Source of the DNA: Candidatus Kapaibacterium sp.
Lineage (GTDB): Bacteria; Bacteroidota; Ignavibacteria; Kapaibacteriales; UBA2268
Assembly (NCBI GenBank): GCA_963665665.1
Contig: OY762428.1
Location: 2,976,001 to 3,040,000, forward strand
Direction: 5' to 3'
DNA length: 64,000 nt
In this document: positions 1-64,000 of the stretch, piece after piece
Position numbering within the stretch: the stretch's first letter is position 1
Layout of the letters: each line of letters begins with the position of its first letter
Program-made: the position numbers and the translations under genes
The notes under the pieces: model-generated
Databases searched by the model: none
What the model saw: only the letters and a program-made list of their open reading frames with translations
Told to the model about the DNA's origin: nothing

Positions 1-1083
1 GTTGGGCTTCATACTGCAAAGCTGAATATAATAACACAGGCTGAAACGCTTGAATATGATATTACAGGGATTGGCGAAGAAAGAAAATTGCATTTTGCCT
101 GCAATATTCTCGACTTTGGCGAAGTGGAAATTACGCAGGAAAAGACAATATCCGATACTGTTCTAATCAGGAATCTGACTAATCAGCAAATAAATATAAC
201 AGGCGTAAACCAGCTTGGGCCGGATATGGAGCAGTTTCATATTATCAGCGGCGGCGAGCCGTTCACTCTTGCCCCGAACGGCGACCACAAAATGACTTTA
301 CAGTTTATGCCGAAATATGGCGGCAGGACTTCAGGCCAGCTCGGCTTTGAATTCAATGGCGCAGGCAGCCCGGCAATAGTTCAGCTATTCGGCACAGGCA
401 AGGGCGGCCTTGTCTATGCAGCAGACGATTCAGCATACGCCGGAGACCAATTCAATATTAAGCTCATGCTCGGAAATGTTAAACCCGAGGGCATTGCTAA
501 ACTTGCCACTGATTATGAAGCAACAATCCGCTTCCAGAGAACACTACTTGCCCCCTCGGGAAGTATAGACTGGCAGAGTACGGTTGATTCAATCTATATT
601 ACAATCAAAGGCAAAATCGGCAACAGCCTGGAGATAGCTGAAATACCCGTTATTGCCTGTTTGGGCAATACTTTTGGAACTGCTATCGACGTTGTGGAAA
701 TGAAACTGCTTGATGAATCCGGCAACCCGATAGAATATGAATTTGAAAAACAGAGCGGTATTTTTACCCTCCTCGGTATCTGCCGCGAGGGCGGAGCCAG
801 GTTAATAAACCCTGATATTGAAGCCGGAATAATAAATATATTCCCCAACCCGGCGGAAAAGAGCCTGAATATTGAAATTTCACTGATTGAAGAAGGATAT
901 ACCGAACTGACAATTTCCAACTCAATAGGAGAATCTGTTCAAACATTATTTTCAGGAAATAACGATACCACCGGCGCAAACAAATTCAAAGCTGACATCA
1001 GCAATCTTGCCAACGGCGTTTACTATGTTATCCTGAAAACACCCAACCAGCATTTTATTGAGAAGGTGTTGGTGATTAGATAG
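1..1083 (+). CDS. T9SS-secreted protein, 5'-partial (Ig-like ASPM/choice-of-anchor D domain, cohesin-like region, T9SS C-terminal sorting domain)
   Basis: Frame is open from base 1 (VGLHTAKLNII...). Contains LDFGEV...FTLAPN...F.P....G Ig-like pattern. C-terminus is IFPNPA...LANGVYYVILKT...KVLVIR. Confidence 0.8.
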   Translation, partial: VGLHTAKLNIITQAETLEYDITGIGEERKLHFACNILDFGEVEITQEKTISDTVLIRNLTNQQINITGVNQLGPDMEQFHIISGGEPFTLAPNGDHKMTLQFMPKYGGRTSGQLGFEFNGAGSPAIVQLFGTGKGGLVYAADDSAYAGDQFNIKLMLGNVKPEGIAKLATDYEATIRFQRTLLAPSGSIDWQSTVDSIYITIKGKIGNSLEIAEIPVIACLGNTFGTAIDVVEMKLLDESGNPIEYEFEKQSGIFTLLGICREGGARLINPDIEAGIINIFPNPAEKSLNIEISLIEEGYTELTISNSIGESVQTLFSGNNDTTGANKFKADISNLANGVYYVILKTPNQHFIEKVLVIR

Positions 1084-1429
1084 GATAGAAATATAATTAG
1101 CTTGTCTCGTTATATAATATATGTTCAAAATATGAAACATTTTATACATGATGTTGTCATCTGCTTCACCATAATGTATTAGCGCTTGTATTTGTTTCTA
1201 TTCACTTTTATTACCAGCTTATATATTTAACCATAATAATCTAAGCTAATGTAATTTCTTTCTCACTGAGGAAAAAATTACACAAATTATTATGTACTAA
1301 CCTTATTATTTATGTGAAACTTGAAATTTTACAAAGTTTTCATATTTTTCATTTCATTTATATCCAGCATTTTAGTATTATCAAATATTAATAATTACTG
1401 GAATTTAATAAACTCGGGGAGCAAAAGAA

Positions 1430-3088
1430 ATGAAATCCACATTAAGCGTATTATTTATTCTATTTTTATTCGTGTCAGAAAGCTTAAAAGCAGAAGAATT
1501 CAAAGAGGTGAACAGCGAATTATCAGCAGTAACTGTGTTTCGCCAGGGGGCGACTCTGACTCACAAAGCTGAAGTAAAACTCGTGAAAGGCGTAAATAAT
1601 CTCTCAATAATAAATATCGGCGATTATGTTAACGAGCAGAGTATCAGGGTTCAGTCAGATAAAGAGATAACGTTGCTTTCTGTAAAACTTGGAACCAACT
1701 TTCTTGAAAATAATGATAAATCCAAAGAGCAGAAAAAACTTGAGGATTCCCTGGAAAAAGTAGGAAAGGAAATATCCCGTCAGCAGAACAGGAAAAATGT
1801 TCTTGGCGAAGAAGAGAACATGCTCCGCGAGAACCGTAAACTGACAGGCGACGGCAACCAGATAACAGTAACAGAAATCAGGCAAATGGCGGAATACTAT
1901 TCTGCCAGGGTAACAGAAATCAGGAATACATATCTTGAAATTGATGGGAATATCAAGGCTCTTGGGGAAACGCAGCAGAGACTTCAGCAGCAGCTAAATT
2001 CAATTAATGCGCAGAAGAAACCCCGAAAAGCTATCGAAATTAAAATTGACGCGGATAAAGCGGAGAAAGCAGATATTTTTGTTTCCTATTATTCACCACA
2101 GGCAGGCTGGGCACCATTTTATGATCTGAGAATTAAAGATACCGAGAGCGACCTTATGGCTGAGTACAAAGCATCCGTTCAGAACGGCAGCGGAGTTGAC
2201 TGGATTGATATGCCGCTAACCCTGTCAACTCGCAATCCTGTGACTAATAATATTGCGCCGCAGGTTAACCCCATTAGATTGAATTTTGTAGAGAATTTCA
2301 GGAATAAAAGCGGTTATGTGTCAACAAAGAATACACTTGCTCCTGGAACCAGAAAAATACCTACTGGCCCGGCATATGGAACTTTTACCGGAGAGGTTCC
2401 TGAAACAGGACAGGATTTATCAGGTTTTGCAGATGCTGTCGATTTTGGAGACGTAGAAATATCGGAAAATATCAGTTCCGTTTACTCTGTTGAATACACA
2501 ACTGAGGCAAAATATACCGTTCCCAGCGACTGGCAGGAAAGAAACGTACTGATGCTGCGCAAAGAAATACCAGCCAAATTCGAATACCTGACTGTTCCCA
2601 AATATGATATGAAAGCATACCTGACAGCAAAGATCGAGGATGCACATAAATATAACCTTCTGCCCGGCAGCGCTAACATATATTTCGAAAACACTTATGC
2701 CGGTGAAACATATATCAGTCCCGTGGATACCAAAAAAGACCTGACTGTATCAGTATCACCGGATGAAGGAATAGTCGTTAAGCGCGAGATGGTAGATGAT
2801 TTCACAGATTACAAATTCATGAGCAGCGACCTGGAAAGAAAATTCGGCTACCGGACAACGATCAAGAATAACAAACCCGGCAAAGTAAAGATAACAATGA
2901 AAAGCCAGATACCCGTTTCCATGAACGAGGACATTGAAGTGGAAGCTGTCAACCTTTCAGGCGGAAAACTTGAAAAAGATACCGGTATTATTACATGGGA
3001 GCTGGAAATTGAATCAGGGAAGAGTGTTGAGAAGATGCTTGTCTTCAGCGTTCGGCATCCCAAGGAAAAAACGGTTAATAATTTTTAG
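1430..3088 (+). CDS. DUF4140/DUF4139 (MuiA-like, TIGR02231-type) exported protein, copy 1
   Basis: Signal peptide, SAVTVFRQGA, coiled coil, GWAPFYDLR, QNGSGVDW..LTLST..P, LLPGSANIYFENTYAGET, SQIPVS, TGIITWEL. Confidence 0.85.
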   Translation: MKSTLSVLFILFLFVSESLKAEEFKEVNSELSAVTVFRQGATLTHKAEVKLVKGVNNLSIINIGDYVNEQSIRVQSDKEITLLSVKLGTNFLENNDKSKEQKKLEDSLEKVGKEISRQQNRKNVLGEEENMLRENRKLTGDGNQITVTEIRQMAEYYSARVTEIRNTYLEIDGNIKALGETQQRLQQQLNSINAQKKPRKAIEIKIDADKAEKADIFVSYYSPQAGWAPFYDLRIKDTESDLMAEYKASVQNGSGVDWIDMPLTLSTRNPVTNNIAPQVNPIRLNFVENFRNKSGYVSTKNTLAPGTRKIPTGPAYGTFTGEVPETGQDLSGFADAVDFGDVEISENISSVYSVEYTTEAKYTVPSDWQERNVLMLRKEIPAKFEYLTVPKYDMKAYLTAKIEDAHKYNLLPGSANIYFENTYAGETYISPVDTKKDLTVSVSPDEGIVVKREMVDDFTDYKFMSSDLERKFGYRTTIKNNKPGKVKITMKSQIPVSMNEDIEVEAVNLSGGKLEKDTGIITWELEIESGKSVEKMLVFSVRHPKEKTVNNF

Positions 3089-3102
3089 AGTGTATTTATA
3101 AT

Positions 3103-3131
3103 TCATCCGATGACTGAGAGTCATCGGATGA
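3103..3131. repeat. Palindromic REP-like hairpin TCATCCGATGACT-gag-AGTCATCGGATGA between the DUF4139 paralogs
   Basis: Perfect 13-bp inverted repeat. A related hairpin lies at 35219-35251. Confidence 0.7.
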
Positions 3132-3173
3132 TTGGGAATAATAAAAACAAACTATAACCAGAGGAAATAAGAA

Positions 3174-4820
3174 ATGAAATCGACATTAAGCGTATTATTT
3201 ATTCTATTTTTATTCGTGGCTGAAAATGTAAAATCTGAAGAATTTAAGGAAATAAACAGCGAATTATCGGCAGTAACTGTGTTTCGCCAGGGTGCTACTT
3301 TGACTCATAAAGCTGAGGTCAAACTCGTTAAAGGTGTAAATAATCTCTCGATAATAAATATCGGCGATTATGTTAACGAGCAGAGTATCAGGGTTCAGTC
3401 TGATAAAGAGATAACGTTGCTTTCAGTAAAACTGGGAACCAATTTCCTTGAGAATAATGATAAATCCAAAGAGCAGAAAAAACTTGAGGATTCACTTGAA
3501 AAAGTACAAAAGAAAATATCCCGCGAGCAGAACAGGAAAAATGTTCTTGGCGAAGAAGAGAACATGCTGCGCGAGAACCGTAAACTGACAGGCGACGGCA
3601 ACCAGATAACAGTAACAGAAATCAGGCAAATGGCTGAATATTATTCAGCAAGGGTAACAGAAATAAAGAACACATATCTTGAAATTGATGAGAAGATAAA
3701 AAAACTACGGGAAACTCAACAACGATTGCAACAGCAGCTGAATTCAATAAACGCACAAAAGAAACCAAGAAAAGCTATAGAAATAAAGATTGATGCGGAT
3801 AAAGCAGATAAAGCCGACATATTTGTATCATATTATACGACCAGGGCAAAATGGATCCCGTTCTATGATTTGAGAATTAAAGATACCGAGAGCGACCTGA
3901 CTGCGGAATACAAAGCATCAGTTCAAAACGGCAGCGGCGTCGACTGGATTGATATGCCGCTGACACTTTCCACACGCAATCCTGTGACTAATAATATTGC
4001 GCCGCAGGTTAACCCCATTAGATTGAATTTTGTAGAGAATTTCAGGAATAAAAGCGGTTATGTGTCAATTCAGAATGAAGCATATGTGACGCAAATAAGG
4101 GTTGATGGAGTTGATGTAAGTAAAAATCGAAAGTCTATGGATAAGAATCTATCAGGATTTGCAGATGCGGTCGATTTTGGAGATGTAGAAGTATCAGAAA
4201 ATATCAGCTCCGTTTACTCGGTTGAATACACAACAGAAGCCAAATATACTATCCCCAGCGACTGGCAGGAAAGAAACGTGCTGATGCTTCGCAGGGAAAT
4301 ACCAGCCAAATTTGAATACCTGACTGTGCCCAAATATGATATGAAAGCCTACCTGACAGCTAAAATTGAGGATGCTCATAAATATAACCTTCTGCCCGGC
4401 AGTGCCAATATATATTTCGAAAACACCTATGCCGGCGAAACATATATAAATCCCGTGGATACCAAAAAAGACCTGACAGTCTCAGTATCACCTGATGAAG
4501 GAATTGTCGTTAAGCGCGAGATGGTGGACGATTTCACTGATTACAAATTCATGAGCAGCGACCTGGAAAGAAAATTCGGCTACAGGACAACGATAAAGAA
4601 TAACAAACACGGCAAAGTTAAGATAACAATGAAAAGCCAGATACCTGTTTCCATGAATGAGGATATTGAAGTGGAAGCTGTCAACCTTTCCGGAGGCAAA
4701 CTTGAAAAAGATACCGGCATTATTACATGGGAGCTGGAAATTGAATCAGGGAAGATTGTTGAGAAGATGCTGGTATTCAGCGTTCGGCATCCAAAAGAAA
4801 AAACGGTTAATAATTTTTAG
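3174..4820 (+). CDS. DUF4140/DUF4139 (MuiA-like) exported protein, copy 2
   Basis: Near-identical to 1430..3088 except for a central ~27-31 aa segment and a few coiled-coil residues. Confidence 0.85.
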   Translation: MKSTLSVLFILFLFVAENVKSEEFKEINSELSAVTVFRQGATLTHKAEVKLVKGVNNLSIINIGDYVNEQSIRVQSDKEITLLSVKLGTNFLENNDKSKEQKKLEDSLEKVQKKISREQNRKNVLGEEENMLRENRKLTGDGNQITVTEIRQMAEYYSARVTEIKNTYLEIDEKIKKLRETQQRLQQQLNSINAQKKPRKAIEIKIDADKADKADIFVSYYTTRAKWIPFYDLRIKDTESDLTAEYKASVQNGSGVDWIDMPLTLSTRNPVTNNIAPQVNPIRLNFVENFRNKSGYVSIQNEAYVTQIRVDGVDVSKNRKSMDKNLSGFADAVDFGDVEVSENISSVYSVEYTTEAKYTIPSDWQERNVLMLRREIPAKFEYLTVPKYDMKAYLTAKIEDAHKYNLLPGSANIYFENTYAGETYINPVDTKKDLTVSVSPDEGIVVKREMVDDFTDYKFMSSDLERKFGYRTTIKNNKHGKVKITMKSQIPVSMNEDIEVEAVNLSGGKLEKDTGIITWELEIESGKIVEKMLVFSVRHPKEKTVNNF

Positions 4821-4864
4821 AGTGTTCTCATGATTCATGGGGTTGTCTAAAAAGTTAGAAAAGC

Positions 4865-4959
4865 TGTCATTTCCCGACAAGCCGGGATCTTCGACTGAGC
4901 GCAGCGAAGAATCCATAACCCGCATGAATACTGGATTCTTCACTTCGTTCAGAATGACA
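4865..4959. repeat. Inverted pair of GTCATT...GAAGAATCC-family REP-like elements with a nested mini-palindrome
   Basis: TGTCATT...CTGAGCGCAGCGAAGAATCC then GGATTCTTCACTTCGTTCAGAATGACA. Related copies at ~29800, ~38810, 50720, ~51150 and ~58620. Confidence 0.75.
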
Positions 4960-5206
4960 AATCGCAAAAATTCAGAATAATGAAACATCTCCATAAATAT
5001 AAAGAATATTTTATAATATACACTATAGTCGGTTTATGAGTAAAAATAAAAATATTGAAGAGAGTTTCGAAGCCGTTGTGTCAATTATCATAACAGCAGA
5101 GCTGTAACGGAATACAAAATGATTTAATATTATTTTAACGTCAGCTTTTAAATAAGCTGCAAAGCTTGTATTTTTGAAATATGAATATTTAACTAAGGAT
5201 AGGAAA

Positions 5207-6610
5207 ATGCTAAAAAATACGGCTTCTTTTAATTGTGCAGAACTTTCAGCAATTTTGGGCCCTGACAATATCATTAACTGCCCTCCGGACTTGAAGTGCA
5301 GTTCGCTTACTATTGATTCCCGAATGGTTCAGCCGGGAGCTTTGTTCGTAGCCCTTAAAGGCAGCCGGCTTGACGGGCATGAAAAAGCGATCGAGGCCTT
5401 TGAAAAAGGAGCTGCTGCCGTATTGTTAGAAAAAGAATATTATGAAAGCCATATTGATGATTTCAGTGGAAAAGCCGTTATGATAAGCGATTCCAATTTG
5501 TTGGCATTGGGTAAACTCGGGCATTACCACCGTATGAGGTTTAATATTCCAATAATAACTATAGGTGGAGCTAACGGAAAAACAACTACAAAAGATATGA
5601 CAGCCCACCTGCTGTCCCGGAAATATAATACCCACAAAACTTATGCTAATTTTAATAATCAACTGGGAACTCCGCTTGTTTTGTTGCAGTTGAATGATAA
5701 ACACGAGGCAGCGGTAATTGAAATAGCTACCAACGAGCCGGGAGAAATTGCAGTATTATCCGAAATGGCCGCACCTACACAGGGCCTGATTACCAATATT
5801 GGCGAAGAGCACCTGGAATTATTGATAGACCTGACCGGTGTGGAACTTGAAGAAACTTTTATGTTTGGCTACCTGCACAAGCAGGACGGTTATTGCTTTA
5901 TAAATATCGACGATGAAAGGCTTGCAAGATATTCAAAAATAATCGAGAATAATATTACCTACGGCACATCCGAGGGTGCAGATGTCAGGTTTGAATTTTC
6001 TCTTGACAGCGATCTTCACCCGGAAATAAAATTCTTCGCAGGTAATGAAGAATTCAGTGCTAAAATGAAAACAATTGGCTATACAACAGCCCTGAATGCT
6101 GCAGCTGCAACTGCTATTGCACTTGGTGTGGGAATGAACAGGGAAGAAATCACTGAAGGCCTGGAAACTTTTGAACCGGACAGAAGCCATGATTATGGAA
6201 GAATGCTTCTTGAAAAAATTCCCGGCATTACACTTATAAATGACTGCTACAATGCTAATCCTTCATCCATGAAACCTGCCCTGAAAACTTTACAGGCTTT
6301 GGAAACCAGGGGAAATAAAATTGCCGTACTGGGAGATATGCGTGAACTTGGAGACAGTTCCCGGGAAGGCCATGAGGAAATTCTGAAGATGGCATCAGAA
6401 GTTTGTGATGAAGTAATTACATTCGGACCCGAAATGAAAGCCGCAAATAGCAAGATTAATTTTGATAATGTTATTTCAACCGTGACTAAGGAAGATACCT
6501 TCAAGGCGGTTAAGGATATTGTCAAGGAAAACGATGCTATACTGGTAAAAGGTTCACGAGGGCTTAAAATGGAAGAAGTTGTTATAAAGTTAAAAGAAAT
6601 TTTTAGTTAA
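5207..6610 (+). CDS. murF: UDP-N-acetylmuramoyl-tripeptide--D-alanyl-D-alanine ligase
   Basis: IDSR..PGALFVAL.G...DGH, GANGKTTTKDM, NFNNQLG, INDCYNANPSSM, VLGDMRELG, LVKGSRG. Start moved to ATG 5207. Confidence 0.95.
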   Translation: MLKNTASFNCAELSAILGPDNIINCPPDLKCSSLTIDSRMVQPGALFVALKGSRLDGHEKAIEAFEKGAAAVLLEKEYYESHIDDFSGKAVMISDSNLLALGKLGHYHRMRFNIPIITIGGANGKTTTKDMTAHLLSRKYNTHKTYANFNNQLGTPLVLLQLNDKHEAAVIEIATNEPGEIAVLSEMAAPTQGLITNIGEEHLELLIDLTGVELEETFMFGYLHKQDGYCFINIDDERLARYSKIIENNITYGTSEGADVRFEFSLDSDLHPEIKFFAGNEEFSAKMKTIGYTTALNAAAATAIALGVGMNREEITEGLETFEPDRSHDYGRMLLEKIPGITLINDCYNANPSSMKPALKTLQALETRGNKIAVLGDMRELGDSSREGHEEILKMASEVCDEVITFGPEMKAANSKINFDNVISTVTKEDTFKAVKDIVKENDAILVKGSRGLKMEEVVIKLKEIFS

Positions 6611-7843
6611 ATGTCGTTACCGGTAAAAATAGCGCTTCGTTACGTGTTCTCGCGTAAATATTTTCATTTCATTACCGTGATCACATATATTTCGGTTATC
6701 GGGATAATGGCAGGTGTGGCTGCTTTAATAACCGTTATGTCGATTTTTAATGGTTTCAGGGAACTTACCGAAGAACAGATTGTGGGCTTCGATCCGCATA
6801 TTAGAATAAAAGCTGAAAACAGCAGGAAATTAAGAACCGATACAACGTTGATAAACAGAATAAATTCACTGCCCACGGTGAAAACATCAGCGGTATTTAT
6901 TAGCGGCAGGACAATTGCCGTTAGCGGAGAGGTGATTCAGGTAATTAATATTGCTGCTACTAATCGGCATAATACAGATTATCTTGAAGGTATTTCCCAG
7001 AGTATAATGTTCGGTAAGTTCGACCTTGGCAGCAGCCGGGATATTAATGGGGCTGTTATAGGAGCCGGACTTGCTGACAGAATGAAACTAATGCCGGGTG
7101 ATACGGTAATTTTTATGTCGCCGGAGCTGATTGAAAAATCCATTCGTACTTTCAGGAAATCAAAGGGCGTTAAGTGTATTGTTAATGGATTGTTTCAAAC
7201 AAATATCCGTGATTACGACCAGTCCTGGTGTTTTGTATCTGAAACTGCGGGGATGGAATTATTCCGTCAGAGCAGGGCTGCAAATTCATCTCTGGATATC
7301 AGGCTGGATAAATTAGAATCCGTACCTTTGGCAATTGAGCAAATGAAATCGTTCATTCCCGCAGAATTCAAAATCGAAACATGGCAGGACCTTAATCAGG
7401 AACTTTTCCGGGTAATGCGTTTCGAAAGGATGTCAACATTTATTATACTGTCGCTGATAATTATACTTGCAGTATTCAATGTACTGGTTTCTTTAACACT
7501 AACTGTAGTTGAAAAGCAAAGGGATATAGCAATATTAAAGTCCTTTGGGGCAACGGAAAAAATGATACGGAAAATTTTTATTATCGAAGGAGGAATAATT
7601 GCTTCGATAGGTACGTTTATTGGCGCGCTACTGGGGCTGGGGCTTTGTTTCGGGCAGATAGAATTCCAATGGTTCCGTTTGGACCCTATGAAATATATAG
7701 TGAATGCTATCCCGCTTTCAATCGATTGGTTCGACGTGCTGCTTGTTTGCGCGGTATCTCTTTTACTGGGTTTTATGGCAACAATATATCCGTCTTTCAG
7801 GGCATCATCCACAAAGATTATTCAGGCAATCAGGGAAGAATAA
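6611..7843 (+). CDS. Lipoprotein-releasing ABC transporter permease (LolC/LolE family)
   Basis: IALRY..SRK, GVAALITVMSIFNGF, TWQDLN, VVEKQRDIAILKSFGA, ATIYPS.RAS. Confidence 0.9.
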   Translation: MSLPVKIALRYVFSRKYFHFITVITYISVIGIMAGVAALITVMSIFNGFRELTEEQIVGFDPHIRIKAENSRKLRTDTTLINRINSLPTVKTSAVFISGRTIAVSGEVIQVINIAATNRHNTDYLEGISQSIMFGKFDLGSSRDINGAVIGAGLADRMKLMPGDTVIFMSPELIEKSIRTFRKSKGVKCIVNGLFQTNIRDYDQSWCFVSETAGMELFRQSRAANSSLDIRLDKLESVPLAIEQMKSFIPAEFKIETWQDLNQELFRVMRFERMSTFIILSLIIILAVFNVLVSLTLTVVEKQRDIAILKSFGATEKMIRKIFIIEGGIIASIGTFIGALLGLGLCFGQIEFQWFRLDPMKYIVNAIPLSIDWFDVLLVCAVSLLLGFMATIYPSFRASSTKIIQAIREE

Positions 7844-7892
7844 AAATATTTTTGATCCAATCCTGCATGATGATCGACTTTTGTGAGCAGTT

Positions 7893-8318
7893 CTATTTTG
7901 CTTTTAGGATATCCTTAACCATCCGGGCAAACTCATCTTCATCGTTTATGCTATAAAAAATTTCTTTACCAACCACAACCACGGGAAAATTATAGGAAAT
8001 TGGTTTTCCGGCTTTATAAAATACGAGCCTTCGCATGGTTAGTTTAATATTCATGTCAGAAATATCATAAACTGTAAACCTTATTCCTTCATCAGCAAGG
8101 GCTTCCTTTACATCGTTGCAGTGGCCGCAGTCGTCATTCGAAAAAACAAAAACATGTTTGTTTTCGCTATCCTTATAATTACCGTCAATTATTGACTCGA
8201 AATAATTTTCGTTGAAAGGTATTTTTTCGTCTTTCTCTGTTTTGCCTGAAGAGCATGAAAACAGAAAAACAAAAATTAATATAAATAATGTATGTGCAGG
8301 AAATTTGTTTTGTAGCAT
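7893..8318 (-). CDS. Glutaredoxin-like lipoprotein
   Basis: Lipobox LFSC, CGHC redox motif, cis-Pro motif NFPVVVVG. Confidence 0.75.
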   Translation of the reverse strand: MLQNKFPAHTLFILIFVFLFSCSSGKTEKDEKIPFNENYFESIIDGNYKDSENKHVFVFSNDDCGHCNDVKEALADEGIRFTVYDISDMNIKLTMRRLVFYKAGKPISYNFPVVVVGKEIFYSINDEDEFARMVKDILKAK

Positions 8319-8319
8319 G

Positions 8320-9303
8320 TTAAATTGTCGGAAGTTGATGATACAGATAGAAAATATAAGCAGTATAAATAATTAGAAGGAAAACTCCTTCAAGGCGGCT
8401 TACCCTGAGTCCGGTTAAAGCAATCGGCAAAATTATAACTGCAACAAACATCATTACTCCAAGATCCCAGATGCTGATATTCTGAGATGATATGGGGTGG
8501 ATAATAGATACAAAACCAAGTACGCAAAGAATGTTGAATATATTTGAACCGATAGCGTTTCCGATTGAAATATCACCCTCTTTTTTCAGCGATGCAACCA
8601 TTGAGGTAGCCAGTTCGGGAAGGCTGGTGCCAAATGCTACAATGGAAAGCCCTACAATAGCTTTTGGTGCCCCAAGGTAATCAGCAATATCAATGGCTCC
8701 GTCGAGGAACAAATTCGCACCGAAAACAAGTCCCGACATGCCGAGAATGATCATTAAAATATCAACAGAGGTTTTCCTTGGTTTTTTCGGTATATCCCCT
8801 GCATACATTTCCCTGATTGAATCGTCTTTTTCTTTGCGGGCAATGTATAAAGTCATTATTATATATATTATTATTCCAAGGGCCAGGATTATTCCGTCGA
8901 ACCTGCCTATTTCACCGTCGATCAACAGAACAAGAAGCAGAACAGAAGAAAATATCATTATGCCCATATCACGTTTTATCAGTTTCATATCTATCGTAAT
9001 TGGCCGGATAAAAGCCGCAATACCGATAATCAGTGCAATATTACATATATTCGAGCCAATTACATTTCCAAGGGCAATTTCAGAATTGCCACTCATTGCA
9101 GCGGATATACTTACAATTAGTTCCGGACTGCTCGTTCCGAAAGCAACAACAGTAAGGCCTGCTACCAGCGGCCTTATACCTGCCCTGACCGCAACCGACG
9201 CACTGCCGGAAACCAGCCCCTCGGCTCCGAAATAGAGCAGCAGGGTTCCAATCACAAGGAATAATACTGAAATTAGTAGATCTGATGCAGAAATTGCTTC
9301 CAT
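8320..9303 (-). CDS. Ca2+/Na+ antiporter (YrbG/CaCA family)
   Basis: Two alpha-repeats: AFGTSSPEL...GNVIGSNI and AFGTSLPEL...GNAIGSNI. Confidence 0.92.
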   Translation of the reverse strand: MEAISASDLLISVLFLVIGTLLLYFGAEGLVSGSASVAVRAGIRPLVAGLTVVAFGTSSPELIVSISAAMSGNSEIALGNVIGSNICNIALIIGIAAFIRPITIDMKLIKRDMGIMIFSSVLLLVLLIDGEIGRFDGIILALGIIIYIIMTLYIARKEKDDSIREMYAGDIPKKPRKTSVDILMIILGMSGLVFGANLFLDGAIDIADYLGAPKAIVGLSIVAFGTSLPELATSMVASLKKEGDISIGNAIGSNIFNILCVLGFVSIIHPISSQNISIWDLGVMMFVAVIILPIALTGLRVSRLEGVFLLIIYTAYIFYLYHQLPTI

Positions 9304-9808
9304 TTATTGTCCATTACGTCGATTCATCAAACTTAAGCTACAAAATTACAAATAAGTCACATAATATCAATTAAATAATATACGTCTCGATATATTTTTA
9401 TTCCAATCCTGATAATCCAGCAGGTATGGAAAACGTATAATCTGCAAAAACAGAATAGTTGAATGGATTGCACAGAATTATAAACCCAACGGATTTAAAG
9501 ATATTTTACGGACTTTTAATAAAAAAAAAGTTGAAAAACATTTTTTTTTTACTTTCAGCCCTTTTTATAAATTTTGCAAGTCGTTATAATGTAAGTAAAT
9601 AGGAATTGCATATATTTTCACTGAATATTGATAGAATTAAAATTTCAAAAAAAATAAAAAAATTCTGTAACTTTTCTATTATATTTGTGTTGCTTTTATT
9701 GTAATTGATAATACTACATGTATAAACCATTAATGACTACAATGTTGCAAAATAAATACTACAAAATATTTCACCTACTACATGTTTCATATTTGTATGG
9801 AGTCACTT

Positions 9809-12800
9809 ATGACTAAATCTACTCTTAACCGCGGGCTGATATCAGCTATTTTCGCGATTGTTTTTCTGATTATCGGAGCCAGGGATACTATGTCTCAGCT
9901 GCCGGACTACTGTTCGGTATGGCCAATGGCCGGCTGTACTTACTCGTATGATTACGGCTCAATGTACGGCTATGCATATATAACCTGGGTTGAGATAAAA
10001 TCAGCAGACGGTGAAGTAGTGCTTGATCATTCATCAGGTAATGAATCACCATACCGCTACTGGGATGATATCACATGGGAAATGGTTCCTGGTGTTACAT
10101 ACACAGTAACAGTGAAAAGCACGGGACGTTACAGGAATGTAACCAGGCTGTTTATTGACTGGGACCGTGACGGACAGTTTATAAATATGCCGGATCAGAA
10201 AGAATTCTATGGCCGTTCATGGTATGAATACTACTATAGCTCTGCCCTTTGGGAACCAAGAGGGTCTTACTATGGCGGGCCGCGTGTCACATTTGAAGTA
10301 CAGGTTCCGGAATGGGCTTCAGAAAAATTCAGAATGAGGATTATGTCTTCATACTACCTGTATTATTACCAGCAGAGTCCTTACCAGTACAGATACCCCT
10401 GGGATGATGCCTGTATCAACGGTTCGGTAAGTAATTATACATTTGGTAAATACTGCTACAACTACGGCGAGACTCATGACTATGACTTCGACGTATTCGG
10501 CGGTGTTAAAGACACATATCCCGGTGATGACGATATTCTGTATGCCGGTGAAGATTATGACGGCACAACCCGCCTGAAAAACGGCGAAATGGTTGATTTC
10601 CCCAAGCCACAGATAATCTTTCCGTCCGAGCCTGATGCAGGCGCGCTTGTGCGCTTCTATATCTACGGCCCGGCTCCTTCATCAGATTTAGTATATGAAG
10701 GCCTGGCAGAATATCCGTCAACATCTGAGAACATTGATGTTGCAAATGCTGTTGGTAACACATATACAATAGTACATTCCAAAGGTTTGTATTCATATCC
10801 GAAATCACCTTATGGTGACGGTACATTTAATGCAAGCCGTGGTGGTACATATAAGGTATATGCTTATCAGCTTGAATCTCCTTCAGCAAAGATCAATACA
10901 TTTACAGTATCCTGGGACAATGACCTTTCAGTTTCAAGGATCGTTTCCCCGAGGACAAACGTTGAACCTGATTTCTTTAAATATGTTCAGGGTCAGTCGA
11001 TCAGAGTTATCGGCCTGTACAGGAACGTTGGTATCAACGATGTAACCGAGTTTGAAGGAACAGCTCGTATATGGGATCCCAACGGCGAATTGGTTTATGA
11101 AGATACAAAATCCTACGAGGCTCCCCCGAGGGAAGTCCTCAGTACAGCAGATGCTGTTGAGCTTGAGTTCAATAACGCAAGGTTCACGCAAACCGGCGTT
11201 TATACAATTGAAATGACCTGTGACCTTATTGATACGGAAGATGATGACTTCGAAGGCGACCAGGATGACTATAATGACGTAGTTCCGCGTTCAGACCTCA
11301 GCAGCTATACGTTCGAGATTTCCTACGAAATCCAGCTTCAGGCAGATGAAATTCTTCTCCCGACAGAAGATACTGAAGTACTTGTGAACCGTACTGTAAT
11401 TCCAATGGCACGCTTTGCAAACGCCGGTATCGGCGATGCATCCGACGTACCTGCAACAATGATCGTCAAAAACGAAGACGGCGAAACTGTATACGAAAGT
11501 AATATCATTGTACAGGATATTCCTTCCGGAAAATATAATACCAAGATTGAGAAATTTGAAGAAATGACAATTTCCGAACCTGGGGATTATACAGTTTGCG
11601 TATGGCTTACAGATGATAACGACCCTGTTCGCGAAGACGATACAGTATGCACAACATTCTCGGTGGAAGCCGGAATGCAGGGAACGTTTACTGTTGGTAC
11701 TCTTTACGAAGGTCAGGAACGTAACTATACAACAATTGATGACCTGATGAAAGCCCTTTATTTCAAAGGTATAACAGGCCCAATCACATTTGAATTCACA
11801 GATGCAAGTTATGAATTAACAGAAAACAACTATGAATTCGGTGCATGGGAATTCACATCAAGGATTATCGGCCTTGGCTACGACCTTGAAACTGAAGAAC
11901 CTTATACAATAACATTCAAGCCTCACAGGTCAAGAGCAAATGTTAAAGGTGGTGTAACATTTACACTTAATTCAGCAAGTGGCCGCGGCGTAACATTCGG
12001 GCAGTCACACTACCCACAGAACAAATGGGCCATTGCGCGTAAATTCCCGTCACCTGCTAACTCAAACTCACAGGGACATATTATCTTTGACGGCGGCCGT
12101 CAGAAAGCGCTTAAATTCGTCCTTAATACAACGAACGAACACGGATCGGCATTCTATCTTGGCCGCGGATCAAGCAATGTAACAGTTAAAAACTGTATCA
12201 TTGAAAATGGTACAGAAGGCATAAAAACACAGACAAGAATACCTCTTGTAACATTTGATCCTTCACGCGGTTTCGGATTTGAAGGCGACGTATTCGAATC
12301 AGGCGGGGTACGTTCAAGCTACTCTGCAGGTATCGTATCAAGGTCAAGCCTTCTTAAAGCAGAAGAAAGCGAATTTATCAAACTTGATACAGTTCCCAAC
12401 ACGAACAACGTAATTGAAGGCAACGAGATCAGCGGCTTTGGTTATGGTATCATGTCGCTTGGTATCGGCGCTCTCTACATGCAGAACGAGAACTACTACC
12501 AGCGCTTCTACAACGAAGACAACACATACAGCAATAATACAATAACAGACTGCTACCGTGCAGGTATCCTCCTCGGCTTTGAAGAAGACAGTAAAGTTGA
12601 AGGCAACAGGATATATGACATGGGCGGCGCATCCAATGCAGCAGGTATCCTTCTTGGCGGAAACAGCCGTGATGACATTGACGGATATAACAACGTTGAC
12701 ATCATGGTAAACGGCAACGAGATCAGCGGCATTGAAGCCCGCGACTTTGCCTTCGGTATCAGCAACGAGCAGGTAAGGATAACATTCCAGAACCCGGGCG

Positions 12801-15466
12801 GCGGAGTTGTTTACTTCCCGAACAAGATGGAAGACATCGTTATCAGCAATAACGTTGTTCGCGGCATCACAGGAAATGCAAATACAAATATCTGCGGAAT
12901 CGGCTCCTTCACAAGGCGTTATGATGATGCCAGGGAAAACTGGGAATTCATCTCCACACCGTTTGAAGAAGACTACTTCACAAGAGGCGATATCATTGCC
13001 AACAACACAGTGGTAATGACAGATGAAGAAGATATTGAAAATGCAGGCGCAGTTGCAGCTATCGGCATTCAGAATGCATACGGTGCAACATTCAAGAATA
13101 ACGCCATCCTCTTCGAAGACGAAAGCTTCGACGCAGGCAGCCCCATGGCAGCGGGCTTATTCTACCAGGGCCCGAAAACAGGCAGCGAAGGCGGCCTTAT
13201 GAGTGACAGGAATGCCTACTTCACAGGCAATGCCACACTCTTCCGCTTTATCGAAACAGATGCAGAAGGCAACCTTCTGGAACCAGGCACAAGGAATGAA
13301 TTCCAGACACTGGGCCAGTGGCAGCTCTGGACAGGCGCAGACCTGAACTCAATAAATGCTGACTTCACATCAGACATGGACTACCAGGGTAATTATCCTT
13401 ATAAACTAAGAATAGACGACGTACCCGAACTTCCACTTGGTTCAGTCCTTAACAACAGGGGTGAAAACCTTGACGAAGTAACAGAAGATATAGACGGCAA
13501 CCCGAGAGGCGCCGCCGGCCAGCGCTGCGATATTGGCGCATTTGAATTTGCAGGCCGTATGTTCGTATCCGACGTTGAAATGCAGAACATCCCCGTTCCT
13601 GGTAACTACAAAGCAGGCGACGGCAGCTTCAACGATGCAGAATATATAATGACAGACGCACCTGTTGAAATAACAGCCAACATCAGAAATAATGGTTCAC
13701 TCCAGCAGTCAGACATTAACGTTTACGTTAAAGTCTTCAGGCAGGAGCCTGACGGCACTTATGACGAAGATGCTCCTGTAGTTGACAAAACAGTAAAAAC
13801 ATCTATCCCGACAACAGAAAGCCGCATGGTATCATTCGGCCTTGCAGACGGTGATAATGACGACTTTGCTCCGGCTACATACCTTGACCTTGATACATTG
13901 AACTATACAGTGCCTTATCTCTTCACAGAGATGAAAGCCAACGTAACACCTGTATACAAGATCGAAGTAAGCGTCGAAAGCGATCAGGAAAATGATAATA
14001 ACATAATCGAAAAAGAAGTAAGGTTCTACATAAGGAAATCTCCTCTGAAACTTCTCGTTTCATCAGAGAACTCCATGCGCGACCTTTATGCAGCAAACAT
14101 GTACACACCGGGACTTCCCACAGCCAACGAAATAGCAGGACGTTTGAACCGCGACAGCCTTGACCAGGCACTGCGCCGCCTTGGCTGGTACACAGACCTT
14201 GAAGAAGAACGCTTTGACGTAGACCTCTTTGACAGGACAGCATGGGAAGAAAGAGCCGTAAACTATACAATCTACCGCTCAATCTTCTGGACTGACGGCG
14301 ATGACAGCAACGGCGATGACAAAGGTATCACACGCTACCAGCGCCAGGATATCCGCGACTTCCTGAACGAAGGCGTGCCGGGCGACAAACGCAACCTCGT
14401 GGTAAGTTCACAGGAACTTGTACGCGAACTGAGCTCAGCCGGAACAGTAAACAACAGCGATCCTGAATTCGTAGAAGAGATACTCAGGGCCGAGAATGTA
14501 TATCCTTACAATCCTCTTGGCATGAATGTCAGCAATAACGGCAACAGCGTAACAGGCGAAGCTGTAGGCCAGGGCCTGACAGAGTATATCTCTGCATCAA
14601 GCTATATCGACCAGGATTACCGTGAAATGGACGGCAATGTGGTAACACTGAACGACGTACAGCCTTATTGCGGACTTATGGACGTAAGCCCCAACGGCGA
14701 CGGACTTGCCAGGATAGCTTACAACTATGAAAACCACGATGCAGCACCGAACAACAGCGGAATGGGCGTAGCCACAACAACACTTGAACGCAACGTAGTA
14801 GTACTTGGTGTTGACTGGCGTCACTGGGCAAACCTCGACCGTGTACTCCGCTCTGTATTTGACTTTGTAGAAAACAACGGCGGCGAGATCGTTCCTGTAG
14901 AGCTTGCAGCATTCGATGCAACAGCAGCAGGCAAACGCGTGGATATTACATGGGCAACAGCGAGTGAATATAACTCCTCACTCTTTGAAGTTGAAAAAGC
15001 AGGCTACAGCGAGGCAGGCACAGGCTTGTTCACAGGCATCGGCGAGATGGCAGCAGCCGGCAACAGCAGCAAACATCTCGAATACGGCCCCGTAACAGAC
15101 TATGATGTAGAATATGGTAACAGCTATGTTTACAGGCTGAAGATGACAGACCTTGACGGAAAAGTTAACTACAGTGATGAAGAAGTAGTAACAATCGGCG
15201 AAAACGGTGCTATTAGCTTAGGCCAGGCATTCCCGAACCCGAGTAAGGAATCTGCTAAGTTCAGCCTGAGCACAGGCAGCGACGTAAACATCAGCATAGA
15301 CCTTTATGATATGAGCGGCAAGCTTGTACGCAACGTTATGAGCGAAAACACAAGCGGCACAAGGACAATTGAAGTGGATACCCGCAACCTTACAAGCGGC
15401 AGTTACACACTCGTTCTTCGCAGCGGCTCAACAATCATCAACAGGACTGTTCGCGTTGTTAAGTAA
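9809..15466 (+). CDS. Large T9SS-secreted surface protein (GEVED-like domain, Ig/CARDB-like domains, right-handed beta-helix, choice-of-anchor Q-like motif, T9SS CTD)
   Basis: GGAG RBS before ATG 9809, signal peptide, FIDWDRDGQF...RMRI...GETHDY, repeated I.GN.ISG beta-helix units, DIDGNPR...DIGAFEF, VPVELAAFDA, AFPNPS...SGSYTLVL CTD. Confidence 0.85.
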   Translation: MTKSTLNRGLISAIFAIVFLIIGARDTMSQLPDYCSVWPMAGCTYSYDYGSMYGYAYITWVEIKSADGEVVLDHSSGNESPYRYWDDITWEMVPGVTYTVTVKSTGRYRNVTRLFIDWDRDGQFINMPDQKEFYGRSWYEYYYSSALWEPRGSYYGGPRVTFEVQVPEWASEKFRMRIMSSYYLYYYQQSPYQYRYPWDDACINGSVSNYTFGKYCYNYGETHDYDFDVFGGVKDTYPGDDDILYAGEDYDGTTRLKNGEMVDFPKPQIIFPSEPDAGALVRFYIYGPAPSSDLVYEGLAEYPSTSENIDVANAVGNTYTIVHSKGLYSYPKSPYGDGTFNASRGGTYKVYAYQLESPSAKINTFTVSWDNDLSVSRIVSPRTNVEPDFFKYVQGQSIRVIGLYRNVGINDVTEFEGTARIWDPNGELVYEDTKSYEAPPREVLSTADAVELEFNNARFTQTGVYTIEMTCDLIDTEDDDFEGDQDDYNDVVPRSDLSSYTFEISYEIQLQADEILLPTEDTEVLVNRTVIPMARFANAGIGDASDVPATMIVKNEDGETVYESNIIVQDIPSGKYNTKIEKFEEMTISEPGDYTVCVWLTDDNDPVREDDTVCTTFSVEAGMQGTFTVGTLYEGQERNYTTIDDLMKALYFKGITGPITFEFTDASYELTENNYEFGAWEFTSRIIGLGYDLETEEPYTITFKPHRSRANVKGGVTFTLNSASGRGVTFGQSHYPQNKWAIARKFPSPANSNSQGHIIFDGGRQKALKFVLNTTNEHGSAFYLGRGSSNVTVKNCIIENGTEGIKTQTRIPLVTFDPSRGFGFEGDVFESGGVRSSYSAGIVSRSSLLKAEESEFIKLDTVPNTNNVIEGNEISGFGYGIMSLGIGALYMQNENYYQRFYNEDNTYSNNTITDCYRAGILLGFEEDSKVEGNRIYDMGGASNAAGILLGGNSRDDIDGYNNVDIMVNGNEISGIEARDFAFGISNEQVRITFQNPGGGVVYFPNKMEDIVISNNVVRGITGNANTNICGIGSFTRRYDDARENWEFISTPFEEDYFTRGDIIANNTVVMTDEEDIENAGAVAAIGIQNAYGATFKNNAILFEDESFDAGSPMAAGLFYQGPKTGSEGGLMSDRNAYFTGNATLFRFIETDAEGNLLEPGTRNEFQTLGQWQLWTGADLNSINADFTSDMDYQGNYPYKLRIDDVPELPLGSVLNNRGENLDEVTEDIDGNPRGAAGQRCDIGAFEFAGRMFVSDVEMQNIPVPGNYKAGDGSFNDAEYIMTDAPVEITANIRNNGSLQQSDINVYVKVFRQEPDGTYDEDAPVVDKTVKTSIPTTESRMVSFGLADGDNDDFAPATYLDLDTLNYTVPYLFTEMKANVTPVYKIEVSVESDQENDNNIIEKEVRFYIRKSPLKLLVSSENSMRDLYAANMYTPGLPTANEIAGRLNRDSLDQALRRLGWYTDLEEERFDVDLFDRTAWEERAVNYTIYRSIFWTDGDDSNGDDKGITRYQRQDIRDFLNEGVPGDKRNLVVSSQELVRELSSAGTVNNSDPEFVEEILRAENVYPYNPLGMNVSNNGNSVTGEAVGQGLTEYISASSYIDQDYREMDGNVVTLNDVQPYCGLMDVSPNGDGLARIAYNYENHDAAPNNSGMGVATTTLERNVVVLGVDWRHWANLDRVLRSVFDFVENNGGEIVPVELAAFDATAAGKRVDITWATASEYNSSLFEVEKAGYSEAGTGLFTGIGEMAAAGNSSKHLEYGPVTDYDVEYGNSYVYRLKMTDLDGKVNYSDEEVVTIGENGAISLGQAFPNPSKESAKFSLSTGSDVNISIDLYDMSGKLVRNVMSENTSGTRTIEVDTRNLTSGSYTLVLRSGSTIINRTVRVVK

Positions 15467-15507
15467 TCAACCTTAACAGCTGAATATAATTCTTATAATA
15501 AGAAAAG

Positions 15508-15534
15508 AACCCCGGGCAAAGCCCGGGGTTTTTT
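15508..15534 (+). terminator. Intrinsic terminator
   Basis: AACCCCGGGC-aaa-GCCCGGGGTT followed by a T-run, 40 bp after the stop codon. Confidence 0.85.
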
Positions 15535-15546
15535 GTTATTACAATA

Positions 15547-15657
15547 TATGTTGAGACAGAATGGATTTCATTTGATACCCTAAAAGTAAAATATTCAGAA
15601 AATCTGAAACCGATTAAATTATTCAATAAAAAAAAGTATGTTGCGTATTCAAAATAA
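15547..15657 (+). pseudogene. 3' fragment of unannotated gene X (piece A)
   Basis: Translates YVETEWISFDTLKVKYSENLKP, matching YVETEWISFNTIKVKYSENLKP in 17805..18251. Four of six differences are synonymous. Confidence 0.75.
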
Positions 15658-15734
15658 AAAGGTCTGTGTTTTTGCAGTTGTTTTATCAGACTGTTCTTCT
15701 AATAAATATTCGATAATTTTTATAGATAATAATT

Positions 15735-15971
15735 ATGAATTCAAACACATATAAATTAGCGTTGAACTTTGAGCAAATCCTTGAGTTGGTCAGGCAGTTG
15801 CCCAAAAATGACAAAGCCAGATTAAGCAAGGAATTGGCCAAAGATGCTATTGATTCCAGGTTGACCCGGTTATTGAATTCCTTCTCTACTGATGATATTT
15901 CAGAGGAGATGATAATTCAGGAAGTTGAAAATGTAAGAGCTGAAATTTATGCCGAAAAAAAAGAGAACTAA
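15735..15971 (+). CDS. Type II antitoxin, VapB15-like
   Basis: 78 aa, LNFEQILELVRQLP...ISEEMIIQEVENVRAE. Overlaps the downstream PIN gene. Confidence 0.75.
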   Translation: MNSNTYKLALNFEQILELVRQLPKNDKARLSKELAKDAIDSRLTRLLNSFSTDDISEEMIIQEVENVRAEIYAEKKEN

Positions 15972-16383
15972 GATAATAATCGACACGAATCTTTTTATTA
16001 GCTTTCTTATTGGTAAAAGGCTTTCCGGATTAAAACAAACTTTAGTCCAAGCTTCAGTTCAATTGATATTTTCACACGAAAATATTGAAGAATTAAAAAT
16101 TGTTACTTCCCGTCCTAAATTTCAAAAATATTTTAATTCAAAAGATGTTCTCGATTTGATTGACCTGATTTATTCTATTGGTAGAATTATTGAAATTGAA
16201 AAAGAACCAGAAATTTGCAGAGATCCGAAAGATAATTTTCTATTGGCACTTTCGGATAAGGGAAAAGCTGATTATTTAGTAACCGGCGATACTGATTTAC
16301 TGATAATTGGAAAATATAAGAAAACCAAAATTATTACAATCAATCAACTCGAAGCTATAATCCAAGAGATTACAAGTAATTGA
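15949..16383 (+). CDS. PIN-domain (VapC-like, TIGR00305-type) toxin
   Basis: IIIDTNLFISFLI, CRDPKDNFLLAL, ADYLVTGDTDLL. Confidence 0.9.
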   Translation: MPKKKRTKIIIDTNLFISFLIGKRLSGLKQTLVQASVQLIFSHENIEELKIVTSRPKFQKYFNSKDVLDLIDLIYSIGRIIEIEKEPEICRDPKDNFLLALSDKGKADYLVTGDTDLLIIGKYKKTKIITINQLEAIIQEITSN

Positions 16384-16402
16384 TAACAAATAAAAGCTGA
16401 TT

Positions 16403-16660
16403 TTGAAAAAACCAGTTAAATACAGCATAATATTACTCATTACTATTCTGCCAATCGGTTTAATAACCTGATGGAGAATTATTCTTTATAATTTTGATCT
16501 TTTCGGTAAACCCCAGAAGGAAATATTATCAGTAAATTGTGATCCGGATGGTAAAAGGCAGGCGATTATATATGATTTTGGCGGCAATGCTGTAACCATT
16601 CCTCTGATTGCTGTATCGATTGATCCGGGGTGTTCGGGAGATACAGAAGATGATGAGTAA
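16403..16660 (+). pseudogene. 5' fragment of unannotated gene X (piece B), with in-frame TGA at 16469-16471
   Basis: LKKPVKYSIILLITILPIGLIT*WRIILYNFDLFGKPQKE...CSGDTEDDE*. Bases 16416-16653 match 17821-18058. Confidence 0.75.
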
Positions 16661-18058
16661 ATTGTAAAACAGGCAATTGTTTCAATATCAAAGAGAAAAA
16701 TCCAATGAGGCAGCTTTGATAGTCATTTCTGATTTATTATAAGTTTCGTAAAAGTTTTGGATTCCATCAAAGAATTTTGAATATTGGAAAGCAGAATATT
16801 CGAGGAAAGATAAATGAAAAAATTACAGATAAGAAATAGTACTGCTGAATTCTTGATTTTCACAAATCAGGAAAGAAATGATCATATTGAAGTAAGATTA
16901 CAGAATGAAACTATCTGGCTTTCGCAAAAGCTAATGTCGCTGCTATTCGATTGTAGTACGGATAATATTTCACTACACCTGAAAAATATTTTCAGATCGG
17001 GCGAACTGGAAGAAAATTCAGTTACCGAGGAATTCTCGGTTACTGCTACAGACGGCAAGAATTATAAAACAAAACATTACAACCTTGACGCAATTATTTC
17101 TGTTGGATACAGAGTAAATTCTAAAAGAGCAACTCAATTCAGACAATGGGCAACTTCCGTTATTAAAAATTATGCTGTTAAGGGGTGGGTACTGGATAAA
17201 GAGAGATTAAAAAACGGATCATATCTGAATGAAAATTATTTTGATGAATTGCTTGCAGAAATTAGAGAAATCAGGGCAAGTGAAAGGATGTTTTATCAAA
17301 AAATAACCGACATTTATTCAACTTCTTTTGATTACAATATTGATAGTCCTACAACAAAAGAATTTTTTGCATCTGTTCAAAATAAACTTCATTTTGCTAT
17401 ACACGGCAATACAGCAGCTGAATTAGTAATACAAAGAGCCGATAGTAAAAAGGATTATATGGGATTGACGAGTTGGAAAAACGCTCCTACAGGTAAAATT
17501 ATTAAAACAGATGTTTCAATTGCAAAAAACTATCTAAATAAAGCAGAATTGAAATCATTAGACAGGTTTGTTACAATGTATCTGGATTATGCAGAGACAC
17601 AAGCCGAAAGAAATATTCCCATGTCAATGGAAGACTGGTCAGGTAAATTAAATGCATTTCTGCAATTTAACGAGAAAGAAATCCTGACAAATTCAGGAAA
17701 AGTAAGTCAGGCAATAGCAAAAGCATTTGCCGAAAGTGAATTTGAAAAATATAGAATTATTCAAGACAGAATATTCAGTTCCGACTTTGATAAACTGTTG
17801 AATTATGTTAAAAAAAACGATTAAATACAGCATAATATTACTCATTACTATTCTGCCAATCGGTTTAATAACCTGATGGAGAATTATTCTTTATAATTTT
17901 GATCTTTTCGGTAAACCCCAGAAGGAAATATTATCAGTAAATTGTGATCCGGATGGTAAAAGGCAGGCGATTATATATGATTTTGGCGGCAATGCTGTAA
18001 CCATTCCGCTGATTGCTGTATCGATTGATCCGGGGTGTTCCGGAAATACAGAAGATGA
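16416..18058 (+). repeat. 238-bp direct repeat (16416-16653 and 17821-18058) flanking the RhuM gene
   Basis: Alignment by eye shows 3 mismatches. Confidence 0.9.
16814..17824 (+). CDS. Virulence RhuM family protein
   Basis: IRNSTAEFLIF, ETIWLSQKLM, YNLDAIISVGYRVNSKRATQFRQWA, IREIRASERMFYQKITDIY, VQNKLHFAIHGNTAAE. Confidence 0.9.
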   Translation: MKKLQIRNSTAEFLIFTNQERNDHIEVRLQNETIWLSQKLMSLLFDCSTDNISLHLKNIFRSGELEENSVTEEFSVTATDGKNYKTKHYNLDAIISVGYRVNSKRATQFRQWATSVIKNYAVKGWVLDKERLKNGSYLNENYFDELLAEIREIRASERMFYQKITDIYSTSFDYNIDSPTTKEFFASVQNKLHFAIHGNTAAELVIQRADSKKDYMGLTSWKNAPTGKIIKTDVSIAKNYLNKAELKSLDRFVTMYLDYAETQAERNIPMSMEDWSGKLNAFLQFNEKEILTNSGKVSQAIAKAFAESEFEKYRIIQDRIFSSDFDKLLNYVKKND

Positions 18059-18251
18059 AGATAATATCGTTGTTTTTTCTGCTGAGCATAGGGAAGGATA
18101 TGTTGAAACAGAATGGATTTCATTTAATACGATAAAGGTAAAATATTCAGAAAATCTGAAACCTCTTGCCATGATTGACCGCGTAGTTTTCAATGATTCA
18201 TCTCAGGATTTAATTGTATTGTTCGAAAAGTTTATTACCAATAAGAGATAA
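17805..18251 (+). pseudogene. Gene X, full length (148 codons; N-terminal TM/signal segment, small exported domain), with in-frame TGA at codon 24
   Basis: MLKKTIKYSIILLITILPIGLIT*WRIILYNFDLFGKPQKEILSVNCDPDGKRQAIIYDFGGNAVTIPLIAVSIDPGC...KFITNKR*. Absent from the ORF track. The ATG overlaps the end of rhuM. Confidence 0.75.
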
Positions 18252-18441
18252 TTTTTCATTCTGATAGAACGGTACCTGATCTGATTTTAAATTGGTTATT
18301 TGAAAATCATTTTCATTATACCCGCCTATTACAATAATATTTTTCATTTTTCATCTTAATAATTGGCGGCTGGTGCAGTGCCGCACTAAGGATTACCGGG
18401 AAATTGCCGAAAACTGATTAAGTATAATATTGGAGTCCGGA

Positions 18442-19770
18442 ATGACTGAAATGAATGCGATTGAGTCAACAAAAAAAAGACTGCAGGAAATAGAATCCGA
18501 GTTGACAGACCTTAAAAAAGAAAGAAAACAGCTTAATGCCCGCTGGGAGGCGGAAAAGCTGCTTATCAGCCGTATCAGGTCCTGCAAATCCGAAATTGAA
18601 GACGCAAGGAAACGCGCCGAGGATATGGAACGCGCCGGCGACCTTGGCAAAGTAGCGGAAATTCGTTACGGGAAAATACCGGAATTAGAACAAAAACTCA
18701 ACAACACAAACAATCAGCTCCACGAGCTGCAAAAACAGGGAAAAATGCTTACCGAGGAAATTGATGCTGAAGATATTGCCGAAGTTGTAGCTAAATGGAC
18801 GGGTATTCCCGTGAATAAAATGCTGGAAACAGAAAAAACAAAGCTTCTGAAAATGGAGGACAGGATTCATAACAGGCTTATAGGGCAGGATGAGGCCGTT
18901 GTATCTGTTTCCAATGCTATACGGCGCTCCCGGGCGGGCTTGCAGGATCAGGACAGGCCCGTGGGATCCTTTATATTCCTCGGCAGCACGGGGGTGGGTA
19001 AAACTGAAATGGCAAAAGCCCTTGCAGAATTTCTTTTTGATGATGAAAATGCCGTTGTGCGGATAGATATGAGCGAGTATATGGAAAAATTCGCCGTTTC
19101 CCGCCTGATAGGGGCGCCTCCGGGCTACGTTGGCTATGATGAGGGCGGACAACTGACAGAGGCCGTCAGAAGAAGGCCTTATGCTGTAATATTGCTCGAT
19201 GAAATTGAAAAAGCACATACCGAAGTGTTCAATGTATTGTTGCAGGTTCTGGACGACGGCAGGCTGACTGACAGCAAAGGCAGGACTGTTAACTTCAAGA
19301 ATACCCTAATTATTATGACATCGAATCTCGGATCGGAATTTATCCGGGAAAAAATATCAGAAATAAATGATTCGAACAGGATAGGAATACTGCACAATAT
19401 CAGGCAGAAAGTATTTGAGCAGCTTAAGCAAAGAATGAGGCCGGAATTTCTTAACCGCGTAGACGATATTATTATTTTCAACCCGCTGACGGAAAAAGAA
19501 ATTGAAAAGATTGCTTCCTTGCAGTTCAACAAACTTAAAGAAAAGGCAGCAGAAAAGGGTATTGAGCTGAGCATTTCCGGGCCTGCATTGAAAAAAATCG
19601 GAGAAGTGGGATTTGATCCCGTTTTTGGAGCAAGGCCGCTGAAAAGGGCTGTTCAGAATCATTTTACTAATCCACTGGCGGTAAAAATACTGTCATCTGA
19701 AATTATTTCGGGAGATAATGTAAATATTGATATTGATAAATCAGGTAATTTCATATTTTTGAAAAACTAA
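18442..19770 (+). CDS. clpB: ClpB C-terminal half (part of middle domain + NBD2 + C-terminal domain); N-domain and NBD1 absent
   Basis: ARWEAEK, GDLGKVAEIRYG, WTGIPV, GSTGVGKTE, RLIGAPPGYVGYDEGGQLTE, ILLDEIEKAH, GARPLKR. Start at ATG 18442 after GGAG. Confidence 0.85.
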   Translation: MTEMNAIESTKKRLQEIESELTDLKKERKQLNARWEAEKLLISRIRSCKSEIEDARKRAEDMERAGDLGKVAEIRYGKIPELEQKLNNTNNQLHELQKQGKMLTEEIDAEDIAEVVAKWTGIPVNKMLETEKTKLLKMEDRIHNRLIGQDEAVVSVSNAIRRSRAGLQDQDRPVGSFIFLGSTGVGKTEMAKALAEFLFDDENAVVRIDMSEYMEKFAVSRLIGAPPGYVGYDEGGQLTEAVRRRPYAVILLDEIEKAHTEVFNVLLQVLDDGRLTDSKGRTVNFKNTLIIMTSNLGSEFIREKISEINDSNRIGILHNIRQKVFEQLKQRMRPEFLNRVDDIIIFNPLTEKEIEKIASLQFNKLKEKAAEKGIELSISGPALKKIGEVGFDPVFGARPLKRAVQNHFTNPLAVKILSSEIISGDNVNIDIDKSGNFIFLKN

Positions 19771-19807
19771 TATCCTTTTATTTTGAAGGAAAAATCCGGG
19801 AGTTCCT

Positions 19808-21682
19808 GTGTGTAGAAAAAAATTATTTACAAGTGCGTTTACTTTGTTTCTGATGATGTTTATCTGGGCGTGTTCGTCACTTCCTATTCAGATAGAGAAT
19901 TTCGAGGGGATGTCCGAAATTGAAAAGGGCGGGAGCGCCCTTATGAAATGGAAGTTCATAAATGCCGAATACGTTCGCGTTGAGGGCCTTAACGGTTACT
20001 TCAACCCGACGGACAGCTTCAGGGTAAGCCCGGACGAAACAAAGAAATATGCTATCACTGCTTATTCCGGCTCTGATTCGGTTTCCAATTCATGGCGCGT
20101 GTTTGTAAAAGATTCCCAATCAGGACATCCCCAACGCGGTCCTTCAGGTTTTTACCCATTGCAGATGGAAACATCATACGAAATAAATGAATATCTGAAC
20201 GGCCTGATGTATTACTCCGAGGCCGCAAATCCCGCTAAGATCAGCGTAATGAGAACATTATATCCCAGGGATGGTTCGGGTCATTTCCACTTACGATTTA
20301 TGCTTATGGACGAAATGGGAAATCATATTTGCGGGCTGGGAGACCAAATGCCTGACGACCTTGCAGTGGAAATTGATTGTTTAGCTGGAAAAAAAGGCCT
20401 TAATCCGGGAAACTGGGAAGAGAAGATATTCTCTGATATCGATCCCGGTGTTAATATTAATATTCTACTGGAAAATTCTGCATCTGCAACACCAAATCCT
20501 GCTATTATTGATATATTGAAAGAATTAACAGCAAATCTTGATCCGGCGGATAATTTTGCATTGACGATGTTCAATCAAAAATATCATGTGGAAATCCCGC
20601 TTAGTTTCTCCGGAAAAGCAGCAGAACAGCTAATGGCTATGCCGGTAAAACCGGTTTCCGGACTTAATGCCGTTTACAGGGCTGCTTTTAATTCCCTCGT
20701 GGAACAGGGTAAAGTAGTTAACGGAAATGAAAATGTAATGATATTATTCCTTTACGGCCCTGATAATTCATCAATAATTTATGAATTGAACGATGTTGCA
20801 AACGCCGCACGGCAGTTGCATATTCCGGTTTATGTAGTAGGTATTGGTAATAATACGGACAGTTATTCGGGTAAATACCTGAGCGATTTCACGGGCGGTA
20901 AATACTTTCAGGTTCCCACCGAGGACCTTGCATCAATTAAGAATATTCTGAATCAGATTGTTTTTTCCCAAAAATATTATTATGAAATTAAAATACCCGA
21001 AACCGAATACTACAGCAATTGCAATGAACTTGATGCCAATATCAGGTTTTCTGTTGATGCTAATTTGCTTAATACGGAAAAAAGGCTGATAACAAGGCCT
21101 GAAAGAATGTTTTCCAAATATCAGTCCCTTTGTGCTTTTGATTATAAAACTGACGAACCTGCCGGAGGCTATGAAATCAACTTTGATGAACTTGCAAAAG
21201 TAATGAAAGACAATCCTTCCTATATGGTACAGCTTACGGGGCACAGCGACGAAGAAGGCAGCCCGAAGGTAAAAAGGGAACTGGCCTTGAAAAGAGTTCA
21301 GAAAATTCGTAAAAAACTTCTTAGCAGAGGTATTGCCCCTGAACAGATCAGGATAGTGAATGCTTCGGATAGCGAACCGGTTTATTATTTCCGGGAGTTT
21401 GACTGGCAAAAAATGTACAATCGCCGGGTTGATATCAAATGGCTTGATCCCGAATTACTTCCCTTTGAAATTATTGCAGGGCAATCATGGACTGAAGAAA
21501 ATGCTCTTGATATTGTTGAAAAATGGGAATCCCGTGGTTATTCGGCTTATTACCAGCGTTATATACATGAAGACAACCCGCTGTATAAAATTAAAATATG
21601 GGGCTATAAAACCCTGCATGATGCAGAACTTGAAGCTGACAAACTTGAAAAAAAATATAAAGTAGCTATGAGGATCGAATAA
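19808..21682 (+). CDS. Lipoprotein with vWA-like domain, OmpA-like peptidoglycan-binding domain and SPOR-like tail
   Basis: Lipobox IWAC, IPVYVVGIG...LSDFTGGKYF (vWA), VQLTGHSD..G.....LALKR and NRRVDI (OmpA). Confidence 0.75.
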   Translation: MCRKKLFTSAFTLFLMMFIWACSSLPIQIENFEGMSEIEKGGSALMKWKFINAEYVRVEGLNGYFNPTDSFRVSPDETKKYAITAYSGSDSVSNSWRVFVKDSQSGHPQRGPSGFYPLQMETSYEINEYLNGLMYYSEAANPAKISVMRTLYPRDGSGHFHLRFMLMDEMGNHICGLGDQMPDDLAVEIDCLAGKKGLNPGNWEEKIFSDIDPGVNINILLENSASATPNPAIIDILKELTANLDPADNFALTMFNQKYHVEIPLSFSGKAAEQLMAMPVKPVSGLNAVYRAAFNSLVEQGKVVNGNENVMILFLYGPDNSSIIYELNDVANAARQLHIPVYVVGIGNNTDSYSGKYLSDFTGGKYFQVPTEDLASIKNILNQIVFSQKYYYEIKIPETEYYSNCNELDANIRFSVDANLLNTEKRLITRPERMFSKYQSLCAFDYKTDEPAGGYEINFDELAKVMKDNPSYMVQLTGHSDEEGSPKVKRELALKRVQKIRKKLLSRGIAPEQIRIVNASDSEPVYYFREFDWQKMYNRRVDIKWLDPELLPFEIIAGQSWTEENALDIVEKWESRGYSAYYQRYIHEDNPLYKIKIWGYKTLHDAELEADKLEKKYKVAMRIE

Positions 21683-22828
21683 TTATTCATGAACTCCGTT
21701 TAGTGGTAATTCAACTACAAAATTAGTTCCATTACCGAACTCACTGACTGCGTATACATTTCCATGCAGGTAATCAACAAATTTCTTTACGATTGACAGG
21801 CCCAGCCTTGTAGAGCCTTCGTTATTGGTCGGAACTGCCGAAAGCCTTGCAAACTTCATGAACAGCAGTTCTTTGTCTTCTTCTGTCAAACCCGGCCCTT
21901 CGTCGATAATTTCAATTTTTGCAGCTTTATCAATTCCTTCTTCAATAACCGATGTTCTGATAATAATTTTTTTATTGAATTGAGAGAATTTAATTGCATT
22001 TGAAAGAAGGTTCATAATTATTTGCTGTACTTTATCAGAATCAGATATAGTAATTAGTTGCTCGCAACAAAAGTCAATATCAATATTAATATTCTTTTCT
22101 TCCGATCTGATCTTCAGATAATCGACAGTTTTACTTATCAGCATATTCAGGTCGAACTTTTCACTGTTTATCCGGAGATTACCTTCTTCCGCCTTATTTA
22201 TAATCAGCAGGTCGGTAATAATTCTGTACATTGCTTCGCCTGATTCCCTTATATCCCGCGAGAATTCTTTAATTTCCGCCTCACTGAAATCATTAGTATT
22301 TTCCTCCATCAATTTTGAAAATCCAACCATTACCTGAAGCGGATTTTTAAGGTCGTGTGCCGTGATACTCAAAAATTCATTTTTTTCATCAATTAATTTT
22401 TGAAGTTTTTTGTTTTGTGATATTATCAGGTCCTTACTTCTTTTCAGTTCAATATGAGTTTTAATTCTTGCCAGTAATTCTTCATTTTTAAAAGGTTTGG
22501 TAATATAATCCACACCTCCGAACTCAAATCCCTTGATTTTATCTTCAAGCTGTGATTTTGCAGTAACAAAAACAATCGGAATGTTTTGTGTTCGTTCATC
22601 CGTTTTCAGGTCCTGACAGACGGAAAACCCGTCCTTTTCAGGCATCATTACATCAAGTATTATTAAGTCGGGAAGAAGTTTTCTGGCAATATCAACAGCT
22701 TCGAAGCCATTGGTGGCAAGAGCTTTTTTGTAGTTCTCCTCGGCAAGCATATTGCCAATCACCTGCAGGTTTTCTGCCTGGTCATCAACAATAAGAACTA
22801 CTGCGGGGTGTATATGGTTAGTATCCAT
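21683..22828 (-). CDS. Hybrid response regulator/histidine kinase (REC-HisKA-HATPase)
   Basis: LIVDD, DLIILDVMMP, DYITKPF, AHDLKNPL, NLLSNAIKF, DEGPG. Confidence 0.92.
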   Translation of the reverse strand: MDTNHIHPAVVLIVDDQAENLQVIGNMLAEENYKKALATNGFEAVDIARKLLPDLIILDVMMPEKDGFSVCQDLKTDERTQNIPIVFVTAKSQLEDKIKGFEFGGVDYITKPFKNEELLARIKTHIELKRSKDLIISQNKKLQKLIDEKNEFLSITAHDLKNPLQVMVGFSKLMEENTNDFSEAEIKEFSRDIRESGEAMYRIITDLLIINKAEEGNLRINSEKFDLNMLISKTVDYLKIRSEEKNINIDIDFCCEQLITISDSDKVQQIIMNLLSNAIKFSQFNKKIIIRTSVIEEGIDKAAKIEIIDEGPGLTEEDKELLFMKFARLSAVPTNNEGSTRLGLSIVKKFVDYLHGNVYAVSEFGNGTNFVVELPLNGVHE

Positions 22829-22898
22829 TTTATATCAAATTATTATTTCCAAAAATAGTATATATATTCAATCAAATTCTATGCCGAAACAGTAATAT

Positions 22899-25601
22899 TT
22901 ATAAATTTATTTCTCTTATAAAGTTACGGAATTTTTTCAGGAAGTTCTTCAATGCAGGTACATCATAATCTTTTAATGAGTTCTGCAAAATATCTGCAAA
23001 TTTCAAAATGTCCCTGTTTTGATATTTGTTTGCTAATTCGATTATTTCATTAATAAAATCCTGGAAATCATCAATTATTAAAATTTCAAGAAGTTTTCCG
23101 GATTTATCATAAAACTTCTCTTTCAGTTCCATGAAGAAATCATGTTCAATATCTGAAAAAGATATTCTTTTAAAAATATTAGACACATCTGTGATCTGTA
23201 CTTTTGCCAATTTTCTATTAGAAGCTAAATCAAATTTCAGATACTCTGTCAGCTTATCTATCAGCTGATTCTTATCAATAGGTTTCTGAATTATTCCGTC
23301 AATAAGTTTTTTGTCCTCTTCGCTTATTTTGTCTAATTCATAAGCAGTCATGATAATTACAAAAGTATTTTTTAGTTCATCGTCGCGCCTGATGTTCCTG
23401 ACAATTTCAATGCCGTCCATTCCCGGCATTTTATAATCAAGGAGAACAAGTGCGGGCTTATACATTTTTATAAATTCATAGGCGGAATTTCCGTCGATCG
23501 CTTCCACTGTTCTCAGGTTGACTTCTTCAAGGTATAGCTTTATCAATTCTCTTGTATAATCATAATCGTCGGCTATCAATACTTTCGCCGGGTGAAAAAC
23601 AATTCCCTGCCCCGCATTTCTGCTTTCAGCAGAAGGATCTTTTGCTTTTTTGTCAATTTTAATATTTTCAAAATATATAATGAAATTTGTACCAACACCT
23701 TTTTCACTTTCAAGATGAATCCTGCCATTCATTTTTTCTATTAGTTTCTTACTTATTGCCAGCCCGAGCCCTGACCCCCCGAAGCTTCTTCCGGTATGTC
23801 CGCTTTGCTGCCTGAAAGCGCTGAATATTCCTTTTTGCTGCTCAGGGTCAATACCTATCCCGGTATCCTTTACCTGTATTTTTATATCAAGCTTATCTTC
23901 GCTTATGTTGTAAGCATCCAATATTACTGCTACCGATCCCTCTTCAGTAAATTTTATGGCGTTACCAATAATATTAAATAATACCTGCCGGAATCGCAGC
24001 TCATCAAAATACAGGGATTTTGGCAAATTAGGCGACAGGGTAATCCTGAAATCAAGATTTTTCTTCACTATTTCATTCATGAAAATATCTTTCATCTCAA
24101 CAAAAATCTTTTTAATATATATCTGTCTGTTTACAATTTCCAACCTTCCGGCTTCTATCTTCGAGAGATCAAGAATATCATTAATCAGGGAAAGTAATTT
24201 TTCACTACTCGAGAGTATTGTTTTCAAATAGCGTTTATCATCATCATTGAAAGACTTATTAAGTAAAAGGTCGCTAAAACCGATTATCGATGTCATCGGA
24301 GTACGAATTTCATGTGAAACATTGGCCAAGAACTCTGTTTTTAGTTTGTTTGCTGCTTCTGCTTCTTCTTTTGCATTTATCAGTTCCTGCTCGGTTTTCT
24401 TTCTTGTTTCAATTTCCTGTTCAAGTTTTTCCATGGCTTTCTGTAACTGGGATGTTCTTTTTATTACTCTTTTCTCCAGCGAACTGTTCAGCTTATGAAT
24501 TTCATTTTCGGCTTTTTTCCTGTCGGTAATATTTCTTAGAACAGACACAACACCGGTAATATATCCCATATTGTCTTTCATGGGGTATATTGTCTGGCTG
24601 AACCAAAGCTTAGAATAATTGATCTCGAACTCTTTTTCAAATTCAATACTGATCCTTGTGGAAATAACTTTCCTCATATTATTATTAAATTCAATTACTT
24701 CCTCGTGGCTCATATATTCCTCCGGAGCCTGCCCCAGCATTTTCCTGAGCGATGAGTATTCCGGCGGAGCACTTACATACTGGCATTTGCCGTTCAGATC
24801 GTATACAAAAACAATATTATCCCCGCTTTCCACAACCAGCCTCATTCTTTCCTCACTTTGCCTTGCCACGGACAAGGCTTCATTCTTTTCGGCCTCTCTC
24901 AATTTCAACTGTTCAAGCATATTATTGAAAGCTCTGAAAAGCTGACCTATTTCATCCGACCCCTTTGGAACAACCCTGATCGAAAAATCCTCATTGCTTG
25001 AGATTTCCCCGCTGATTTCTGCAAGTTTCAGAATTGGTTTTGAAATCAGATTCTGGAAAATATTTGCCAATATAATCGAAAGTATTGTCATCGTTATCAG
25101 CAAAACGATCATCATTATCATCTGCTCGTGGAATTGGGCATTGATCTTCTGGGTTGATCCTACGATATGGATATAACCCAATATTTCATCCTGCCAGTTT
25201 ATACTTCCGAATGTATGAATATAATTTTTATCAAAAAATGCCGTGTCTTTCTTTATCAGTGTCGGGAAGTTCATTTCACTGACGATTACATCTGCTTTTG
25301 TATAGGACGAAATCCTTTCACCTTCGATGGTTTGTATCTCGGCAAAAATTATATTCGGCAGATTTTCAAGGCTGCCCAAAACGTCTTTCATTCCCTTTTC
25401 ATCATTGAATAATATCGGCGACACAGAATAATATCCCAAAAGCCCGTTAATAAGTTCTGTTTGTTCGCTTAGCTCCGTTCTTAATGTGTTATAATTGAAT
25501 ATAAAGCCGATTAATATCCCGGTAACGGATACACTAACAGAGACTATAAGAATAATAGCAATGAGCTTCGACCGAATTGATATATCTCTTAATGAATTCA
25601 T
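22899..25601 (-). CDS. Membrane hybrid sensor kinase (periplasmic sensor, HAMP, PAS, HisKA, HATPase, REC)
   Basis: Two TM segments, DEIGQLFRAFNNML, RNITDRKKAE, SHEIRTPM, GNAIKFT, DTGIG, GSGLGLAI, LLDYKMPGMDG. Confidence 0.92.
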   Translation of the reverse strand: MNSLRDISIRSKLIAIILIVSVSVSVTGILIGFIFNYNTLRTELSEQTELINGLLGYYSVSPILFNDEKGMKDVLGSLENLPNIIFAEIQTIEGERISSYTKADVIVSEMNFPTLIKKDTAFFDKNYIHTFGSINWQDEILGYIHIVGSTQKINAQFHEQMIMMIVLLITMTILSIILANIFQNLISKPILKLAEISGEISSNEDFSIRVVPKGSDEIGQLFRAFNNMLEQLKLREAEKNEALSVARQSEERMRLVVESGDNIVFVYDLNGKCQYVSAPPEYSSLRKMLGQAPEEYMSHEEVIEFNNNMRKVISTRISIEFEKEFEINYSKLWFSQTIYPMKDNMGYITGVVSVLRNITDRKKAENEIHKLNSSLEKRVIKRTSQLQKAMEKLEQEIETRKKTEQELINAKEEAEAANKLKTEFLANVSHEIRTPMTSIIGFSDLLLNKSFNDDDKRYLKTILSSSEKLLSLINDILDLSKIEAGRLEIVNRQIYIKKIFVEMKDIFMNEIVKKNLDFRITLSPNLPKSLYFDELRFRQVLFNIIGNAIKFTEEGSVAVILDAYNISEDKLDIKIQVKDTGIGIDPEQQKGIFSAFRQQSGHTGRSFGGSGLGLAISKKLIEKMNGRIHLESEKGVGTNFIIYFENIKIDKKAKDPSAESRNAGQGIVFHPAKVLIADDYDYTRELIKLYLEEVNLRTVEAIDGNSAYEFIKMYKPALVLLDYKMPGMDGIEIVRNIRRDDELKNTFVIIMTAYELDKISEEDKKLIDGIIQKPIDKNQLIDKLTEYLKFDLASNRKLAKVQITDVSNIFKRISFSDIEHDFFMELKEKFYDKSGKLLEILIIDDFQDFINEIIELANKYQNRDILKFADILQNSLKDYDVPALKNFLKKFRNFIREINL

Positions 25602-26176
25602 TGTTTTTTTCCGGGTTTAATTATTTTTCCATGTCTTAATAGCAGGTGGCTGATATATAGTCCTGATGAATTAATCAACTCCTGGTTGATTTCAAATCGG
25701 ATCTTTTTATTTTCCCTGTACAAATTTATATGTGTGCAAATTTCTGCAAAACCAGGTTCGTCGGATAAAAGTAATGTCGGCTGGTCCCCGATTTTTTCTT
25801 TCAGAATTTTCAGTTTATCTTTCATATCATCGCAAATAAATGCAAGATGGCAATAGGGAATATTATTAATATCCTGAACATAATGTATCAGCACTTTTTT
25901 GTCTTTAATTTTTAATTTGGAATAAATTTCTTCAAATGATTCGCTGAAATGATTTTCGCCCACTATACAAATTATAAAAGGCTTGGATTTTATTTCAATT
26001 TCAGATTCTGCAGGCCATTCAATAAAACGCGTAAATCTTTCAATATATGCTGCTATCAGTTTTTCTTCGTCGCTAACATAGCTGCCGGCCGAAATTTCAC
26101 AGTTCCAGGCAAGAATTATTATTCCTACTAAAAAACTGAAAAGAAATTTCGATATTTTGCAGCTACACTTTTTCAT
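25598..26176 (-). CDS. YfiR family (DUF4154) periplasmic protein
   Basis: Signal peptide, AAYIERFTRFIEWP, FIICIVGEN, CHLAFI, KIRFEIN...GLYISHLLLR. Confidence 0.85.
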   Translation of the reverse strand: MKKCSCKISKFLFSFLVGIIILAWNCEISAGSYVSDEEKLIAAYIERFTRFIEWPAESEIEIKSKPFIICIVGENHFSESFEEIYSKLKIKDKKVLIHYVQDINNIPYCHLAFICDDMKDKLKILKEKIGDQPTLLLSDEPGFAEICTHINLYRENKKIRFEINQELINSSGLYISHLLLRHGKIIKPGKKQ

Positions 26177-26179
26177 AAA

Positions 26180-28555
26180 CTATAATTTAATGTTAATTTT
26201 GGCTCCGTAAACTGCCGGTTCTATCACGAAACCTCCCCTTAAAACCTGATCCTGCCATTTATTTCCTGCTTCATAGGTATATCTCTTAAAGCCATCTGAA
26301 CTAAAAATATTCATACCGTAAATGGAAATGCTGTATTTGTCGTTAAATATCCATGAGACGGATGCATTTGATGAGAAATTGGTTTTAAAAGCATTTTCCT
26401 CACGGAATCTGTCAACTACTACTTGATATGCTTCGCCGTCGGGATTGCCCTCAACGGCATTCTCGATTACAACCAATCCGTCCTTTGCTCCTTCATATTG
26501 CCAGAAAATCCGAAAATCTGCATGCAACAGCAATTTATCTTCAAATAACTTTAATCGGGCTATCAGTTTGCTTGTATTGTTAGCCCAGTTATTAAGGTCA
26601 TTTCCAGTTCCAGTTAATATTGAACCGTCAAGCTGAACATTGTAGTCGGAATAGCTGATACCGCTTTTATCTATCTGATCGCTCATATCCCATTCTACCT
26701 GCTTCACATAGGAATGGTTCAGATTAATTATCAATCCTTTGTATTTGTATGTTGTTTCTAATTCAATTCCTGCAAGGCTGAGCTCGCCTGTTAAGCGGGT
26801 TGTTCTGTTGTCATCGAACCAGCTTAAGACTTCAAGGTGATTGTAAAATGTTGAAATATTGAACTGCAGATTTTCATTATAATTACAAAGATAGATCAAT
26901 TCCATGCCGTTCAATGTTTCAGGATCTGATTTTTTTCCGGAGAAATTTTCTATCAGTAGCTGGTCCGCTGTATTCATTCTTTGCGATTGCTGCAAAATCA
27001 GTTTCAGGTAATTGTTTTCTGCCGGCAGGTAAATCAGGGCAAATCGTGGAGAGAATAATAGTTCTGAATAGCTGTCCTTGTCAACTCTTGATGATAATAG
27101 CAGGTTTAAATTTGTTCTGACCGGAATATTCACTTCCGCCAGAAAAGATAATGTATTGGTTGACCATCCGTCGCCAACCCAATAGCCTTCACCATCGGAC
27201 ACCCCCCTGCAAAGACCCGGATCAACTATTGTATCATATACTTTGGAATCCGGGCCGCTTATTATATTATGCTGATCTCCCATTCTGAACTCTGTCCTGT
27301 CCATACCCCAGCCCGGCCCCCAGGAATTTCTGGAATACTCAATACCAACAGCAGCATCAATCCCGTTTTCATATTCTTTGTTCAGGATAAATCGGGCCAG
27401 CAATTCATCTTCGGAAAAATGATAATACTTATTCCTGATACTGTTAATATCTCCAAGTTCTCGGAGAATATCCTCGGGTATGGGAACAAAAGCCCAATGA
27501 TGCATGAAATACTCTTCACGCCTTATCACATCTTCACTGTCCCAGCTAAGCATTGATGATAACTTATAATTGCTGCCAAAATCATGCTCGTTAGCCAAAG
27601 TAATAGTAAAATGCCTGTCATTGCACTGCTTGATATTTTTATAGTCACCTAACTTTGGTGAGCCATCATCGTTCAGCCCTGTTTGGGGGTAATGCTTTCC
27701 GGCCACACCAAACTGCGTGGAGCCGGCTCCTGTATATCTTGCCCAGGCTTTCCATTCATTTAAAAAACGAATTTCAGTAAAAAATTTCAGCTGCGGCTGA
27801 TCATTATAGTCCCTCATATAATCATTAACAAGGTCAGCATTTCCTTCTTCGGTATAATAGCCGATCATATTAATTCTGTGGGACCTGAATGCCTCGATTC
27901 CCTTTATACCCGGAGTTTTCGATACCGAGCCGAATATGCTGAACCCGAGAGTATCATTGCCGCTGCCATAATGCAGGCTAAGGTTATGGTTGTTGTATTC
28001 AGAAAGATATGAATAGTCGGCACCAAGGCCTTTCTTTCTGAAGTCCTTAGTTTTAATATTTATAATACCTGCAACAGCCCCCGGGCCGTAAGTAACCGAT
28101 CCCGGCCCGCGAATAATCTGAATTTCTTCAATATCTGTCAGGTCGTGATTCTCAAGTTCGGATGTGGCGCCGTTATGAGCTTTCATATTTGAATACCTGC
28201 CATTAACAAGAAGAACATATTTATAATTTCTGTCCGTGATTATCCCCCTGATACCGATATGCGGGCTGTCGTGGTGGTTCATCCATAAAGCGCCGGGAAC
28301 AAAAGTTTCAATCAGGTCGTAAATATTTCTTGCGGGAGTGATCTCAATATCTCTTGAAGTAATCGTTGTAATCGAAACCGGCAGCATATTGCTTTCCTGC
28401 GGAATAATCGTCCCTCCCCTTATTTCAATATTGAAAAGGTCGTCGGTTTCCAGGCTCAGAAGATCGTTGATATCCAGTTCAGCCTGGCCATAGCTTTTGA
28501 TATTTATTATCAAAAAAAGAATGGGAAATATCAATAGTGATATTCTATTATACAT
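26180..28555 (-). CDS. TonB-dependent receptor
   Basis: LSLE.L, PVSITTITSRDIE, VPG, IGIRG, LLVNGR, IEEIQIIRGPGSVTYGPGAVAGIINIKTK plug motif, beta-barrel-like C-terminus. Confidence 0.88.
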   Translation of the reverse strand: MYNRISLLIFPILFLIINIKSYGQAELDINDLLSLETDDLFNIEIRGGTIIPQESNMLPVSITTITSRDIEITPARNIYDLIETFVPGALWMNHHDSPHIGIRGIITDRNYKYVLLVNGRYSNMKAHNGATSELENHDLTDIEEIQIIRGPGSVTYGPGAVAGIINIKTKDFRKKGLGADYSYLSEYNNHNLSLHYGSGNDTLGFSIFGSVSKTPGIKGIEAFRSHRINMIGYYTEEGNADLVNDYMRDYNDQPQLKFFTEIRFLNEWKAWARYTGAGSTQFGVAGKHYPQTGLNDDGSPKLGDYKNIKQCNDRHFTITLANEHDFGSNYKLSSMLSWDSEDVIRREEYFMHHWAFVPIPEDILRELGDINSIRNKYYHFSEDELLARFILNKEYENGIDAAVGIEYSRNSWGPGWGMDRTEFRMGDQHNIISGPDSKVYDTIVDPGLCRGVSDGEGYWVGDGWSTNTLSFLAEVNIPVRTNLNLLLSSRVDKDSYSELLFSPRFALIYLPAENNYLKLILQQSQRMNTADQLLIENFSGKKSDPETLNGMELIYLCNYNENLQFNISTFYNHLEVLSWFDDNRTTRLTGELSLAGIELETTYKYKGLIINLNHSYVKQVEWDMSDQIDKSGISYSDYNVQLDGSILTGTGNDLNNWANNTSKLIARLKLFEDKLLLHADFRIFWQYEGAKDGLVVIENAVEGNPDGEAYQVVVDRFREENAFKTNFSSNASVSWIFNDKYSISIYGMNIFSSDGFKRYTYEAGNKWQDQVLRGGFVIEPAVYGAKINIKL

Positions 28556-28658
28556 TTATTCTCCATACAAGTTAAATCAGATTGTATAAAATAGCAATAA
28601 TGCTCCAATAGAGTATCTGAAAAATACATTTGTATTTCAAATGTTGCAGCAAAATAAA

Positions 28659-29666
28659 TTATTCCATCGCATTGGCAAAGTCGATATATTCATCAGGCAT
28701 ATCAAGATGAGTTGAATAATCATCATCACAAGCCTGCTCAAGTGTTAATATGGCAGGTTTTTGCCCGCCATAGTATGCCGTGTAAAAGCCATGGCTGCAC
28801 TTCTGATATGCGTTTTTTACCATATTGTATCCCAGCCAGCTTGCCAGGAGTACATCCTTGACCGCGGCGGTTCCTCCCCGTTGGAAATATTCCATATTTA
28901 CCGTCCTGATTTCATGCCTGATATTTCTTTTCGAGAATATTTCTTCCAGGATACCCCTGATATCATCAACTGTTTTTTCGTAGCCCTCGGCAACAAGAAT
29001 TCGTGTATCTCTTTTCCTTTCATTTATCATTGTTGCAATTCTGTTAAAATCAACATCCTGGCCCGGCAAAATAATATGCTCCGATCCGGTTGCTATTCCC
29101 GCATAAAAAGCAAGGTAGCCACTTTCCGCTCCCATACTGTTAATTATATAAACCTTCCTGTGAGCACTTGCAGTATCCCTTATCCAGCCCAGCATATCAC
29201 GGCTTTTGTCTATTGCACTATAAAATCCTACAGAAAACCCGAAATTATTACATACATCATTATCAATTGAACCGGGTGTAAACAAAATCCTGGTGCGAAT
29301 TTCTTTTTTATCAATCAGGTCGCAAATTCTTTTGGCAGCTTTTAAACTTCCGTTTCCGCCGATAACCATCAGGTAATCAATAAAATTGTCATGCAGGTTC
29401 ATTACTGCGGCTTCCTGCATTTCTTTGTTATCTTTCAGTTCCGGCAGCCTTAATGTACCAAGTACAGTGCCTCCGACCTGAGCAAGCCCGGCTGTGTCTT
29501 TTTTAGTCAGTTTTTTGAAATTTCCATCAACAAGGCCCTGCCAGCCGTCAATAATTCCCCAAACTGAAGTAGTAGGTTTAAGGTTTATGGCTGATCGCAC
29601 TACCGCCCTGACAAAACCGTTCATACCGGGACAATCGCCGCCGCCCGTTAAAATTGCAAATCTCAT
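28659..29666 (-). CDS. 6-phosphofructokinase (PfkA) family protein, divergent active site
   Basis: ILTGGGDCPGMN, GGTVLGT.R, PGSIDND, VAEG, QRGG. Has GGNGS and MGA instead of GGDGS and MGR. Confidence 0.8.
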   Translation of the reverse strand: MRFAILTGGGDCPGMNGFVRAVVRSAINLKPTTSVWGIIDGWQGLVDGNFKKLTKKDTAGLAQVGGTVLGTLRLPELKDNKEMQEAAVMNLHDNFIDYLMVIGGNGSLKAAKRICDLIDKKEIRTRILFTPGSIDNDVCNNFGFSVGFYSAIDKSRDMLGWIRDTASAHRKVYIINSMGAESGYLAFYAGIATGSEHIILPGQDVDFNRIATMINERKRDTRILVAEGYEKTVDDIRGILEEIFSKRNIRHEIRTVNMEYFQRGGTAAVKDVLLASWLGYNMVKNAYQKCSHGFYTAYYGGQKPAILTLEQACDDDYSTHLDMPDEYIDFANAME

Positions 29667-29772
29667 GCTGCCTCCGGAAATTCCATAGAAGAAATTTATG
29701 ATTACTATTTACGAATATAAAATAATAAATAATATGAATTAATCTAAAATATTTAAGGAAATTTTTCATGTT

Positions 29773-30092
29773 ACCGCCGGCGGGGGACATTCCTGTCGGT
29801 CATTCTGAAGGAGCGAAGCGACTGAAGAATCCACCCATCACGAAAGTGGCGTAGCCGCATCATTTTTGTAGAAAGGCAAACCCGGAAAAACAACAGCCCC
29901 GTCGGGGCGGCATTTATATATCAGATGTCGCTCAAACGGAGCTTTTTCCCTCCTTCCCAGGTACAACTTGGGAAGGATTATTTCCTACAAAGTTCTACTT
30001 TGGAATTATGAAGCCCAGCTTCAAAGTAAAACTGCATTACGAAGTACAACTTCGTAATGAGGGAAAAAATGCAACCGTCCTACGGACTCCAC
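29773..30092. repeat. Composite cluster of several REP-like palindrome families
   Basis: CCGCCGGCGGGGGACATTCC..GTCATTCTGAAGGAGCGAAGCGACTGAAGAATCC (matches ~51127-51184), AGCCCCGTCGGGGCGGCAT..ATGTCGCTC, TTCCCAGGTACAACTTGGGAA, CATTACGAAGTACAACTTCGTAATG. Confidence 0.7.
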
Positions 30093-30232
30093 TCCTCCGT
30101 GATGAGTTGTAAAAAAAATTACTTGTATTCACCTTGCATTTCCGGTTGATATAAATTATATTGCTCCTGTTGATTGAAATAGCCTGATTTTTTATACGTT
30201 TAATAAAGCAGGTAAATAATATTGAGGATTAT

Positions 30233-30451
30233 ATGAAACAAGTATATACTGCAAAATTTATTGAAACAGAAGACGGTGTTATGGGGCAATTGATCGAATG
30301 GCCGGAAGTTGTAACTGAAGGGAAAAATCTTGAGGATTGCCGCGCTATGCTCCGTGATGCTTTGAATGAGATGGTTTCGGCCTACCGGCAAATCGGGAAA
30401 CCCATACCATACACTCCATCGCAGTTTGAAGAAATGGCTTTAGAGATATGA
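30233..30451 (+). CDS. hicB: HicB family antitoxin (short form)
   Basis: YTAKFIETEDG...EWPEVVTEGKNLEDCRAMLRDAL. Confidence 0.85.
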   Translation: MKQVYTAKFIETEDGVMGQLIEWPEVVTEGKNLEDCRAMLRDALNEMVSAYRQIGKPIPYTPSQFEEMALEI

Positions 30452-30452
30452 T

Positions 30453-30641
30453 ATGTCTGTTAAAAGGAAAGACCTGATAAAATATCTTGTTTTGAACGGG
30501 TTTTATTTTCTACGGGAAGGTTCCAATCATTCAATTTACAGTAATGACAGCAAAATCATTCCGGTTAAAAGGCACAAACAATTTGATCGTATTACAGCAA
30601 ATGAAATTTGCAAGCAGGCCGGACTGGATAAGAAATTTTAA
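30453..30641 (+). CDS. hicA: HicA family toxin
   Basis: KRKDLIKYL...GFYFLREGSNHSIY...IPVKRH...ICKQAGL. Confidence 0.88.
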   Translation: MSVKRKDLIKYLVLNGFYFLREGSNHSIYSNDSKIIPVKRHKQFDRITANEICKQAGLDKKF

Positions 30642-30855
30642 AATTATAGCAAAGAGAATTTCAATTATTTCTGAAATACTATGTTTTACTTCGCAAAGCC
30701 GTTTCCAATAGAAGCGCACAAAAACTATTTCCAGTTTAATTTTGCTGGGAATTATTCTTCCCAGGCAGGAGCTTGGCAAGCAGGAAATTTATACTCCACT
30801 TCTTCGGCGGACATGAATAAACAGACTTACTATGCGGAAATGTTCTTAACAATGA

Positions 30856-31914
30856 TCAAATATCATAATCAACAATAACATCATCAGTCAGCGGATGTGC
30901 CTGGCAGGAAAGAATATACCCGCTCTCAATTTCATCATCGGTGAGCGCTTCGCTTTCATCCATTTTCACTTTGCCGGAAATTAGCTTTGCGCGGCAGGTT
31001 GAACATGCTCCTATCTGGCAACTGAAGGGCGGCTCGTGGCCTTCCCGCATGGCGGCTGTAAGAATCGTTTCATCAGGCTCAACTTCGTATTCCAGTTCCT
31101 CGCCATAAAGGTTAATAGTAACATTTCTTGTCTTTAGCAGCAGATTATCATTTTCTTTAGTTTCAATATCATCAGCAACGAAGGATTCTTTGTGGATTTG
31201 TGAATCTGGTATTCCGAGTTCTTTCAGCCCGGAAATAATTATTTTCATCAAAGCCGGAGGGCCGCATAAGAAGTACCCGGCATCAATATAATCTTGTTCA
31301 GCATATTCTTTAAGAGCTTTAACTGTTATTTCGGCAGTGAATTTTCCTTTTAAATGCTGATAATCATTGCCCGGATCGCTAAGAAAATGAATTATCTCAA
31401 ATTTTTTATTATACTCTTTTTGCAGGCATTCTAATTCATTTTTAAATATTATGCTGTTCTCATCCCTGTTTGCATAAAAAAGTAATATTTTTCTGGCATT
31501 TCCTTCCGTCAAATTTTGTTTTATCATAGATTTCAAAGGGGTAATACCGCTTCCGCCGGCAAACATTATCATTGATTTATTTTTTATCAGATCCTTCTCT
31601 GCTGTAAACCTGCCCTCGGGCGGCATAATATTTAACTTTGCCCCGGGAAATATTCTTGTATTAAGATAATCCGAAACGCCGTCAGGATTTGTAGTTTTTA
31701 TTGTTATAGACAGGTTTTCCTCAAAAGGAGCCGACGAGATAGAATAGGCTCTGCGTTCTTCTTTTCCATCAAAATCAATAACTATAGTTATATACTGGCC
31801 TGCCTTATATTCAAATTCAGGCTTGATTTCATCCGGAATTTTGAACATAATCGTTACGGCATCTCTGGTTTCTTTTCTTACTTCGGATATTTCAAGTTCA
31901 TAAAATTTATTCAT
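30856..31914 (-). CDS. FAD/NAD(P)-binding oxidoreductase with C-terminal 2Fe-2S ferredoxin (PaaE/PaaK-like)
   Basis: AGQYIT, RRAYSISS, AGGSGITP, FLCGP, FSCQIGACSTC, LSCQ. Confidence 0.9.
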   Translation of the reverse strand: MNKFYELEISEVRKETRDAVTIMFKIPDEIKPEFEYKAGQYITIVIDFDGKEERRAYSISSAPFEENLSITIKTTNPDGVSDYLNTRIFPGAKLNIMPPEGRFTAEKDLIKNKSMIMFAGGSGITPLKSMIKQNLTEGNARKILLFYANRDENSIIFKNELECLQKEYNKKFEIIHFLSDPGNDYQHLKGKFTAEITVKALKEYAEQDYIDAGYFLCGPPALMKIIISGLKELGIPDSQIHKESFVADDIETKENDNLLLKTRNVTINLYGEELEYEVEPDETILTAAMREGHEPPFSCQIGACSTCRAKLISGKVKMDESEALTDDEIESGYILSCQAHPLTDDVIVDYDI

Positions 31915-32239
31915 ATATCTATTGCTCTTTTTCTCGGTAAAAATTAGTATTCAAATTATTAAAGTATCTTTTACTTATCTGGCTTTTAGACTATAACTAT
32001 TATGAATTATTGTAGATAGGGATATTTGCCGGGAGCTGCTATATTATTTGTTGGAAATATTCCTTAACATCAACGATTTATCTGATTAGTTCTCTTTAAA
32101 GTAAAATTTTCATTAAGATTCTATCATAATAGTAATTATTTTTGAATTTTACTATTTAATCGTTGATTTGTTATTCTTTTTTTCATAAATTCAGGACTTA
32201 AGTCCTTAATCAGTTTTTTTAATTAGGAGTTTATTTAAT

Positions 32240-35185
32240 ATGTTCAAAACAAGAATTTCTGTACTGCTTGCGATGGCAGTCCTGCTCGTTTTTACAGCCT
32301 GCTCCAAGAAGGAAGCCGGCTACGCTGTGAAGCAGGAAACCGACAAGAACGGCTACAAGTACGAAGCTGTTGAAAACGACCCTTACGGGCTGAGAATCTA
32401 CACACTCGAAAATGGCCTGAAAGTTTACCTTGCCGTGAACAAAGATGCTCCGCGCGTACAGACTTACATTGCAGTTAAAGCCGGTTCCACTTATGACCCA
32501 TCCGAAACCACCGGCCTTGCTCACTATCTTGAACACATGATGTTCAAAGGATCCGATGAAATTGCCACCGTTAACTGGGAAGAAGAAAAAGTTCTGCTTG
32601 AAACAATATCCGATCTCTACGAGCAGCACAAAGCAACAGACGATCCCGAAGAAAAGAAAGCTATCTACAGAAAAATTGACAGTGTTTCCAATGTAGCCGC
32701 GCAGTTTGCTGCTGCCAATGAATACGACAAAATGGTATCTTCTATCGGTGCATCAGGTACAAATGCCTACACAACGCACGAGAGAACCGTTTATATGAAC
32801 AATGTTCCTTCCAATGAACTTGACAAATGGATGCAGCTTGAAAGTGAACGCTTCAGCCAGCTGGTTCTCAGGTTGTTCCACACTGAACTTGAAACAGTTT
32901 ATGAAGAATTCAATATGTACCAGGATTACGACTGGGCAAAAGCTGATGAAACCCTTCTTGAGAATCTTTTTCCCAAACATCCATACGGCCAGCAAACAAC
33001 TATCGGCAAGCCGGAACACCTTAAAAATCCGTCGATGGTTAATATTCATAATTACCACGACACATACTACGTGCCTAACAATATGGCAGTTTGTCTTTCC
33101 GGTGATTTTGATATGGAAGAAACTATCAAGATGATTGATAACCATTTTGGGAAACTGAAACCAAATGATAACCTGAAAAAGAACGAACTACCAAAAGAAG
33201 ATCCGATAACAGCGCCTGTTATTAAGGAAGTTCTCGGGCCGGATGAAGAGTCTCTTACATTTGCTTATCGCTTTGACGGTTATAATTCCACCGACCGCAA
33301 ATATGTAACAATGATTGATTATATGCTGAACAACAGCAAGGCAGGCCTTATAGATCTGGACCTGGTTCAGAGCCAGAAAGTTCTTTCGGCTGGTTGCAAT
33401 ACAACATTCCTGAAGGATTACGGGTATCATGAATTCATGGGACGTCCGAGGGAAGGCCAGACTCTTGAAGAAGTACGCGATCTTATCCTTAACGAAATTG
33501 AAAAGATCAAAAAAGGCGAATTCGAAGACTGGCTGCCCGAAGCAGTTGTTAATAATATGAAACTCAGCCGTATGAGGTCAGTTGAAAGTAATGGCCGTGC
33601 TCATACCTTCGCAGTTAACTTCACAAATGAATCTACCTGGAAAGCATATCTTGAATTTCTTGATGAGCTTTCAAAGATAACTAAAGAGGAAATCGTAAAA
33701 TTTGCCAAAGAACATTATAAAGACAACTATGTATGTGTATTTAAACGTACCGGCAAAGACGAAAACATCGTGAAAGTTGAAAAACCGGAAATGACACCGG
33801 TTGATATCAATCGTGAGCTGGAATCAGAATTTTTCAAGAATTTCAAAGAGATCAAAACAGAAGAAATTCAGCCTGTATTCGTGGATTTCAAGAAAGAAAT
33901 TTCTACAAAGAAACTTGGCGATATTCAGTATGATTATATCAAAAACAAAACTAATAAACTGTTCAGCCTTTATTATGTTTTTGACATGGGACGCGACAAC
34001 ATGAGGGAGCTTTCCCTGGCTTTCTCCTACCTGAAATATCTCGGTACAGACAAATATACCCCCGAGGATATACAGAAAGAATTCTACAAATTGGGCCTTA
34101 ACTTTGGTGTTTCTGCAGAAGATAATCGCTCCTACGTTTATTTTTCAGGTTTGGAAGACAATTTCGAAAAAGGTATTGAACTCTTCGAACACCTTCTGGC
34201 AAATTGTAAACCAGACCAGGCAAAATACGATGATAAAGTTAAAGATATCCTGAAGAATAGGGCTAATAACAAACTTGACAAAGGCTCTATTCTTTGGGGC
34301 GGACTTTACCATTATGGAAAATTTGGTAAGTTCTCTCCGTATACCAACAAATTTACTGAGGAAGAACTGATCAATTTCGATATTAATAAACTTACCGACC
34401 TGATACACGACGTATCTTCATATAAGCACAAAATGTTCCTTTATGCACAGATGGACCAGGATGCTGCCGGCAAGATTATTGAAAAATATCACAAGGTTCC
34501 CGAAACTCTTAAAGATTATCCCAAACCGATTGAATACCCTGAGCTGAATATTGATAAAAACCAGGTTTATTTCGTAGATTACGATATGGTTCAGACTAAT
34601 ATAGTTATGCTGACAAAGGATGTTCCCTTTGATATGACTCTTATGCCTCAGGCAAAGATATTCAACGAATACTTTGGCGGCGGTTTGTCTTCAATAGTAT
34701 TCCAGGAAATAAGGGAATCCAAAGCATTGGCATATTCTGCATTTGCAGTTTATTCTCAGCCGGTTGAAAAGGATAAATCATTTTATACTTACGGATTTGT
34801 TGGCACCCAGCCTGACAAAATGAAAATTGCCACGGATGCGCTGCTTGAATTAATGAACGATATGCCAAAGGCTGAAAAACAGTTCAATGCTGCTAAAGAA
34901 TCCATTATCAAAAAATACCAGACTTCCAGGCTTATTAAGTCCTCTGCTTACTGGACTTACCTGAGGAACCTTAAATTAGGAATTGATTACGACGTGCGCG
35001 AAAATATTTATAATTCGGTACAGAAAAGTACATTGGATGACCTCGGTAAATTCTTTGACGACCATATCAAAGGCAGGAAATATACATTCCTCGTAATTGG
35101 AAATAAGAAAGATATCGACTTCAATGTTCTTGGCAAATTAGGCCCTGTAACCGAGCTGACACTTGAAGAGATTTTCGGCTATTAA
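32240..35185 (+). CDS. M16 family zinc peptidase (insulinase-like), lipoprotein
   Basis: Lipobox FTAC, TGLAHYLEHMMFKG (HxxEH), NAYT, FQEIRESKALAYS. Confidence 0.92.
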   Translation: MFKTRISVLLAMAVLLVFTACSKKEAGYAVKQETDKNGYKYEAVENDPYGLRIYTLENGLKVYLAVNKDAPRVQTYIAVKAGSTYDPSETTGLAHYLEHMMFKGSDEIATVNWEEEKVLLETISDLYEQHKATDDPEEKKAIYRKIDSVSNVAAQFAAANEYDKMVSSIGASGTNAYTTHERTVYMNNVPSNELDKWMQLESERFSQLVLRLFHTELETVYEEFNMYQDYDWAKADETLLENLFPKHPYGQQTTIGKPEHLKNPSMVNIHNYHDTYYVPNNMAVCLSGDFDMEETIKMIDNHFGKLKPNDNLKKNELPKEDPITAPVIKEVLGPDEESLTFAYRFDGYNSTDRKYVTMIDYMLNNSKAGLIDLDLVQSQKVLSAGCNTTFLKDYGYHEFMGRPREGQTLEEVRDLILNEIEKIKKGEFEDWLPEAVVNNMKLSRMRSVESNGRAHTFAVNFTNESTWKAYLEFLDELSKITKEEIVKFAKEHYKDNYVCVFKRTGKDENIVKVEKPEMTPVDINRELESEFFKNFKEIKTEEIQPVFVDFKKEISTKKLGDIQYDYIKNKTNKLFSLYYVFDMGRDNMRELSLAFSYLKYLGTDKYTPEDIQKEFYKLGLNFGVSAEDNRSYVYFSGLEDNFEKGIELFEHLLANCKPDQAKYDDKVKDILKNRANNKLDKGSILWGGLYHYGKFGKFSPYTNKFTEEELINFDINKLTDLIHDVSSYKHKMFLYAQMDQDAAGKIIEKYHKVPETLKDYPKPIEYPELNIDKNQVYFVDYDMVQTNIVMLTKDVPFDMTLMPQAKIFNEYFGGGLSSIVFQEIRESKALAYSAFAVYSQPVEKDKSFYTYGFVGTQPDKMKIATDALLELMNDMPKAEKQFNAAKESIIKKYQTSRLIKSSAYWTYLRNLKLGIDYDVRENIYNSVQKSTLDDLGKFFDDHIKGRKYTFLVIGNKKDIDFNVLGKLGPVTELTLEEIFGY

Positions 35186-35218
35186 TAAATAACAATTAAA
35201 TAGTTGACATTGAATTAC

Positions 35219-35258
35219 ACTCATCCGATGGCTTTAAGCCATTGGATGAGTTTTTTTT
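35219..35258 (+). terminator. Intrinsic terminator formed by a REP-like hairpin
   Basis: ACTCATCCGATGGCT-tta-AGCCATTGGATGAGT followed by a T-run. Confidence 0.75.
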
Positions 35259-35396
35259 AAAATCCTGACAAGTAATATAGTTATAAAAATAGAAATACTT
35301 GTGAAAAATAATTAAGATTATTTGTTTTTTTTCTTGCTTTTTTATTTTCTTTTAATTAACTTTATTCAAATTCATATTTCGAATTGAAAACAGTGG

Positions 35397-35538
35397 AGCC
35401 AATGCTTTTATTAAGCCAATGCTTTTATTAAGCCAATGCTTTTATTAAGCCAATGCTTTTATTAAGCCAATGCTTTTATTAAGCCAATGCTTTTATTAAG
35501 CCAATGCTTTTATTAAGCCAATGCTTTTATTAAGCCAA
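35397..35538. repeat. VNTR: 8 perfect copies of 17-bp AGCCAATGCTTTTATTA plus a partial copy
   Basis: Counted directly; no spacers. Confidence 0.95.
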
Positions 35539-35771
35539 AATTATTGGAGGTTGAAATGAACAGAAGCCCGTAACAAAAATTATCCCCATAACAGCAATAA
35601 TAAAAAGGCCGGGGAAAGCCCCGACCCCACATTGACTCTACGTCCAAGCAAAGGAATATTATAGAGGACAATGTGCCTTGTTTTTCAGACGCTCTTACGT
35701 TTGCTGTATTGCTTTGCAGTAAATGCAATGAAATTTTCAAAAAATGTAAAAATAACAAAATAGTGTGATAT

Positions 35772-36365
35772 ATGAAAAAGACTATATTTTTAGTAATAGC
35801 AGTATTAGTATTTTCGTTTAGTTTAAGCCAAAATTTGAATGCTCAATGTGATCCTCCATGGGAAGTTTATTCTATTAACGGTAACTGGAAGGGTTGTGAT
35901 TATACAATATATTATTGCGTTTTGACCGATGCATCAGGTATTACTCATAGTAAAGTAGCGAAAATTAAAGCAGATATATTTTGTGCTGAAGATATTTTAA
36001 ATGACCAAGATTTTTGGGCTTCTCTATCTGATATTGTATTGTACCATATGCTTGATAACGCAGAATTTTCACCATGTCCTTTAAATTCATATAATCTCGT
36101 TATCAGCAGAGCTGAATGTTGGAAAGTTCATAATAAACCGCATGATACAATTTGTGAATTTTTGACTTGTGGTGAAATTGGTGAGTGCATTAAAGGCTAC
36201 AAAGTTTGTACTGATTATCTTCAAATCCCCCCTCAAAATATCTGGGAACTTGTTTTTACACAAGCAACTACTTCAGAAATGTGTTCCGAAACATGGCCTG
36301 ATTTTAGTCAATATGATTGGACACAAGAATGGGAAACATTTTGTTTCATAATTTCTTGTGATTGA
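35772..36365 (+). CDS. Secreted cysteine-rich hypothetical protein
   Basis: Sec signal peptide ending NLNA-Q; 13 Cys in the mature region. Confidence 0.8.
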   Translation: MKKTIFLVIAVLVFSFSLSQNLNAQCDPPWEVYSINGNWKGCDYTIYYCVLTDASGITHSKVAKIKADIFCAEDILNDQDFWASLSDIVLYHMLDNAEFSPCPLNSYNLVISRAECWKVHNKPHDTICEFLTCGEIGECIKGYKVCTDYLQIPPQNIWELVFTQATTSEMCSETWPDFSQYDWTQEWETFCFIISCD

Positions 36366-36375
36366 TAAATTGTTT

Positions 36376-36403
36376 TCACCCGATTAATTCAATAATCGGG
36401 TGA
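36376..36403 (+). promoter_or_regulatory. Intercistronic hairpin TCACCCGATTA-attcaa-TAATCGGGTGA
   Basis: Perfect 11-bp stem between two co-oriented genes, without a T-run. Confidence 0.55.
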
Positions 36404-36429
36404 TTATGTTAAATTATGTAGGTTTAACA

Positions 36430-38664
36430 ATGAAAAAGATATTACCGTTATTCTTACTGATTGTATATATTTCCAATGCCGGTTTGAAATTTGATTATCA
36501 GCGGCTGGATATGCATTACGACGGCTTGGTTTTTAATAATAATTACATATTTTTTTACGGGGCTAATAATTCTATTGCAAGAACTGATTTGAATAATGAA
36601 AACTGGGAATTGATAAAAATCATTAACGAGGAAACCGATATTATCAAAATCAGGAATGAAGATAGCGGTTTTTACGGTATATCCGAACAATCTGTTTTTA
36701 GGTTGAACAGTGAAGGTAAACCATTGAATACAAAATCTTTTGAAGCAGTTTCGGAATTTAAAGATGTAATCAAACTTGATAATAATTTCTTGATTCTTAA
36801 TGAGAACAGTATTGATATTCTTGATAATGATTTTGAAAAAATAAATTCCGTTTTTTTTAATGAAAATATTGTAACAACTAAAATGGAATTATTCAACGAT
36901 AATCTGATTGTCGGTACAACAAACGGTTCGCTTTATTCATTTGTTAATGGAATTGATAACCAGCCTGAAATATTTGATTTTGTAGAAAAGGGTTTGATTG
37001 ACAGCAGCAGTAATGTTTCAAATTTTAAGATTAACAACAATTATTTGTTTTTTTCTTTAAATAATAAAATATATAAAACCACGGATATGTCTTCGTTTGA
37101 AGAAATTATTAGTCATTCAAATAATTATAATGTAATCAAGGATACATTATTTTGTTTAAAATTTGATCAAAAAAATATCGGGGCAGTAAACGATCAAATA
37201 AAGTTTTACAGAAATATTGACAACAATATTGAACAGATTAGTAATCCTAATTTAAAGCGATATTTTGACTTGATAATTTCCACAGGTTTCGAATTTATTA
37301 CACCTGATATTATTTTTGCTTTTGGTTTTGACAATTTAATTTTAAAATCATCCGATGGTGGTATAAATTGGAATGTGGTATCATATTATAAACCCGGATT
37401 AGATATTCATTGGGTTAATAATCAAACAGCATATAATTCTAATATTTCGGGAGTTGTTTACAAAACTACAAATGGAGGTATTACCTGGAAGTCACAAAAA
37501 AAAATGGATTTTGATATTAAAAATTGGGCTTTTGATTATTGTTCATATTTTGATGATAGTGGTAAAGGTGTATTGTTTGGTTCCTTGACACAAAAAGGTT
37601 ATCCAAACGTGCTTTATACAAATGATAGCGGCAATACTTTCGATACTACATATATTGAAGAATTGGGGCACTATAGTTTCTCAAGTTATGAGGCGCCATT
37701 AATAAAACATGGTAGTGATTACAAATTATTCTATGCCGGAAATTACAATAATTGGAGTTATACTTTGCTGTTCACTATATCTGATGATTTCAAGTATGCA
37801 AAAAAAGAAAGAATTGATTCTTTGCATTTTTGGGTTATAAAAAAATACAATAACCATTATTATGCTCTTGTACGAGATATGAGACACGATGACGGACAAG
37901 AACCTGATACTTGCGTTTATCACATTCTAAAATCCATTGATCCTGGTATTAACTGGGATACTGTTGTAACAATGAGAACATTGGATACTATTATTCACTA
38001 TATGGATGTAATTGATGGCTACGCATATCTTGGCGGTATATATTGGACAGGACGTGAGGACACATCAAGTTATCATGTGCTATATTTAGTTAATATTGAT
38101 AATCGAAGTCATAAGTTATTGAAATTTGATAATATGGGAGCATATAATTCTTTTTTCAAATATAGAAATGATATTGTTACTGGTGCTAAAAATGGGATTA
38201 TGATCTGTTCAGATATTAAAAAGGATCCCTGGAATTGGGACTTAAAATCTATTCCGGGACAAACCATATGGTTTATTAAAGGTTTTTTTGACAATACAAT
38301 GTATGCTTATACCCTTGACAGACATTTCCTTAAATTCACATTCCACGAAGATACACCAGTAGAAGAATCAGGGGCAGAAGTAATAAAAATGTTCAACTAT
38401 CCTCCATATCCACAACCTGCAAACAACCATGTTAGTACGGAAATATACTGGGACAGCAGGTACGATATGCAAAACGCCACAATAACCGTGCACGACTACA
38501 CGGGCAAAACAATCAGAAAACCCGGAGAGATAAGCGTAAATAAAATGAATGTATATCACGGCGAAATAATCTGGGATTGTTCCTCAGTCTCATCAGGAGT
38601 GTATTTTATTAATATCCGTCTTGGCGGCACAACAAGGACTGTGCCGGTGGTTGTAGGGCGGTGA
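36430..38664 (+). CDS. T9SS-secreted protein with BNR/Asp-box (YCF48-like beta-propeller) repeats
   Basis: KSSDGGINW, KTTNGGITW, YTNDSGNTF, KSIDPGINW. C-terminus PYPQPA...SSGVYFINI...VVVGR. Start moved to ATG 36430. Confidence 0.82.
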   Translation: MKKILPLFLLIVYISNAGLKFDYQRLDMHYDGLVFNNNYIFFYGANNSIARTDLNNENWELIKIINEETDIIKIRNEDSGFYGISEQSVFRLNSEGKPLNTKSFEAVSEFKDVIKLDNNFLILNENSIDILDNDFEKINSVFFNENIVTTKMELFNDNLIVGTTNGSLYSFVNGIDNQPEIFDFVEKGLIDSSSNVSNFKINNNYLFFSLNNKIYKTTDMSSFEEIISHSNNYNVIKDTLFCLKFDQKNIGAVNDQIKFYRNIDNNIEQISNPNLKRYFDLIISTGFEFITPDIIFAFGFDNLILKSSDGGINWNVVSYYKPGLDIHWVNNQTAYNSNISGVVYKTTNGGITWKSQKKMDFDIKNWAFDYCSYFDDSGKGVLFGSLTQKGYPNVLYTNDSGNTFDTTYIEELGHYSFSSYEAPLIKHGSDYKLFYAGNYNNWSYTLLFTISDDFKYAKKERIDSLHFWVIKKYNNHYYALVRDMRHDDGQEPDTCVYHILKSIDPGINWDTVVTMRTLDTIIHYMDVIDGYAYLGGIYWTGREDTSSYHVLYLVNIDNRSHKLLKFDNMGAYNSFFKYRNDIVTGAKNGIMICSDIKKDPWNWDLKSIPGQTIWFIKGFFDNTMYAYTLDRHFLKFTFHEDTPVEESGAEVIKMFNYPPYPQPANNHVSTEIYWDSRYDMQNATITVHDYTGKTIRKPGEISVNKMNVYHGEIIWDCSSVSSGVYFINIRLGGTTRTVPVVVGR

Positions 38665-38755
38665 TTATTTTCCGGGGATTGATAATTTTTTGGGGTAGTA
38701 TAGGTTTAAATTATTTGTTTGAGTAAGGAAGATAACTGAACCAAATAATTGGTTG

Positions 38756-38966
38756 CTACTCAGCTAAGATGATATTATTCTGTTTTGAAAAGAATAATTG
38801 AGAAATTGTAATTACCCGATTTGTCGGGGCAGGCTTTCAGAGCTTGCGATAGAAGAATACACTTGTATTTTGTATAAAAATATGAAGAACAGACTCTTCG
38901 TTGCTCTCAGAGTAACATTTCCTGGATTTTTAAACATCTGACATGTTTTCCTTTTATGCTGAGTTG
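38756..38966. mobile_element. MITE/REPIN-like element, copy 1
   Basis: Ends CTACTCAGC...GCTGAGTTG are inverted. Contains an internal inverted REP pair and is collinear with 58565-58763. Confidence 0.65.
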
Positions 38967-38993
38967 TTACTCTTTTCATTACGAATAAAAACA

Positions 38994-39020
38994 AAAAAGC
39001 TCCGAAAATCGGAGCTTTTT
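38994..39020 (-). terminator. Intrinsic (likely bidirectional) terminator downstream of secG
   Basis: AAAAAGCTCCGA-aaa-TCGGAGCTTTTT. Confidence 0.8.
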
Positions 39021-39046
39021 AAAATATTTTATTCTAACCGGAATTC

Positions 39047-39421
39047 TTATTTATCAGAATCCTTCTTGTCCTTTGCCGGTGCTGGTTTGCTTTCCGGAGC
39101 AGCCTGTGGTACAGTCTGAAGCGGCATTTGCGGTGACTCTATAGGAGCTGCAACACCTTCAGTAACCGGTTTTTTAACTTCTGTTTCAGAACCAACAAAG
39201 AAGAGATTTGTGATCAGGGCAATTGCTGCGATAACGCCGGCAAGAACCATCGTGATTTTCTGAAGTGTATCCATCATCTGTTTAGCGCCAAAAACCGAAC
39301 TCATCTGGCCGGTAAGCCCGCTGAGGCCCGAAGCCATATCGCTCTTGCCCGGCTGTGCCAAAACAACAATTATCAGAAGTATAGATGCTATTATTGCCAA
39401 AATTGAAAAAACTACTATCAT
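39047..39421 (-). CDS. secG: Preprotein translocase subunit SecG
   Basis: LLIIVVLAQPGKS...SSVFGAKQMMDTLQKIT, two TM segments, Pro-rich tail. Confidence 0.88.
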   Translation of the reverse strand: MIVVFSILAIIASILLIIVVLAQPGKSDMASGLSGLTGQMSSVFGAKQMMDTLQKITMVLAGVIAAIALITNLFFVGSETEVKKPVTEGVAAPIESPQMPLQTVPQAAPESKPAPAKDKKDSDK

Positions 39422-39794
39422 TTTTCTATATCCAAACTTTTCAATAATCACTAAAAAACTGAATTACTAAAATATGGACAAAAGCTTAATTTTCAAAACA
39501 TTTTTTTTTATTTTTCAATTTGTACTATATTTTTTCATTCTTTCCTATCCGAAAATTCAAGTCGATGAAGTGTTGAAATTATTTTATTTTCTGTTTGGGA
39601 ATTGAATTTAATCAGCCTTGAACATTTATAATTGTTGCAATACCGGGTATCCGGGGGTGTAATGATGTTTTAAGATTTTTTTAGTAATTACTGCCAATGA
39701 GAAATTGCCAGTTTTGTTTCTTTTTTTGTAAATTTAAGAATAAATTGAAATTGACGAGAGAAATATTAATTTTAAATATATCGGGGCGCTCAAA

Positions 39795-42566
39795 ATGAAC
39801 AATAAAAGGAAACTTTTCCACACACTATTAGCATTTGCTATTATATTGAATATTATTCCGGGCTATGCCGCTGAAAAAAAGAAATTTAATTTTGAAGATG
39901 TCCTGAAATTCAGGGCTATTGAAAATGCGAAACTATCGGAGGACGGCGACTGGCTGATATATAATACCGCTCCCGACATTGGGAATAAGGAAATGGTTGT
40001 TAAGAAAATAATGGATTCCACCATTGATTTTCATGTTGAAAGAGCATCCAATCCAATAATATCAACAAATAATAAGTGGGTTGCAGCAAAATATAATCCT
40101 GATTTTATCAAGCTTGCCAACTCTGCAAAGGGCAAGGCACCCAAAAGCGGAATGCTGCTGTTGAACACTTCCACCGGGGAACAAATTATTAAAAAAGACA
40201 TAGCTTCATTTGAATTTTCCGGCAATTCTGAATGGCTTATCTACAGCCCCTATCCTGATAAAAACGACAAAGAGGAAGCCCCTGAAAAATATAAGATGAA
40301 GAAGATAGGATCTGAACTTGTTATGCATCACCTTGGAAGTGGTACGGAAATAATTATTCCAGGCGTAACAGAGTATTATGCAGACAGTTCATCAACTTTT
40401 ATTTTCTATGCAAGATCAGAAAGAAATGCTGATTCCGATGGTATTTATTACCGTAGCCTGAAAGAAGGATATTGCCCCGAAAGGCCGATACAAAAAATGG
40501 AAAATCATCTTTTTTCCAATCTAACATGGAATAACGCCACGGGCAGGCTGGCATATCTTTCGGCAGGGCTTCAGGATGACGGCAAACCATATAAAGCCTC
40601 GCTCTGGTTCTGGGATTCAAATGAAAAATCAATTATATCTGCAATTACTATGAGCGGCGTAGGGGAGGGCAATTATATTCCTTCAAAAAATAAACTGGCA
40701 TGGTCCGAGGACGGCGGAATTATTTTTGTTGGTACGAAACCGGATGCAGAAAGATACCAGGATGATGAAACCAAAATTATATTCAATAAAGAAAATATTC
40801 TTAATCCTGACAGCATTACTGCTTCGGCTGACCTTGATATCTGGCACAATAACGACCCGTTGATAAAAACAAATGAAAAGAAAACCTGGCCCGGGAAAAG
40901 GGACAGGTTCTATTATGGTGTTTATCATGTTGGTGATTCCCGGTTCGTTCAGCTTGCAGCGCCTGATATGTCGGAAATAATCACAACGGATAATCATAAT
41001 TATACTATTGGTTTTGCAGATGCTCCATACCTGAAGGAGATACAGTGGGACGGTTGGTACAGGGATTTATACCTTGTAAACCTGAAAACAGGAAACAGAA
41101 AATTATTAGAGAAAAGAATATATGACCACGCTTCAATTTCGCCGCTTGGAAAATTCGTGGCTTATTATAATGATAAACAATGGTTCCTTTACGATGTTGC
41201 AAAGGATTCACTCTTGAATATTACAGAATCCATTGGCCTTCCGTTTCATGATGTTGACTGGGACATTCCGGCACCCGCGCCATCTTATGGTTTTCTTGGG
41301 TGGTTCGAAAACGATGATGCTTTTTGTGTTTACGACAAATTTGACCCCTGGATGTTTCTCACCGGAGACGGGTATAGTAAATTTTGTATGACTTTGGGCG
41401 AAGGAAGAGATATTGGGGCTAAGTTCCGCGTTATCAAAACCAGGAAAAACAGGAAGTTTATTTCTTCAAAGGACAGCCTCTATCTTGAAGCATTTAGTGA
41501 AAAAAATAAATGGCAGGGGATTTATATTCATGAAACATGGATTCAGGGAATCAAGGAATATATTCGCGATCCGAATTATCAGTTTAACCTGCTGGAAAAG
41601 GTGGAAAACAGGGACAGATTTTTATATACTCGTGAATCTTACGATGAATTCCCTGACCTGTGGATAGGCGACGGTGAATTCGACCGCCTGACACGAGTAA
41701 GCAATTTGGATAAACAACTTGAACCTTTTTCCTGGGGGAAGGCTGAACTTACTTCGTGGAAAAACGGAAGAGGCCAGGACTTGCAGGGAGTTATTATCAA
41801 GCCGGACAATTTCGAAGAGGGAAAAAAATACCCGGTATTGATTTACTTCTATGAAAGATTTTCCGACAGGCTGCATCAGTTTGTTATGCCGAGGATAAAC
41901 CACAGGCCATGCTACCCGTTATATGTCAGCGATGATTATATAATGCTGTTGCCGGATATTAAGTATGTTTCCGGAGATCCGGGAACCGACGCAACCGATG
42001 CACTTGTCAGGGGAGCGCAGCATTTAATTGATATGGGAATCGCAGATCCGGACAAAATTGCCATACAGGGGCACTCATGGGGCGGATATGAATCTGCTTA
42101 CATTGTTACCAGAACCAATATGTTTGCGGCATGTTGCACGGGAGCTCCTGTTGGGAACATGACAAGCGCTTACAGCGGTATCAGGCTGGGGACAGGCTTG
42201 AGCAGGCAATTCCAGTACGAGAAATGGCAAAGCCGAATCGGGGGCAATCTCTGGGATTCACTTGATAATTATATTCGGAACTCACCTGTGTTCCAGGCCA
42301 GGACAATGAATACGCCAATGCTGATCATGTTTGGCGACAATGACGAAGCTGTGCCATGGGAACAGGGTATAGAACTTTATCTTGCTTTTCGCAGACTTGA
42401 TAAAAATGCCCTGATGCTGCAATATAGAAATGAGCCGCATCACCCGAAAAAGATGAGGAACAAACTTGATTATGCTATTAAAATGAAAGAATTTTTTGAT
42501 CATTACCTGAAAAATACAAAAATGCCTGAATGGATGGAAAAAGGGATTCCCTACAGGGGTGAATAA
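39795..42566 (+). CDS. S9 family prolyl oligopeptidase-like serine peptidase
   Basis: Signal peptide, beta-propeller, GHSWGGY, FGDNDEAVPW, NEPHH. Confidence 0.92.
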   Translation: MNNKRKLFHTLLAFAIILNIIPGYAAEKKKFNFEDVLKFRAIENAKLSEDGDWLIYNTAPDIGNKEMVVKKIMDSTIDFHVERASNPIISTNNKWVAAKYNPDFIKLANSAKGKAPKSGMLLLNTSTGEQIIKKDIASFEFSGNSEWLIYSPYPDKNDKEEAPEKYKMKKIGSELVMHHLGSGTEIIIPGVTEYYADSSSTFIFYARSERNADSDGIYYRSLKEGYCPERPIQKMENHLFSNLTWNNATGRLAYLSAGLQDDGKPYKASLWFWDSNEKSIISAITMSGVGEGNYIPSKNKLAWSEDGGIIFVGTKPDAERYQDDETKIIFNKENILNPDSITASADLDIWHNNDPLIKTNEKKTWPGKRDRFYYGVYHVGDSRFVQLAAPDMSEIITTDNHNYTIGFADAPYLKEIQWDGWYRDLYLVNLKTGNRKLLEKRIYDHASISPLGKFVAYYNDKQWFLYDVAKDSLLNITESIGLPFHDVDWDIPAPAPSYGFLGWFENDDAFCVYDKFDPWMFLTGDGYSKFCMTLGEGRDIGAKFRVIKTRKNRKFISSKDSLYLEAFSEKNKWQGIYIHETWIQGIKEYIRDPNYQFNLLEKVENRDRFLYTRESYDEFPDLWIGDGEFDRLTRVSNLDKQLEPFSWGKAELTSWKNGRGQDLQGVIIKPDNFEEGKKYPVLIYFYERFSDRLHQFVMPRINHRPCYPLYVSDDYIMLLPDIKYVSGDPGTDATDALVRGAQHLIDMGIADPDKIAIQGHSWGGYESAYIVTRTNMFAACCTGAPVGNMTSAYSGIRLGTGLSRQFQYEKWQSRIGGNLWDSLDNYIRNSPVFQARTMNTPMLIMFGDNDEAVPWEQGIELYLAFRRLDKNALMLQYRNEPHHPKKMRNKLDYAIKMKEFFDHYLKNTKMPEWMEKGIPYRGE

Positions 42567-42671
42567 TTTCAGGTAACCGATATTTGTGCAAATTGCCAGG
42601 CAACATTAATTTTTTAAAAAAAGCAATGATAGCCGGATCTAAGAACAATTTGCCATGGGCATTTTTCAAAA

Positions 42672-42710
42672 AAAAACCTTCCGAAGTGTATAATTCTTCG
42701 GAAGGTTTTT
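42672..42710. terminator. Bidirectional intrinsic terminator between convergent genes
   Basis: AAAAACCTTCCGAAG-loop-CTTCGGAAGGTTTTT. Confidence 0.8.
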
Positions 42711-42738
42711 AAATCTTAATAACTATTTCAGGCAGAAA

Positions 42739-43467
42739 TTATATCGAAGTTTCGTAACCGGCATCTTTCATTTTCTGGTCACGCGCTTCTTTAATAAGAA
42801 CTTCTGCAATGTGCCTGTCCATGGGTGTTGTAATTTTCAGGTTATTATCATCGCCGTCAATTACCTGTACTTTATAGCTCATGAATTCTACAAGTGATGC
42901 ACTGTCAGTACCGATAAATCCTGCTTTGGTTGCATTCACATAAGCATTGTAAATAAGTTCCTGCCAGAATCCCTGCGGAGTTTGTACCATTTTCAGGTAT
43001 TCGCGGCGCATTGTTTTTAGAACAGTACCCTGCTTTGTAACTTCCTTGATAGTTTCCTTTGGAGATAGTGCCGGAATAACGGCTCCGAATTCTTCTGTTT
43101 GTTCAATGATTTTCTTTACGAGTGCCGGAGTGGCAAGAGGCCTGACAGCATCGTGTATAAGAACGATATCGGATGATTCTGCCGAGGCTGTTTCCAGGCC
43201 GTTTAGTACTGAGTGCTGCCTTGTTTCGCCGCCTTCAATTATTTCCCTGACTTTTGTAAGCTTGTACTTAATTGCCATTTCCCGCATTTTATTAATGTAT
43301 TCCTCATGAACCGGCAAAACAACATGTTCCACTTCAGGGCACATTTCAAATATCCTGATAGTATGAACAATTACTGGAGCGCCGTCAATTTCGATGAACT
43401 GTTTGGGAATGTCTGCCCCAAACCTGCTGCCGACGCCTGCTGCCGGTATTATCACACTTGTTTTCAT
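42739..43467 (-). CDS. ispD: 2-C-methyl-D-erythritol 4-phosphate cytidylyltransferase
   Basis: IIPAAGVGSRFG...PKQF, GGETRQHSV, LIHDAVRP, QTPQGF, NLKITTP. Confidence 0.95.
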   Translation of the reverse strand: MKTSVIIPAAGVGSRFGADIPKQFIEIDGAPVIVHTIRIFEMCPEVEHVVLPVHEEYINKMREMAIKYKLTKVREIIEGGETRQHSVLNGLETASAESSDIVLIHDAVRPLATPALVKKIIEQTEEFGAVIPALSPKETIKEVTKQGTVLKTMRREYLKMVQTPQGFWQELIYNAYVNATKAGFIGTDSASLVEFMSYKVQVIDGDDNNLKITTPMDRHIAEVLIKEARDQKMKDAGYETSI

Positions 43468-43483
43468 TTTTCTCCTTTACAAA

Positions 43484-44794
43484 TCATGGTTGATATTTAT
43501 ATTTTTCCGTTACTGTCATTGGCCTTGCCAGCCTGAAATCCCCGAATCCGGTATTGTCCACGAAAATAAATTCCCTGTTTTGCTGGTAAATCCATTTTTC
43601 ATAAGTTCTTCCGTCTCCGTATCCTGAATATCTCTCGCTTTGCAATGGTTTTCCGAATATTACAAAAACCATTCCCTTATCTGTCATCCATCCTTCCGTG
43701 TAAGCTTTAAAGCTGTTATTAGCATATTCAATCCTGGAATAAAACTGCTCGAAAGCTTCGTTCTTTTCCGTACCGGGGCTTGGATCAAGTTTTTTCCAAA
43801 AAGATTCGAACCTGGATTGCTTTTCATCTATGTCAGCGGCTTCTTCAATAAAGTCAATATCATCGCTGTATGCAACATAGCGCAATTGTTTAATAGCTTT
43901 TTCCAGGTCGTTCATAACCATTAAGCCAACTGTTCTTATAACTTTAATCGACCGTCTGGCAACTGCCGCCGCAATTAGGGAGTCAGGGTTTAAAGTATCG
44001 CTTCTGCGATAAGCAGTCAGCTGCAGGGTATAAGCTCCCATTTTTAATTTATTTGTATTTTCAATCCTGACAAATTCCCTGTTTACCCCTTTTTCCAGAT
44101 TGAAAGGCTTGCTTTCTCCTTCCTGAATTATCATATCATCGGTGTTTAGTATCTGGTATTTTATTTCAATATTTTCTGCCTGCATGCGGTTATACACTTC
44201 AAAGAAGGCAAAGAATCCGCTTTCCAGGTCTCCAATATTATCATTGGGATGTGGGGTGATTACATATCTGTCATTTTTCTTTTCGATGGAACTTACAATC
44301 AGGATGCCGCTCATTGACAGATCATAAACATCAAAATCCAAAACAGAAATGGTGCGGGAACGGCTGTAGTCTTTTCCGGCACTAAGGTCGCTCATTTCAC
44401 ATTTTATTTTGTAAGTACCAACAGGCAGCTCAAAAATTGTTTGTGAATAATCAAACTCGGCATTTCCACCCTGGCTTTTGTCATAACTGTCGAGTTTCAT
44501 TCCTCCCTTAATATGCTTTGAATCAACAATGGAACCGTCATCATTGAAAACAGCAATGTTCATATCATATCTTGCACCGTATATATTGCCAGATTTGACA
44601 AAACGAAGTGATTTTGCGGGCACAATAGTATAAACGTCCACCCTGGCCTTGCCGGGTTCTTCCGAATCAAACACCACTGCATCGAAAAAAAATGCCCGGA
44701 CATCTTTTTGTTTAAGATTGTCCCGGGCAATTATATCGTTTGCCGTGGTAAAAAGTAATGCTATTATTAGTAATTTAACTTTCAGTTTATCCAT
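43484..44794 (-). CDS. GWxTD domain-containing protein
   Basis: FWKKLDPSPGTEKNE...RIEYAN..F...EGWMTDKGMVFVIFGKP. Confidence 0.9.
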   Translation of the reverse strand: MDKLKVKLLIIALLFTTANDIIARDNLKQKDVRAFFFDAVVFDSEEPGKARVDVYTIVPAKSLRFVKSGNIYGARYDMNIAVFNDDGSIVDSKHIKGGMKLDSYDKSQGGNAEFDYSQTIFELPVGTYKIKCEMSDLSAGKDYSRSRTISVLDFDVYDLSMSGILIVSSIEKKNDRYVITPHPNDNIGDLESGFFAFFEVYNRMQAENIEIKYQILNTDDMIIQEGESKPFNLEKGVNREFVRIENTNKLKMGAYTLQLTAYRRSDTLNPDSLIAAAVARRSIKVIRTVGLMVMNDLEKAIKQLRYVAYSDDIDFIEEAADIDEKQSRFESFWKKLDPSPGTEKNEAFEQFYSRIEYANNSFKAYTEGWMTDKGMVFVIFGKPLQSERYSGYGDGRTYEKWIYQQNREFIFVDNTGFGDFRLARPMTVTEKYKYQP

Positions 44795-44889
44795 CTGTTT
44801 TCCGTTTTTGCATTTACGAAACCTGTAAAATTAACAATACTCTGTTAATTATCTGTTATTTTGACGCATTTTTTTTCAAATTGTTGAAA

Positions 44890-45618
44890 TTAATTTTTAA
44901 AAACAGAATAAATCACCAATCCGCTCATTAATTCTTTAATATCATCTCTAAGTTTTTTTATATCATTCTTTCTTGTGAAAACAGAAGCCTGAATTGTTCC
45001 GAAATATCCTGAAACATAATAATTGACATATACCATCGGCCCTGATTTTAAGGTGGCTTCCATTTCTACGGCAAGCATTTTTATTCCGTTTACCCATATT
45101 TCTTCTTCTTTGGTAAATTTGGTATCCGGGGCTGCCATTTTGTAATTTTCCAGAGCCTGGTTCTTCAGGCTGTCCAGGGATATTCTGTTTTTATTAAAAA
45201 TTGTCAGGCCGAAAGCTGATTTGGCTTTATTTAAAAATTTCAGGTCAACCTCGGGATTAGGGCTTTGCCCGTCATTTACATCCCATTTGTCAAGGTTTAT
45301 CCATAATCCGTAGGGGCCTTTTTTACTTTCCAGCAGGAAATCAGAACTTGCCGGTTTGGAAACAATAGTAGCAGTGCTGTCTGTCGGGGTAAAATATCCC
45401 CATGTGCTATCCGGATACAGGATAAGCATTTCTCCGGACTTCAGAAGAACAGTGTCGGCTTCAGGAATTACCGACCATGTGTTGTCGGTTCTTAAAAGTG
45501 CTTTTTTGCCGTTTTTAAGTGGTATTATTCTTTCCTGCGATATTGTTCCCGAAGTGATTAAGAAAAGGCTGAAAATCAAAACCAAGATTGTTTTATTCAA
45601 ATTTAAAGTTTGTATCAT
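44890..45618 (-). CDS. Exported hypothetical protein
   Basis: Signal peptide and a duplicated N-terminal motif (LKNGKKALLRTDNTW / LKSGEMLILYPDSTW). Confidence 0.7.
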   Translation of the reverse strand: MIQTLNLNKTILVLIFSLFLITSGTISQERIIPLKNGKKALLRTDNTWSVIPEADTVLLKSGEMLILYPDSTWGYFTPTDSTATIVSKPASSDFLLESKKGPYGLWINLDKWDVNDGQSPNPEVDLKFLNKAKSAFGLTIFNKNRISLDSLKNQALENYKMAAPDTKFTKEEEIWVNGIKMLAVEMEATLKSGPMVYVNYYVSGYFGTIQASVFTRKNDIKKLRDDIKELMSGLVIYSVFKN

Positions 45619-45833
45619 AATGATTTCATGATGGAAATTTAACAACACGAATTTTGCAATTTAATTTATTTTTTTGGTTTTTCCTTTTCTTCTCTATATT
45701 TTATTGCATATTTGCATTTAAAGCCATATTTTTGGCTGGCAAAGTGAACAAACCGCTACGAACAAATATTATCGCTCGGCAATATAGATTTTAACTCTTT
45801 AACATATATTTTAATTATCCCCGAGGTGTAATT

Positions 45834-48101
45834 ATGATCTTTGATCTTGATATGATTAAAGCCCACTACGCGAATTTTGCCGACAAAGTGAATAAAGCAC
45901 GCGACGTGGTTGGCAGGCCGATGACGCTTGCCGAGAAAATTCTTTATGCTCATTTATTCGATCAGAATGAATTAAAAAGCTTCAAAAGAGGCGAAGACTA
46001 TGTTAACTTTCACCCGGACAGGGTAGCGATGCAGGATGCAACCGCGCAGATGGCGCTCCTGCAATTTATGCAGGCTGGCAGGCCCCGGGCTGCAGTACCT
46101 TCCACAGTGCATTGCGACCACCTGATACAGGCTAAGGTTGGAGCTGAAACCGACCTGGCAGTAGCAAAAGATACAAATAAGGAAGTATATGATTTCCTCT
46201 CATCAGTATCAAATAAATATGGTATCGGATTCTGGAAACCCGGCGCAGGTATTATCCACCAGGTAGTGCTCGAAAACTATGCTTTCCCCGGCGGAATGAT
46301 GATCGGCACAGATTCGCACACTGTTAATGCCGGCGGCCTGGGAATGGTGGCAATCGGCGTTGGCGGAGCAGATGCTGTTGACGTAATGGCAGGTATGCCC
46401 TGGGAATTGAAATTCCCCAAACTTATCGGCGTGAAACTTACCGGTAAGATGAGCGGCTGGACTTCTGCAAAGGACGTTATACTTAAAGTTGCAGGAATCC
46501 TAACCGTTAAAGGCGGTACCGGAGCAATTGTAGAATATTTCGGGCCGGGAGCTGAATCAATTTCCTGTACGGGCAAAGGTACAATATGCAATATGGGCGC
46601 CGAAATCGGAGCTACAACCTCTACATTTGGTTTTGATGACAAGATGTATGATTATCTTGCTGCAACAGGCCGAAAAGAAGTTGCCGATATGGCGAGGGAA
46701 ATCGGCTCGTATCTTACAGGCGACGATGAAGTTTATGCTCATCCGGATGATTATTTCGATGAATTGATCGAGATAAACCTTTCTGAACTTGAGCCTCATA
46801 TCAATGGGCCGTTTACACCCGACCTTGCTACTCCGATATCAAAATTTGCAGAAGCAGTAAAAGAAAATGACTGGCCGGAAAAACTTGAAGTAGGGCTAAT
46901 CGGTTCCTGTACTAACTCATCCTACGAGGATATTTCTCGTGCTGCCTCGCTTGCACAGCAGGCAGTAGATAAAAACCTGAAAGTAAAATCAGAATATACT
47001 ATCACTCCGGGTTCCGAACTGGTTCGCTACACAATCGAACGCGACGGATTTATAAATATATTTGAAAAAATTGGCGGAGTGGTTCTGGCAAATGCCTGCG
47101 GCCCCTGCATTGGACAATGGGCAAGGCATGGCGCCGATAAAAAAGAAAAAAATGCAATTATAACATCATTCAACAGGAACTTTGCCAAGAGAAATGACGG
47201 CAACCCGAATACACACGGATTCGTGGCTTCGCCCGAAATGGTTACTGCCATGGCAATAAGCGGTAGTATGCTGTTTAATCCCATGACTGATAAACTAATG
47301 AATGAAAACGGCGAAGAAGTTATGCTGGACGAGCCGACAGGCGAAGAACTCCCCGCAAAGGGATTCGATGTTGAAGATCCGGGATACCAGGCTCCTGCAG
47401 ATGACGGCAGTGGTATTGAAGTTGTTGTTAGTCCGGAATCCGAGCGTCTTCAGATTCTTACTCCGTTTGCCCCATGGGACGGAAAGGACTATACCGGCCT
47501 GAAACTATTGATTAAAGCTTTCGGAAAATGCACAACTGACCATATTTCAATGGCCGGCCCCTGGCTAAGGTTCCGCGGCCATCTGGATAATATTTCCAAT
47601 AATATGCTTACCGGTGCTGTTAATGCATTCAACAAGGAAACAAACAAGGTTAAAAACCAGCTTTCCGGCGGGTACGGTGGTGTTCCTGATGTACAGAGGG
47701 AATATAAAGCTGATGGTATTGCATCCATAGTTGTTGGCGATGAAAACTACGGCGAGGGTTCCTCACGTGAGCATGCCGCCATGGAACCAAGGCATCTTGG
47801 GGTGAAAGTTGTTCTGGTGAAATCATTTGCAAGAATTCACGAAACAAACCTTAAAAAACAGGGTATGCTTGGAATTACTTTCGAAAACAAGGACGATTAT
47901 GATAAAATCCTCGAAGACGATACTATTGATATTAAAGGCCTTGCAGAATTTGCTCCGGGTAAACAGTTAACTGTTGTGCTTCATCATAAGGATGGCAGCG
48001 TGGAGGAATTCCAGGTTAACCATACATATAACCAGTACCAGATAGAATGGTTTAAAGCAGGTTCGGCGCTGAATCTTATTCGTAAGCAATTCGGCGGCTG
48101 A
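45834..48101 (+). CDS. Aconitate hydratase (mitochondrial-type)
   Basis: [64 protein letters not shown]. Confidence 0.96.
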
Positions 48102-48130
48102 TTCTCAAAACAGTTCTAATATATAATTAC

Positions 48131-48165
48131 ATCGTCCGGTGATCTTATTTCGCCGGACGATTTTT
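48131..48165 (+). terminator. Intrinsic terminator after aconitase
   Basis: ATCGTCCGGTGA-loop-TCGCCGGACGAT followed by a T-run. Confidence 0.8.
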
Positions 48166-48320
48166 GTTTGTTAATTTCTGTTGAAATTAAATGATGTTAC
48201 AGGAATAAGATATCATTACTCTGAAAAAACATTATGAGAATAATGGCGTAAATTAACATGTCGGATTTATTAATAATTGTTACTGTATCAATAAATCTGA
48301 ACAATAAAATATTATCATGC

Positions 48321-49814
48321 CTGACCTCCCCAAACCCCTCTCCTTCGGGGAAGTTGCCACACCTCGTGTGTTTGGGAGGTGTCAGAAGCTAAGCACCAAT
48401 GTTCGAAGATATTTCCGCCCTGGTCGGAAGCAAAGAAAGAAAACCACCCCTGTATTCCCCTCCTCCGCGAGGAGGGGATAAGAAGTTAAATATCATAGAA
48501 TTAACTCCTCATCCTTCCGAAGGAGGTGGCCGGGGGGAGGTAGGAAGGTTCGGAAGCAAAGCACCAATGTTCGAACCTATTGCAGCCTTATTCTTCTTCA
48601 AAGCCCGCCCCTTCGGGGAGGGTTTGGGAGGGGTCAGGAATATTGCAGCAATGTTTTGCTTTATTGCTGCCTTGTTCGGAGTCATTGCCGCCCTGGTCGG
48701 AAGCAAAGCAAGAAAACCACCCCTATATTCCCCTCCTACTTTAGGAGGGGATAAGAAGTTAAATATCATAGAATTAACTCCTCATCCTTCCGAAGGAGGT
48801 GGCCGGGGGGAGGTAGGAAGGTTCGGAAGCAAAGCACCAATGTTCGAACCTATTGCAGCCTTATTCTTCTTCAAAGCCCGCCCCTTCGGGGAGGGTTTGG
48901 GAGGGGTCAGGAATATTGCAGCAATGTTTTGCTTTATTGCTGCCTTGGTCGGAGTCATTGCCGCCTTGTTCCGAAGCAAAGCAAGAAAACCACCCCTATA
49001 TTCCCCTCCTACTTTAGGAGGGGATAAGAAGTTAAATATCATAGAATTAACTCCTCATCCTTCCGAAGGAGGTGGCCGGGGGGAGGTAGGAAGGTTCGGA
49101 AGCAAAGCACCAATGTTCGAACCTATTGCAGCCTTATTCTTCTTCAAAGCCCGCCCCTTCGGGGAGGGTTTGGGAGGGGTCAGGAATATTGCAGCAATGT
49201 TTTGCTTTATTGCTGCCTTGGTCGGAGTCATTTCCGCCTTGTTCCGAAGCAAAGCAAGAAAACCACCCCTGTATTCCCCTCCTCTGCGAGGAGGGGATAA
49301 GAAGTTAAATATCATAGAATTAACTCCCCCTTCTTCCGAAGGATGTGCCCGGGGGGAGGTAGGAAGGTTCGGAAGCAAAGCACCAAAGTTTGATGATATT
49401 GCCGCCCTGGTCGGAAGCAAAGCAAGAAAACCACCCCTGTATTCCCCTCCTCCGCGAGGAGAGGATAAGAAGTTAAATATCATAGAATTAACTCCCCCTC
49501 CTTCCGAAGGAGGGGGGCGGGGGGAGGTAGGAAGAGTCTATGGTAATGCACCGATGTTCGAACCCATTGCCTCCTTATTTTCCATCAAAGCCCTCTCCTT
49601 CGGGGAGGGTTTGGGAGGGGTCAGAGTCATTGACGCCTTGGTCGGAGTCATTGCCGCCTTGTTCCGAAGCAAAGCAAGAAAACCACCCCTATATTCCCCT
49701 CCTACTTTAGGAGGGGATAAGAAGTTAAATATCATAGAATTAACTCCCCCTCCTTCCGAAGGATGTGCCCGGGGTGAAGTAGGAAGGGTCGAAAGCAAAG
49801 AACAAATGTTCTAA
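48321..49814. repeat. Higher-order tandem array of REP-like hairpin modules embedded in degenerate 21-mers (6 copies of the main module)
   Basis: AAACCACCCCT starts at 48441, 48714, 48987, 49260, 49428 and 49680 (spacings 273, 273, 273, 168, 252). Confidence 0.92.
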
Positions 49815-50171
49815 GTCATTGCCGCCTTGTTTGAAGATAATGAACTCTTGGTCGACACTATTGCAGCAATGTTTTGCTTTATTGATGCCTTGTTCGAAGC
49901 TATTGCAGCAATGTTTTGCTTTATTGCTGCCTTGGTTGAAGATAATGAACTCTTGGTTGAAGCTATTGCAGCAATGTTTTGCTTTATTGCTGTCTTGGTC
50001 GGAGTCATTGACGCCTTGTTCGGAGTTATTGCTGCCTTGTTCAGAGTCATTGCTGCCTTGTTCAGAGTTATTGCTGCCTTGTTCGGAGTTATTGCTGCCT
50101 TGTTCAGAGTCATTGCTGCCTTGTTCAGAGTTATTGCTGCCTTGTTCGGAGTTATTGCTGCCTTGTTTGAA
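49815..50171. repeat. 21-bp minisatellite, family 1 (GTYATTGCTGCCTTGTTCRGA-like), 17 units
   Basis: Counted directly in 21-bp register from 49815. Confidence 0.92.
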
Positions 50172-50183
50172 GATAATGAGTAA

Positions 50184-50519
50184 CCTCAATAAGGTCAAAC
50201 AAGTCCTCAATAAGGCTAAACAAGTCCTCAGTAAGGCTAAACAAGTCCTCAGTAAAGTCAAACAAGTCCTCAGTAAAGTCAAACAAGTCCTCAGTAAAGT
50301 CAAACAAGTCCTCAATAAAGTCAAACAAGACCTCAGTAAGGCCAAACAAGACCTCAGTAAGGCCAAACAAGACCTCAATAAGGTCAAACAAGACCTCAGT
50401 AAGGCCAAACAAGACCTCAATAAGGTCAAACAAGACCTCAGTAAGGCCAAACAAGACCTCAATAAGGCTAAACAAGTCCTCAATGAAGCCAAATTTCACT
50501 ACATTAAGGCCAAACAGTA
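50184..50519. repeat. 21-bp minisatellite, family 2 (CCTCARTAARGYYAAACAAGW), 14 units plus 2 degenerate
   Basis: Counted directly. Reads L(N/S)K(A/V)KQ(V/D) on the + strand. Confidence 0.92.
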
Positions 50520-50719
50520 GTTCAATACCACCGGCCAGGGCAGTTTAAAGCTTTACCAATAAAGCAATTAGCCCAAACATTTGGATTCTGGTTCAAAACA
50601 GCGTTGAAGTAAGGGAATTATCCGGTTCATTGAAACCACAGGATAGGGAATTAAGTCCGGCGGCCTGTTCATTTGGGTGGAAGAACGGGTAAACTGAGCA
50701 AAAGAATGAGGTGTTATGT

Positions 50720-51588
50720 TGTCATTCCCCGACACGTCACCGAAAAATCGGTGCAGGCAGGGGCAGGCTTCCGGAGCTTGCGACTGAAGAATCCATCTTT
50801 CTTGCGGATAATTTATGAAGAATGGATCCTTCGCTTCGCTCAGGATGACATGCAGTTTTACCATCGTCAAGTTCAATAGCCACGTGCTTTAGCTCGTGGA
50901 TAAAGATGCAAGGTGCGGAGGCAAAGAAAAAGAATCCACCCCGACTCGCTGCGCTTGCCACCCCTCAACTGGAGGGGAATTATTTAAGAATCCACCCCGC
51001 CCTTCGGGGAACAGTGAGCTAATGTCCCCCTCAACGAGGGGGTGGCCGTTAGGCCGGGGGAGGATTCTTCGATTTGTAATTATTAGTTTATCAATTAGGA
51101 AGTCCACCCCCGTCCTTCGGACACCCCCGCCAGCGGGGGACATTCCCATCCGTCATTCTGAATGAGCTTGCGACTGAAGAATCCATCTTCGTTTGCAGAT
51201 AGTGTGTGAAGAATCCACCCCTGCCTGTCCCGACGTGTCGGGAACTCGCTGCACTCGCCACCCCTCAACGAGGGGAATTTTAAGAATCCACCCCCGCCCT
51301 TCGGGCACTCGTCCTAAATTAGGAGGGGATAAGAAATTAAATATCATAGAATTAACTCCTCATCCTTCCAAAGGAGGTGGCCGGGGGGAGGTAGGAAGGG
51401 TCGGAAGCAAAGCACCGATGTTCTAAGTCATTGCCGACTTATTCTTCTTCAAAGCCATCCCCTTCGGGGAGGGTTTGGGAGGGGTCGAAAGCAATGCACT
51501 GATGTTTTAAGCCATTGCCGCCTTATTCTTCTTCAAAGCCCTCTCCTTTGGGGAAGTTGCCACACCGCGTGTGTTTGGGAGGGGTCGT
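50720..51588. repeat. Composite REP-like cluster (GTCATT..GAAGAATCC pair, TCCACCCC..CCCCTC..GAGGGG units, and a further copy of the 48.4-kb modules)
   Basis: Multiple palindromes. 51323-51480 resembles the 48474-48635 segment. TTGCCACACC.CGTGTGTTTGGGAGG occurs at both ~48354 and ~51557. Confidence 0.8.
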
Positions 51589-51655
51589 CAACTGAATTGT
51601 AATAATCAATAACTGCGACTTTACAAATTACGTGGATTCCGGTTTCAAAAATCAT

Positions 51656-51690
51656 AAAAAAAGCCCCTTCAATATCAAATCAAAGGGGCT
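51656..51690 (-). terminator. Intrinsic terminator of the cyclophilin operon
   Basis: AGCCCCTT...AAGGGGCT stem, with an A-run on the + strand (U-run on -). Confidence 0.7.
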
Positions 51691-51711
51691 GGCTCGTAAT
51701 TAAATTTCTAA

Positions 51712-52227
51712 TTAATCATTTAGCTTGACAACTTTCATTTCAATTTTATCAAGTGGTCCGTCCATGCGGTCGCGCGGGGAGTTTACGATTTTATCAGCAA
51801 CATCCATACCTTCGGTTACCTGGCCGAAAACTGTATATTGCCTGTCCAAGTGCGGAGAGTCCTGAACCATAATAAAGAACTGAGAAGTAGCGCTGTTAAT
51901 ATCATTTCCTTTTCTTGCAGTTGAAAGGATGCCGCGTTTATGGGAAATGTCGCTGAATTCAGCAGGAACGGTTTTCTGGCCCGGGGCGCCCATGCCCCAT
52001 GTATTCCTGGGTTTATCTTTAGAATTCGGGTCGCCGCCCTGGATCATGAATCCGGGTATTACCCTGTGAAATGCTGTTCCGTCGTAGGAGCCTTCTTTAA
52101 CCAGGTTCTCAAAATTCGCGCAATGCTTAGGAGCAACATCCGGCCAGAGTTCCAAAATTATCTTACCCATTTCCTCACCATTCTGGCTTGCTGTCATTTC
52201 GTATTTCGGTTTATTTGTATTTTCCAT
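51712..52227 (-). CDS. Cyclophilin-type peptidyl-prolyl isomerase (cytoplasmic)
   Basis: YDGTAFHRVIPGFMIQGGD, SATSQFFI, HLDRQYTVFG. No signal peptide. Confidence 0.95.
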   Translation of the reverse strand: MENTNKPKYEMTASQNGEEMGKIILELWPDVAPKHCANFENLVKEGSYDGTAFHRVIPGFMIQGGDPNSKDKPRNTWGMGAPGQKTVPAEFSDISHKRGILSTARKGNDINSATSQFFIMVQDSPHLDRQYTVFGQVTEGMDVADKIVNSPRDRMDGPLDKIEMKVVKLND

Positions 52228-52237
52228 TTATCTTCCG

Positions 52238-52870
52238 TTAATCATTTAATTTAACAATTTTCATTTCAATTTTATCAAGAGGACCGTTTTTCTTATCAAC
52301 TCGTGAGTTAACTACTTTATCAGCAACGTCCATTCCACTCAGCACATGTCCGAAAACAGTATATTGTCTGTCTAAGTGCGGGGAATCTTCAACCATAATA
52401 AAGAACTGCGAAGTTGCACTGTTTATGTCTCCGCCTTTCCTTGCAGTTGAAAGAATACCGCGTTTATGGGAAATATCGCTGAACTCAGCCGGTACTGTTT
52501 TCTGGCTCGGGTCACCCATTCCCCAGGTATTTCTTGGTTTATTTTTAGAGTTGGGGTCGCCTCCCTGAATCATAAACCCCGGTATTACCCTGTGGAATGC
52601 CGTACCATCGTAAAATCCAGTTTTAACAAGATTATCAAAGTTTGCGCAATGCTTTGGAGCTACATTCGGCCACAATTCCAGTACAATCTTTCCAAGTTCT
52701 TTTCCCTTTTGGGTAACAGTAATCTCATATTTCGGGTTTGTAGATTTTTCTATTGATTTTTCTGCTACTTTCTTTTCTTCCTTCTTTGTTGCTGTTTCTG
52801 TTGATGAGCAGGAAATCATTGTTATTGCCAGCAGCATTGCAAGCGCACTACCCATAAATTTCTTTAACAT
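52238..52870 (-). CDS. Cyclophilin-type PPIase, lipoprotein
   Basis: GGAGG RBS, lipobox MISC, FHRVIPGFMIQGGD. Confidence 0.93.
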   Translation of the reverse strand: MLKKFMGSALAMLLAITMISCSSTETATKKEEKKVAEKSIEKSTNPKYEITVTQKGKELGKIVLELWPNVAPKHCANFDNLVKTGFYDGTAFHRVIPGFMIQGGDPNSKNKPRNTWGMGDPSQKTVPAEFSDISHKRGILSTARKGGDINSATSQFFIMVEDSPHLDRQYTVFGHVLSGMDVADKVVNSRVDKKNGPLDKIEMKIVKLND

Positions 52871-52892
52871 ATTTGCCTCCAATTCTAATAAA

Positions 52893-53597
52893 TTATTTAA
52901 CAAGTTCTTTCACTTCCACAGAAAATATTTTTATCGGTTCTTTCGGACAACCGTCGTCATCGCCTCGATCTGACGGTTCTACGTCAACGGCTCCGATAGC
53001 CTCGACAACATCCATCCCGGATATAACGTTTCCGAATATCGTATATTTTGGTTTAAGCCTTTTGGCTTCTTTCATGCAGATAAAAAACTGGCTTGTATTG
53101 GTATTCGGCCCTGCATTTGCCATCCCCACAATACCCTCGCGATAGCCGTAACGGTAAATTACATTCGTAGAATCAATTTCATCCTCGAATTCACCGTCGT
53201 AAATACTTTCGCCGCCTTCGCCCCATTCTGATTTCATACTTTTAAACCGGGTGTTACCGTCGCCTGACTGAATTACAAAACCATGCGCCACACGATGAAA
53301 AAGAATACCGTTGAAATACATTCTTTTCGAAAGTTGCACAAAATTTTCAACAGTTCGGGGAGCCTGGTTTCCGAATAACCCAATAACAATTGTTCCCATG
53401 CTTGTCTTAATTTCTGCCTTGTGGGTATATTCCGGCAAATCATTTTTCGAAATACTATCAGATTTAACTTCCTGAGCTAAATTATTGATGGCAGAAATAT
53501 TATCGGCTTCTTTTTTACCTTCGGCCTTTGAGCCTTCAAGGCATGAACTAAGCATGATAAAACTTAAAACGAATAAAATTGTAAGTAAAGATTTCAT
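52893..53597 (-). CDS. Cyclophilin-type PPIase, lipoprotein
   Basis: Lipobox LSSC, APRTVENF, FHRVAHGFVIQSGD, GMANAGPNTNTSQFFI. Confidence 0.92.
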   Translation of the reverse strand: MKSLLTILFVLSFIMLSSCLEGSKAEGKKEADNISAINNLAQEVKSDSISKNDLPEYTHKAEIKTSMGTIVIGLFGNQAPRTVENFVQLSKRMYFNGILFHRVAHGFVIQSGDGNTRFKSMKSEWGEGGESIYDGEFEDEIDSTNVIYRYGYREGIVGMANAGPNTNTSQFFICMKEAKRLKPKYTIFGNVISGMDVVEAIGAVDVEPSDRGDDDGCPKEPIKIFSVEVKELVK

Positions 53598-53716
53598 TCA
53601 AATCCAAAATTGATTAATTTTACAATTCAGACAAATTAAAAGAATATAGTTAAAATATCAATTTTCATTTTAAATTTTTAAGAAATTAAATTAAATATTC
53701 AGCATAAGGAGATAAA

Positions 53717-54493
53717 ATGAGAAAATTATTATTGCTTTTACTATTCGTTCTGTTCAATACTCCCAATCTTTCATGCGGAGAAATTCACTGCAAGCATTTT
53801 TTCATGGGAATGCCGGCAGGAGCCCCGGAGGAAAATGACCTGATTATTCGCGACACATACGCGATGAGCAACAGCCCGGAAACAAAATTTGCAGACTGGG
53901 TGGCATATCGAATTGATTCTCTATCCATAACAGGTCCGAAAAGAAAACGAAACTGGAAAGCAGACCCATTTCTTGATGATTCGGAAACACTCGAACCAAA
54001 AGATTATAAGGGGGCTGCTGCTGCATTGGGTACTGACCGGGGGCACCAGGCTCCATTAGCGTCTTTCAAAGGTTCCGATGAATGGTACACTACTAACTAT
54101 CTTTCCAATATTACCCCTCAGAAAGCTGAACTGAACCAGGGCCCCTGGAAAAGGATAGAAGATAAAGTCAGGCGTTATGTTGATACTTTTGAGTTTGTAT
54201 ATGTAATTACCGGGCCTCTTTACGAACGAGTCATGCCCTTGCTGCCCCAGGCTGACGAATCACATACTATTCCAAGCGGGTATTGGAAAATCGTTATTAT
54301 TCCGGAGGACAGGAAAAAATTCCGAACCGAAGCATATATTTTCGACCAGGAAACTCCAAGGAAAGACAATCCGAATGACCATATTGTCAGTATTGATGAA
54401 ATTGAAAAAAGAAGCGGGCTGGACTTCATGAGCAAATTACCCGATGATATTGAAGCAAAGGTAGAATATAGAAGATTAGGAAGAAATTATTAG
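53717..54493 (+). CDS. DNA/RNA non-specific endonuclease (NucA/EndoG family), exported
   Basis: ADWVAY, DRGHQAP, NYLSNITPQ..LNQGPW..IE, IPSGYWK. Confidence 0.92.
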   Translation: MRKLLLLLLFVLFNTPNLSCGEIHCKHFFMGMPAGAPEENDLIIRDTYAMSNSPETKFADWVAYRIDSLSITGPKRKRNWKADPFLDDSETLEPKDYKGAAAALGTDRGHQAPLASFKGSDEWYTTNYLSNITPQKAELNQGPWKRIEDKVRRYVDTFEFVYVITGPLYERVMPLLPQADESHTIPSGYWKIVIIPEDRKKFRTEAYIFDQETPRKDNPNDHIVSIDEIEKRSGLDFMSKLPDDIEAKVEYRRLGRNY

Positions 54494-54614
54494 CTGGTTG
54501 ATTTGTGACTTATCTGATAATGTCTATCCCATAATTTCAGATATTTTATTCCACAAATAATTATTATCCGGAAGGGGATGATTTGGGTAGAACCGGATAA
54601 TTATCAGGAAGGCA

Positions 54615-56315
54615 TCAAATCCTGAAATTCCTGTGTTCCTCAAAATTCCTGTCTCTGTTTGTGATCAATTCGATAATGCAGGAACGCCCACTGCGGCCAG
54701 ACCTTGTATATTGCTCACGGAATTCAGCCCGGTTTGCAGGTTTATAATAATCCAGGCCGAACATGGCCGCTGCATTTTCAAAGCCGAGATTATGGGGGGT
54801 GGAGAAATATTCGCGAAAATGTTCCTCGCCGGAAACAGGAAGGAAATTGAATATACCGCCGCCATGATTATTGATAATTATTATTGTCAGCTTTTCCCTG
54901 ATTTTCGATGCAAGCTCCAGGCCGTTCAGGTCGTGCAGTGCCGACAGGTCTCCGCAAACGAGAGTGCAGTCGGCTCCGTTCCCTGCGGCAAAACCACATG
55001 CCGAGGAAATAACACCATCTATGCCGCTGGCGCCCCTGTTCGCGGCAACTTTCGTGTTTGCATCATTCCTAAGCGGGAACATGTCAAAGTCCCTTATGGG
55101 CATACTGCTTGCAAGAAATAATAACTCGTCACTGCTGATAATGTCAAGCAAATCCGCCGGCAGAGCAATCTCACTTAAATCATCGCCTGCCTGCAAGTGT
55201 GTATTCAAAGCTGATTGAGCCGCAATATTCAGTTCAGCCCAGGATTCGAGGTATTCACCACTTCCTGTTTTTAAATCAATTGAATCGCAGAAATACTCAA
55301 TATCTGCTACAATCCTGTTTTTGACAATATTTCCCTGATCAATCCTGACAGGATCGTTATTGACAAGGAAGTAATTTGGCGGATTGGTTCTTTCAAGATA
55401 TTGCTGCAATGCCTTGGATATAACAGGCCCCCCAAAATGAAGTATAAAATCAGGATTTTGCGGCTGAATTCCCTGGTTAATTATCCTGTCGTAATAATTA
55501 ATAACTTTATCTGATGAAGAAAATTTCAGTCTGCTGAGGATATCGGGAAACAATGGCAGGTTCAGGCTTTCGCTCAATTTCAGAACAGCTTCACTGTCGG
55601 CGGACTTTCTCATTCTTCCGGCAATTATAATTATATTATTGAAATTTTTGAGTTTAGCGGATATATTTTCAATTGTTTTCTCATCCGGAATGTTATTTCC
55701 GGCTGAATACTGAGTGAAAGCAATGCCGGATTTTTCCCATTTATTAATATTATCGCTAATATCATTAACTTCATCGTCGGATATAAGGGGCTCCCTGAAA
55801 CTGAAATTCAGGTGAACGGGCCCTGCCGGAGAATTTTTGGCCGTGAATACAGCGTAATCCACAGATGAAAGTAATGATTCGCGGGGATATCCGCTTTCGG
55901 CAGCAGGGAAATTAAAATTCCGACGCGTGTATTTTTCAAATATATTTACCTGGTCGATAGTCTGGTTGGCGCTGCATTCCCAGAGTTCCGGAGGCCTGTC
56001 GGCTGTAAGAATAATCAGGGGGAGGCGGTCGTAGGAAGCTTCGACGACTGCGGGAAGGTAGTTTGCCACTGCCGTACCTGAAGTGCAAATCAGCGCAGCC
56101 GGTTTCCCGGTACGGGCGTAACCAACAGCGGCATAAGCGGCTCCGCGTTCGTCGTAACAAATTGTTTTTATTGCATTGGGATTTTCAGCGGCGGCCAAAG
56201 TTAGCGGTGTTGAGCGCGAGCCTGGCGAAATATAAAATTGAACAACGCCGTTTCTGACCAGTTCCTCTATTACAAGCGAAGCGTTAAAGCTGTTGTCGCA
56301 TCTTCTATTTATCAT
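54615..56315 (-). CDS. menD: SEPHCHC synthase
   Basis: ISPGSRSTPL, DERGAAY, CTSGTAVANYLPAVVEA, TADRPPEL, SMPIRD, NRGASGIDG, GDLSALHDLNGL, NNHGGGIF. Confidence 0.95.
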   Translation of the reverse strand: MINRRCDNSFNASLVIEELVRNGVVQFYISPGSRSTPLTLAAAENPNAIKTICYDERGAAYAAVGYARTGKPAALICTSGTAVANYLPAVVEASYDRLPLIILTADRPPELWECSANQTIDQVNIFEKYTRRNFNFPAAESGYPRESLLSSVDYAVFTAKNSPAGPVHLNFSFREPLISDDEVNDISDNINKWEKSGIAFTQYSAGNNIPDEKTIENISAKLKNFNNIIIIAGRMRKSADSEAVLKLSESLNLPLFPDILSRLKFSSSDKVINYYDRIINQGIQPQNPDFILHFGGPVISKALQQYLERTNPPNYFLVNNDPVRIDQGNIVKNRIVADIEYFCDSIDLKTGSGEYLESWAELNIAAQSALNTHLQAGDDLSEIALPADLLDIISSDELLFLASSMPIRDFDMFPLRNDANTKVAANRGASGIDGVISSACGFAAGNGADCTLVCGDLSALHDLNGLELASKIREKLTIIIINNHGGGIFNFLPVSGEEHFREYFSTPHNLGFENAAAMFGLDYYKPANRAEFREQYTRSGRSGRSCIIELITNRDRNFEEHRNFRI

Positions 56316-57666
56316 TTTTGAATATCCCGATAAAATTCTTCATCTTGTTGTCAATTTCCGACCATTCCATATCAGCGTCGGAATCAGGTACAATTCCAGC
56401 GCCGGTATATAAAATCAATTCCCCGTTATAATATAGCCCTGATCTGATAGCCACGCAATAGTCCGCTTCGCCTTTTTTCTCCCAGCCGATGGGAGCCGCG
56501 TACAGCCCGCGGCAGAATCCTTCGATTTCACGTATTTTTTCAAGGGAAAGTTTCTGTGGAATACCACCGACAGCCGGGGTAGGGTGAAGTATATCAATAA
56601 TATTTTCATTACTGATATTCTGCTTCAGGATTCCCCGGAATTTTGTAAACAGGTGCTGAACAGTTGGAAGTTTCATAAGGGATTTGCTTTCCGGAAATGA
56701 AAATTCCGAGCAGGTTTCTTTATAGGATTCTTTCAGGAAAGAAATTACAATATCATGTTCGTAATTATCTTTCCCGCTTTCGAGCAGTTCCTTCCCAAGT
56801 AGTTCGTCTTCTTCGGCTGCCGCGCCGCGCCTTGTTGTTCCTGCAAGGGCGTCGGATTCAATATCCTGGCCATTTCTTTTAAACAATCGTTCAGGAGTTG
56901 CTCCCATAAAAGCCATTCCATTTTTTGTGCCAATAAAAAACCGGGTTGAGAACGGCCTTTTTTCCAACAACTTTATGAAAATATCTTCAGGGCTGATTTG
57001 GTTTTCGAATTTTATCCGGTTTTTCCTGCAAAGAACAATTTTTTCCATTCTTTCACTGCTGAATAGTTTGCCAGCATCGGACATCATCCTTTTCCAATCA
57101 TCCTTTCCAGTTATATTTTCTATCTCGCTGATAACCGGGCTTGTACTTATTTCAGTATTTTTACCATTTTCTGAAGTAAATATATTATCAATTATGGAAA
57201 TGAATTTTTCTGAGGATTCAACTGGTATATTGAAGTAAAGATATTCTTTGTCGTTATTTCTTTCGTAACCGAACAGGGGCAGGAAAGAATTTATTTTGTT
57301 GAATCTATCCCAGTAGCTATTTTGTAGTGAGTCTTTCTGTAAAGCGCTGAACATTCTCCATTTGAAAATTCTTACTTCATCAGATAAACCTGTTATATCA
57401 ACATTGGGAATTTGCAGGCTGTTGAGTTCCTCTTTATTCAATAGATTAATATAACCAGCAATTTCCAGTTTGTCTTCCCTGTCTAACCAATATATTTTGT
57501 TTACGGAATCTAAATTTTTAAAAAAGGAATATTTATTGAAAGAGCTGATATTATTAATAATAATTCTGCAAACCCATATATTGCCTTTGGATAATATTGG
57601 GTTTATATCAGCAAAATAGTTCGTGAGATAAGCTTTAAGGTTGTTGATATTAAATGTTTCTTTCAT
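56305..57666 (-). CDS. menF: Isochorismate synthase
   Basis: KIVLCR, FMGATPERL, ALAGT, EHDIV, LHPTPAVGG, RGLYAAPIGW, VAIRSG, GAGIV. Overlaps menD. Confidence 0.9.
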   Translation of the reverse strand: MKETFNINNLKAYLTNYFADINPILSKGNIWVCRIIINNISSFNKYSFFKNLDSVNKIYWLDREDKLEIAGYINLLNKEELNSLQIPNVDITGLSDEVRIFKWRMFSALQKDSLQNSYWDRFNKINSFLPLFGYERNNDKEYLYFNIPVESSEKFISIIDNIFTSENGKNTEISTSPVISEIENITGKDDWKRMMSDAGKLFSSERMEKIVLCRKNRIKFENQISPEDIFIKLLEKRPFSTRFFIGTKNGMAFMGATPERLFKRNGQDIESDALAGTTRRGAAAEEDELLGKELLESGKDNYEHDIVISFLKESYKETCSEFSFPESKSLMKLPTVQHLFTKFRGILKQNISNENIIDILHPTPAVGGIPQKLSLEKIREIEGFCRGLYAAPIGWEKKGEADYCVAIRSGLYYNGELILYTGAGIVPDSDADMEWSEIDNKMKNFIGIFKNDK

Positions 57667-57819
57667 CAAATACAATAAAATTAGTGATAACAGGTTTAAT
57701 AATCACAGAATTCATTCAAAATAATAATTTTATTCTGTATAAAAAATTGATTATTTTGCAATATTGAAGTTTAAAGTAAAGCAGAACGGCAACTACACTT
57801 GGAAAAAAGAAATCAGAGA

Positions 57820-58578
57820 ATGGATTTTGGAATAGAAAAGCCCGGCAAACCGATAATTATCGCGGGGCCTTGTTCCGTAGAATCAGAAGATCAAATCTCC
57901 TCTGTCAGCAAGGTAATATCTTCCAAGGGAATACGATACCTTCGTGGCGGCGCTTTCAAGCCCCGCACTTCCCCGAACAGTTTCCAGGGACTCGGGGCTA
58001 AGGGTATTGAATACATAAGGAAAGCTGCTGATAATAATAATATGCTGGTTGTTTCCGAAGTTCTTGACGGTGATCAACTTGATGATCATTACGATGATAT
58101 TGATATTATTCAAGTTGGCAGCCGTAATATGTCTTCATCTGCTTTGCTGAAAAGAATAGGAAAAAAAACCTCTATTGATAAAAAGCCTGTATTGCTGAAA
58201 CGCGGATTTTCAGCTACAATCAGCGAATTCCTCTACGCGGCTGATTATATCAGGAATGAAGGGAACCCCAATGTATGGCTTTGCCTCAGGGGTATCAGGA
58301 CATTTGAACAGATAGATTCTATTTTCCGGTTTACGCCCGACCTTGGTTCAATCCTTGAATTGAAGCATAGAACGGATCTGCCTGTTATTTATGATCCCAG
58401 CCATGCAGCCGGCGATTCAGATTATGTTGTAAAAATAGCAAAAGCAGCACTGATGCTCGGCGCGGACGGACTCCTGATAGAAACACACCTTTCACCGGAA
58501 AATGCACTCACCGACGGCAAGCAAAGTATTCATCCCGATATGCTGGATGAAATTCTGAATTCATTACTACTCAGCTAA
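57820..58578 (+). CDS. DAHP synthase, class I-beta, catalytic barrel only
   Basis: IIAGPCSVES, LRGGAFKPRTSP..FQGLG, QVGSRNM, KPVLLKRG, DPSHA, GADGLLIE.H. Confidence 0.9.
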   Translation: MDFGIEKPGKPIIIAGPCSVESEDQISSVSKVISSKGIRYLRGGAFKPRTSPNSFQGLGAKGIEYIRKAADNNNMLVVSEVLDGDQLDDHYDDIDIIQVGSRNMSSSALLKRIGKKTSIDKKPVLLKRGFSATISEFLYAADYIRNEGNPNVWLCLRGIRTFEQIDSIFRFTPDLGSILELKHRTDLPVIYDPSHAAGDSDYVVKIAKAALMLGADGLLIETHLSPENALTDGKQSIHPDMLDEILNSLLLS

Positions 58579-58763
58579 GATGATATTATACTGTTTTGAA
58601 AAGAACAATTGTAAAATTGTCATTCTGATGGAGCGAAGCGACTGAAGAATCCACTTGTTTTAGGATAAAATTATGAAAAATGGACTCTTCGCTATTGTTC
58701 AGAGTGACATTTTCTGATATTATTAAAAAATATCTAACATATTTTACTTTATACAGAGTAGTA
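58565..58763. mobile_element. MITE/REPIN-like element, copy 2
   Basis: Ends TACTACTCAG...CAGAGTAGTA. Collinear with 38756-38966. Confidence 0.65.
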
Positions 58764-58771
58764 TCCTGAAT

Positions 58772-59656
58772 TCAATCAAGTAAATTTCTCAACGCTTCTT
58801 TCAGGCCGGGATATTCAAATTCAAAGCCGTATTGATTCAGTTTTTCCGGTATGGCTTTTTGTCCTTCAATTACTATTGTAGCAGACTCCCCGAGTAATAA
58901 TTTTAAGACAAATTCCGGAACAGGGAAGAGGTTGGGCCTTCCTAAAACTTCAGCCAGCGTCCGGGAGAATATTTTCATATTTTCAGGGTTAGGGGAGCAG
59001 GCATTGTAAACACCTCTGAAATCCGAATTTTCAATTGCAAAGATCATACTTTTTATCAAATCGCTGATATGAATCCAGGAAATGAATTGCCTTCCGCTTC
59101 CAAGTGGCCCGCCTATAAAGAATTTATATGGCAAAAGCATTTTTTCCAAAGCGCCGCCTGTTTGGGAAAGAACCATTCCTATACGGGGCAGTATTACCCT
59201 GGTTGATTCTCTTGCCAGCAGTGCTGCTTTTTCCCATTCGGCAGTCAGTTCGGCAAGGAATCCACGGCCCGGAGCTGAAGATTCGTCTTTATTTTCAGTT
59301 GAATTTCCGTAATATCCCACAGCCGAGGCATTCAGAAAAAATTCAGGTTTGTTTTCGCATCTATTAATCGCTTCTGAAATTTCACCGGTGAAATCCACCC
59401 TGCTTGAAGTCAGAATTTTCTTATAACTATCAGTCCATTTGCTTCCTGCTATCGAGGCTCCGGCAAGATTAGCAATTCCGTGAACACCGGAATGAATTAA
59501 TTCCAGGGCAGCAGGTTTATCAATTGTTTCAGCACAGTTTTCTAATTTTTTTCCGGGGTTTCTACTTACCCCAATAATATCGTAGTTTTTATTCAACTCA
59601 TTTGTTAAGGCTGAACCTATCATCCCGCCGGCGCCAAATACTACAATTTTTTTCAT
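58772..59656 (-). CDS. TIGR01777 family NAD-dependent epimerase-like protein (YfcH-like)
   Basis: GAGGMIG, NLAGASI...WT, SAVGYYG, GGPLGSGRQFISWIH, FEYP.L.EAL. Confidence 0.92.
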   Translation of the reverse strand: MKKIVVFGAGGMIGSALTNELNKNYDIIGVSRNPGKKLENCAETIDKPAALELIHSGVHGIANLAGASIAGSKWTDSYKKILTSSRVDFTGEISEAINRCENKPEFFLNASAVGYYGNSTENKDESSAPGRGFLAELTAEWEKAALLARESTRVILPRIGMVLSQTGGALEKMLLPYKFFIGGPLGSGRQFISWIHISDLIKSMIFAIENSDFRGVYNACSPNPENMKIFSRTLAEVLGRPNLFPVPEFVLKLLLGESATIVIEGQKAIPEKLNQYGFEFEYPGLKEALRNLLD

Positions 59657-62600
59657 AAATCAAGAACCCTTTTGATTTCCTTTATAAACTGCTTCATGTT
59701 AAATGGTTTTTCAAGTCTTCCTTTGAATCCGAATTTTTTATAATTGGCTACTACCGGCTTGGTGGAATGACCACTGAATACAAGGGCTTTTACATCAGGA
59801 TCGTAGCTTCTTAATTCATTTAGTACGTCAAGTCCGTCTTTATCATAACCTTTCAGGGTCATATCAAGAATTACAAGTTCATAAGATTCACTGTTTAATG
59901 CATTTATATAATTGAACATAACTTTATCAGGGTTCGACAGGCAAGTCATATTAAGTTCCAGGTCCTCTGCAATTTCTTTCATATTTTCAATAATACTTTC
60001 ATCATCGTCAAGAAGTAGTATTTTTACCGGGCGGTCGAAACTCTCGAATTCAGCAGCCTTTTTAGTATCCGATTCCCCGGATACTACCATTGGAAGTAAT
60101 ATCGTAAATTTAGTTCCTTCGTCAATTTTCGATTCTACACTTATCCTTCCTCTATGTTTGCTGATAATATAAAATACTGATGCAAGCCCTAACCCGTGGC
60201 CTTTTTCCTTTGTTGTGAAAAACGGTGTGAATATTTCCTTTAGGTGTGATTTCGGAATTCCCATTCCCTCGTCGGATATTTCAATCCTGATATATTTTCC
60301 TTCTTTAAGCTTCGGGATTTCCGATTTGCCGAGTTGTATCATTGAAGTCCTGACAGACACTTTTCCGCCTCTTGGCATAGCCTGGTCGGCATTAATCAGC
60401 AGGTTTGTAAATACCTCGTTCAGTTGTTTTTCGTCCGCAAGAACAGGAGGTATCGAAATATCCAGATCATATTGTATATCAGACCTGGAACCGGACAAAG
60501 CCATTTCAGCGCTGTCTTTTATTGTTAAATTGATATTTGTTGTTGACAGTATAGGTTCGTCAGATTTAGAAAAGGTCTGGAACTTTGTTGCCAGGGCTGT
60601 AGCCTGTTCTATTGATTTTGCAATTTTATCTAAGTGTTTAATTACTCTTTCAGGTTTCATTTTCGCAAGTTCTACACTCATGGACATAGCCGTAAGCATA
60701 TTTTTAAAATTATGAGCAATTCCACCGGCCAGAATACCAAGGGATTCGAGCCGTGAAATTTTCTGAAGTTCAGCTTCGGATTTTTTCCTGTCGGTTACAT
60801 CAACAAACATAACGGCAACGTAATTTTGAGCTGTCTGGAAAGCATAAACTTCATAAAAACCTTTGATAATTTTATCATCATATTTAACATCTTCATAGTA
60901 CCATGGCTCGCCGGTTCTTGCCACATTTTTATAATGATCGGGCATATCTGTTTCAGCCAATGGCGGGAAGGCTTCGCCAATAGTTTTACCAATGAATTGT
61001 TTGCAATCAACCCCAAGTATTTTATTAGCAGTAGGGTTGTAATCAATAAAGTTCAGGCTGTCGTCCTGTTTTAACTCGTAGAGGAAAATACCCATTGGGG
61101 TATTATTTATTATGTTTTTAAGTTTCTGTTCACTTTCCCGCAATGCTTCCGCAGCATTCTTTTGGTCGGTAATATCTCTGAATTCAACTGCACGGGCTTT
61201 TATTCCTTTATATGGGATATTCCTGGCTTCAAGCCTGAGGGGATAAATTTCCCCGTCTTTTCTTATGCCTTCAACTTCATAAGGTTTCTCGTAACCGGAA
61301 AGAATTTTTTCCATAACATGATCACGCCAGTCGGGTGCTATCAGCAGCAGGCCATCCATTCCTGTCAGTTCATCAACAGAAAAGCCGCTCATTTCACTCA
61401 TTCCCATATTGCAGTCAAGAATTACACCTTTATCATGAATTGCAATTCCGCCGAAAGAAGCATTGTGCAGGGCTTTGAATCGGGTTTCGCTTTCCTCGGC
61501 TTTCTCTCGGGCATTTACAATTTCAGTTATATCTTCAAATGTTACGACTACTTCGTCAAGAGTCTTACCATCAGATGAGAATTTTGGCATTGAATTGATA
61601 TTAATCCACCGTATGGCATCCTGTTCCGGCAAATGTATCCCCATTTTCGAATCCCGGACAGCTTCAATTGTTTTCAAGGTTATCATTGCCGGATGAGTTT
61701 CGCCGGGATAAGGAGAACCATCTTCGTGGATTGAACGCCAACGGGGATCCATCGATGTTTTTCCGAAAAGCTGATCTTTTGTTAACCCCAGGATTTTGGA
61801 AGCAGAATTGTTGGCATAAATTATTTTTCCGGAAATGTCGTGATAAACAACTCCCTGTGTCATATTTTCGAACAGGAAGCGGTGTTTTTCTTCGCTTTGT
61901 ATCAGGGCTTCTTCGAATTGCTTTCTTTCCGACATATCAACATCAATACAAAATAATTCTTTGCCCTTACCCGGGATTTCCACAATAGCATGGCTTGAAT
62001 ATACATCAACATACGAGCCGTCTTTTCGTTTCAATGTCATTTCCGATGATGGAATGGGTTTTCCTGTTTCGTTCATTCCTTTAATAGCTGCTATGACTTC
62101 TTCCTGCATTTCTTCAGGAATAATCAGATCGAGCAGGTTTTTACCAATGGCTTCTTCCGGAGTATAGCCATATAATATTTCAGACGCCTTATTCCAGTAC
62201 ATGGTAGTTCCGTCAATCAGATAGCCCTGTACTGAAACATGATGTACATCCTGCAACAGGTTCCGGAAACGCATTTCACTTTGTTTTAATAATTCTTCTG
62301 CTTTTTTCCTTTCTGTTAAATCAATTCCAAGGCATGTAACATCAACAATTTCACCTTTGTTATCTTTTGTCAGAACATTTGCCCAAGAGATCATCCTTAA
62401 TTCACCGGATCTGGTAACTATCTCATTTTCGAAAGTTGAAAGTGCTGTAGTATCTTTCTGCTTTATAACAGTAAGAAAAACATCTTTAACCTTTTGAGAT
62501 ATTTCTTCCGGAATGAACATGTCAAACCAGTCACTGCCAATCACATCTTTTTCTTCCCACCCGGTAAGTTTCAGGAAGTGCCTGTTAGCAAAAGTAATTT

Positions 62601-64000
62601 TTGCCTGGCTGCTAAGGGCAATACCTATCTGAGGTGTATCCATAAGAATGTTACGCCATTTTCTTTCACTTTCCTGTAGTGCCTTTTCAGCTTTCTTTCT
62701 TTGCGAAATATCCCGGATAACTACCATTGTTCCTTTCGAGTCAGCAGATTCAAAAAGTGATCCGTTCAGCTCGCCGGCAAAAATTTCTCCGTTCTTCCTT
62801 TTCATATTTAATTCAATATTTCCGGTATTATTTCCGGATTCAAGGGATTTCCTGAAAGCTGAAACGGCATACTGAACAGAGGATTCTTCCAGAAATTCTG
62901 TGAAATGCCTGCCTATCATTTCATTCGGAGGACATTGAAACAGTTTAATCGAAGAGGGTGAGGCATAAGTTATTATTCCCTGGTTGTTGGTTAATGAGAT
63001 TAAATCTGAAGACTGTTCGGTGATAGACCGGAATTTTTTCTCGCTTTCAATTAGCGCATCTTCAGTTCTTCTTCGTTCGATAATTTCCCAGGCAAAATCA
63101 GCTAACTTCTGAATAGTATTAACGTCCCTGTTTGTATAATCTGAAATTTTATTGCCAACTCCGAGAATAGCTTTAACCTTGTTCTTCCTGATCACAGGAA
63201 CCAACAGTTCTCTTATAATATCCACATGCCCTTCCGGCATTCCTTTTTTATATTTCAGTGATTGATAATCATTGTGAACAACCGGCTTTTTTACTTTTAT
63301 GCAGTCCACCCAAACCCCGGCTTCGGATATGGGATAGTGTACCTTGTAATCAGAAATTTTGCAGTGATATTGTAATGTATTCCCTGACCAGGCCTGAATG
63401 GAAAGTGTTTCCTGATCGTCTTCCAAGAAATGATAGAATCCGATACTGCTGCCGGTAAGTTTTTCGGATTCTTCAAGAAATTTTTGCAGAAGTTCCTTTG
63501 TGGAATGGCCTGTTGCGTATTCTATCAGATTTAATTGTGCCAGCCTGATTCTCCTGTCATGCTTTTGCTCGCTGATATCAACAAATGACGCCATAATAGA
63601 AACAGGTTTGCCATCTTCATCATATATCATATTTGTGGATAGCTGGATGTCGAAAGTACTTCCATTCTGGTGTTTTGCAACCATTTCACCTGCCCATGAA
63701 CCACCCCTGAATAATTCCCTGACAATTTCTTCAGCTTTTTCCTGCTGCTCCCAGAACGACACTGAAGGTTTCCCGATAACCTCCTCCGATTCAGAATACC
63801 CCCACATTTTCAGGAAAGCTTCGTTAACATACACCAGGTTGGCGTTCAGGTCGCCAAACGCAATAGCATTATTCGAAGACGCAATAGCATTTTTATTTAT
63901 CTTCAAATCCCGTTCTGTCTGTTTTTGTTTTGTAATATCCTCACCGGAACTTAGGGTGCCAATAATAGTCCCGTTCCGGTCTTTTATTATTGTATTATGC
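59653..64000 (-). CDS. Multi-PAS/GAF hybrid sensor histidine kinase, 5'-partial
   Basis: Frame stays open to the window edge (HNTIIKDRNGTIIGTLSSGEDITKQK). Contains repeated PAS/PAC motifs, a GAF domain, LAGGIAHNFKN, NLLINADQAM, GHGLGL and a C-terminal REC. Confidence 0.92.
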   Translation of the reverse strand, partial: HNTIIKDRNGTIIGTLSSGEDITKQKQTERDLKINKNAIASSNNAIAFGDLNANLVYVNEAFLKMWGYSESEEVIGKPSVSFWEQQEKAEEIVRELFRGGSWAGEMVAKHQNGSTFDIQLSTNMIYDEDGKPVSIMASFVDISEQKHDRRIRLAQLNLIEYATGHSTKELLQKFLEESEKLTGSSIGFYHFLEDDQETLSIQAWSGNTLQYHCKISDYKVHYPISEAGVWVDCIKVKKPVVHNDYQSLKYKKGMPEGHVDIIRELLVPVIRKNKVKAILGVGNKISDYTNRDVNTIQKLADFAWEIIERRRTEDALIESEKKFRSITEQSSDLISLTNNQGIITYASPSSIKLFQCPPNEMIGRHFTEFLEESSVQYAVSAFRKSLESGNNTGNIELNMKRKNGEIFAGELNGSLFESADSKGTMVVIRDISQRKKAEKALQESERKWRNILMDTPQIGIALSSQAKITFANRHFLKLTGWEEKDVIGSDWFDMFIPEEISQKVKDVFLTVIKQKDTTALSTFENEIVTRSGELRMISWANVLTKDNKGEIVDVTCLGIDLTERKKAEELLKQSEMRFRNLLQDVHHVSVQGYLIDGTTMYWNKASEILYGYTPEEAIGKNLLDLIIPEEMQEEVIAAIKGMNETGKPIPSSEMTLKRKDGSYVDVYSSHAIVEIPGKGKELFCIDVDMSERKQFEEALIQSEEKHRFLFENMTQGVVYHDISGKIIYANNSASKILGLTKDQLFGKTSMDPRWRSIHEDGSPYPGETHPAMITLKTIEAVRDSKMGIHLPEQDAIRWININSMPKFSSDGKTLDEVVVTFEDITEIVNAREKAEESETRFKALHNASFGGIAIHDKGVILDCNMGMSEMSGFSVDELTGMDGLLLIAPDWRDHVMEKILSGYEKPYEVEGIRKDGEIYPLRLEARNIPYKGIKARAVEFRDITDQKNAAEALRESEQKLKNIINNTPMGIFLYELKQDDSLNFIDYNPTANKILGVDCKQFIGKTIGEAFPPLAETDMPDHYKNVARTGEPWYYEDVKYDDKIIKGFYEVYAFQTAQNYVAVMFVDVTDRKKSEAELQKISRLESLGILAGGIAHNFKNMLTAMSMSVELAKMKPERVIKHLDKIAKSIEQATALATKFQTFSKSDEPILSTTNINLTIKDSAEMALSGSRSDIQYDLDISIPPVLADEKQLNEVFTNLLINADQAMPRGGKVSVRTSMIQLGKSEIPKLKEGKYIRIEISDEGMGIPKSHLKEIFTPFFTTKEKGHGLGLASVFYIISKHRGRISVESKIDEGTKFTILLPMVVSGESDTKKAAEFESFDRPVKILLLDDDESIIENMKEIAEDLELNMTCLSNPDKVMFNYINALNSESYELVILDMTLKGYDKDGLDVLNELRSYDPDVKALVFSGHSTKPVVANYKKFGFKGRLEKPFNMKQFIKEIKRVLDL

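Follow-up and report, generated by a model that had tools for sequence, protein, structure and literature searches.

The 64,000-nucleotide window, which is the whole stretch of Candidatus Kapaibacterium sp. DNA analysed here, contains a repeat mosaic lying between the terminator-like hairpins of two convergent genes. Its 5' neighbour is an aconitase gene (45834-48101; Aconitase and Aconitase_C domains) with an intrinsic-terminator-like hairpin on the plus strand at 48131-48161 (a 12-pair stem and then a T run), and its convergent 3' neighbour is a cyclophilin gene on the minus strand (51712-52227; Pro_isomerase domain) with an intrinsic-terminator-like hairpin on the same strand at 51662-51690. 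These hairpins mark, respectively, the left and right limits of a predicted untranscribed gap that houses the mosaic. Promoter-like sites at the locus were not above chance (7 versus 4.1 ± 1.9 in shuffles), and an Rfam 15 scan of 47500-52500 recovered no family, the best scores being 22-27.5 bits against gathering scores of 42-63.

BLAST coverage by other places in the genome climbs from 1 to 15-34 from about 48222 onward, and by this measure an AT-rich left flank (48227-48321, plus strand) is common to other copies of the family. The mosaic begins with a B' module (48322-48386, plus strand), a REPIN-like hairpin consisting of B with an extra inner hairpin, and continues on the plus strand as 68 in-register rows of 21 bp (48387-49814), in which plain 21-mers alternate with six A modules of 126 bp (starting at 48429, 48702, 48975, 49248, 49416 and 49668) and four B modules of 42 bp (starting at 48597, 48870, 49143 and 49584). 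The orientation of A and B is constant throughout a mosaic, a 273-bp higher-order repeat runs across 48411-49390, and the open reading frame list includes a 471-aa frame (frame 0) traversing these rows (48399-49814, plus strand).

Two plain arrays follow on the plus strand. Array 1 (49815-50171) has 17 units of 21 bp with the conserved core ATTG..GCCTTG.T, read in frame 0 as VIAALF(G/R/E); array 2 (50183-50520) has ~16 units, each an inverted and diverged version of the array-1 unit, translated as K(V/A)KQ(V/D)L(S/N) on the plus strand and L(I/T)E(D/V)LF(D/G) on the minus strand. Downstream lie the R core (50521-50732, plus strand), a 212-bp non-repetitive segment conserved among copies, and a cluster of other REP-like palindromes (50733-51311, no strand assigned) that recur at many more sites in the genome than the mosaic does (254 merged intervals for the R485 query). 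Two 84-bp periods of plain units and B, together with a partial A and a final B', make up a second small mosaic (51312-51590, plus strand), which keeps register internally but lies 16 off the main array, with A and B both at phase 16. The right flank (51591-51660, plus strand) is common to ~23-36 other genomic places according to BLAST coverage.

The first-pass annotation had described degenerate 21-mers that stay in one register through embedded palindromic modules, 21 bp being equal to two helical turns, and this description holds. Rows counted from 48387 are still in phase at 49815 (68x21) and 50151 (84x21), the modules keep that phase with lengths of exactly 6x21 (A) and 2x21 (B), and the A modules are spaced as claimed, by 273, 273, 273, 168 and 252 bp. 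In an autocorrelation of 48387-50171 every strong lag was a multiple of 21 (the top lags being 273, 546, 441, 63, 252, 168, 420, 21, 105, 84 and 42), with a mean identity of 0.384 at lags divisible by 21 versus 0.21-0.28 in other lag classes. Tandem Repeats Finder likewise reported periods of 273 (3.6 copies, 96% matches), 168, 21, 42 and 63 at the array, along with a further 21-bp array at 50183-50493 and an 84-bp period at 51394-51554. The same layout in rows of 21 runs beyond the end originally proposed (50171), through array 2.

The 1.8-kb array belongs to a composite repeat family and is its most expanded member. Merged BLAST intervals in the genome numbered 101 for A, 91 for B, 85 for array 1 and 54 for array 2, and 46 loci carry both arrays. 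Module order is fixed, from A (126 bp, n copies) and B (42 bp, n copies) through the 21-mer array 1 and the inverted array 2 to the 212-bp R core, over a composite length of 1.3-3.5 kb. Together, the ~46 full copies and the partial ones occupy roughly 86 kb (1.6%) of the 5.46-Mb single-contig genome, which exceeds the genomes of its family relatives in size by a factor of 1.4-2.7. Copies are distributed round the whole chromosome, and all 46 loci are intergenic, lying between long ORFs (21 between convergent, 19 between tandem and 6 between divergent gene pairs). With fork direction taken from GC skew (minimum at 1.74 Mb, maximum at 5.12 Mb), 29 of 46 copies are co-oriented with the fork, one locus having been re-oriented by hand, which is not a significant bias (p about 0.1). 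Separately, 10 consecutive minus-oriented copies at 0.1-1.0 Mb stood out post hoc.

Neither terminal inverted repeats nor target duplications were found for the composite as a whole, whose boundaries are blurred by other REPs, and no transposase or RAYT linked to the family was found. The genome holds one clear PF01797 (Y1 transposase) gene of 155 aa (1821807-1822270), plus one weak match, and the flanks of that gene bear other hairpins, neither A nor B. R-core DNA had no match among 40 related genomes. In collections that may leave out this and very near genomes, a two-unit array-1 pattern, both strict and loose, matched no genome contigs, and neither the two-unit pattern nor a 21-nt R-core word matched any metagenome contigs. 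As far as these matches indicate, the composite repeat is lineage-specific. Among the papers listed by title and abstract on REPs with 21-bp tandem repeats or on Kapabacteria, none described this mosaic family. An elaborate five-part composite of REP cassettes and two inverted minisatellites, present at ~46 intergenic sites, is unusual for a bacterial repeat; it illustrates that REP elements and minisatellites can fuse into higher-order units, akin to eukaryotic satellite DNA.

The register recurs across the family and is not peculiar to one locus. At the 44 of 46 both-array loci in which it was scored, one common phase was shared by 489 of 495 array-1 anchors, 306 of 321 array-2 anchors, 48 of 66 A modules and 54 of 55 B modules, and B copies with 21-mers on both sides kept phase in 44 of 46 cases. 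Module lengths unrelated to 21 in homologous mosaics, which the first-pass annotation had named as evidence that would count against it, are therefore not what is seen for A and B. However, since all A and all B copies descend from two fixed-length cassettes, the number of independent lengths that are in phase stays at two, with one more (B') that is out of phase. Phase-shifting IS insertions are tolerated at three loci. Apart from these, small out-of-phase shifts number ~2 in ~40 kb of arrays versus ~5 independent indels in 8.3 kb of R core, a scarcity that could reflect either array turnover or purifying selection on the register.

The cassettes themselves resemble hairpin-forming elements. 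A is exactly 126 bp in 49 of the 50 copies with both flanks, its stems are invariant, and its variation is gathered in hairpin loops and edges, as in a hairpin-type constraint; the 273-bp block folds with the A and B hairpins (z -2.9). Outside arrays, A occurs as isolated ~99-bp doublets built of an outer stem plus two inner hairpins, and B as isolated ~78-bp doublets with a left arm, a spacer and a right arm. B', a derived variant of 58/59 bp, shifts phase by 16, 16 and 17 in the three internal cases and is not depleted within arrays (Fisher p 0.31). As regards a possible origin of the cassettes in situ from 21-mers, the inner units of A and B, which alone count because the comparison library included the first A and B units, were no more similar to plain units in phase than out of phase.

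Three explanations had been offered for the register, namely selection for helical phase, selection for a heptad frame, or an in-register recombination mechanism, and the third is the one that comparison of copies bears out, since length differences among paralogues and with a related strain come in whole 21-bp steps. Array 2 of loc5035509 departs by 84 bp from that of its near-identical paralogue loc5306612, and a 21-bp difference separates two tandem copies at 1774669-1777826. In the related-strain protein P0005, the first ~91 residues match G000 with 2 mismatches after the start residue, and the alignment then contains gaps of 21, 7 and 14 residues. Our preferred reading, to which we would assign a probability of roughly 0.55, is that the family is a REP/BIME-like minisatellite mosaic, probably non-coding, altered by whole-unit slippage or unequal recombination, with a register that is inherited and mechanical, not selected. 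Slipped-strand mispairing or unequal recombination between 21-mers would expand and contract the arrays in steps of 21 bp or of higher-order blocks (84, 168 or 273 bp), with the cassettes carried along unchanged. Turnover confined to such steps would imply that the register was inherited from one ancestral composite and kept mechanically and not by selection. The 21-mers themselves probably budded from the spacer and flank of a B-type REPIN, judging from rows compared by eye.

Neither of the two proposals for selection was sustained. Selection for helical phase is difficult to reconcile with B', which breaks the register in every internal case and yet persists in arrays. Selection for a heptad frame gains no support from module A, which evolves as a non-coding hairpin would, or from the period of variation: variants of A in frame 0 (39 synonymous, 89 non-synonymous, 9 stop-involving) resemble those in other frames, 22 of 63 A copies contain a frame-0 stop, and the 21-mers have no period-3 variability. 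A coding frame is expected to vary most at third and least at second codon positions, with synonymous changes in excess. Array-1 units show approximately equal mean per-position entropy at codon positions 1, 2 and 3, and their ATT and TTG are invariant even at third bases. The family is probably non-coding, and we found no support for selection on phase. We read the 471-aa frame as a by-product of stop-free units in multiples of 21 and not as a gene; no Pfam family matched it or a 118-aa frame. Such mosaics yield long spurious ORFs, of which this frame is an example, and some frame-0 ORFs sit in the protein collection as predicted proteins.

Nevertheless, the chance that two unrelated cassettes would both be multiples of 21 is about 1/441 (~1/21 if the lattice was seeded from B), and, as we could conceive of no recombination mechanism that enforces multiples of 21, some constraint or history is absent from the mechanical account. 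A broader alternative is that the lattice is functional: the ~46 mosaics might be phased platforms on which a DNA-binding protein specific to the lineage organises or insulates the chromosome, with cassettes held at whole turns and inverted arrays giving polarity, or each locus might encode a convergent pair of heptad micro-proteins. We consider this unlikely. If the in-phase cassette sizes reflect a real constraint, they would constitute a rare case of helical or frame phasing on selfish DNA, which the present evidence does not favour.

The coding form of the argument, which we consider unlikely, is that the arrays encode small heptad-repeat proteins: the plus strand of array 1 would give V-I-[AD]-A-L-[VF]-[EG], and the minus strand of array 2 a homologous, convergent frame, L-[TI]-E-x-L-[VF]-[DG], so that the register is a reading-frame or heptad constraint and cassettes are tolerated in frame, as in Rickettsia palindromic elements. 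These two homologous frames are the best of six in their arrays, with mean dicodon scores of 0.20 (array 1) and 0.65 (array 2), a range from intermediate to gene-like when compared with 0.68 ± 0.25 for real genes and -1.13 ± 0.54 for wrong frames, and the coding-like signals of these frames are weak. The synonymous share is 35% (57 of 161) in array-1 frame 0 and 37% (22 of 60) at the array-2/R-core boundary, against a background of ~25% in the R core; at codon 7, variants that create a stop (12) are outnumbered by G>C (42) and G>A (22) variants; gene callers annotated frame-0 proteins both in this genome and in a different assembly; and at both junction types the next frame's ATG adjoins the stop. 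However, the fixed third bases of ATT and TTG coexist with freely varying second positions and no period-3 signal, and A shows frame-0 stops without a synonymous excess. G000 bears frame-0 stops where the related strain has none, and the consensus minus-strand frame of array 2 has a stop 17 codons upstream and no ATG. The plus-strand coiled-coil ORF (50176-50520) has a dicodon score of -0.68, like a wrong frame; it had one weak match in the protein database, and a Pfam search of 50176-50517 gave generic coiled-coil matches only. All six protein-database matches of the array-1 ORF come from this genome or three contigs of a near relative, leaving that one weak match as the only one outside the lineage. 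Moreover, each heptad has five hydrophobic residues out of seven, an unusual proportion for a soluble coiled coil, and a frame constraint demands multiples of 3, not 21.

The platform form of the argument, which we judge quite unlikely, treats the 21-bp lattice as a phased surface on which a DNA-binding protein would sit, for example as a nucleoid, segregation or silencing scaffold, and in which cassettes are kept at whole turns so that sites face the same side of the helix. The nucleotide core common to both arrays (T2, A4, T6, G7, C12-T13-T14-G15, T17 and G19) is conserved regardless of codon position and in that respect is more like a binding motif than like codons. The exact 21-multiple lengths of A and B, the scarcity of small out-of-phase indels in arrays, and the presence of copies all round the chromosome are also consistent with a platform. 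On the other hand, B' breaks phase without being depleted, the second mosaic at this very locus is offset by 16, phase-shifting IS insertions are tolerated at three loci, and the bias in replication orientation is not significant. In addition, no candidate binding protein was found, and the motif occurs in none of the relatives searched.

It has also to be considered whether the pair of inverted arrays functions as a single long, imperfect hairpin, as RNA or as a DNA cruciform, with unit length mattering for unit-against-unit pairing; this we regard as very unlikely. Arrays 1 and 2 together do fold as one long-range hairpin (-194 kcal/mol versus -171 ± 6 in shuffles, z -3.9), with 72% complementarity across 71 nt in the best inverted arms (50110-50180 and 50416-50486). 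Within loci, positions that face each other show compensatory co-variation, from T:A to G:C at 16/7 (rho 0.67) and from A:T to C:G at 8/15 (rho 0.53), and complementarity within loci exceeds that between loci (permutation p 2e-4). The co-variation of array-1 position 16 with array-2 position 7 (permutation p 2e-4) points to an interaction between the arms, but gene conversion between arms or shared descent of subfamilies can also produce such patterns. Mean complementarity is only ~60% within loci versus 58% between them, several positions are fixed mismatches, the unit counts of the two arrays are uncorrelated across loci (rho 0.12), and the locus lies between two terminators with promoter signal at chance level and no Rfam match. 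Because the cassettes lie outside the paired part, pairing does not account for their lengths.

The 40 aligned copies of the R core are ~90% identical to the consensus, and the first ~60 bp of the core are decayed array-2 units. The consensus has stops in all six frames, ~25% of changes are synonymous in every frame, and the consensus of 39 distinct copies formed no convincing structure (-9.4 on the plus strand, -1.0 on the minus strand).

An assembly artefact in the array or its copy number is highly implausible: public short-read contigs from 4 runs end at 48324 and restart at 51519 with none bridging the array, yet this single-contig 5.46-Mb genome repeats the architecture and register at 46 loci whose unique flanks differ, and an independent assembly encodes the same modules. 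The depth of contigs, summed across the repeats, is tens of times that of the flanks, as expected of a multi-copy family. Such arrays break short-read assemblies.

Among known repeat classes, plasmid or phage iterons, which are direct repeats of ~17-22 bp beside a rep gene or origin, were rejected as a counterpart: the family occupies 46 chromosomal loci with unrelated housekeeping flanks, and it had no match in plasmid and phage collections (which may leave out this and very near genomes). The minisatellite or VNTR character of the preferred reading is evident from the Tandem Repeats Finder periods of 21, 42, 63, 84, 168 and 273 bp and from unit counts that vary between copies and strains. 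BIMEs are characterized by alternating REP orientation and by binding of IHF, gyrase or Pol I; the ordered REP mosaic with defined intervening motifs that typifies a BIME is found across the loci described here.

REPINs are short extragenic palindromes arranged as inverted doublets that fold into hairpins, and the largest cluster in the cited work is ~700 bp with four REPINs (Bertels & Rainey 2011, PMC3116915). By comparison, A and B are doublets or half-doublets, the 84-, 168- and 273-bp blocks are tandem repeats that include flanks, and the mosaics are strictly extragenic and lineage-specific, while the ~700-bp cluster contrasts with a stereotyped 1.3-3.5 kb composite recurring 46 times (PMC3116915). 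The family here further differs in joining two REP types to two inverted plain minisatellite arrays and a 212-bp unique core, and in placing its cassettes on a 21-bp lattice. Doublet hairpins and multiple extragenic copies are both present, as in REPs and REPINs, but no single-copy RAYT flanked by the A or B REPs was found in the genome, whose sole clear Y1 transposase gene bears other hairpins.

Rickettsia palindromic elements are described as palindromic repeats inserted in frame inside functional genes (PMC10969869), and the cassettes resemble them in that palindrome length keeps a frame open, the one open frame of A being that which array 1 leaves open as well. Here, however, there is no host gene around the insert, and substitutions in A follow a neutral pattern, with frame-0 stops occurring in 22 of 63 copies.

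Pneumococcal BOX elements (boxA-boxB(n)-boxC) and mycobacterial MIRU-VNTRs are dispersed intergenic repeats with a fixed module order and a variable short tandem unit. The Kapaibacterium element is likewise dispersed, intergenic and fixed in order, with a variable number of tandem units and a copy number that differs between strains. BOX and MIRU each have a single short array and are not known to carry an inverted second one, whereas the family here has such an array. It bears no sequence relation to either. Finally, MIRU ORFs overlap flanking operon genes at their ends, whereas the present element appears to lie outside transcription units, between terminators, with 21 of its 46 loci between convergent genes.

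The 21-bp register proposed for window positions 48387-50171 in the first-pass annotation holds when the sequence is laid out in 21-nt rows: counted from 48387, the rows are still in phase at 49815 (row 68) and 50151 (row 84), after six hairpin blocks of 126 bp (A, a REP doublet) and four blocks of 42 bp (B), and A blocks starting at 48429, 48702, 48975, 49248, 49416 and 49668 reproduce the reported spacings of 273, 273, 273, 168 and 252 bp. Strong autocorrelation lags were all multiples of 21 (mean identity 0.384 vs 0.21-0.28 at other lags), and Tandem Repeats Finder returned periods of 273, 168, 63, 42 and 21; at 50183-50493 it detected a further array with a 21-bp unit, and at 51394-51554 a period of 84 bp. 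The earlier description of the array was correct in all its details.

These repeats occupy a gap of 3.5 kb bounded by two terminators, at 48131-48161 on the plus strand for the aconitase gene to the left and at 51690-51662 on the minus strand for the convergent cyclophilin gene to the right. The gap opens with a shared AT-rich flank and continues with a hairpin of the B variant B' (48322-48386), the in-register mosaic (48387-49814), the plain 21-bp units of array 1 (49815-50171), the inverted units of array 2 (50183-50520), a conserved 212-bp core (50521-50732), a further group of palindromes, a second small mosaic (51312-51590) that keeps a register of its own, offset by 16, and a shared right flank. 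At 50329-50448 on the minus strand, every array-2 unit of the GGCC/GACC...GAGGTC type makes a 6-bp mini-hairpin with TTGTTTG after it, and a terminator scan flagged six consecutive mini-hairpins. A 'GTCATCCTGAGCGAAGCGAAGGATC'-like palindrome, a motif widespread in related phyla, occurs at 50700-50870 and in many other places, and reads ...VILSEAKDP... within a 102-aa spurious ORF (50568-50876, minus strand).

The same composite recurs across the genome, a single contig of 5,458,198 bp and 38.6% GC (G000 C1, to which contig positions below refer). BLAST yielded merged intervals of 101 A, 91 B, 85 array-1, 54 array-2 and 254 right-hand sequences, about 86 kb in total. Both arrays are present at 46 loci, where the order A, B, array 1, array 2, core is kept without exception, and every one of these composites lies between long ORFs (21 convergent, 19 tandem in either orientation and 6 divergent). 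The core retains about 90% identity to its consensus among 40 aligned copies; it contains stops in all frames, and no consensus fold of it was found. The genome measures 5.46 Mb, vs 2.0-4.6 Mb in 24 searched genomes of the same family. From cumulative GC skew, the origin is predicted near 1.74 Mb and the terminus near 5.12 Mb, which leaves unequal replichores (3.4 vs 2.1 Mb); ten consecutive composites at contig 96816-999064 are all minus-oriented, a run spotted after the fact, and only 29 of the 46 overall follow the skew-defined replication direction.

Phase could be scored at 44 of these loci, the other two lacking array-1 anchors. Anchors shared a common phase in 489 of 495 cases for array 1, 306 of 321 for array 2, 48 of 66 for A and 54 of 55 for B; among B copies with 21-mers on both sides, 44 of 46 keep phase. 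The off-phase anchors trace to 10 A copies that one locus carries in a separate 132-bp array, about 4 A copies beyond the core, an inserted IS that cuts anchors off from the rest in three loci, and two small shifts. Homologous mosaics with lengths unrelated to 21 had been named as evidence that would refute the first-pass proposal; because the same module lengths recur in the homologous mosaics, this comparison does not refute it. Since all copies descend from two cassettes, there are two independent in-phase lengths, and the chance of both falling in phase is about 1/441.

A is a rigid cassette, with 126 bp and identical internal distances in 49 of the 50 copies having both flanks (the remaining copy is 127 bp). 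Outside arrays, isolated A and B are REP doublets: A as a doublet of about 99 bp with an outer stem, B as the right arm of a REPIN-like hairpin of about 78 bp. Compared with plain 21-mers, the inner units of both cassettes match no better in phase than out of phase, and the cassette cores are therefore foreign REP sequence rather than mutated 21-mers; as judged by eye from the rows, only the cassette edges resemble the heads and tails of 21-mer units. B' is B with an inner hairpin of 16-17 bp, 58 or 59 bp in all. Three of its nine copies lie between 21-mers, and there the register moves by 16, 16 and 17, with no depletion of B' inside arrays (Fisher p 0.31).

The composite is most economically explained as the fusion of a REP/BIME-like mosaic and a minisatellite. 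The spacer and flank of the B-type REPIN are the probable source from which the 21-mers budded; slippage or unequal recombination may then lengthen and shorten the arrays by whole units or by higher-order blocks, with the fixed-length cassettes carried along, and the composite would have spread into intergenic sites that tolerate it. The register would thus be inherited, then mechanically conserved. Array 2 differs by 84 bp between two near-identical paralogues, and at contig 1774669-1777826 the composite is wholly duplicated in tandem, with array-2 parts differing by 21 bp. P0004-P0006 are frame-0 translations (the frame of the mosaic ORF discussed below) of orthologous or related loci from another assembly, of a near relative, in which the gene caller annotated ORFs through the same mosaics (contigs of 82,688, 51,357 and 92,589 bp). 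Over its first approximately 91 residues P0005 agrees with our genome except for 2 mismatches past the start residue, and gaps of 21, 7 and 14 residues follow; because these sequences are called ORFs, frameshifted differences are invisible in this comparison. A search of 40 relatives from the same family and order did not find the core DNA, the array pattern was unmatched in genome_contigs and metagenome_contigs, and plasmid and phage collections gave no match. Public short-read contigs from two studies contain the locus flanks; none spans the array, and their summed depth is tens of times greater across the repeats than over the flanks.

Selection for pairing between the two arrays is a rival reading, though an unlikely one. 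Array-2 units are diverged, inverted versions of the array-1 unit, with a common core in the unit profiles at positions 2, 4, 6, 7, 12-15, 17 and 19; complementarity reaches 72% over 71 nt in the best arms, and together the arrays are predicted to fold into a single long imperfect hairpin (z -3.9). Facing positions co-vary within loci (16/7, rho 0.67; 8/15, rho 0.53), and arms are 59.5% complementary within loci vs 58.3% between loci (permutation p 2e-4). Gene conversion between the arms, or shared subfamily descent, explains these patterns as well as pairing selection does, and the lengths of the two arms are uncorrelated.

Selection for a reading frame also seems unlikely. Frame 0 is open for 471 codons across the mosaic and for another 118 codons in array 1, where it reads VIAALF(G/R); in the next frame, a 114-codon K(V/A)KQ(V/D)L(S/N) ORF begins with an ATG overlapping the preceding stop, and Pfam gave generic coiled-coil matches only. 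The distinct frame-0 variants of A comprise 39 synonymous, 89 non-synonymous and 9 stop-involving changes, with other frames the same; frame-0 stops occur in 22 of 63 A copies and, in this genome, at places stop-free in a related strain; and A variation sits in hairpin loops. Further arguing against coding, unit entropy lacks a period-3 pattern, the third bases of ATT and TTG are invariant while second positions vary freely, and the plus-strand coiled-coil ORF has a dicodon score of -0.68, at wrong-frame level (real genes 0.68±0.25, wrong frames -1.13±0.54). The best dicodon scores (0.20 for array-1 frame 0 and 0.65 for the homologous array-2 minus frame) and a synonymous share of 35-37% in those frames, vs about 25% in the core, would fit weak or former coding. 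We conclude that the mosaic ORF is spurious and that the plain arrays are probably non-coding.

Of the systems described so far, BOX elements, which are modular, and MIRU minisatellites are among the closest. So are tandem REPIN clusters and BIMEs (PMC3116915) and in-frame Rickettsia palindromic elements (PMC10969869). The kind of element is already known; the five-part composite, the in-phase cassettes and the inverted arrays are new. No RAYT carrying A or B REPs was found in the genome. The one clear Y1 (IS200/RAYT-like, PF01797) transposase gene, at contig 1821807-1822270, is bordered left and right by a different hairpin pair, neither A nor B, so that a separate REP family probably belongs to it. 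Upstream of the mosaic at composite locus loc1351227, A cores make up a separate tandem array in which they recur about every 132 bp, a distance that 21 does not divide; interspersed among them are three copies of a 133-aa ORF with a DUF559 domain, which is Vsr-like endonuclease in type (contig about 1351227-1356858). A 1.36-kb IS encoding a 370-aa DDE_Tnp_1 transposase between terminal inverted repeats of about 19 bp is present at contig 2209795-2211154 (L011 196-1555), 136449-137843, 996915-998514, 2158284-2159737, 2483111-2484470, 371187-372543 and 1346664-1348023. It looks like a REP-targeting IS: five of the seven copies sit at an identical position within the G-rich 3' stem of A, where a G-rich target of about 11 bp is duplicated.
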